Below are positions 1-32,651 of a stretch of 32,651 nt of DNA, piece after piece (position 1 is the stretch's first letter; each line of letters begins with the position of its first letter). The notes under the pieces were generated by a model. The model was not told the DNA's origin. It saw only the letters and a program-made list of their open reading frames with translations, and did not search any database. Location: the sequence record DRR723986_4861; one strand, 5' to 3'. The position numbers were made by a program, and so were the translations under genes.

Positions 1-964
1 GTGTAGATTTCGCTGTCGCCAAATTGGTAAAATTGATGCAGGCAATTAACAGAATAAGACCTGCAATAACGGTAAAGATCATCACGGTTTGACGGTCACC
101 AACGGGCTTCATTTCCCGCCCACCCGGGCTACCCAGTTGAAGCTCGGTCAATGGCATGGTGCTGTAGGTCACAAAATCTGACGGCTTTGTGTCGTCAGAG
201 AAGGCGCCGGGGGCGATTATCACCGCATCGGCAAAACTGTTGAGCTGAGCATTGATTTTCGCAATATCTGCTGTTGGCTTTAAGGTAAAATACACCCAGT
301 TGTTCAGGGAAAACCATTCTGAAAATAACGCAGGTTGATGAGTGAAGTCTTGCTCATCAATCATCGTTAATGCCTCAAAGGAAAGCACCGTATTATGAGG
401 CAGGTCTTTGAATACAGCGGCTACTCTATAGTCTCGCACCACGCCCATAGTGGTCATGGTCAGAACTTTTCCAATCGCTTCATCGTTACCGAAATACTTT
501 TGGGCAAAACTCTCGTTCAAAGCGATGCTACTGGTGTCACTTAAAGCGACCGACAAATTGCCTGCGACAACATCCAAATCAAATATGTTGGCCGTCTCAG
601 GGTCGGTCCAGTGAACCCGTTCATAAAAAACTTTGTTTTGATACTTAACGACGGGCTGCATCTGCGCAAACCGGGTGGTATGCTCAATCTCCTCAGGGAA
701 ATAGCCCTTCAAGGCTTCTTTCGTTGGGCCTTGTGCACTCACAGTCACAAACGGTTGGCGCCCCGGCACGTTAAAAGTTGTATGCAAACGGTATATAGAA
801 TCGGACTTTGTCCAAAACTGATCGAATGAAAATTCGTCACGAACGAACAGCATGATGAGAATGCAAGCTGCAAGGCCGATGGCAAGCCCTACAATATTAA
901 TAAGTCCATAAATTTTATTAGCCAGAACAGATCGAATAGCGACCTGTAGGTAGTTTGCAAACAT
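1..964 (-). CDS. ABC transporter permease, MacB/FtsX family (N-terminal part; truncated by window edge)
   Basis: Absent from the ORF track because it runs off the edge. Reads MFANYLQVAIRSVLANKIYGLINIVGLAIGLAACILIMLFVRDEFSFDQFW..., paralogous to the N-termini of the two adjacent permeases. CAGGAG RBS lies 6 nt before ATG 964 (alternative ATG 967). Confidence 0.9.
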   Translation of the reverse strand, partial: MFANYLQVAIRSVLANKIYGLINIVGLAIGLAACILIMLFVRDEFSFDQFWTKSDSIYRLHTTFNVPGRQPFVTVSAQGPTKEALKGYFPEEIEHTTRFAQMQPVVKYQNKVFYERVHWTDPETANIFDLDVVAGNLSVALSDTSSIALNESFAQKYFGNDEAIGKVLTMTTMGVVRDYRVAAVFKDLPHNTVLSFEALTMIDEQDFTHQPALFSEWFSLNNWVYFTLKPTADIAKINAQLNSFADAVIIAPGAFSDDTKPSDFVTYSTMPLTELQLGSPGGREMKPVGDRQTVMIFTVIAGLILLIACINFTNLATAKST

Positions 965-1009
965 CATATGCTCCTGCTGTGGGCTTTTATTCCTTCATTT
1001 TTATTGCTT

Positions 1010-3475
1010 TTACTCATATCGAAGCGCTTCAACGGGTGCCGTACGCGCGGCCTTAAAGGCATGGCCGGCAACGGTTAACAGCGCAATCGTTAGGGCAAAC
1101 AGGCCTGCCAGCACAAACCAAAGCGGATTTGGCACAACCCGGTAGACAAAATTCTCCAGCCAGGCAGACATGGCAAAAAACGCAACCGGCCAGGCAACAA
1201 GCATGGCCAGAAAAACCGGCTTGGAAAACTGCCAGACAAACAGCTGTAAAATGTCTTGCACCCGCGCACCCAAAACCTTGCGGATGCTAATTTCACGCCG
1301 TCTTGATTGCGCACTGTAGGCAGCAAGACCGTATTGCCCGAAAATGGCTATTAGAATGCCTAAGCCTGCCAAAACGGTCACCGTTTTCAGCTCTTGTGCT
1401 TCACTGTCATATTGCTCGGCCAATGCTGACGAAAGGAAGTCGCTGCTGAGGGGCTGGTTTGGCATTACCTGATTCCAGCCCTGTTCAATTGATTGCAATC
1501 CAATCTCGCGCTGGTTGGGGTCGAGGCGCACCAAAATCACACTGAAAATGGCAGGGTCAGGATAATAAACCATTGGCTGAATCGCATTTTTTAATGACTT
1601 AAAGTGGATGTTTTTCACAACACCAACAATTTCGGCAATGCGGTCATCTTGCTGAGAAACAGTAAACTGTATTTGCTGCCCAATGGCATCATCGGCCTCG
1701 GAAAACCCAAGAGATGCCACGGCGCGCTCATTGATGATGATCGGCAATGCCAGTGAACCACGGGTTTCCAATTCCCATTGGCCACGATCAACACCGTAAT
1801 CTTCACTGAACAACCGACCCGCAACAGGCTTCATGTCCAAAAGATTAAAAAAGTTGAGGCCAACCGAAATTCGGCCCATTGTCTGAGCTGATTCAGGCGC
1901 TTCTGATGGTCGGCGAATGGATACCTCTGGCACATAGTCCCATGCTGGTGTGGAGTTGGAAGCTGACACGGCAACAATACCCGGTAACCCCCCAATTGAT
2001 TGCTCTAGGCCGCGTGTTATCGCAATCGTTCGGGCAGGGCCTCGACCAACGCCGTACAACATTTGCACATTTTCCGCATTGTACCCAAGGTCTGCGGTAC
2101 GGGCATAACGGAGTTGGCTCCAGATAACAGCCGCACCGATGGCAAGCATAATGGATATGCTAAACTGAAACACAACCAGCGCAGAACGCATGCGAGCGTT
2201 GCCTTTGGCACCGCGGCTGTTGCTGGCAAGAAGCCGACCCGGCATAACAGCACTGACTATAATCGCCGGGTATAGACCCGCAGAGCCAATCACCAATACA
2301 ATTAGAGCGGCCATCCAAAGCAAAAAGCTTGGAGAGGTAAGGGCGGATAAATCTAACTGAGTTTGCAACAAGTCGCTGGCATAACTGCTGCTGAGTTCAA
2401 CAATAGTCACGGCGAGCACAAGCGCCACAAACGCCAACACACTGGCTTCCAGTAAAAACTGAATAATCAATTGCTTGCGGCCTGCGCCGTGTATTCTCCG
2501 CAGGGCTACTTCCCTTGCGCGTTCAATAGACCTGATTGTTGACAGGTTAATATGGTTGATACAGGCAATAACAACAATCAACACCGCAATGGCGCTAAAC
2601 ACAGCAAGCTTAAGCTTGTCCGCAGGCGGCTTAATGCCCCAGTTATACGTGCGGTCATTAAGATGCAGATCCGTTAACCGTTGGAGGGATATTGTAACAA
2701 TATCTTCCGCGCGGGTTTCCGGCGCAAGGCGACCGTCCAGCTGCAAGTTCTGGTACAGGGTATTTTCCACCAATTGCTCAACGGCAGCTACATCAGCACC
2801 GGGTTCAAGCAGCAGGTAAGTGAAAACATTCAAACTGCGCCAGTTGTCATCCAGAGAAATGCCGCGGTTTAATATGGCAGCCGCCTTAATCGGAATGATG
2901 ACATCGGCCTCCATGTGACTGGCCGTTGGGAAATTCCGGTAAACGCCGGTTACAACCATTGCATTTTGGTCAAGCTCAAAAGTTTGACCCACAGCAATTT
3001 GGTCGCCGTACAAGCGGGTAGCCATGGCCTCTGAAATTAAAACACTGCTGGTGTCGTCGCCGAAGGTGGCCGACGTGCCTGACACCATGGGCAAGTCGAT
3101 CATCTCAACCCATGCGGATTCAACACCGATGACCTGCAGGTTGAAATTAAAGCGGTCGTCTATTCTGATCGACGACCATTGCCGCCAAAGGCGGGCAGTA
3201 TCTTCAAGACCCGGAACGACGCCTCTAAGGGCTTCAGACAGGGCACCCGGCACGGTTGCAACAACAGACTCGGTTCGACCGGGAACGGTGATTTTTGAAT
3301 CAATCAGGAAAATACGGTCGCTGCGCGGAATATGGTTGTCATAGTGGGTTTCCTGCCACGTATACAATAGCGCCGTAATGGCAACCGCCAAGCCGATAGC
3401 AAGCCCAAGAACAGCCATAAAGCCATATAATCCCTGGCGCTTTAAAACCCGCATTCCAATAATTAATTGCGACAT
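1010..3475 (-). CDS. ABC transporter permease, duplicated MacB_PCD+FtsX architecture (821 aa)
   Basis: N-terminal TM 'GLAIGLAV', two FtsX-type motifs (RAREVALRRIHGA, RRREISIRKVLGA), C-terminal 'PVEALRYE', AGGAG RBS. Confidence 0.93.
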   Translation of the reverse strand: MSQLIIGMRVLKRQGLYGFMAVLGLAIGLAVAITALLYTWQETHYDNHIPRSDRIFLIDSKITVPGRTESVVATVPGALSEALRGVVPGLEDTARLWRQWSSIRIDDRFNFNLQVIGVESAWVEMIDLPMVSGTSATFGDDTSSVLISEAMATRLYGDQIAVGQTFELDQNAMVVTGVYRNFPTASHMEADVIIPIKAAAILNRGISLDDNWRSLNVFTYLLLEPGADVAAVEQLVENTLYQNLQLDGRLAPETRAEDIVTISLQRLTDLHLNDRTYNWGIKPPADKLKLAVFSAIAVLIVVIACINHINLSTIRSIERAREVALRRIHGAGRKQLIIQFLLEASVLAFVALVLAVTIVELSSSYASDLLQTQLDLSALTSPSFLLWMAALIVLVIGSAGLYPAIIVSAVMPGRLLASNSRGAKGNARMRSALVVFQFSISIMLAIGAAVIWSQLRYARTADLGYNAENVQMLYGVGRGPARTIAITRGLEQSIGGLPGIVAVSASNSTPAWDYVPEVSIRRPSEAPESAQTMGRISVGLNFFNLLDMKPVAGRLFSEDYGVDRGQWELETRGSLALPIIINERAVASLGFSEADDAIGQQIQFTVSQQDDRIAEIVGVVKNIHFKSLKNAIQPMVYYPDPAIFSVILVRLDPNQREIGLQSIEQGWNQVMPNQPLSSDFLSSALAEQYDSEAQELKTVTVLAGLGILIAIFGQYGLAAYSAQSRRREISIRKVLGARVQDILQLFVWQFSKPVFLAMLVAWPVAFFAMSAWLENFVYRVVPNPLWFVLAGLFALTIALLTVAGHAFKAARTAPVEALRYE

Positions 3476-3523
3476 GATTTACTCCTGAATGCCTATATTT
3501 TTTTACTTTTGAGCCCCATATTT

Positions 3524-5944
3524 TTACTCGTAACGAAGGGCATTTATCGGGTTTGAACGCGCCACAGAAGCGGCGTGCATAGCAACAATACCCCACGCGG
3601 CAACCACACCGATCATGCCCGCAATGGCAACAATGCCCGCGGGCAGGCTGATGCGGTCCGAGAAGAAGTCGAGGTATAAGTTCATGCTGAAATAAGCGAG
3701 AGGCAGCGCAATGAGCAGCGCCCAAATCACCGGCTTGGAAAACTGCCAAATCAACAATCGCACCACTTGCGGTACACTGGCACCCATAATTTTACGGATG
3801 CCAATTTCCTTCGTGCGTTGTTCTGCCATAAAGGCGGCCAAACCAAACAAGCCGATCAGTGCAAGCGACAAAGCAAGCGCAGCAAAGGCGGCGAGCGCAA
3901 TATTAATTGATCGGTATATTGTATAAACATCTTCAAACTTTTCATTGAGAAACCTGGTTTGCATTGGGTAATTGGGAATAACCCGGTCCCAAGTTTCTTC
4001 AATATCCAACAAAGTTTGCTGCACATTCACCGGATTAAAGCGAACCGCGCCAAAAGGCTGACCAGTTTGAACCCGAAAAGTGAACGGCTTAATCTTGTTG
4101 TGGAAACCAAGAAAGTTCTGGTTTTCTACAACACCAACAATTGTGTACTGAATGGTGTCTTCTTCTAGAGCCTGATAAAATGACTGGCCAATAGCCAAAT
4201 CCGGCGATCCGAAGCCAAGTTGGTCAACTGCCAATTCATTAACAAGAACATTATAGTGCGTTGACCGTTCAACCGGCCCGTCCAGGGCTATTTCACGTGA
4301 AACATTACGCCCGGCAACAAGAGCCACATCCAGGGTTGATAAAAAGTCATAATCAATCCTGAGTCTATTCATGGCAAAGCCGGTGGCTTCATCCGCCGGG
4401 TTTATGCGCGCTTCAAACGAGCTGTTGCTTTGCTCGAAAGGCACCTGCGACATAAAGGAAACGCTTTGCACATTCTCAAGGCGTACCAGCTCATTACGCA
4501 ATGTTTCGGTTTGCTGAGCAATCTCATCCACATCCAGACGTTCCAAAACCAATATCTGGTCTGTAGGAAACAGGTTAATTGTTTGTCGTACTTTTTGGTT
4601 TTGGAAATACATCACCATCACCGTTGCCAACATAAAAATGGCGATGACGAACTGAAGACCTATCATGAAAGCACGCACTATAGAAGTGCGCGCACCTGCG
4701 CTGTTGCCGTCTTTGAGGCTATCAATGGGTGTTGTTCGCGTGATCAGGTAAGCTGGATATCCGCCCGAAACCAAACCAACGGCAAGCGTGGTCAATATAA
4801 GCCACGGCATGATGGCAAAATGATTAAGTGTAACCACTTTGTCCGACACTTGATTAAAGTAGGGAACAATTACCTCAAGAATAGCAAGCGCAATTAACAA
4901 GGCAATTGTGGCAACGATCAAGCTTTCGGTTAGAAATTGAATTAACAGTTGCTTGCGCCCTGCGCCCAATGTGCGCCGTAGGCCCACTTCACGGGCCCGG
5001 CCCATATTTTGCGCTGTGGCAAGGTTGGTATAATTCACGCAGGCCACCACCAAAACCAAAACAGCCAGAATTGCAATGCTGTCGATCACAGGCATGCCAA
5101 TCGCTTGCCAGAAGGCTGTGTTGGTCTCGCTAAGCGGCCCCAGCATGACTTCAACAATAAATTCTTTCTGGTCTTCGGGAAAATGCTGTTCGTAGGTTGT
5201 CTGCAAGCTTGTTTTAAGCGCCTCAACGTCATGGTCCACTGGCGCCATCAGATATGTGCGGTTACCAAGTGAAATGTTGCCCCAGTCCTCAGCCGGGTCA
5301 TAGCCGGTAAACTGTTTAATAGCATTCATGGGCGCCAGAACTGCCATGTCTTCTTCGCCCAACAGGGACGAATTGAAATGGGTGTTTGCTGGTAGGTCTT
5401 CTATAATTGCCGCTATGGTTAAGCTGTTGCTTTGGTCCAGCACAATATTTTGCCCGGCAACATCTGTACGGCCGAAAAACTTCATGGCGGTTGACCGGGT
5501 TAAAATGACAGAGGAGGCGCTATCGAGAGCGGTGCTATCACCAACGATATAATCCAGATCAAAAATCTTGGTAAAATCAGGATCGGCAAAGCGAATTTCC
5601 TGATAATAATCATCCTCACCGATGGATATCAAAAACTCCTGGCGCTTAACACGCGCCATAGCCTCCAGTTGCGGCATGCCGGTTTTTAGAAACTCCCCAA
5701 AAGCGGCATATGTGGTGTCAGCTTGAAGTATACCTATGTTGGCTGATGGATCGAACCGGGAGTTTACTGTGTAAATTCTATCTACATTGGCAAAGCTTCT
5801 GTCATGGCTTCGCTCGTAATCAACTAGCACAAACCCAAACACATAAACGGTCAGGCCGAGAGCCAAACCAACAATGTTAATCAGCGCGTAAAGCCGGTTT
5901 TTCAGTATATTTCTAAGCGCAATTGTGACGTAATTTTTAAACAT
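3524..5944 (-). CDS. ABC transporter permease, duplicated MacB_PCD+FtsX architecture (806 aa)
   Basis: MFKNYVTIALRN start, RAREVGLRRTLGA and RTKEIGIRKIMGA motifs, C-terminal 'NPINALRYE'. Confidence 0.94.
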   Translation of the reverse strand: MFKNYVTIALRNILKNRLYALINIVGLALGLTVYVFGFVLVDYERSHDRSFANVDRIYTVNSRFDPSANIGILQADTTYAAFGEFLKTGMPQLEAMARVKRQEFLISIGEDDYYQEIRFADPDFTKIFDLDYIVGDSTALDSASSVILTRSTAMKFFGRTDVAGQNIVLDQSNSLTIAAIIEDLPANTHFNSSLLGEEDMAVLAPMNAIKQFTGYDPAEDWGNISLGNRTYLMAPVDHDVEALKTSLQTTYEQHFPEDQKEFIVEVMLGPLSETNTAFWQAIGMPVIDSIAILAVLVLVVACVNYTNLATAQNMGRAREVGLRRTLGAGRKQLLIQFLTESLIVATIALLIALAILEVIVPYFNQVSDKVVTLNHFAIMPWLILTTLAVGLVSGGYPAYLITRTTPIDSLKDGNSAGARTSIVRAFMIGLQFVIAIFMLATVMVMYFQNQKVRQTINLFPTDQILVLERLDVDEIAQQTETLRNELVRLENVQSVSFMSQVPFEQSNSSFEARINPADEATGFAMNRLRIDYDFLSTLDVALVAGRNVSREIALDGPVERSTHYNVLVNELAVDQLGFGSPDLAIGQSFYQALEEDTIQYTIVGVVENQNFLGFHNKIKPFTFRVQTGQPFGAVRFNPVNVQQTLLDIEETWDRVIPNYPMQTRFLNEKFEDVYTIYRSINIALAAFAALALSLALIGLFGLAAFMAEQRTKEIGIRKIMGASVPQVVRLLIWQFSKPVIWALLIALPLAYFSMNLYLDFFSDRISLPAGIVAIAGMIGVVAAWGIVAMHAASVARSNPINALRYE

Positions 5945-6034
5945 CTTCGCATCCTCTTGCTCTATTATTTTTTTATTGAGCGATCGTGCTGTCGTGCCCG
6001 GCTTTAGTGCCGGGTTCTTATCTCTCTTGGTTTT

Positions 6035-6718
6035 CTATACCGCTGCCCTCAAGTCTTCAGTGACAACATGGCCATCAAACAAGTTAATGGTTCGGCGGGC
6101 ATAATCAGCGTGCGCCGGACTGTGCGTTACCATAACAATCGTGGTGCCTTCCGCGTTCAGGGACTGAAGCATTTCCATCACTTCCTGGCCGTGGGCACTA
6201 TCAAGGTTACCAGTTGGCTCATCGGCCAAAATCATTGCCTGGTCGCCCACAACGGCGCGGGCAACGGCAACCCTTTGTTGCTGGCCACCAGAAAGCTGGC
6301 TCGGCATATGTTTGGCTCGGTGTGCAATACCAACCTTGTCCATAACCTTGGCAACCCGCTCGCGGCGTTCACTTGCTGGAATGTTATGGTACAGCAGCGC
6401 CAATTCGATATTTTCTTCAACCGTTAATTCGTCAATCAGGTTAAACGACTGAAAAATGAAACCAATATTTTGCTTCCGAATATTAGACAGTTTCGATTCA
6501 GGGTATCCGGCAACATTTTCACCCATGAAAATATAGTCACCGTCTGACGGGCTATCGAGCATACCAACAATGTTAAGCAGCGTTGACTTACCGCAGCCTG
6601 AAGGGCCCATGATCGCGACAAACTCGCCGCTTTCAATTTCAATGTTCACATTATCTAGCGCCACGGTTTCAACCTCGTCGGTGCGGTAGAACTTGGAGAG
6701 ATTGTGCAACTTAAGCAT
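6035..6718 (-). CDS. ABC transporter ATP-binding protein (MacB/LolD-like)
   Basis: Walker A GPSGCGKS, signature LSGGQQQR, Walker [13 protein letters not shown]-loop VTH. Start moved from 6745 to ATG 6718 (MLKLHNL), which follows an AAGGA RBS. Confidence 0.95.
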
Positions 6719-6842
6719 GCCGCATTCCTTTCTTTCTTTTTTCATTTTGCCTTAGGCCTGTTTGCCAAAAGGCTTTCCTCTTATCGTGTCTCGGGTTGTC
6801 CAAATCAGGGCTATCCTGCCCGCTTTTTTCTTAACTTTCGCG

Positions 6843-8210
6843 TCACTCGTCAGCCGACAAACGCAAACGGTCCATTTCTACAAAGCTACTGTATGGCGAC
6901 GTGACAACACGCTCACCAACTTCCAGCCCATCAAGCACTTCGATAAAGCGGGAATTGCGCCGCCCTAGGCGCACTGTGCGCTTTACAGCCTGCGAACCAT
7001 CGTCGGTAACAACAAACACCCAGTTTCCGCCGGTGTCTTGGTAAAATGCACCGTTAGGAATAAGCGCCGCAGACGTAGCATCACCCAAAGTCAGTTTGGT
7101 TTGCAGGGTTTGACCACGACGAATGTCATCAGGCTGCTGGTCGGCAAACACAAGGTCTACTTCAAACTGGCCATTGGTCACTTGTGGGTAAATTTTCGAA
7201 ATGGTCATGCGGTAGCTGGTGCCGCCGCGCTCAAACACCGCCTCCTGGCCAATGTCTACACGCCCTAAATAAAACTCATCAATGTTGGCTGTAAGCTTGT
7301 AATTATCCGGATCATCTATTTGACCAAGCCTGTTTCCGCGTGGAATATTCTCGCCGATTTCAACATTGAAACCAGACAGCTTACCGTCAACCGGCGCGCG
7401 CACATTTAGATTATCAAGGTTTTTTCTGGCGACCACGAGGCTATCCTCAAGTCGCACTGCGGCTTCGCGTAAAAACTTCAATTGGCTTTCCTGAAGGCGC
7501 GCATCGGTCGCTTGACTTTCAAGCGTTAATTCCCGGCGATTAATGTTATATTCCAGTTCATCTTCAGTATCTTCAAGCTGACGCATAGGAATAGCATTCG
7601 TTTTCACCAACTCACGTTCGCGCTCCACTCTGCGCGTCAAAGTTCTGATCTGATAATTAAAGTCCACCAAATTACGCTTATGAGCCAAACGGTTTTGCTC
7701 AAGCTGCAATTCCTGCGACCTCATATTATTGAGCTGCTCGGTCACCCGGGTTTCGTTGGCTGTAAAACTAACTTGCAGATTGCTGTTGGAAAGCTCAACA
7801 ATCAGGTCACCCTTCTTGAGCATAGCGCCGTCCTCAACCAGAATGCGTTCCACCCGGCCGCCTTCAATTGCATCAAGAAACAGCGTTTTCAACGGTGTCA
7901 CCCGACCACGCACCGGAATAAAGTCTTCAAATGTGCCTTCGCTCACCGTCGAAATCACGATGCGGCTTTCATTCACTCTGAACGTGCGCCCACCGGCAGC
8001 GTCATCTACCAGCATCCAAATTACCGCAGCAACAGCCAGTACAGCCACGACAATACCCGCGGTTTTCCAATGGTTCTTTTTCTTTGCTACTTTTCTATCC
8101 ATGCCTGCGCCAGATGCAGCCCTGTCGCTCATAGACTTATTATTTGCAGACGTTTTACCGCCGTGCATGGGAATAGCATTTCCAGATGTTTGTTTCTTTT
8201 CCATTGTCAC
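6843..8210 (-). CDS. Efflux periplasmic adaptor (membrane fusion protein, HlyD/MacA family)
   Basis: Single N-terminal TM, lipoyl-like segments (GGRVERILVEDG, VRAPVDG), long coiled coil, C-terminal EVLDGLEVGERVV. Exact start uncertain (several in-frame starts). Confidence 0.9.
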   Translation of the reverse strand: MTMEKKQTSGNAIPMHGGKTSANNKSMSDRAASGAGMDRKVAKKKNHWKTAGIVVAVLAVAAVIWMLVDDAAGGRTFRVNESRIVISTVSEGTFEDFIPVRGRVTPLKTLFLDAIEGGRVERILVEDGAMLKKGDLIVELSNSNLQVSFTANETRVTEQLNNMRSQELQLEQNRLAHKRNLVDFNYQIRTLTRRVERERELVKTNAIPMRQLEDTEDELEYNINRRELTLESQATDARLQESQLKFLREAAVRLEDSLVVARKNLDNLNVRAPVDGKLSGFNVEIGENIPRGNRLGQIDDPDNYKLTANIDEFYLGRVDIGQEAVFERGGTSYRMTISKIYPQVTNGQFEVDLVFADQQPDDIRRGQTLQTKLTLGDATSAALIPNGAFYQDTGGNWVFVVTDDGSQAVKRTVRLGRRNSRFIEVLDGLEVGERVVTSPYSSFVEMDRLRLSADE

Positions 8211-8309
8211 TCAGTCTTCCTCTTACCAGCCTTCATTGCGCAAAACCGTGAAAATTTCTGGTTTTTCTATACCGTTTCACCGCCAGCTGTTGTTATTGCC
8301 GTTAATATC

Positions 8310-8325
8310 AGCAAGGGCTATGCCA
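8310..8325 (-). promoter_or_regulatory. Sigma-54 (-24/-12) promoter of the exporter operon
   Basis: Minus strand reads TGGCATAGCCCTTGCT, matching TGGCAY-N5-TTGCW with exact GG-N10-GC spacing. It is ~100 nt upstream of the adaptor gene and next to a sigma-54 activator gene. Confidence 0.88.
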
Positions 8326-8330
8326 ACAAC

Positions 8331-8343
8331 TAACATATTGAAT
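8331..8343 (-). promoter_or_regulatory. Putative IHF binding site
   Basis: Minus strand ATTCAATATGTTA, one mismatch to WATCAA-N4-TTR, within an AT-rich tract between the sigma-54 promoter and the putative enhancer boxes. Confidence 0.55.
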
Positions 8344-8364
8344 TATATTAATTTTCATAATAAA

Positions 8365-8425
8365 TGTTCGAAAACGAACATATTTTTCTGTACGATATTG
8401 AACACCTTGTGTACGGTTTCGAACA
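8365..8425. promoter_or_regulatory. Three tandem TGT-N10-ACA boxes, putative upstream activator sequences for the adjacent enhancer-binding protein
   Basis: TGTTCGAAAACGAACA (8365-8380, perfect 6-bp arms), TGTACGATATTGAACA (8389-8404), TGTACGGTTTCGAACA (8410-8425). Confidence 0.75.
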
Positions 8426-8452
8426 AACCCGCCTAAGCAACAAGGATGCCCC

Positions 8453-9880
8453 ATGCTTCAGCAAACTGGCTCAATTTTAATTGTAGATGATGACGAGGAT
8501 ATCCTCGTTGCGGTGAAGCTTTTGCTTAAACGCCACTTTGATACAGTGATCACCTGCAGCAATCCGGAAGATATTGCGGCGCTTATGAAAGCGCATTCAT
8601 TTGATGCAATTCTATTGGACATGAATTTTGGTCCGGGCGAGTCGTCTGGTCAGCAAGGATTTCATTGGTTGGGGCAAATTATGACAATCGACCCGCAAGC
8701 GGTTGTCATCATGATAACGGCGCACGGCGGCGTGAATGTTGCCGTTGAAGCCATGAAACAAGGTGCAACAGATTTTGTTGCCAAGCCCTGGCAAAATGAA
8801 AAGTTGGTCGCAACCCTGTCTTCAAGTGTGAAGTTGCGGCGCAGCAGAACGGAAGCCAACCGGCTAAAGAAAACCAACAAAACGCTAGCGGCAGTAGCGA
8901 GCGAGCCAAAGCAACCCATTCTTGGCAATAGCCCAGCAATTGCAGAAGTGCTGTCTATTATCGCACGAACAGCACCAACAGACGCAAACGTGCTGGTTTT
9001 GGGCGAAAACGGCACCGGGAAAGAACTGGTTGCCCGCGAGCTGCACCGACAGTCCAATCGTGCAGAGAATATATTCATGGCAGTTGATCTGGGAGCGGTA
9101 CCTGAATCGTTGTTCGAATCTGAATTATTCGGCCACAAAAAAGGCGCTTTCACTGACGCGCGGGAAGACCGGGTCGGCCGATTGCAGGCTGCCGATGGCG
9201 GCACGTTATTTCTGGACGAAATCGGCAACCTACCGCTGCATTTGCAAGCAAAGTTATTAACTGTTTTGGAGGCGCGGCAAGTGGTGCCGGTGGGATCAGG
9301 CACCCCTATCGACATTGATATTCGTGTTGTTGCGGCCACAAATGTTGATCGCAATAAGTTAAAAGACGAGTCGGTTTTTCGGCAGGATTTGCTATTTCGG
9401 CTAAACACTGTGGAGGTACACGTGCCGCCGCTGCGCGATAGACAACAGGACATCCCCGAGATTGCACGCCACTACGGTGACCTCTATTGCCGGAAATACG
9501 ACAAACCAGCCATGGATTTTTCACCAGAGGCACTTTCGGCAATAACCCACTACAATTGGCCCGGCAACGTTAGGGCGCTTCGGCACGCCATTGAACGCGC
9601 GGTTATTTTGTCTGATGGCACGGCCTTCCGGGCACAGGATTTTCAGATGGAGGGTCCTTCTAATGCCAGTTCAGCATCCGGTAGTGCCGCCCCGCCAGCA
9701 ACAGGGGAAAGCGGCGACCTTGGCACCGCAGACAGCGATGACCTTAATCTAGAACGCCTGGAAAAAAGCGCTATTGCCGGCGCGCTGAAAAAACACCGCT
9801 ACAATATCAGCCATGCCGCAAAAGAATTGGGTATAACCCGGGCAGCCCTCTACCGCAGGATGGAAAAACATGGGCTTTAA
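8453..9880 (+). CDS. Sigma-54-dependent response regulator (NtrC family: receiver, AAA+, Fis-type HTH)
   Basis: Receiver ILIVDDD...LLDMNF, Walker A GENGTGKE, ESELFGH-x2-GAFTDA, Walker B LFLDEI, WPGNVR, HTH AAKELGITRAALYRR. Confidence 0.95.
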   Translation: MLQQTGSILIVDDDEDILVAVKLLLKRHFDTVITCSNPEDIAALMKAHSFDAILLDMNFGPGESSGQQGFHWLGQIMTIDPQAVVIMITAHGGVNVAVEAMKQGATDFVAKPWQNEKLVATLSSSVKLRRSRTEANRLKKTNKTLAAVASEPKQPILGNSPAIAEVLSIIARTAPTDANVLVLGENGTGKELVARELHRQSNRAENIFMAVDLGAVPESLFESELFGHKKGAFTDAREDRVGRLQAADGGTLFLDEIGNLPLHLQAKLLTVLEARQVVPVGSGTPIDIDIRVVAATNVDRNKLKDESVFRQDLLFRLNTVEVHVPPLRDRQQDIPEIARHYGDLYCRKYDKPAMDFSPEALSAITHYNWPGNVRALRHAIERAVILSDGTAFRAQDFQMEGPSNASSASGSAAPPATGESGDLGTADSDDLNLERLEKSAIAGALKKHRYNISHAAKELGITRAALYRRMEKHGL

Positions 9881-11222
9881 ACGCTTCAGCGCCCTGCTGG
9901 CCGGGCGGCTTGTTTTGATCATGCTGACGCTTATGGGAATAAGCTATCTTATTTCTGTGCCCGGCTATCACGCCGCTACATTTCTCACCTTTTGCGTGTT
10001 GGTGTTCCTTACGCTCGAGGTGTTTCAATTTGTCAAGCGAACCAACGCAGAAGTTTCCCGTTTTCTGGACGCCGCAAGATATGCAGATTTTAGCCAACGG
10101 TTTCGCATGCATGATTTGGGCGCTGGATTCGGAGAATTGGGCGAAACTTTCACCGATATTTTAAGCCGGTTTCAAGAAGTGCGTGCAGCAAAAGAAAAAG
10201 AGCTGCGCCACCTGAAGGCTCTGATAGAACATGTGCCGGTTCCGCTCTTGTCGCTTGAGGCAGACGGCGCGCTTAACATATGGAACAATGCCGCCCGCCG
10301 GCTGTTTGGGTCGGCCTCAGCAACCCATGTAAGCCAGCTGGCACAGTTTGGGACAGACTTTCAAAAAGATGTAACTTCAATAGAACCAGGTGAACGGCGG
10401 CTGGTTGCATTTGATGCGGACGGAATTGAACAACAAATGATGCTGGCGGCATCAAAAATAATTATCGACGGTAAACCGGAAAAACTTTTCAGCCTTCAAA
10501 ATATCCAGTCAGAGCTTGACCTGGCGCAGTTGCAAGCGTGGCAAGATCTGGTGAGCGTTTTAACGCATGAAATCATGAATTCAATTACGCCGGTTGCCTC
10601 GCTGGCGAAAACCGCTGTTGATCTGGTGGACGATGCGGCGACAAAAGTGAAAAACAACCCAGAAGTTGTCGCGGAACTGGGGGATGTGAAAGACGCGGTT
10701 AATACAGTGGCAAGACGGTCAGATAAATTAAGCCAATTTGTCTCCAGTTACCGCAGTTTGACCCGGCTGCCACCGCCTGAACGGACTTTGGTTAGCCTGC
10801 AGGAATTCTTTGAAAACATGGCTCGGTTATACCGTGAAGCATGGCAGTCCAAGGGTATAACGCTTCACACATCTGTTGAACCTGCGGCGCTAGATGTATC
10901 TGCCGACAGTGACATGCTGGAACAGATCGTTATCAATATGCTTAAAAATGCTGAACAAGCGTTATCAAATAAGGATACTGGCAATATTTGGCTTTTGGCG
11001 CGGCTGAATAGGCGTGGCCGAGTGGCGATAGAAATTGCAGATGATGGCCCCGGCATTCCCGCCGATATTGCCAAGCAGATATTTGTGCCATTTTTTACCA
11101 CAAAGCGAGCCGGTAGCGGGGTTGGTCTTGCCCTCACGCGCCAAGTTATGATTGCCCACGGCGGGGCAGTAAGCCTTTCGAAGCGTGAGGGCGGCGGCGC
11201 GGTTTTTTCGCTAACATTTTAG
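9870..11222 (+). CDS. Sensor histidine kinase (two close TM helices, PAS-like region, HisKA, HATPase)
   Basis: H-box LTHEIMNS, N-box NMLKNA, DDGPGI, PFFTTK, GSGVGL. Overlaps the regulator gene end by 11 nt. Confidence 0.94.
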   Translation: MGFKRFSALLAGRLVLIMLTLMGISYLISVPGYHAATFLTFCVLVFLTLEVFQFVKRTNAEVSRFLDAARYADFSQRFRMHDLGAGFGELGETFTDILSRFQEVRAAKEKELRHLKALIEHVPVPLLSLEADGALNIWNNAARRLFGSASATHVSQLAQFGTDFQKDVTSIEPGERRLVAFDADGIEQQMMLAASKIIIDGKPEKLFSLQNIQSELDLAQLQAWQDLVSVLTHEIMNSITPVASLAKTAVDLVDDAATKVKNNPEVVAELGDVKDAVNTVARRSDKLSQFVSSYRSLTRLPPPERTLVSLQEFFENMARLYREAWQSKGITLHTSVEPAALDVSADSDMLEQIVINMLKNAEQALSNKDTGNIWLLARLNRRGRVAIEIADDGPGIPADIAKQIFVPFFTTKRAGSGVGLALTRQVMIAHGGAVSLSKREGGGAVFSLTF

Positions 11223-11256
11223 CCAAGACGCTCAGTTATCCGCTTTCCTCCAGTGC

Positions 11257-11709
11257 TTAGGGAACCATCCCGCTATAACCACCCGCCTGTTTAATCATGC
11301 GCGTGGTTATGGACGTGTTAAACCGCGACACCCCCGGCAATCGGCTTAGCTCCTGGCGCAAAAGCGTATCAAGTGCCGACATATCCGGGGCCAAAACCTC
11401 AAGCACATAATCATATTCGCCGGTCACAGCATGACAGCAGCGCACGGCGCGGTGCCGGATAATCGCATCTTCAAAGGGCTGATACTGATCGAAGGAGACA
11501 ACAACATGCACTAATGCGCGAATGCCAAGGCCAAGGGCGTCTGGTGAAACTCTGGCGCTATAGCCTTCAATAGCACCTGATGCTTCAAGGTCTTTCACGC
11601 GGCTCCAGCAGGGTGTTTTGCTAAGGCCAATTTTTTCGCCCAACGCCGTGAAAGAAATGCGCCCGTCATTTTCTAGAACCGTCAGAATTTTTACATCAAC
11701 GCTATCCAA
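11257..11709 (-). CDS. Lrp/AsnC family transcriptional regulator
   Basis: MDSVDVKILTVLENDGRISFTALGEKIGLS HTH and VTGEYDY C-terminal motif. TTG start after AAGGA. Confidence 0.93.
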   Translation of the reverse strand: MDSVDVKILTVLENDGRISFTALGEKIGLSKTPCWSRVKDLEASGAIEGYSARVSPDALGLGIRALVHVVVSFDQYQPFEDAIIRHRAVRCCHAVTGEYDYVLEVLAPDMSALDTLLRQELSRLPGVSRFNTSITTRMIKQAGGYSGMVP

Positions 11710-11852
11710 TTTCGTTCCTTTTTTTTCACATTATTAAGACTATTATTCTTCATATGGTTAAAAATAAGGAATTAAAAGGATAATGTTTGGTTCATGAGAG
11801 GCTATATTTCTTCAAAGATTATCGTTAAAAGCTAAAAAGCGAGGGCGCTGAC

Positions 11853-12599
11853 GTGGACCGTAAAAAATATTATGACCGAATAGAAAACCCGGAAATGCTG
11901 GATTACGGCGTATACCTAAAATGTGATCAATTGCTTTCCTGCCAAAAGCCGCTGAATGACCTGTGTAATTCTGACGAGCTTCAGTTTCAGATTGTTCATC
12001 AGGTTGAAGAACTGTGGATGAAGCTGATGACCTTCACACTTGTTGAAGTGATCGACTATCTGCAACAAGGCGAAACCCACCGCGTGCTGACCCTCATGAA
12101 CCGGGTTGCTATGTTGCAGCGCCTGATGACCAGCCAACTGGATGTGCTGGAGACCATGTCACCGAAAGAATATCAGGAAATTCGACTTCAGCTTGGTAAC
12201 GGTAGCGGGCAGGAATCGCCCGGGTTTCGTATGCTATTGAAAATGCCGCCGGATATGTGGAAGGCCTATACAGAAACCTATCTGGACCCTAAAGGTCTAT
12301 CAATTGCCGACATTTACGACGCTCATTATAGCCACGATGGCCGCTATGCCATTGCAGAAGCCTTGATCGAATTTGATGAACAATTCCAGAAATTCCGCTG
12401 GAACCATGTTTTCTTAATCCACCGCTCAATAGGGCTTAGCTCAAAGTCTTTAAAAGGGCGGCCTGTAGAGCTTTTACAGGCGGGGGCAAAGCATCGCTTT
12501 TTCCCTGAACTATGGGATATTCGCAGTGCAATGACCGACAGTTGGGGCGGTGAATACGGTGTTGTTCGTGACCCTATTCACAAAAAACCAAACAGCTAA
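11853..12599 (+). CDS. Tryptophan 2,3-dioxygenase family heme protein (atypical)
   Basis: YGVYLKCDQLLSCQ, DELQFQIVHQVEELW, MSPKEYQEIR, GSGQESPGFR, FFPELWDIRS. The canonical GTGGS/T loop is replaced. Confidence 0.87.
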   Translation: MDRKKYYDRIENPEMLDYGVYLKCDQLLSCQKPLNDLCNSDELQFQIVHQVEELWMKLMTFTLVEVIDYLQQGETHRVLTLMNRVAMLQRLMTSQLDVLETMSPKEYQEIRLQLGNGSGQESPGFRMLLKMPPDMWKAYTETYLDPKGLSIADIYDAHYSHDGRYAIAEALIEFDEQFQKFRWNHVFLIHRSIGLSSKSLKGRPVELLQAGAKHRFFPELWDIRSAMTDSWGGEYGVVRDPIHKKPNS

Positions 12600-12617
12600 C
12601 GCTTACTTATCGGCGCG

Positions 12618-13535
12618 TTATTTTTGCTGAGATAAAAAATGCGCGACACGCTCAACAAACGCACCGGGTCGCTCAACGAACGGCAAGTGACCGGTTGCAG
12701 GGAAAATTTCAATTTCTGCATGCGGCACAAGCTTATAAAGCTGCCATGATGTGGCCGGTGAAATGACCGGGTCATAGCGACCATGCAACACCAGAACCGG
12801 AAATGAATAGGTGCGAACAGACTCGGTGTAATCCAGGGTCGCCATATCTGCCCGCAGCGCGTTATTAACCTCAATATTATAGTCATAATCTTCCACCGCC
12901 TTCATGAAGACATCGCCTCGTTCCGGGTCAACAAATTCCATAGCAGCAAAAATTTGAATTTCTCTGGCTTTAAATCGCGGCGATAGAGCGCGGCGGGTGC
13001 GATGCCACGCCTCAATTCGGTCAGGAAAAACATCCGCCAATAAAGACTGTGTCTGTTGAATAGAAGGCGCGGTTGAGTTTGTGAAAATAATGGACTGTAC
13101 ATGGTCGCGGTATGCCTCAGTGTAAGCCATGGCAACAATGCCCCCAAAGGAATGGCCTACAAGGTTAAGGCGGCGGGCGCCAACTGCTGTGCGCACTGCT
13201 TCAACATCTTCAGCCCACTGGGACAATTGCGGCGTACCTGTTACAGCGCCGGAATTAGACGTGCCTCGCTGATCAAACATAACCACTTGGCGGGTTTTAG
13301 CGAGCTGATCGAAGCTACCACCCACACGCATATACCGGTGGTCACTGCCGGGGCCGCCTGAAATAACCAAAAGCGGGGCACCCGTTCCGGTGCCTTTAAC
13401 ATAATAGGCAATAGTCGTGCCATCGGCGCTTTCGGTTACATGCTGAACCCAGCCCGTTTGAGCGGGCTGCGCAAAAGCGGGCGAAACCCCAAGACCAAAC
13501 AACAAAACAAGCAGTGTCTTCAGCATCAGTTTCAT
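12618..13535 (-). CDS. Secreted alpha/beta hydrolase (proline iminopeptidase-like)
   Basis: Signal peptide ending AFA, GGPG oxyanion motif, DQRG, nucleophile GHSFGG, GRYD acid and GH histidine. Confidence 0.88.
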   Translation of the reverse strand: MKLMLKTLLVLLFGLGVSPAFAQPAQTGWVQHVTESADGTTIAYYVKGTGTGAPLLVISGGPGSDHRYMRVGGSFDQLAKTRQVVMFDQRGTSNSGAVTGTPQLSQWAEDVEAVRTAVGARRLNLVGHSFGGIVAMAYTEAYRDHVQSIIFTNSTAPSIQQTQSLLADVFPDRIEAWHRTRRALSPRFKAREIQIFAAMEFVDPERGDVFMKAVEDYDYNIEVNNALRADMATLDYTESVRTYSFPVLVLHGRYDPVISPATSWQLYKLVPHAEIEIFPATGHLPFVERPGAFVERVAHFLSQQK

Positions 13536-13584
13536 GGGGTTTCATCCAATGGTTTATACCTGTTTCGCTCCTGCAAAACCTTAT

Positions 13585-14088
13585 CTAGTTTGCCGCCACT
13601 GGGGTATACTTCAGGCCTGCAGCATCCAACCCTGCCCGCGCGCACTCAGCATCTTCAGAGCCGCGAGCACCGGAAACACCAACACCACCAATATGAGCGC
13701 CGTCAGAAGTAAAAATGGCTTCACCACCCTCAAAAATTGCAAAGTTCGGCGCAAACCCAAGCGCGGGGAAAGTGCGTGCCGTATCAGCAGCCCCTTTTGT
13801 TGAACGGGGGAACGCAGCAGCAGCATTGGCTTTCCAGTGCGCAATATCAATCGACCCTAACTGAGCCCCGTCCATACGCACAAATGCCAACAAGTTTTTG
13901 CCTTGATCATAGACCGAAATATTTAACCGCCACCCTTTGTCGGCCGCAAACGCTTCGCAACCTGCAACGATCGCTTTGGCCGACGCAAGTGTTAGCGCTG
14001 GCCGCATGTCCTGTGCTTGCAGAGGTGTCGACGCCGCCCACGCCAGACCGGCAAGTCCGACTATATAATTTAGTTTTTTCCGTAACAT
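13585..14088 (-). CDS. Exported GlcG/HbpS family heme-binding protein
   Basis: Signal peptide, RMDGA, IAHWKA, GGEAI, IGGVGVSG...EDAECA. Start moved to ATG 14088, which follows AGGGAG. Confidence 0.87.
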   Translation of the reverse strand: MLRKKLNYIVGLAGLAWAASTPLQAQDMRPALTLASAKAIVAGCEAFAADKGWRLNISVYDQGKNLLAFVRMDGAQLGSIDIAHWKANAAAAFPRSTKGAADTARTFPALGFAPNFAIFEGGEAIFTSDGAHIGGVGVSGARGSEDAECARAGLDAAGLKYTPVAAN

Positions 14089-14263
14089 CTTCTTCTCCCT
14101 AACTGCGTTCAAAATTATTTCGCCTTATGGCTATGCCATACTGTCTTATTTGGCAGCAACAACATCATCACTACTATCTAAGCTGAACTCTATGGTTATA
14201 CATTCTGTTTCAGCTAAAAATAATTGAATGACAACCAACAATATTGACGGTAGTTAAACATTT

Positions 14264-15142
14264 ATGAGCATGGTGAATTGGCAAAAATTGCGCGTGTTAA
14301 AAGCGGTTCTGGAAAAAGAAAGCTTTTCTGGCGCCGCACGCCAGCTGGGTATTAGCCAGCCCACCGTCAGCCGGCAGATAAAATCCCTTGAAGATGAGCT
14401 TGGCGAAACCCTTCTGGACATCACCCCGGACGGCGTTATGGCAACCACAGCAGCGCTTCGTTTAAGCCCCATCCTCGATGAAATGACGCGCGCTGCCGAG
14501 CAAATCCAACGCCCCGCAACAGGCACGGATGCAACCCCGACAGTACGCATCGCCTGCGGTCCGTGGGTTGCCAGCTTTTTATCCAGCAACATTCACCGTA
14601 TTGTAGGGGAGCCGGTTGCCCGGCATATTGATGTCACATCCAGCATACTGTTTGCCGACATTCCCCGACGAGAAGCTGATATTGCGATTCGTACCAAAAG
14701 GCCCGAGCGGGGCCGAATGCGGGTAAAGCGATTGCCCAGCTATACCTATGCTGTTTACGGCAAAAAAGCCTTGGTTGAACAAGAGCCCGACGCTTTCACC
14801 ACCAAACGCTTTAAGCATTTTCAGTGGGCAATGCTGGCGCAGGAACTGGACCATTTTGCCACCTCGCAGTGGTTGATTGATCAGGGCGTTACCAACCCCG
14901 TTGCGCGCTTTTCCGCCTCGATTAACCTGTTAGACGCTGTAAAAAGCGGCGCAGTTTTAGCGGTTATTCCCTGTTTTGCGGGGGAAAAAGACAATGATCT
15001 GATTAGGGTTAGCGAACCTTTTACACCCGGCAACAGCCAAATTTGGATGGTGTTGCCTGATGATGTGAACAGACGCCCCCACATTCGGCAAACCGCTGAC
15101 ATATTAGCCGACTTGTTCAATGACAATTTTTCAGGCGAGTAG
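14264..15142 (+). CDS. LysR family transcriptional regulator
   Basis: SFSGAARQLGISQPTVSRQIKSLEDELG HTH, READIAIR. Divergent from the glcG-like gene. Confidence 0.93.
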   Translation: MSMVNWQKLRVLKAVLEKESFSGAARQLGISQPTVSRQIKSLEDELGETLLDITPDGVMATTAALRLSPILDEMTRAAEQIQRPATGTDATPTVRIACGPWVASFLSSNIHRIVGEPVARHIDVTSSILFADIPRREADIAIRTKRPERGRMRVKRLPSYTYAVYGKKALVEQEPDAFTTKRFKHFQWAMLAQELDHFATSQWLIDQGVTNPVARFSASINLLDAVKSGAVLAVIPCFAGEKDNDLIRVSEPFTPGNSQIWMVLPDDVNRRPHIRQTADILADLFNDNFSGE

Positions 15143-15154
15143 ATATGTTTGCCG

Positions 15155-16882
15155 TTATTTCATTAACGCTTCACATACATCAATCACCAGAACATTTCGG
15201 TCGCGGCCTATGCTGGCGGCACTCTTAACGGTTGAAAAGGCAACGGTGCAACCGTCGACACTCACATCTGCTTGGTCCGGATAGCCCTCCCATATTTTTT
15301 TAGGCTCATCGTCCGATGACCAGCCAAACCAATAAAGCCCTCCCGGCCTTTTTCTCACCGGCGTATAACGGCTTTTCATCAGGCGCACGATGCCCGCCTT
15401 TGTGATCAGCGTTTGGGTTTCATCCCGTTCGTTATGAAGCAAAGGCAGCGGCGTTTCCTCGATAGCGGGAGCGGAACCGTCCGCCGTTAGACCATCCAGT
15501 TTCAGCAATGAAACGCTCAGCAAATGACGGTTTATTTCTTTGCCCTCTGGCGTACTGTAAGCAACCGGGCATGCCACCATTTGGACCGCCTTCAAAAACG
15601 GTACAAACTTCATACACTTTAACGGATATTGCTTTTCTGAAAGCTTGGTGCGGGTCGCTGTTTCCGGGGCATAATGAAATGTGCCTTCTTGTGTCGCCTC
15701 AATAAACCCAAGCCCTTCGCCCAAGGCCAAAGTTTTTGCGGGGTTATAGCTTACACTTTCAGCATCAAGAGATCGACGCCATTCACATGTTAACGAGCTT
15801 TGCCTCCAGGGGGCAAAGGTCATGTCGGAAACCCGCGCCCGCTGGAAGCCCCCAACGGATACACTATTGCTCTTCCCCGCACCACCATACTGGTGGGCAT
15901 ATTGCTGTAATGGCTCCCCCAAGAGGCCCGCAGTGTATCGCAGTGTTTTTGGTGTCGAAGGGTCTTGCTTTCGCCGCTCACCCGCACCGGACGGCGCTCG
16001 TGTTCGGTAAGAAATAAAATCACCCACCATACAAACGGAAGGACTGCCCACATCTTCAGCCAACGTTGTCAGTCTTTTGCCATTCCATACAAGCAGCCGA
16101 TCAGGCTTTCTTGGTACAGACTCGGTTAAAATCAACCCTTTTGTACTGGACCACAAAACGTTGGTGATACGCTGCTCAATGACAATGCTTTTGGCCGCAA
16201 GGGCCGGTTTCAAGGCTGGTATAGGGTCTTCCATGGGTTGCTTTAACAACTGGAAAGTTTCGGCAATCTCTTGCATCAGCTCGCTATATCTAATTTCGAC
16301 TTCACTTTCCGTCGCCAACCAAGAAAGCGTGTTTTCAGGAACGCTCGATCCCTTCGCCCGTATACCGCGCGAACATATCCACCAGGGAGAAACCTTGCTG
16401 CTGCGCAAGTCAGACCGTTTGAGAACTTCCTCGCCTACTTCACCAGCAACATTTGGGTTTTCACGGATATATTTTGAAACTGTTCTTGTCCGCACAGGCA
16501 AATAAGCCACAGCGTCTGAAGCAGATGTGTCTGCGCACAATGCGGCGTCTAACCCTGCCCGAATATAACCAAGCCAGTACCACTCTAATGCCATTCGAAC
16601 ATCAGCGGAAAAAGTGCGCTCAGCCAAATCGAATAGATAATATGCTGGCAATTCATTGTAGCGCGCGGCCAACTCTTCGCGCAGGGGAATATTTTCAGGC
16701 GGCACTGTTTCAAGGCTGCGTTCCAACCGTTTACGATCGTCAGACAGCGATAAATCTTGCGATGTAGAAAAAACCCGCTCAACCGCCGGAAACTTTTTCA
16801 AAGCGGCAGCGTTTTCGTCTTTTAGGTCAGCCAGAGAAGAAAAGCCCACTCCAATAGAAATAAACAGTGGTATCAACCGCAT
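15155..16882 (-). CDS. Secreted hypothetical protein (helical N-terminal domain, beta-rich C-terminal domain)
   Basis: Long ORF filling the gap. ATG 16882 follows GGAG and begins a signal-like sequence MRLIPLFISIGVGFSSLA. No family recognised. Confidence 0.75.
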   Translation of the reverse strand: MRLIPLFISIGVGFSSLADLKDENAAALKKFPAVERVFSTSQDLSLSDDRKRLERSLETVPPENIPLREELAARYNELPAYYLFDLAERTFSADVRMALEWYWLGYIRAGLDAALCADTSASDAVAYLPVRTRTVSKYIRENPNVAGEVGEEVLKRSDLRSSKVSPWWICSRGIRAKGSSVPENTLSWLATESEVEIRYSELMQEIAETFQLLKQPMEDPIPALKPALAAKSIVIEQRITNVLWSSTKGLILTESVPRKPDRLLVWNGKRLTTLAEDVGSPSVCMVGDFISYRTRAPSGAGERRKQDPSTPKTLRYTAGLLGEPLQQYAHQYGGAGKSNSVSVGGFQRARVSDMTFAPWRQSSLTCEWRRSLDAESVSYNPAKTLALGEGLGFIEATQEGTFHYAPETATRTKLSEKQYPLKCMKFVPFLKAVQMVACPVAYSTPEGKEINRHLLSVSLLKLDGLTADGSAPAIEETPLPLLHNERDETQTLITKAGIVRLMKSRYTPVRKRPGGLYWFGWSSDDEPKKIWEGYPDQADVSVDGCTVAFSTVKSAASIGRDRNVLVIDVCEALMK

Positions 16883-17025
16883 AAGTTGCTCCAGCGCCCC
16901 CGCGTCAACTATAGGGGTATCCGCTTTGGCCAGCAACCATGGACATTGCATAATGCCCAAAGCTAGTTATTGGCCTGCCCAGTCTAATGCGTTAAGACTG
17001 GCATATTCGATACGGCGGGAAAGCA

Positions 17026-18567
17026 ATGGTCTTATTCAAAAAACCAAATTCAGATGAAAGCAACACAGCAGGCAAAGCCATTTCTTCAAGTGACAACACA
17101 CCGTCAACGCTTGATCTTGAGGTTGCCGCTGCTTTTGTTGAAATGGGAACACGGGATGACAGTACACCGGTTAAACCGGGGCTGGCCAAAGAAACCCTAA
17201 CCTCGCTGCTATACCAACAAGCTGACTTGTTAGCCAACAATGGGCAGGAGGAGCAATCGTCCACGCTGTTTGCATTTGCGATGCATTTATCAGGCAATGC
17301 GTTGGAAAACGCCCATGTTGAAACTGCCTTTGAGCGCCTCGCCGCGCAAGCGCATTATTTGATGGCCAATGGCCGTTTTGCCCTCGCCGCAAAAATTTAT
17401 GAGACGCTGGTTGCCGCAGCGCCCGAAAATCACGATGTGCACCTTGATTTAGCCGGTGTATATTACGCCTTGAAAAAGCACGACGAAGCACGAAAGCTTT
17501 TAAGCAACCTTTACTCAAAATACCCTATTGAATTCGAACCTGCTGAAGACAGCGACGACACCAAAGGCACATTGCTGCGAGTTTCAGGATTCGATAAAAC
17601 CTATTTTAAAATGGGTAAACGAGCGAGTGGCCTTTTTCATCGCTTTCGCCGGGGTGGCCACTTTATGCTAACCCACCTGCTGGATACCGACGCTTATGAC
17701 GTTTATTCCTACACCATAGCGGATGATAATATTAACCAGAAAACACCTGAATTACGCCACGGCTTACTCCTAAACACCATCGCCGATGCTGATATTGAAT
17801 ACCACTCGCTCAAGTCCCTTGAAACCTATGTAGAAAAACACCTGAGTGGGCCAATTATTAATCATCCAACGAACGTTCTGGCCACCACACGCGATAATAA
17901 TTATCAGCGCTTAAATGCGCTTGATGGCATCCGGTTTCCCAAAACTGAGCGCTTTGAGGCATACGGCAAACCGGCGGAGACTATAGCTGACAACATTAAA
18001 GCCGCCGGGTTTGCGCCGCCTTTTATCATTCGGGAAACCGGCACCCACACCGCTGTCACCACCGCGCTGATATCTGAACAGTCCGAGCTAGATGCCTATT
18101 TAAATAACGTCACTGGTGAAAGTCTTTATGTGATCGAATTTATTGAGAATGCGTCACCTGAAGGTCACTATACCAAAATGCGCTTTTTTGCGATTGACGG
18201 AAAACTATACCCGGTTGTCCGCCACGTTGACCAGGTGTGGAATGTGCACGGCGGTAACCGCAAAACTTTCATGAACGATCATCCATGGATGATAGAAAAA
18301 GAAAAACAGTTCTTGCGCGATCCCGCATCAGTGATTGGCGACCAAACATACGCCCTGTTACAAAAGCTTCCAGGTCTTATTGGCCTTGAGTTTTTCGGAA
18401 TTGATTTCACCTTACTCGACAACGGCGATGTTTTGATATTCGAGCTTAACCCTGCCATGCGGCATAGCTTTAACCATGCGAAAAACTCGCCTTATATGCA
18501 ACCGCATCTGGAAGCTATCTCGTCCGCTTTTCAAGCTATGATCGACCGAAAAATTGTCGCCTTATAG
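17026..18567 (+). CDS. TPR-repeat protein with C-terminal ATP-grasp-like (RimK/GshB-type) domain
   Basis: TPR-like helices (AAKIYETLVAAAPENHDVHLDLAGVYYALKKHDEARKLL). ATP-grasp-like segments IINHP, PFIIR-ETGTH, YVIEFIE, KMRFFAIDG, FFGIDF...VLIFELNP. Confidence 0.75.
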   Translation: MVLFKKPNSDESNTAGKAISSSDNTPSTLDLEVAAAFVEMGTRDDSTPVKPGLAKETLTSLLYQQADLLANNGQEEQSSTLFAFAMHLSGNALENAHVETAFERLAAQAHYLMANGRFALAAKIYETLVAAAPENHDVHLDLAGVYYALKKHDEARKLLSNLYSKYPIEFEPAEDSDDTKGTLLRVSGFDKTYFKMGKRASGLFHRFRRGGHFMLTHLLDTDAYDVYSYTIADDNINQKTPELRHGLLLNTIADADIEYHSLKSLETYVEKHLSGPIINHPTNVLATTRDNNYQRLNALDGIRFPKTERFEAYGKPAETIADNIKAAGFAPPFIIRETGTHTAVTTALISEQSELDAYLNNVTGESLYVIEFIENASPEGHYTKMRFFAIDGKLYPVVRHVDQVWNVHGGNRKTFMNDHPWMIEKEKQFLRDPASVIGDQTYALLQKLPGLIGLEFFGIDFTLLDNGDVLIFELNPAMRHSFNHAKNSPYMQPHLEAISSAFQAMIDRKIVAL

Positions 18568-18574
18568 GGCTCGC

Positions 18575-19789
18575 CTAGATATTTTGTACCTTGCTCAGTG
18601 CCGCCACCCCTTTGTCAAAAACCTCTTCACTTGAGCATAAAATAAAGCGCATACAATCTGACGATGAAGGGCCATATACATGGCCTGGCATGGCAACAAT
18701 TTTCTGTTCAGATAACAAATAGTCTGCAGCTTTAGCCCCTGCGCCTTCACCTTGAACTGGCGTCGGCAAATTGGCCGCAAGGCCTAATGCGCTGGGAAAG
18801 GCAAACATGCCGCCTTGGGGCACTCTGGGCCATGAAAAGCCTTTGTTCGGGGTCATAACATCCGCCAAAATATTCGCCCGCTTTTGCAACATGGCCGCAA
18901 TGTCGTCCATCCATGGGTCTGCGGCCACATCTGAAATCATCCGCAAGGCAAACCGTTCGGCAAAGCTATTTACCCCTAAATACATAAAGTCATGCAGTTT
19001 TGCCGCCAGATCGATAACTGCCGGCGGCGCGCATAGCCAACCAATACGCAGGCCAGGTACGCCGTATTTTTTTGAAAAACTATTGATGAGAATTGAGCGG
19101 TTCTCCAGGCCCGCGACACACCGTGCAGGAATGTGCGGCCGGGCAAACGCCATACTGTCATAGACCTCATCATGAATAACCCACATGTCATTTTCCGTAG
19201 CAACGGCTGCAAGTGCATTGAAGTCAACTTGGCTGGCAACATAGCCGCTGGGGTTTTCTGGAGAATTTACAATCAATGCCCGTGCCGTTTTAGCGGCTTC
19301 AGATAGCGCACCCAGGCCTGCATATTCATGAATGCCGCATTGGCGCGGCAAACAAACCGGGTTACGGCCCAGTGTGCGAATCGCACGCTGATAAAGCATA
19401 TAGGTGGGGTCCGTGATCAGAATATCGTCCCCTGTTGAGCTGGTGACAAGCGCCGCCAAGCCAATAGCTTCCACACCGCCGTGGGTGATGAGAATTTCAC
19501 GCTCGGGGTCAACCGTCAGGCCGTACCGGCGGTTATAATAGTCTGCTATCGCCGCCCTGAGCTCAAGCATACCGCGGCTTTGCTCGTATGATTTGCTGCA
19601 ACTCAGAAAAGCATCCCAGTTCAGGTCATGGTCTTCTATAGTTTTGCGCACACCCTCGTGCGGGCCAAAGTCAGGCTCCCCAAAAGCCAGATTAATAGCG
19701 CCTGGAATGTCACGCGCTTTTGCTGCGGTTGCTTTGGTGGCGTAACCATCAAGGTTAAGTAAGTCTTCACTTAAGGGAGGGGTGAGCAT
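18575..19789 (-). CDS. PLP-dependent aminotransferase, class I/II (aspartate aminotransferase superfamily)
   Basis: INLAFGEPDF, GMLELRAAIA, NSPENPSG, HDEVY, PLP-lysine motif SFSKKYGVPGLRIGW. GAGG RBS. Confidence 0.93.
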   Translation of the reverse strand: MLTPPLSEDLLNLDGYATKATAAKARDIPGAINLAFGEPDFGPHEGVRKTIEDHDLNWDAFLSCSKSYEQSRGMLELRAAIADYYNRRYGLTVDPEREILITHGGVEAIGLAALVTSSTGDDILITDPTYMLYQRAIRTLGRNPVCLPRQCGIHEYAGLGALSEAAKTARALIVNSPENPSGYVASQVDFNALAAVATENDMWVIHDEVYDSMAFARPHIPARCVAGLENRSILINSFSKKYGVPGLRIGWLCAPPAVIDLAAKLHDFMYLGVNSFAERFALRMISDVAADPWMDDIAAMLQKRANILADVMTPNKGFSWPRVPQGGMFAFPSALGLAANLPTPVQGEGAGAKAADYLLSEQKIVAMPGHVYGPSSSDCMRFILCSSEEVFDKGVAALSKVQNI

Positions 19790-19876
19790 TGGGGGTAACC
19801 TCGTTTCAAATCAGGCCATTTTTCGCGTGTGCCAGCGCAAACCATATTACAGGGCGATGGCTGTATAAATGTATAG

Positions 19877-19908
19877 TGTTTGTTTCTTTTACGCTGTTTG
19901 TTTCTTTT
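19877..19908. repeat. Perfect 14-bp direct repeat TGTTTGTTTCTTTT (18-bp period) in the divergent aminotransferase/pepM intergenic region
   Basis: Copies at 19877-19890 and 19895-19908. Confidence 0.8.
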
Positions 19909-20008
19909 GCAATGACATCATTAGCGTGACTGGGCTAGAAAGGTCACGCATAATTGCGCACGCAATATATAAGCAACGCTCAATAGACCAATTCATGGAT
20001 GATTCCTT

Positions 20009-20926
20009 TTGAATTTAAGACAAGAAAAAGTACCTGTCGCAACACCCGCTTCCAGCAAATTGCGGGCGCTTATGTGCGAACCCGATATGTCCTTCATTAT
20101 GGAGGCACACAATGCTTTGGCGGCCCAATTGGCAGAGCGCGCGGGGTTTAAAGCTATTTGGGCGTCTAGCCTAACCCTTTCCGCATCCATGGGTTTGCGG
20201 GACGCCAATGAATTGACTTGGAATGAAGTGCTGGATTTGGTTGAGCCCATTGTGGACTTTGTTGACACGCCTGTTCTGTTGGACGCGGACAGTGGTTATG
20301 GGGACTTTAATATTTTCAGCCGCTTTGTGCGGAAAGCTGAAACACGAGGCATTGCAGGTGTTTGCATTGAAGACAAAGAGTTTCCCAAGCGAAATTCTTT
20401 TGCCAAAACCAGACACGCTTTGACAGACATTGATGATTTCACCGCAAAAATTCGGGCGGCAAAAGATGCGCTAACTGACCCGGACTTTTGCATCGTTGCC
20501 AGAACAGAGGCCTTTGTTGCCGGCGCGGGCCTGGAGGAAGCACTAGAACGGGCGGCATGTTATGAGCGCGCAGGCGCAGACGCGCTTTTCGTTCACTCAA
20601 AACAGTCAACAGCCATTGAAATTGAAGCCTTTACCCAAAAGTGGCAGGGATCAATTCCGCTGGTTATTGCCCCGACAACCTATTCGCAAACCCCCGCAGA
20701 GGCCTTCAATGGCATGGGCATCTCCGCTATAATTTGGGCGAACCACGGTTTGCGCGCAGCGGTGCGGGCCATGGAAACAGCTTACCAGCATATTCATGAA
20801 GCCAGGTCTGTTGCTGGGCTTGAGGCAAGCATTTCTTCGGTGGAAGACCTATTGTCCCTGACTAAAACCGAAGAACTTTTGAAAACAGAACAAAAATATG
20901 CGCCGCCCGCCCCTGAAACTGCGTAA
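20009..20926 (+). CDS. pepM: Phosphoenolpyruvate phosphomutase (PepM/AepX)
   Basis: Diagnostic EDK-x5-NS motif (EDKEFPKRNS), plus MEAHN, DADSGYG, ARTEA and IWANH. Directly upstream of ppd. TTG start uncertain. Confidence 0.95.
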   Translation: MNLRQEKVPVATPASSKLRALMCEPDMSFIMEAHNALAAQLAERAGFKAIWASSLTLSASMGLRDANELTWNEVLDLVEPIVDFVDTPVLLDADSGYGDFNIFSRFVRKAETRGIAGVCIEDKEFPKRNSFAKTRHALTDIDDFTAKIRAAKDALTDPDFCIVARTEAFVAGAGLEEALERAACYERAGADALFVHSKQSTAIEIEAFTQKWQGSIPLVIAPTTYSQTPAEAFNGMGISAIIWANHGLRAAVRAMETAYQHIHEARSVAGLEASISSVEDLLSLTKTEELLKTEQKYAPPAPETA

Positions 20927-20932
20927 CACCCT

Positions 20933-22141
20933 ATGTTGGACCCTCACGAATTTATCTCCGCACTAGACAACCACGGCATCTCTTTTTATGCCGGTGTGCC
21001 TTGTTCATTTTTAAAAGAGCCCATGAGCATTCTGGCCAGCCGTCCAAGTTATGTGGGTGCCGCCATTGAAACCGACGCCGCAGCGCTATGTGCCGGGGCA
21101 TGGCTCGCAGGTGAAAAAACCGCCGTTTTCTGCCAAAATTCCGGGCTGGGCAATTTAATAAGCCCCTTAAGCTCCCTGAACGCACCTTTTAAAATTCCAA
21201 CGCTTATGGTGATCGGTTGGCGTGGCAAGCCGGGCAATATTGACGAACCCCAACACAGACTAATGGGCGCGGTGACCCAGCAAATGTTGGCGCAAATGGG
21301 GGTTGAAGCTTTTGAGCTGCCAACAACCCGCGCCGAAGCAATAGAAACAATTGATCAAGCCATGACGGCTTTGAATGGGCAGAAAAAGTCTGCGGCGTTG
21401 CTAGTGGGACCGAAAACATTTGCCTCTGGCACAATGGGTTTTGACGTCAACGTTTCAAAAAGTCAGAGCAAAAACCCGGAAAATTATGAGAAAACTCCTA
21501 ATAATTCTCATGAAACTCAGGGAAATTGTGAAAAAAAACCCGAGAATCTTATAAATACCGCCCAAATGCCAACGCGCCATGAACTTTTAAAGGCAATTTT
21601 AAAACACACACCAAACAACGCAGCGATCATTGCCACTACCGGCAAATGTGGCCGAGAGTTGTGTGCCATTGAAGACAGAAAGCAACATTTTTACATGGTC
21701 GGCTCCATGGGATCAGCCAGTGCCATCGGGCTGGGGGCCGCACTTAATACCGAACGGCCAATTCTTGTTTTAGACGGGGACGGAGCGGCGCTTATGCGCT
21801 TGGGAACCATGGCAACAATCGGTCGAATACAGCCGTCAAATCTGGTTCATATGATCATCGATAACCAAGCGCATGATTCTACTGGCGGTCAGCCAACAGG
21901 CTCTGAGTGCATCAACTTTTCTGCCGTAGCCAGCGCCTGTGGTTACCTATCAGTTGCAAACTGCAACAACATACAAACCGCTATGAAAGCTCTTGAGCGC
22001 TGCCTTTTATCTGCGGGTCCGCATTTGGTGCATATTCGCATTAAACCTGGCTCTGCCTCTAACCTTGGCAGGCCAACGGTGTCACCGGCTGAGGTTGCTG
22101 AGCGGTTTCGTGCATTTCTAACCAGCCCCCTTTCCGCGTAA
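20933..22141 (+). CDS. ppd: Phosphonopyruvate decarboxylase (Ppd/AepY), TPP-dependent
   Basis: GVPCSFL, QNSGLGN, WRG-x-PG-x2-DEPQH-x2-MG, FYMVGSMG, TPP motif DGDGAALM, NQAHDSTGGQPT. Starts 6 nt after pepM. Confidence 0.95.
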   Translation: MLDPHEFISALDNHGISFYAGVPCSFLKEPMSILASRPSYVGAAIETDAAALCAGAWLAGEKTAVFCQNSGLGNLISPLSSLNAPFKIPTLMVIGWRGKPGNIDEPQHRLMGAVTQQMLAQMGVEAFELPTTRAEAIETIDQAMTALNGQKKSAALLVGPKTFASGTMGFDVNVSKSQSKNPENYEKTPNNSHETQGNCEKKPENLINTAQMPTRHELLKAILKHTPNNAAIIATTGKCGRELCAIEDRKQHFYMVGSMGSASAIGLGAALNTERPILVLDGDGAALMRLGTMATIGRIQPSNLVHMIIDNQAHDSTGGQPTGSECINFSAVASACGYLSVANCNNIQTAMKALERCLLSAGPHLVHIRIKPGSASNLGRPTVSPAEVAERFRAFLTSPLSA

Positions 22142-22159
22142 GCAAAACTTTGGTCTTTG

Positions 22160-22214
22160 GGCTTGTTGTCCAGGCTTTGATGTCTGGGCTTTGATATCTG
22201 GGGTTTGGTGTTTT
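22160..22214. repeat. Degenerate ~14-bp tandem repeat immediately downstream of ppd
   Basis: GGCTTGTTGTCCA / GGCTTTGATGTCTG / GGCTTTGATATCTG / GGGTTTGGTGTTTT. Confidence 0.7.
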
Positions 22215-22319
22215 GTCCCGGCTATCCGTGCGTTTGGTCGCATAGCACTTGCCCAACCGCACCGCCGGTGCAACCGTGGCTCCCAGGGGTGCAGGTTTAC
22301 CTTAGGGGAGTTAAATTTA

Positions 22320-23078
22320 ATGCACAAACTACTGGCGCTTGCCTTCATTACCTGGGCTGCTTTGAGCACAAGCGCGTTAGCGCAAAACGGCACCCTCTCA
22401 AGCAACAAGCGCATCGAAAGCGAAGCCCTTGGCTATGCCCTGCAATACCGGGTTTACACCCCGGCAGGCGTTGAAAACCTGCAAAATCTGCCCACAATTT
22501 ATGTTACCGACGGCCAATGGTACATCGACAATGGCCGCATGGTGAAAGTCTTAAACCGCGAAATTAAGAAAGGCCGAATCAAGCCGATAATTGTGGTTTT
22601 TGTTGATAATCGTGACCCGGATAATCTGCGCAATAATCGCAGAAACAGTCAGTTTTTTTGCAATATAGATTACGCCAAATTTTATGCTCGTGACCTTGTA
22701 CCAACGATCACGGACCAATATCCGGTTAGCCTCAAAAGGGAAGAAAGGGTGATCCTTGGCTTGTCTTTTGGCGGGCTAAATGCGGCTTGTTTTGGTCTAA
22801 CCTTACATCCGCTGTTCGGCGGCGTAGCCATGCAGTCACCCGCCATACACCCCGTGCCGAACATTGTACCACTGTATGAAAGTGAAGAAAAACGGCCGAT
22901 CAAGATATTCTTCAGCATCGGCCGCAAAAACGACAACACAGCCGTTGGCAGGCGTTTTAAGGATGTACTAGAGAAGAAGGGCTACGAAATGCTGTATAAA
23001 GAGGTGCCATACGGCCACAATTGGCAAAACTGGAAACCACTTCTGGATGATGTGCTGGTTTACTTCTTTAAACCTTAA
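22320..23078 (+). CDS. Secreted esterase, alpha/beta hydrolase (Fes/enterochelin esterase-like)
   Basis: ATG 22320 after GGGGAG, signal peptide ending ALA, YRVYTP, YVTDG, nucleophile GLSFGG, GHNWQNW. The longer 22191 start in the track runs through the repeat region and is unlikely. Confidence 0.88.
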   Translation: MHKLLALAFITWAALSTSALAQNGTLSSNKRIESEALGYALQYRVYTPAGVENLQNLPTIYVTDGQWYIDNGRMVKVLNREIKKGRIKPIIVVFVDNRDPDNLRNNRRNSQFFCNIDYAKFYARDLVPTITDQYPVSLKREERVILGLSFGGLNAACFGLTLHPLFGGVAMQSPAIHPVPNIVPLYESEEKRPIKIFFSIGRKNDNTAVGRRFKDVLEKKGYEMLYKEVPYGHNWQNWKPLLDDVLVYFFKP

Positions 23079-23120
23079 ACAAACAAATATCCGTCATTAG
23101 AAGCAACACACAATCAGTCG

Positions 23121-23480
23121 CTACTCCAAGTGGGCCGAGAGAGCTGCTTTAGTTGCTTTCAGCATTTTTAGGAACTTTCTTGCCTGCGCCATACGGTCTT
23201 CAATTTCCGCTATTTTCTGTTGTAAAAACTGGTCCGCATCAAAAAAGTCTGTCGACGGGCCTTCTATCCGTTCGATCAACTGGGCAAATTCAGCAATAGA
23301 AAAACCTGCACTTTGCGCCTGTTTAATCATGGCGAGTCGCTCCAGCGTTTCTTCTGGGTAATCTCGGTATTTGTTTGTGTCACCTTCGCTGGGGGCAGAC
23401 TGGATCAATCTGTTGCGCTCATAAAACCTCACAGTATCAGGCCCTATGCCAGATTGTTTTACCAATTCTCCAATACGCAC
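23121..23480 (-). CDS. MerR family transcriptional regulator (short, Cys-free)
   Basis: MRIGELVKQSGI-x2-DTVRFYE, YRDY, AGFSIAE, C-terminal coiled coil. Confidence 0.92.
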   Translation of the reverse strand: MRIGELVKQSGIGPDTVRFYERNRLIQSAPSEGDTNKYRDYPEETLERLAMIKQAQSAGFSIAEFAQLIERIEGPSTDFFDADQFLQQKIAEIEDRMAQARKFLKMLKATKAALSAHLE

Positions 23481-23501
23481 GAATGCTCACCTGTTTTACA
23501 A

Positions 23502-23526
23502 ACCATTGACAATGGTCCATTGTTAA
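23502..23526. promoter_or_regulatory. Overlapping palindromes around a perfect TTGACA, candidate MerR operator
   Basis: ACCATTG-A-CAATGGT (23502-23516) and TTGACAATGG-T-CCATTGTTAA (23506-23526, one mismatch) in the merR/zinc-ribbon divergent gap. Confidence 0.55.
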
Positions 23527-23598
23527 CATAACGATAATAAAAATCAACCACGGTGGTTGGCAAAAAAAGCGCCGGGTAGATTTATCGGGAGAACGATA

Positions 23599-23877
23599 AT
23601 GGCTAACATTTGCCAAAGCTGCGGCATGCCCCTCAATAAAGACCCGCAAGGTGGTGGAACAAACGAAGACGGCACCAAAAGCGACACCTTTTGCTCGCTT
23701 TGTTATCATGACGGGGCCTTTATCCACCCAAACTTCAGTGTATCTGAAATGCAGGAACATTGTATCGAACAATTAAAAGCAAAAGGAATGCCCACCTTTA
23801 TGGGCTGGTTATTTACCCGCGGTATTCCTAACCTTGGTCGGTGGAAAACCAATGTGCCCAACGAAACCCGACATTAA
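23599..23877 (+). CDS. Zinc-ribbon domain protein (Zn_ribbon_2-like)
   Basis: CQSCGMPL...GTNEDG...FCSLCY-x-DG and IPNLGRWK. ATG 23599 after GGGAG. Confidence 0.87.
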   Translation: MANICQSCGMPLNKDPQGGGTNEDGTKSDTFCSLCYHDGAFIHPNFSVSEMQEHCIEQLKAKGMPTFMGWLFTRGIPNLGRWKTNVPNETRH

Positions 23878-24493
23878 ATCTTTGCTTGCCAGCGCACAGG
23901 GGCGCCGCGACCAAGCACCCAATATTGAGCTGGCTGAGCATATTGTACAATCAAGTGACAAGGATGCAGTCGCAGCGCTTGCAGCCATCCTGGAAACTGA
24001 AGAGCAGGCAGCACAGCAGGATGCGATTAAGGTATTATACGAAATTGGTGAACGATCGCCGTCGTTGATTTTAAAACAGGTGCCAACGTTTATTGCCACC
24101 CTTAACAGCAAGAATAATCGCCTCGTATGGGGTGGGCTTACCGCCTTAGCTAAGCTTAGCAATTTAGCGCCAAACAAGATATTCCCGCATCTGGATAAAA
24201 TTCTACACGCCGCAGATACAGGGTCCGTAATCGCCAAAGATCAGGCCATCAACATTCTTGTTGGACTTGCTGGAACAGTAGCCCTTTACAATGAAATTAT
24301 ACCCATCACCATCAAGCGCCTCAAAACTAGTGCCGTTAATCAATTGCCAATGTATGCGGAGAAGGTTGCCCGCCTTCCATTGGCGCGGCCGCAAGTTGAT
24401 AAATTCATTCACGCCTTAGAAGGCCGCCTCGGCGAAACCATGAGTGCCACCAAGAAGAAACGCATCGAAAAAGTCATCAAATCACTTTCATAA
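23852..24493 (+). CDS. Hypothetical alpha-helical (HEAT/ARM-like) protein
   Basis: Helical pattern with LASAQGRRDQAPN, DAIKVLYEIG, SKNNRLVWGG, GSVIAKD, NQLPMYAE. Overlaps the zinc-ribbon gene by 26 nt; start approximate. Confidence 0.75.
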   Translation: MCPTKPDIKSLLASAQGRRDQAPNIELAEHIVQSSDKDAVAALAAILETEEQAAQQDAIKVLYEIGERSPSLILKQVPTFIATLNSKNNRLVWGGLTALAKLSNLAPNKIFPHLDKILHAADTGSVIAKDQAINILVGLAGTVALYNEIIPITIKRLKTSAVNQLPMYAEKVARLPLARPQVDKFIHALEGRLGETMSATKKKRIEKVIKSLS

Positions 24494-24497
24494 AGCG

Positions 24498-24520
24498 GCA
24501 GGGTTTTCGACCCACCCTGC
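24498..24520 (+). terminator. GC-rich hairpin after the helical-repeat gene, possible weak terminator
   Basis: GCAGGGT-N9-ACCCTGC, 4 nt after the stop codon. No clear U-tract. Confidence 0.35.
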
Positions 24521-24618
24521 AACTAATTATTGCGAAGTTTGCGTTTCTGCTCACAAGCCGTAAACTAATATAAAGACCATTACATCTTGTCAGATTCGTA
24601 TCCACAGGGGGAATACTC

Positions 24619-26358
24619 ATGACACTCAAACAAACGCTTTCAGCCATTGCCGGTGCTGCAGCCATTATCCTCGCGAGCTGCTCTTCTCAGGACCAAGCCG
24701 CAGACCAACCAGAAATGACAGCACCTGACCTGATCGTGATAAACGGCGATGTCTACACAAGCGACCCTGCGGCCGAGCGTGTGCAGGCCTTTGCCGTAAC
24801 AAACGGCAAGTTCAGCGCCGTTGGCACCAACGAAGAAATGCAAGCACTGGCCGGTGATGGCACACAGGTGGTTGATGCATCCGGCAACACGGTTACACCG
24901 GGCCTAATTGATGCCCACTCGCATGTCAGCGGAAACTCCCCCTATGTTGCCGGCGTTGACCTTGCCTATGTCGCCGACAAAGCCGAGTGGCTGAAAATGA
25001 TTGCCGAGGTGGACAAGCGGTTGCCGGAAGGCGAATGGCTTATCGGCGGCAGCTGGGACCACACCTTGTCAGACGGCGTTTACCCAACCAAACAAATGCT
25101 GGATGAGATTCTCCCTGACCGACCCGCTATGCTGCGCCATATTGATGGCCACTATTCTTGGGTAAACTCCAAGGCGCTGGAAATGGCGGGCGTAACCGCA
25201 GAAACCGAAGCGCCTCCCGGCGGTGAGGTTGTTGTTGACCCCGAAACCGGTGACACCACTGGCATCCTCCTTGAAGGGGCGCAAAATCTGGTTGGCAATA
25301 TTGTGCCTGACCGCAGCGACCAACAACGCCAGGAAGGCCTTGCCAAAATGTACCGGTATGCCAACAGTTTTGGTGTTACCGGCCTGCACCAAATGGGCGG
25401 CTTGGATGACTATCTCCACGTGGTAGAAAACGGCGACCCAACCATGCGCATTTGGTACGGCACCTGGAACCGCGGCGGAATTAACGAGTCTATCGAAACT
25501 GTTGTCGAAGAAATTGTTGCCAAAAAAGCAGAAGTTTCCACCCGGGTTGCAGCCACCGACAAGGAAAGTACGACAGGGCCACTTCTTGAGCTAGGGTTTG
25601 TTAAGCTTATCAATGACGGAGTTTTGTCGGCCCACACAGCCGTGCTTACCGAAGCCTACAGCGACCGCGAAGGCTGGAAGGGCGAATATATTGCCAGCCC
25701 TGAAAAGCTGAAAAACCAAGTTGAAGTGATCACTGCGGCGGGGCTGCCGGTAGCGGTTCATTCCATCGGCGATGCAGCTGTAAAAGCAACATTAGATGCC
25801 TTCGAGGCAGCATTAGACAACCCCGTACCGTACCCGAACCGGGTTGAACATATTGAAATTGTGCATGATGAAGACATCCAGCGCTTTAAGGAGCTAGGGG
25901 TCGTGGCCTCCATGCAGCCCAATCATGCGACAAATTCTATTGTTTATGTGCCTGTGCGGGTCGGCGAGCATAGAACCCGGCGTGCCTATGTGTGGAAGTC
26001 CATGCTTGATGCGGGCGTGCCTGTGGTGTTCGGCGCAGACTATGCCACGTCGCCGCTTAGCCCGCTGGTACAAATTGCAGATGCTGTGTTCCGCGTAAGC
26101 CCGTTTGGCTTTAATGACGGCGAACCCTTTCACCCGGAGCAGGCCGTCACCTTTGAAGAAGCTTTGATGGCCTATACACAGTCGGGCGCAAACATTACGC
26201 CGTGGAAAGATGAAATTGGCTCTATCACCGTGGGCAAATGGGCTGACTTTGTAATGCTTGACGGTACAGTGCCAGCACCCATGAATGAAGAGGTGTTCCG
26301 CAGCCTTGCGGTCGACACCACATATTTCGCTGGGCGCGCGGTTTACACCAAACCGTAA
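24619..26358 (+). CDS. Amidohydrolase (Amidohydro_3/YtcJ-like) lipoprotein
   Basis: Lipobox LASC, PGLIDAHSH, VKLINDG, HSIGD, RVEH, SMQPNH, FGAD, GSITVGKWADFV. Confidence 0.92.
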   Translation: MTLKQTLSAIAGAAAIILASCSSQDQAADQPEMTAPDLIVINGDVYTSDPAAERVQAFAVTNGKFSAVGTNEEMQALAGDGTQVVDASGNTVTPGLIDAHSHVSGNSPYVAGVDLAYVADKAEWLKMIAEVDKRLPEGEWLIGGSWDHTLSDGVYPTKQMLDEILPDRPAMLRHIDGHYSWVNSKALEMAGVTAETEAPPGGEVVVDPETGDTTGILLEGAQNLVGNIVPDRSDQQRQEGLAKMYRYANSFGVTGLHQMGGLDDYLHVVENGDPTMRIWYGTWNRGGINESIETVVEEIVAKKAEVSTRVAATDKESTTGPLLELGFVKLINDGVLSAHTAVLTEAYSDREGWKGEYIASPEKLKNQVEVITAAGLPVAVHSIGDAAVKATLDAFEAALDNPVPYPNRVEHIEIVHDEDIQRFKELGVVASMQPNHATNSIVYVPVRVGEHRTRRAYVWKSMLDAGVPVVFGADYATSPLSPLVQIADAVFRVSPFGFNDGEPFHPEQAVTFEEALMAYTQSGANITPWKDEIGSITVGKWADFVMLDGTVPAPMNEEVFRSLAVDTTYFAGRAVYTKP

Positions 26359-26383
26359 AGGCTACTGGCTAAAGGCTACTGGC
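26356..26383. repeat. Perfect 14-bp tandem duplication TAAAGGCTACTGGC x2 spanning two convergent stop codons
   Basis: Copies at 26356-26369 and 26370-26383. Confidence 0.9.
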
Positions 26384-28571
26384 GCTTTCCAGGCCTGTAT
26401 GTTTCTTCAGCAGCAGCGTCAATGTCTGCCGGGTAGAAATAGACAGGCCGCATTTCGCCGCGAGCATAAAGCTCAATCTGGTCATCAAAGTGCTTTGAGG
26501 CCGCGTCACCGCTTTGCCCGCCTGCTGTAACAGCCTTGGCACGCACCTGCTCACCAAACTCAACCACAGCCACAAAGCTATTGCCGCGTGTGCCATAGTT
26601 TTTCTTTGTGCCATTAAACGTACGCTGGCCGTATGCGGCAAGCGAACCCCACCGCGACGACGCAAAGCCCACCGGCACACTTGGTGCGTTGTCATCAAAG
26701 GGCTGAACGATATCGCCGGTTAGACGCTGGAAACGGTTCACCTCGCCCCAAGCCATCTGCCATGTGCCAAAATCAGCTGTCAGCTTTTCTGTCGCCGTCG
26801 TTAGCGCCGAAAGTCCAACCCGACTAGCCATTTCAACCATATAAGCATCGCGGGTGATGCCCCGCGCCCGGTAACCAGCCACACCGGCTGCATCATTGAG
26901 CGCAGCACGCCACACTTCCCGGCCCCAGTAAATGGCCAAGGTTGTTGCAACACTGTCTGTGCCTGACCTGCGGTCCCATGCGCGCAAAGTGTCAATTTGA
27001 TCAGCAAGTGCGGTGCGCGCCGGGTCATTGGCACCGAGCGCATTGTAACCTGATAGCAAGGGCGGCAACAGATCATCAAAAGCAGCTAAGTAGGGGTCAT
27101 ACGCAGCCGAAATAAGGCTATCCAATGTGAAGTCTTTCTTGTCCTTCAAAACGCGCACAGCATTAATGCCGCGATAATTTTCCGGGAAGGTGGCCATATA
27201 AGGCGGAAAGTCTTCTGCCTTGGGGCTGGCTTCGCCAATAACGGAATAGGGCGTGTTATTGGTGTTTTGCAGCCAGCCGGTTTCAGGGTTTAACACGCCA
27301 ACCGTTTCTTCCAGTGTGTGCAGGCGGCCCCATTCGGTGGCTGGGTTGCTGCCGTCAACCGGCTTGGACCAATCAAAAGATGTGTCACGCACCGGAATGT
27401 GGTTGCCGTGGAAATAGGCAATGTTGCCGCTGCTATCGGCAAAGACCGTGTTGTTGGACGAGTTGGTGTGATAGCGCATGCTTTCCACATAGCCGGCATA
27501 ATCCGCTGACTTAGTGCGCAAGTAAGACTGCATCAGCGCCTTTTTAGGCTCGTTCATCAACCGGATTGACTGCCAGCTGTTGCCTTCGCCAGCAATGATC
27601 GGGCCGTGATGGCTGTGGTACACCGTCACCGTTCGCTCAGAAACCGTATCACCGTTTTTATAGGCCAGCGTTATGTCGCTTTCCGTCAGCTTGCGTTCTT
27701 CGTCGCCGTATCGGTAATAAACGCCGTCTGGCTTGCGCACGATGGCCTCGTTGTACCAATCAATGGTATCTGCGCCGCTGCTGGTATGCATCCAGCCGGT
27801 GTTTTCATTAAAGCCCTGATAGATGAAAAACTGCCCCCATGTGACAGCGCCGTATGCGTTCAAGCCCTCATCACTGCGCACATGCATTTCGGCGCGAAAG
27901 TAAAAGCTGGTGTGCGGGTTAATCAGCAGCAACGCATTACCGCTGGCACTGTTGGATGGCGCAATGGCAAACCCGTTTGAGCCACTTGGCTCTGGCGGCA
28001 AGACATCGGTTCGCGCCGCCAGCATATCGACCGGCTTTCCCTCATAAAATGCCTCCAGGCGCTGTAGATTCACCCGTTCAATGTCGCCGCCGATACTGCC
28101 TTCGCTGAAGGTAAGCGCCATCCATGGCTCAAACCGGTTCAGCACTTTCGGCTTCACCTCAGGGTGGGTGGCCAAATAATAATTAAGCCCGTCCGCCCAG
28201 GCATCCATCAATACCTTCAGCCATTCAGGGCTAGACGCGTATTCGGCCTTAATCACAGCCGGGTCGATGAACAAACGCATGCACAGATCTTGGTATAGCC
28301 TGGCTTCGCCCTCTGCTTCAGCCATGCGGCCCATGGCGGTTAGAAAATTCATTTCAATGCGGTTAAAGTCGTCTTCTGCTTGGGCATAGAGCATTCCGAA
28401 GACCGCATCTGCGTCGGTCGGGCCGTAAACATGGGGAATACCCCATTTATCGCGCGTGATTGTAACCCGCTCCGCGATTGCCTGCCAGCGCTCCTGTTCG
28501 GTTTGCTGCTGCGGTTCATTTGAACAGGAAGCCGTCACCAAAACGACAAAAAACAACGCGAAAAATCTCAT
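26376..28571 (-). CDS. Penicillin acylase family (Ntn-hydrolase) lipoprotein
   Basis: ITRDKWGIPHVYG, YAQAED, autocleavage nucleophile GSNGFAI, LLINPH, LQNTN, GNSFVAVVEF. ATG 28571 gives the lipoprotein signal MRFFALFFVVLVTASC. Confidence 0.92.
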   Translation of the reverse strand: MRFFALFFVVLVTASCSNEPQQQTEQERWQAIAERVTITRDKWGIPHVYGPTDADAVFGMLYAQAEDDFNRIEMNFLTAMGRMAEAEGEARLYQDLCMRLFIDPAVIKAEYASSPEWLKVLMDAWADGLNYYLATHPEVKPKVLNRFEPWMALTFSEGSIGGDIERVNLQRLEAFYEGKPVDMLAARTDVLPPEPSGSNGFAIAPSNSASGNALLLINPHTSFYFRAEMHVRSDEGLNAYGAVTWGQFFIYQGFNENTGWMHTSSGADTIDWYNEAIVRKPDGVYYRYGDEERKLTESDITLAYKNGDTVSERTVTVYHSHHGPIIAGEGNSWQSIRLMNEPKKALMQSYLRTKSADYAGYVESMRYHTNSSNNTVFADSSGNIAYFHGNHIPVRDTSFDWSKPVDGSNPATEWGRLHTLEETVGVLNPETGWLQNTNNTPYSVIGEASPKAEDFPPYMATFPENYRGINAVRVLKDKKDFTLDSLISAAYDPYLAAFDDLLPPLLSGYNALGANDPARTALADQIDTLRAWDRRSGTDSVATTLAIYWGREVWRAALNDAAGVAGYRARGITRDAYMVEMASRVGLSALTTATEKLTADFGTWQMAWGEVNRFQRLTGDIVQPFDDNAPSVPVGFASSRWGSLAAYGQRTFNGTKKNYGTRGNSFVAVVEFGEQVRAKAVTAGGQSGDAASKHFDDQIELYARGEMRPVYFYPADIDAAAEETYRPGKRQ

Positions 28572-28699
28572 GGCAAGCCCCCATAAACGACAAAAAATAT
28601 GCCGCATCTTAAGGGCGGTGCTGATGCATGTAAAGCAAAGCAAATGAATGAGAAAAACAACTGCGCTGGCTCTTGTCCGCTAAACTCTGTTTCTCGTTA

Positions 28700-31273
28700 T
28701 CAACCAGAATTTAAAATGCGGTTCGCCCGAAAAAGACGGTCTGCAGCCTGCAAGATTTTGAGGCGGAGCTGATGATTATAATCTGGCCTGTCCTCAAGAA
28801 ATTGCCGCACCGTTTTAACGGCGGTATCGCTGTTATGGGCCGCCAGTGTTCGCGCTGTCCAACCTGCGGGAAAGAAAATGTCCCCGGTGCGCTGAATATC
28901 AACCAACAGTTCCAAACTGGGCAAAATGTATTTTTCTGAGCTTTTGGTCCTGAGCGGGTGGTGCAGATACCCCAACGCCGCCAACACCCAATTTTCTCTT
29001 TCCCGGTTTTCCGCGCGTGCAAGCGAGGCAAAAAATGCGTCTCGCACGGCTTCATCCGCGGAAAGGGCAGGTATCAAAAATTCAAAGCGGGCCTGTTGGT
29101 CCGGGTTTTTAATACGCGCTAACTGCTCAGCCAATATCTGGTCCGCCAAATGCGGCATTTTAACTGCCAAAACCCCCGCTAGAGCTGTTTGTTCCCGCCC
29201 TGAAAAGGATAGGCCCTCGACAGGTATGGTTTCGGTCCAAACGCCGTGTAATTTCTCCAGCCCGGCAGGGGTGGTTGCCATGCCCCTAAACCGGTTGAAA
29301 AATACTTTGCGTGTGCTGGCGGCCCGCTGCGGGCTATTGGCTGCCGACCATAAAAGCGCCTCCATATCACCGGCAACAAGTTGCCGCTCATCAACAGATA
29401 AAAATGACCAAAATATTGTGTTCAATTGGCCCAATAGGGCATCCAGCAACAGCTCATTTTTCTCTCGGTCGCTGACCCGTAGCAAAAACTGCGCATATTC
29501 CAGGGCGCGCACGGCAGGGTCGTTTTCCTGTAGGGCTTCAAAAAGCGCGAGTGTGACTGTGCCCTTTTGTAAGTCATTAAACTCTGACCAGTTTTGCTGT
29601 GTAAATTCAATGGAAGCCGGAAATAAGCCGTAACCCATACCGTTCGCATTGAGTAAAAGCCCTTCACCGCCATCTGTAGATGGGCGTCTGATGTCAACGG
29701 TTGGGGATTCAAAAGTAATGGGTGTTTCCTGCTGCAACGACCCAGCATAAGAAAGAGAAAATTGTTGGGGCCAGAACCGGCCTTGACCGCTTCGGTCATG
29801 CTGGCGTAACCCGAAAACACCTTGCGGATTTTGCCCATCGTCCTCCTCAAAACGAAAGTCTGGTCGGCCGGGGGTGTTGACCCAAACCTCGCTCCATGCC
29901 TTTAGATCAAATAGGGTTTTCTGGTCTAAAATTTTAATAAGATCAGGCCACGTTGCGTTGCCGTCAGCAAACTTGAGAAGATAGTCTCGCATGCCTTGAC
30001 GGAAAGTTTCCTCGCCGAGCAAAGCCTCAAGTTGGCGCATCATAATCGGGGCTTTATTATAAATAATCGCGCCGTATAGGGTGCCTGCTTCATTGAGGTT
30101 TGGCAGATGTTGGCGAATAGGGTTCGCGCCCTCGGTGCGGTCCACTGAATAAGCGGCGGGATAGCGGCTGAGCAGGAAGTTCAGCTCATGATCAATAGCC
30201 GGAAAGCTGGGGTTCACAATTTTTGACGCCATAAAGTTTGCAAAAACTTCTTTTGTCCAAACATCATCGAACCAGTTCATGGTCACAAGGTCACCAAACC
30301 ACATGTGAGCGGTTTCATGGGCAATCAAGCTGGCGCGATTCAAGAGCTGTGTTTCTGATGGGCTTTCATCGAGAAACAAGCTTGATGCGCGATACTGTAT
30401 GGCCCCGGCATGTTCCATACCGCCATACTGAAATGCTGGAATTGCCGCGAAATCAAACTTTTGAAACGGGTAGGGAATGCCGGTGTAGTCTTCAAGCCAT
30501 GCCAATGCGTCCGCATGCAATTGGAAGATTGCATCCATATTGCGCGCGGTTTTGCTGGCGTCAGTCTCCCTATGCAGCAAGGTCATCTCGCGCCCATCCA
30601 CCACCCGGGTTTCGGTATCAAACTTGCCCGCAACAAAAGAAAATAAATATGTGCTGAGCAAATCAGAGTTTTCAAACTCATAAACCACACGGTCCGCTTC
30701 TGCTGTTGCTTGTACCAGCGGCGCGTTAGACAGCGCCTGCCAGCTTGCGGGTACATCAAGTGTCAGTTTATACGTGGCTTTCAAATTGGGTTGGTCAAAA
30801 ACCGGAAAGGCAGTGCGCGCCCGGTCTGGCACAAAAAGCGTGTAAAGAAAGTCAGGCGAGCGATTCAATGAACTGTCGCCTGCAGTGAAATTTATCTCCA
30901 CAACATTGCCGCCAACCTGCAGGCTGGATGCCGGGATAACCAAATGCTCAGTGCGGTGGTCAATGCCCTGCGCTGCCCCGTTTACGGTTACACCGTGAAT
31001 TTTGTCGGCGCTTTCGCGGAAATCAAACTGCAAATCATTGCTGGCTTCCGCAAGCGTGAAGCGCGCCACCTCGAAGGCCTCAATAGGGCTTGCGGGGTCT
31101 TCCTCAACCCTGAATGTCAGGGCATAGTTGATATCTGAAAGAACAGCCGCCCGGCTTTCTGCCAACTGCCATGAAACACCCGGCTCAACGGCCACCTCGG
31201 ATGGCCCGGAAACACTAGAGTTTTGCTCGGTGCACGCCGCCAACAATAATAAAACTACAGCCGTGTATCTCAC
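28700..31273 (-). CDS. M1 family zinc aminopeptidase (aminopeptidase N-like) lipoprotein
   Basis: Lipobox LAAC, FPVFDQP, GGMEH exopeptidase motif, HETAHMWFG followed by the Glu in W-x-KE, IIYNK. Confidence 0.94.
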   Translation of the reverse strand: MRYTAVVLLLLAACTEQNSSVSGPSEVAVEPGVSWQLAESRAAVLSDINYALTFRVEEDPASPIEAFEVARFTLAEASNDLQFDFRESADKIHGVTVNGAAQGIDHRTEHLVIPASSLQVGGNVVEINFTAGDSSLNRSPDFLYTLFVPDRARTAFPVFDQPNLKATYKLTLDVPASWQALSNAPLVQATAEADRVVYEFENSDLLSTYLFSFVAGKFDTETRVVDGREMTLLHRETDASKTARNMDAIFQLHADALAWLEDYTGIPYPFQKFDFAAIPAFQYGGMEHAGAIQYRASSLFLDESPSETQLLNRASLIAHETAHMWFGDLVTMNWFDDVWTKEVFANFMASKIVNPSFPAIDHELNFLLSRYPAAYSVDRTEGANPIRQHLPNLNEAGTLYGAIIYNKAPIMMRQLEALLGEETFRQGMRDYLLKFADGNATWPDLIKILDQKTLFDLKAWSEVWVNTPGRPDFRFEEDDGQNPQGVFGLRQHDRSGQGRFWPQQFSLSYAGSLQQETPITFESPTVDIRRPSTDGGEGLLLNANGMGYGLFPASIEFTQQNWSEFNDLQKGTVTLALFEALQENDPAVRALEYAQFLLRVSDREKNELLLDALLGQLNTIFWSFLSVDERQLVAGDMEALLWSAANSPQRAASTRKVFFNRFRGMATTPAGLEKLHGVWTETIPVEGLSFSGREQTALAGVLAVKMPHLADQILAEQLARIKNPDQQARFEFLIPALSADEAVRDAFFASLARAENRERENWVLAALGYLHHPLRTKSSEKYILPSLELLVDIQRTGDIFFPAGWTARTLAAHNSDTAVKTVRQFLEDRPDYNHQLRLKILQAADRLFRANRILNSG

Positions 31274-31312
31274 CCTGTCTTCTCCCCGATTGGTAGCCGC
31301 GTTTCAAGCGCG

Positions 31313-32521
31313 TTACTGCGTCTGGTTTTCCGCTTTCTGCAAATAGGCTTCGCCCTGCAGCCGCACCATATCAACCAGGTCGCCAAGCACCAAATTCACA
31401 TCAATCAAATGCAGGCCCCAATCTGCGTATAGCTCGCCGTCAACAATAAGGTCGCCGGAAATTTCATCGGTGCGCGGGTCGGCAGGGTCAGCGTTGATGC
31501 TAACCGCAAAATAAGAAGCGCCGCCTTTCTGTTTGCACTGGCCAGACAAAAGCCCCGGCACAGAGACAAAGTTAGTGTCTACGGTAGGGTGCTGTTCGCT
31601 CCAGCTAATGGTGTTTTCCGCGCGTGCCGTTCGGTCCGCCAGCAGTTTACGAGTTGGCACCAAAGCCTTCAGCAATGTTTTACCACCACCCGGCGCTGCC
31701 GGGTTCACGCAGACATTCATTTCATCGTCTTTTTCGGCAAAGCCAAAATAGCCGCCTTGTGGGGGCGGCGCGGTTTCGCGGAAAGACACAAGGCCGGTAA
31801 AGCAGCGGGTGTCGTCTCGCGCTTTGCATAACGGAAAGCTTTCAAACGTACCGCCAGCGCTGCCATCAATTTTCACCGGGGCATTGGCGCCGAGTATATG
31901 CGCGGCAATAATCTGCTCTTCAACCGGCTTGCCATCAATATGGTCTTTTATCAACGTACCCAGCCGATATGAGCCTTGAGAATGGCCAATCAACACCACA
32001 CCGCGCCCGTTATTATAATGCTGCAAATAATAATCCCACGCGGCTTTCACGTCGCTGTCAGCCAGTGGCACATCGCGGTCAATGGACAAGCCCGCGCTAT
32101 CAGACGCCAGCGCCGTAAGCGTGATTTGCCGGTAAACTGGTGCATATAATTTACACACACCACCAAAGCGCGCCAATTGAATGGCGGCAACGCCGGTTTC
32201 CTGAATGTCTACATCCCAGTCGCTATTTCCGCTTAGGTCGGTGGACACCGTTGGGTAAATATAGAAACAGTCTATAGGAGCACTTGGGTCTGCGGCGAAA
32301 GGCTCAACCACCGCGCTGCCGTCGGCGTTGATGATAGTGGTGGACCAATCGCCCACGCAGGCATCAACAGTGGCGTCTGTCCGGCCCGGCAAGCATAACC
32401 ATTTATCGCCGCTGGCATAAATATTGTCGCCGGTCTCGGGGTCAACCGGCGGGTCAGAGGGCCCACTGCACGCCGCTATGAGTATCCCGCACACAATAAT
32501 ATTTACGATTCCAATTTTCAC
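31313..32521 (-). CDS. DUF3089-like alpha/beta hydrolase lipoprotein
   Basis: Lipobox IAAC, WLCLPG, DCFYIYPT, YAPVYRQ, LIGHSQG, CVNP, WGLH-x2-D. GGAGG RBS before the GTG start. Confidence 0.85.
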   Translation of the reverse strand: MKIGIVNIIVCGILIAACSGPSDPPVDPETGDNIYASGDKWLCLPGRTDATVDACVGDWSTTIINADGSAVVEPFAADPSAPIDCFYIYPTVSTDLSGNSDWDVDIQETGVAAIQLARFGGVCKLYAPVYRQITLTALASDSAGLSIDRDVPLADSDVKAAWDYYLQHYNNGRGVVLIGHSQGSYRLGTLIKDHIDGKPVEEQIIAAHILGANAPVKIDGSAGGTFESFPLCKARDDTRCFTGLVSFRETAPPPQGGYFGFAEKDDEMNVCVNPAAPGGGKTLLKALVPTRKLLADRTARAENTISWSEQHPTVDTNFVSVPGLLSGQCKQKGGASYFAVSINADPADPRTDEISGDLIVDGELYADWGLHLIDVNLVLGDLVDMVRLQGEAYLQKAENQTQ

Positions 32522-32591
32522 TGAGTCCTCCCAAGCTATTCCTTACAGACCTTAACTTAGGCTAAAAATCAGTTTTGGGGAGACAAGACAT

Positions 32592-32617
32592 AAAAAAACC
32601 GGCCACTAGGACCGGTT
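32592..32617 (-). terminator. Rho-independent terminator downstream of the tRNA
   Basis: Minus strand AACCGGTC-CTAGT-GGCCGGTT followed by a T run, 5 nt after the tRNA CCA. Confidence 0.85.
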
Positions 32618-32622
32618 GTTTT

Positions 32623-32651
32623 TGGAGCGGGCGATGAGATTCGAACTCACG
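32623..32651 (-). tRNA. tRNA 3' end, probably tRNA-Gly (truncated by window edge)
   Basis: Minus strand CGTGAGTTCGAATCTCATCGCCCGCTCCA: T-arm GTGAG-TTCGAAT-CTCAT, acceptor strand CGCCCGC, discriminator U and encoded CCA, typical of Gly. Anticodon not visible. Confidence 0.85.

Follow-up and report, generated by a model that had tools for sequence, protein, structure and literature searches.

The third step leading to 2-aminoethylphosphonate (AEP) is normally catalysed by the class V aminotransferases PhnW/AepZ, which are unrelated to the enzymes of class I/II. The DNA stretch analysed here (32,651 nucleotides of the record DRR723986_4861, hereafter the window) encodes the first two parts of the canonical Ppm-Ppd-AEPT pathway, a Ppm with the EDKxxxxxNS motif and a Ppd, and in the third slot a phosphonate-linked aminotransferase belonging to a class other than the canonical one, whose substrate is read from its context. 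The locus raises the question of which reaction this enzyme catalyses. A preliminary description had left two alternatives, a non-orthologous replacement of the AEP transaminase or a branch towards phosphonoalanine; the evidence presented below favours the former and disfavours the latter.

Organization of the Locus and Features of the Aminotransferase

The position of the aminotransferase gene beside pepM and ppd, given in the preliminary description, is confirmed by profile scores over the cut-off for both neighbours. PepM reaches 334.4 bits on TIGR02320 (cut-off 319.55), also matches PF13714, and carries the characteristic motif as EDKEFPKRNS, and Ppd reaches 401 bits on TIGR03297 (cut-off 312.5); the TTG start of pepM is uncertain, the homologues aligning from about residue 4–29. 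The aminotransferase gene is divergent from pepM-ppd, with a 219-bp spacer between them, and convergent with the gene of a TPR/ATP-grasp protein (Table 1).

Table 1. Features annotated around the aminotransferase gene; coordinates refer to the window.
Feature	Coordinates	Strand	Basis
TPR protein with C-terminal ATP-grasp-fold domain	17026..18567	+	TPR Pfam matches and Foldseek on the model
Class I/II PLP aminotransferase, 404 aa, proposed phosphonoacetaldehyde:amino-acid transaminase	18575..19789	-	PF00155, invariant residues, and clade
Divergent intergenic spacer, aminotransferase gene/pepM	19790..20008	.	219 bp, ORF coordinates
PEP phosphomutase (PepM/Ppm)	20009..20926	+	TIGR02320, PF13714, EDKEFPKRNS motif
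Phosphonopyruvate decarboxylase (Ppd)	20933..22141	+	TIGR03297
PF00756 esterase, accessory, 3' of ppd	22191..23078	+	PF00756, E 4.8e-24

The aminotransferase ORF starts with ATG, encodes a product of 404 aa, and coincides exactly with the interval and strand first assigned to it. In a Pfam scan, residues 32–397 match PF00155 (Aminotran_1_2; E 5.6e-49, 167.7 bits against a gathering score of 19.7) and no match to PF00266 (class V) was found. The earlier reading of the motifs as class I/II and not class V is borne out by NPSG (179–182), DEVY (207–210), SFSK (237–240), and LRIGW (247–251), with the correction that six residues (KYGVPG), not five, separate the last two. The 30 family members compared all have K240, D207, Y210, N179, R248, and R381, which fall in the same alignment columns as in AspAT-like proteins; we take K240 to be the Schiff-base lysine (SxSK), N179, D207, Y210, and R248 to bind PLP, and R381 to be the arginine binding the alpha-carboxylate. 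Judged from these positions, the catalytic residue set of transaminases appears intact. The AlphaFold2 model (mean pLDDT 90.7) superposes on solved class I aminotransferases with TM scores of 0.80–0.86 at an identity of at most 27%. Profile, residues, and predicted fold all fit a class I/II aminotransferase (PF00155, fold type I PLP enzyme).

The fold and the catalytic residues are shared with subgroup I-beta/gamma aspartate, aromatic, and kynurenine aminotransferases (1GD9, 2O0R, 1BJW, 6F5V), from which the window enzyme differs by its low identity (27% or less) and by the replacement of the GAKQ and PSNP segments and several pocket motifs with residues specific to its own family. In particular, HGGVEA stands in the alignment where AspAT-like proteins have GAKQ, the lysine of which presumably takes part in binding the dicarboxylic donor; since the family is devoid of this lysine, it seems improbable that a dicarboxylic donor is bound as in AspAT.

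Gene Context, Phylogeny, and Fusions

The window enzyme belongs to a well-separated clade of 54 tree rows (support 100/98), in which its own subclade (100/100) is sister (93/69) to that of the L019 type. In a scan of genome contigs with the single protein as query, pepM and ppd adjoin the homologue in 8/8 loci. Ppd is directly adjacent to the aminotransferase in 16 of the 19 informative core-clade loci, namely those in which the sequence continues for 850 bp or more on the side of ppd. The subclade of the window always shows one module made of the TPR/ATP-grasp protein, the aminotransferase, pepM, and ppd, present also in L006 of a cultured Kordiimonas aquimaris strain.

The generic public annotation of the family ("pyridoxal phosphate-dependent aminotransferase") and the location of the gene on the strand opposite to pepM-ppd would suit a housekeeping amino-acid aminotransferase with no more than a positional link to these genes. 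However, the adjacency to pepM-ppd is kept at 44–78% identity across Alphaproteobacteria, Enterobacteriaceae, an Azospirillum plasmid, and metagenome contigs, while the flanks beyond the four-gene module are unconserved even among Kordiimonas loci; moreover, fusions with Ppd occur and the NCBIfam housekeeping models among the matches listed all fall well short of their cut-offs. A housekeeping role is therefore highly improbable and close to refuted, and the clade appears dedicated to phosphonates and separate from the phosphonoalanine-type aminotransferases.

A tblastn search of plasmids gave two records, and the Piscirickettsia match (35% identity) has a long branch and no pepM nearby; upstream in L020, no pepM is detectable and the N-terminal portion of ppd is missing. 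Of 401 Pseudomonadota genomes sampled, 18 contained pepM over the cut-off, at 20 places in all, and only one of these places carried the window-type family, which indicates a minority route.

The association with Ppd extends to single polypeptides: eight database proteins (P0122–P0129, 780–810 aa, 46–49% identity to the window aminotransferase) have an N-terminal Ppd and a C-terminal aminotransferase, and a fusion of this kind, of 780 aa, is encoded in L007. In P0101 the aminotransferase is fused to a PhyH dioxygenase. The cluster type with the Ppd fusion (L007) also has a PhnW-like gene and, as stated in passages of PMC6697681, the partners of Ppm-PntC fusions do not catalyse consecutive steps; by analogy, those of the Ppd-aminotransferase fusions need not do so either.

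Class V Aminotransferases in Relatives and Distant Loci

The PhnW models are not among the 25 best NCBIfam matches of the window aminotransferase. With PhnW/AepZ (TIGR03301, TIGR02326, PF00266) it would share the reaction, the interconversion of phosphonoacetaldehyde and AEP, together with PLP chemistry and the position as third step after PepM and Ppd, but PF00266 is found there and PF00155 here; the relation appears to be a functional analogy and not family membership.

Neither the window nor the Kordiimonas-type loci gave a class V match. The TIGR03301 cut-off (360.8 bits) is not reached in any of the five genomes of relatives, where the highest scores are 203–220 bits; the best two candidates examined likewise fail TIGR02326 and PRK13479. 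Each of these genomes has elsewhere one generic class V aminotransferase, with about 204–220 bits on TIGR03301, which could moonlight as AEPT. In 8 of the 21 family loci outside the subclade of the window (L007, L025, L026, L028, L060, L031, L033, and L037) a PhnW-like class V enzyme coexists with the window-type one, and that of L031 passes all three PhnW models; the family need not be AEP-forming in these loci.

L019 gives the opposite picture. This phosphonolipid-type cluster contains pepM, a split ppd, the window-type aminotransferase, a nucleotidyltransferase, a PhyH dioxygenase, and a CDP-alcohol phosphatidyltransferase; the window-type enzyme is its sole aminotransferase and no class V enzyme is found in the locus, which reaches 10 kb beyond it. 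The same parts list (Ppm, Ppd, aminotransferase, 2-oxoglutarate-type dioxygenase, nucleotidyltransferase, and CDP-alcohol phosphatidyltransferase) characterises the "Burkholderiales_CDP-OH"/Group 1 phosphonolipid neighbourhoods, the core of which is described with a class V AEPT in the relevant passages of Li and Horsman 2022 (PMC8942020), whereas the L019-type aminotransferase is of class I/II. The window module differs further from the neighbourhoods so described, since it has no dioxygenase, nucleotidyltransferase, or lipid genes and includes the TPR/ATP-grasp protein. When a class V version of this architecture was sought in the pepM sample with L019 and L027 proteins as queries, only weak matches were obtained, and the parallel consequently relies on the description in those passages of PMC8942020.

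Phosphonoalanine as an Alternative Product

The second alternative has a precedent in PnaA, an AspAT-superfamily PLP aminotransferase that, in passages of PMC11867202, converts phosphonopyruvate and Asp into phosphonoalanine and works alongside ATP-grasp ligases; the background of the preliminary description on such an enzyme is correct on the same authority. If the window enzyme acted as PnaA and PalB do, it would compete with Ppd for phosphonopyruvate, two products would be formed, and one of them, phosphonoalanine, would serve the neighbouring ATP-grasp ligase as substrate, as in phosphonoalamide synthesis. The ATP-grasp-fold protein of the window module and the invariance of R381 agree with this scheme, as does the link drawn between PF00155 in pepM neighbourhoods and phosphonoalanine in the passages of Li and Horsman concerned (PMC8942020).

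In contrast, phosphonoalanine-type neighbourhoods have no Ppd, which in the window-type family is adjacent or fused to the aminotransferase as detailed above. In the tree, PnaA and PalB are represented by four proxies defined by context only, L107, L108, and L110 (pepM and aminotransferase without ppd) and L081 (palA-like gene and aminotransferase). These context-defined proxies are 25–29% identical to the window enzyme and lie across the 100/98 branch. They are AspAT-like by model scores, with 292–373 bits on asp_aminotase_Arch and 259–528 bits on PRK06107 versus 144 and 115.5 bits, respectively, for the window protein, and they have GAKQ in place of HGGVEA. PnaA (Streptomyces phosphonoalamide pathway) and PalB (Variovorax phosphonoalanine catabolism) thus share with the window enzyme the PF00155 domain, the phosphonate context beside pepM, and, for the pna cluster as presented in parts of PMC11867202, an ATP-grasp neighbour; they differ in their Ppd-free neighbourhoods and AspAT-like sequences, the latter compared through the context-defined proxies. 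The window enzyme neither occurs in a Ppd-free neighbourhood nor groups with the AspAT-like proxies, and a phosphonoalanine branch is quite improbable.

Proposed Pathway to AEP and Possible Hydroxylated Substrates

The only keto-phosphonates that the minimal module can offer are phosphonopyruvate, which is consumed by Ppd, and phosphonoacetaldehyde. In the proposed route PepM would convert PEP to phosphonopyruvate, Ppd would form phosphonoacetaldehyde by an irreversible decarboxylation, and the window aminotransferase would transfer to the latter the amino group of an amino acid, generating AEP; the adjacent TPR/ATP-grasp protein may, more speculatively, couple the amine of AEP to a carboxylate. 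Formation of AEP is favoured because of the ppd linkage, the fusions, the five relatives' genomes without a PhnW/AepZ-type match over the cut-off, L019, the position in the tree, and the invariant catalytic and PLP-binding residues. With moderate confidence, the enzyme can be regarded as a non-orthologous phosphonoacetaldehyde transaminase making AEP, a proposal in which we infer both the substrate and the biosynthetic direction.

Outside the Kordiimonas-type subclade, to which the window belongs, a PhyH dioxygenase gene adjoins the aminotransferase in 15 of the 21 family loci. Together with the PhnW-like enzymes present in 8 of these loci, this suggests that some family members may act on hydroxylated substrates, and a hydroxylated 2-oxo- or 2-aminoethylphosphonate could be the typical substrate of the family. 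The window enzyme itself might then interconvert 1-hydroxy-2-oxoethylphosphonate and 1-hydroxy-AEP, accept the product of the ATP-grasp protein, or, instead of simple transamination, catalyse a lyase or decarboxylase reaction. Diversification of the family inside single clusters is evident from the AT2 and AT3 paralogues in L007, L025, and L060, and ten invariant, family-specific polar residues (Y16, K19, H103, E107, E178, Y183, K241, H266, D267, and R322) point to a specialised pocket; furthermore, non-transaminase PLP enzymes, GntC (213 bits) and VioD (129 bits), are among the best NCBIfam matches, all of them far below the cut-off. However, no PhyH match occurs in the window or in the eight Kordiimonas-type loci (the flanks being shorter in L001 and L017), nor was a dioxygenase found among the larger window ORFs scanned, so no hydroxylated substrate would be supplied locally, and the full catalytic residue set of transaminases is kept. 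A different substrate or chemistry is accordingly rather unlikely for the window enzyme, and AEP formation from phosphonoacetaldehyde is retained in what follows.

The TPR/ATP-Grasp Protein

The TPR Pfam matches of the neighbouring protein cover residues 105–167. Its ATP-grasp matches in Pfam are faint (E 0.14 and 0.038) and a PDB sequence search with it returned no match; the assignment was settled by the fold search, in which the model (pLDDT 90.5) retrieved as best matches D-Ala-D-Ala ligases, LysX/ArgX, and RimK (E 8e-11 to 5e-8), with a Foldseek probability of 1.00 versus Ddl, LysX, and RimK. All 37 sequences compared have K384, D460, E473, and N475; we assume K384 to be the conserved ATP-grasp lysine and E473/N475 the E-x-N metal site. 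The predicted fold, the conserved lysine, and the E-x-N site together identify the protein, at the level of the model, as a putative ATP-grasp member.

Its gene adjoins that of the aminotransferase in all the Kordiimonas-type loci with flank available, as fourth member of the module, and we infer its role from this position. An attempt to recognise the TPR/ATP-grasp family as generally phosphonate-linked was negative: in 10 other alphaproteobacterial genomes, none of the 11 places had pepM, ppd, or a window-type aminotransferase within about 9 kb. A more extended proposal considers a self-contained four-gene module of a marine alphaproteobacterial lineage, in which the clade represents an independently evolved transamination of 2-oxoethyl- or 2-aminoethylphosphonates, often fused to Ppd, and the ligase yields, in place of a lipid or glycan decoration, an N-acyl-AEP amide not described so far; as a whole, this picture is doubtful.

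Implications for Phosphonate Genome Mining

The group of the window enzyme appears to be undescribed and dedicated to carbon-phosphorus compounds, most likely as a substitute for the usual enzyme of the third step. In phosphonate genome mining, as outlined in passages of PMC8942020, AEP production is assigned through the class V (PF00266) transaminase and PF00155 beside pepM is read as phosphonoalanine-forming; if the clade makes AEP, clusters like that of the window would be left unclassified or misread by such schemes. The Ppd-aminotransferase fusions, annotated only as "phosphonopyruvate decarboxylase", would be bifunctional AEP synthases, and the three-step pathway would provide a clear-cut example of non-orthologous displacement. 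In the literature searched, no description of a class I/II AEP transaminase or of a Ppd-aminotransferase fusion was found; supplementary files (e.g., the GCF figures of PMC8942020) might show such clusters.

Flanking Elements

The divergent spacer contains a single promoter-like site (19926–19954, plus strand); across 16900–23600 ten such sites were counted versus 7.4 ± 2.6 in shuffled sequences, i.e., no excess. A terminator-like hairpin (22156–22189) lies between ppd and the PF00756 esterase gene, in a window region where the terminator scan likewise gave no excess over shuffles. The esterase is absent from the Kordiimonas loci L002–L004 and L006 and is found only in the closest relatives, L001, L005 (two copies), L008, and L017.

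The aminotransferase and its neighbours in the window

The 404-aa aminotransferase encoded beside pepM and ppd is probably a phosphonoacetaldehyde transaminase forming 2-aminoethylphosphonate (AEP), a reaction usually assigned to the class V (PF00266) enzyme PhnW/AepZ. Its coordinates and membership of class I/II agree with the preliminary description: PF00155 matches residues 32–397 and a class V match is absent from the Pfam search. The motifs NPSG (179–182), DEVY (207–210), SFSK (237–240) and LRIGW (247–251) are also as described, except that SFSK and LRIGW are separated by six residues and not five. The protein lies below the cut-off of every NCBIfam model, the top scores being those of GntC (213 bits against a cut-off of 415) and of generic "PLP-dependent aminotransferase" models, and the aspartate aminotransferase (AspAT) models asp_aminotase_Arch and PRK06107 give 144 and 115.5 bits.

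Identity to the nearest solved structures does not exceed 27%, and the AlphaFold2 model, obtained from an input of 30 family members (mean pLDDT 90.7), superposes on class I aminotransferases with TM 0.80–0.86. K240, the Schiff-base lysine, and N179, D207, Y210, R248 and R381, whose roles we take to be those familiar from the AspAT literature, are invariant across the family, so that an active enzyme is the most likely prediction. With respect to AspAT-like proteins, the family has HGGVEA in place of the GAKQ segment, PENP in place of PSNP/PNNP, and invariant polar residues of its own (Y16, K19, H103, E107, E178, Y183, K241, H266, D267 and R322).

Features of the pepM-ppd region of the window
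Feature	Position	Strand	Evidence or remark
601-aa ORF	15155-16960	-	no Pfam or NCBIfam match
TPR protein with ATP-grasp-fold C-terminal domain, 513 aa	17026-18567	+	TPR repeats (Pfam), fold search
Class I/II aminotransferase, 404 aa, ATG start	18575-19789	-	PF00155, E 5.6e-49
pepM	20009-20926	+	TIGR02320, 334.4 bits (cut-off 319.55); EDKEFPKRNS
ppd	20933-22141	+	TIGR03297, 401 bits (cut-off 312.5)
PF00756 (enterochelin-esterase-like) esterase	22191-23078	+	directly 3' of ppd, beyond a terminator-like hairpin

A 219-bp spacer parts the aminotransferase gene from pepM-ppd on the opposite strand; the identity of this pair is upheld by two models above cut-off and by the PepM motif, which fits the pattern EDKxxxxxNS described as specific for PEP phosphomutase (PMC6697681). 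The remainder of the window encodes MacB/FtsX-type ABC transporters, a two-component system, regulators, hydrolases and peptidases, and the larger ORFs scanned include no second aminotransferase, dioxygenase, nucleotidyltransferase or lipid/glycan transferase. The esterase gene recurs only in the loci of the closest relatives, and the 601-aa ORF is kept upstream of the TPR gene only in L005 and L008 (57% identity), two of the loci related to the window.

At normal Pfam thresholds the TPR protein shows only its repeats, with faint ATP-grasp matches in the window protein (E 0.14) and in its L006 orthologue (E 0.038). Its model (pLDDT 90.5) matches D-Ala-D-Ala ligases, LysX/ArgX, RimK and other ATP-grasp enzymes in Foldseek (E 8e-11 to 5e-8, probability 1.00), and K384, D460, E473 and N475 are invariant among 37 homologues. 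All loci of the window's subclade have this gene next to that of the aminotransferase; the protein belongs, however, to a wider marine alphaproteobacterial family, whose distant members have pepM, ppd or the aminotransferase family within about 9 kb at 0 of 11 places, so that ligation of the AEP amine to a carboxylate can be put forward for this module only as a hypothetical role.

Homologues, fusions and gene neighbourhoods

A search of 5.8 billion proteins returned homologues graded from 88% to about 45% identity; the named sources include Kordiimonas, Roseateles, Ramlibacter, Burkholderia ubonensis, Spartinivicinus, Actinoplanes, Aeromonas sobria, Vibrio cholerae, Xenorhabdus bovienii and Azospirillum. 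One source labels a few of these proteins "phosphonopyruvate decarboxylase", owing to the existence of Ppd-aminotransferase fusions: in eight proteins of 780–810 aa (P0122–P0129) the TPP_enzyme N and C domains are followed by a C-terminal aminotransferase 46–49% identical to the query. P0101 (693 aa) is an aminotransferase fused to a PhyH dioxygenase.

In 8 of 8 genome_contigs loci pepM and ppd adjoin the homologue. Scanning metagenomes with the family alignment brought in 21 further family loci (L017–L037, L018 being the same contig as L005) and 22 generic aminotransferases, taken as outgroup. Ppd directly adjoins the aminotransferase in 16 of the 19 core-clade loci whose sequence extends for at least 850 bp on the relevant side (L001–L008, L017, L019, L020 with its C-terminal part only, L021, L025, L026, L028 and L060); the others, L023, L027 and L029, are all short contigs.

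In the window, L001–L006, L008 and L017, the TPR gene (only its end in L001) is followed by the convergent aminotransferase and by divergent pepM-ppd, and outside these four genes the flanks vary even between Kordiimonas loci. The subclade loci contain neither PhyH nor a class V match, and in the genomes of five relatives the PhnW-AepZ cut-off (360.8) is not reached; the best protein (203–220 bits), a class V enzyme of generic type, is encoded on another contig, and two such examples also fall below the TIGR02326 and PRK13479 cut-offs. On the L005/L018 MAG contig (8001-9208 and 9242-10724) the aminotransferase is split over two frames (HSPs of residues 1-93 and 95-404), the TPR/ATP-grasp gene is in three pieces and the esterase gene is duplicated, the split genes reflecting either frameshifts or assembly errors.

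L019, of the neighbouring group, comprises exosortase, pepM, split ppd, aminotransferase, nucleotidyltransferase, PhyH and CDP-alcohol phosphatidyltransferase, and no class V enzyme in the whole locus, which extends 10 kb past the aminotransferase. L020 (7000-10000) is alike, save that upstream neither pepM nor the first half of ppd was found; it could be a copy that has decayed or been rearranged. L027 has nucleotidyltransferase, aminotransferase, CDP-alcohol transferase and an ATP-grasp protein. The L019 parts list equals that of the "Burkholderiales_CDP-OH" core, with predicted 1-hydroxy-AEP lipids as product, but the AEP transaminase of that core is of class V (Li and Horsman, PMC8942020).

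Of the 21 loci outside the window's subclade, 15 have PhyH next to the aminotransferase and 8 include a PhnW-like enzyme. L007 (5949-17183), L025, L026, L028 and L060 (Azospirillum thermophilum plasmid, NZ_CP029358.1 36551-61720) share the order pepM, ppd, AT1, PhyH, PhnW-like class V enzyme, FemAB/GNAT-like gene, hypothetical gene, AT2; in L007 AT1 is fused to Ppd, and a nucleotidyltransferase and AT3 follow AT2. The class V enzyme of these loci exceeds the PRK13479 cut-off (325–332 bits against 296) and lies just below that of TIGR03301, and the L007/L025/L060 cluster probably corresponds to the Salmonella/Serratia-type neighbourhood to which Li and Horsman refer. In L031 and L037 the order is pepM, a true PhnW (exceeding all three cut-offs), ppd, PhyH-like gene, distant aminotransferase.

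Phylogeny and phosphonoalanine-type enzymes

Phosphonoalanine formation, the other route considered in the preliminary description, is known from PnaA, an enzyme of the AspAT superfamily acting on phosphonopyruvate and Asp (PMC11867202), and PF00155 proteins are treated as PalB-like in the relevant passages of Li and Horsman (PMC8942020), where AEP transaminases are classified by PF00266 only. Proxies for PnaA and PalB were defined by gene context in place of authentic sequences. TIGR02320 matched above cut-off in 18 of 401 Pseudomonadota genomes, and 19 pepM regions were classified: six with ppd and a PhnW-like class V enzyme, nine with ppd and no aminotransferase seen, one with pepM alone, and three without ppd in which an aminotransferase directly adjoins pepM (L107, L108 and L110). 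The window's family occurs in 0 of these 19, the Kordiimonas genome G004 being its sole carrier in the sample. The three aminotransferases score 292–312 bits with asp_aminotase_Arch and 259–289 with PRK06107 and are 27–29% identical to the window protein. The fourth proxy, the AspAT-like enzyme of L081 (PRK06107 528 bits, 25% identical), is paired with a protein resembling phosphonopyruvate hydrolase (367 bits with TIGR02321, cut-off 374.4; its N-terminus was trimmed by the chosen start).

A maximum-likelihood tree (74 rows; IQ-TREE, LG+G4, 1000 ultrafast bootstraps) places the 54 rows of the family together on one side of a branch supported at 100/98; the four proxies all fall beyond it, among generic aminotransferases. 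This position and the Ppd adjacency in the informative core loci make phosphonoalanine formation by the window enzyme improbable.

Within the family, the outermost row is L035, which has no phosphonate context, followed inward by the L031-type group (37–38% identity), the AT2 paralogues and a core of 47 rows (86/93). The core contains the window's subclade, whose 10 rows (100/100) are the window itself, Kordiimonas spp., two MAG loci of alphaproteobacteria and a metagenome contig; this subclade is sister to the L019–L024 group (93/69). The AT1 copies adjacent to Ppd belong to the other large group, as do the eight Ppd fusions and the PhyH fusion.

Predicted role of the family

AEP formation is favoured because the module supplies only two keto substrates, one of which Ppd removes irreversibly; because the family is tied to Ppd and not to Ppd-free neighbourhoods; because the sister-group clusters, in other respects standard gene sets for AEP lipids, have it as their sole aminotransferase; and because the relatives' genomes encode no recognisable PhnW. 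The fusions Ppd-AT, AT-PhyH and PhyH-class V (one annotated 580-aa CDS in L060) parallel the gene order ppd, AT1, PhyH, class V and fit a pathway, read from gene order, in which AT1 would form AEP, PhyH would hydroxylate it and the class V enzyme would act afterwards.

Since PhnW-like enzymes coexist with the family and the L031 type has a true PhnW, some members may act on the hydroxylated pair 1-hydroxy-2-oxoethylphosphonate/1-hydroxy-AEP instead; for the window enzyme, another phosphonate substrate or chemistry is rather unlikely, and a housekeeping role is very improbable. The family as a whole is cautiously described as transaminases of 2-oxoethyl/2-aminoethylphosphonates. Full-text literature searches brought up neither a class I/II transaminase described as forming AEP nor any Ppd-aminotransferase fusion; the novelty would lie in an unexpected, uncharacterised family in the proposed third position, the reaction and pathway being already well known.

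Further loci are noted. On a Piscirickettsia salmonis plasmid (L061, NZ_CP039224.1 5651-7464) a 35%-identical aminotransferase, on a long branch of the tree, directly follows a 2OG-Fe(II) oxygenase; neither pepM nor ppd is annotated close by. In L107 (genome G292), L108 (G069) and L110 (G301) a weak CDP-alcohol phosphatidyltransferase match within about 1–2 kb after the AspAT-like gene/pepM hints at phosphonoalanine-derived lipids.
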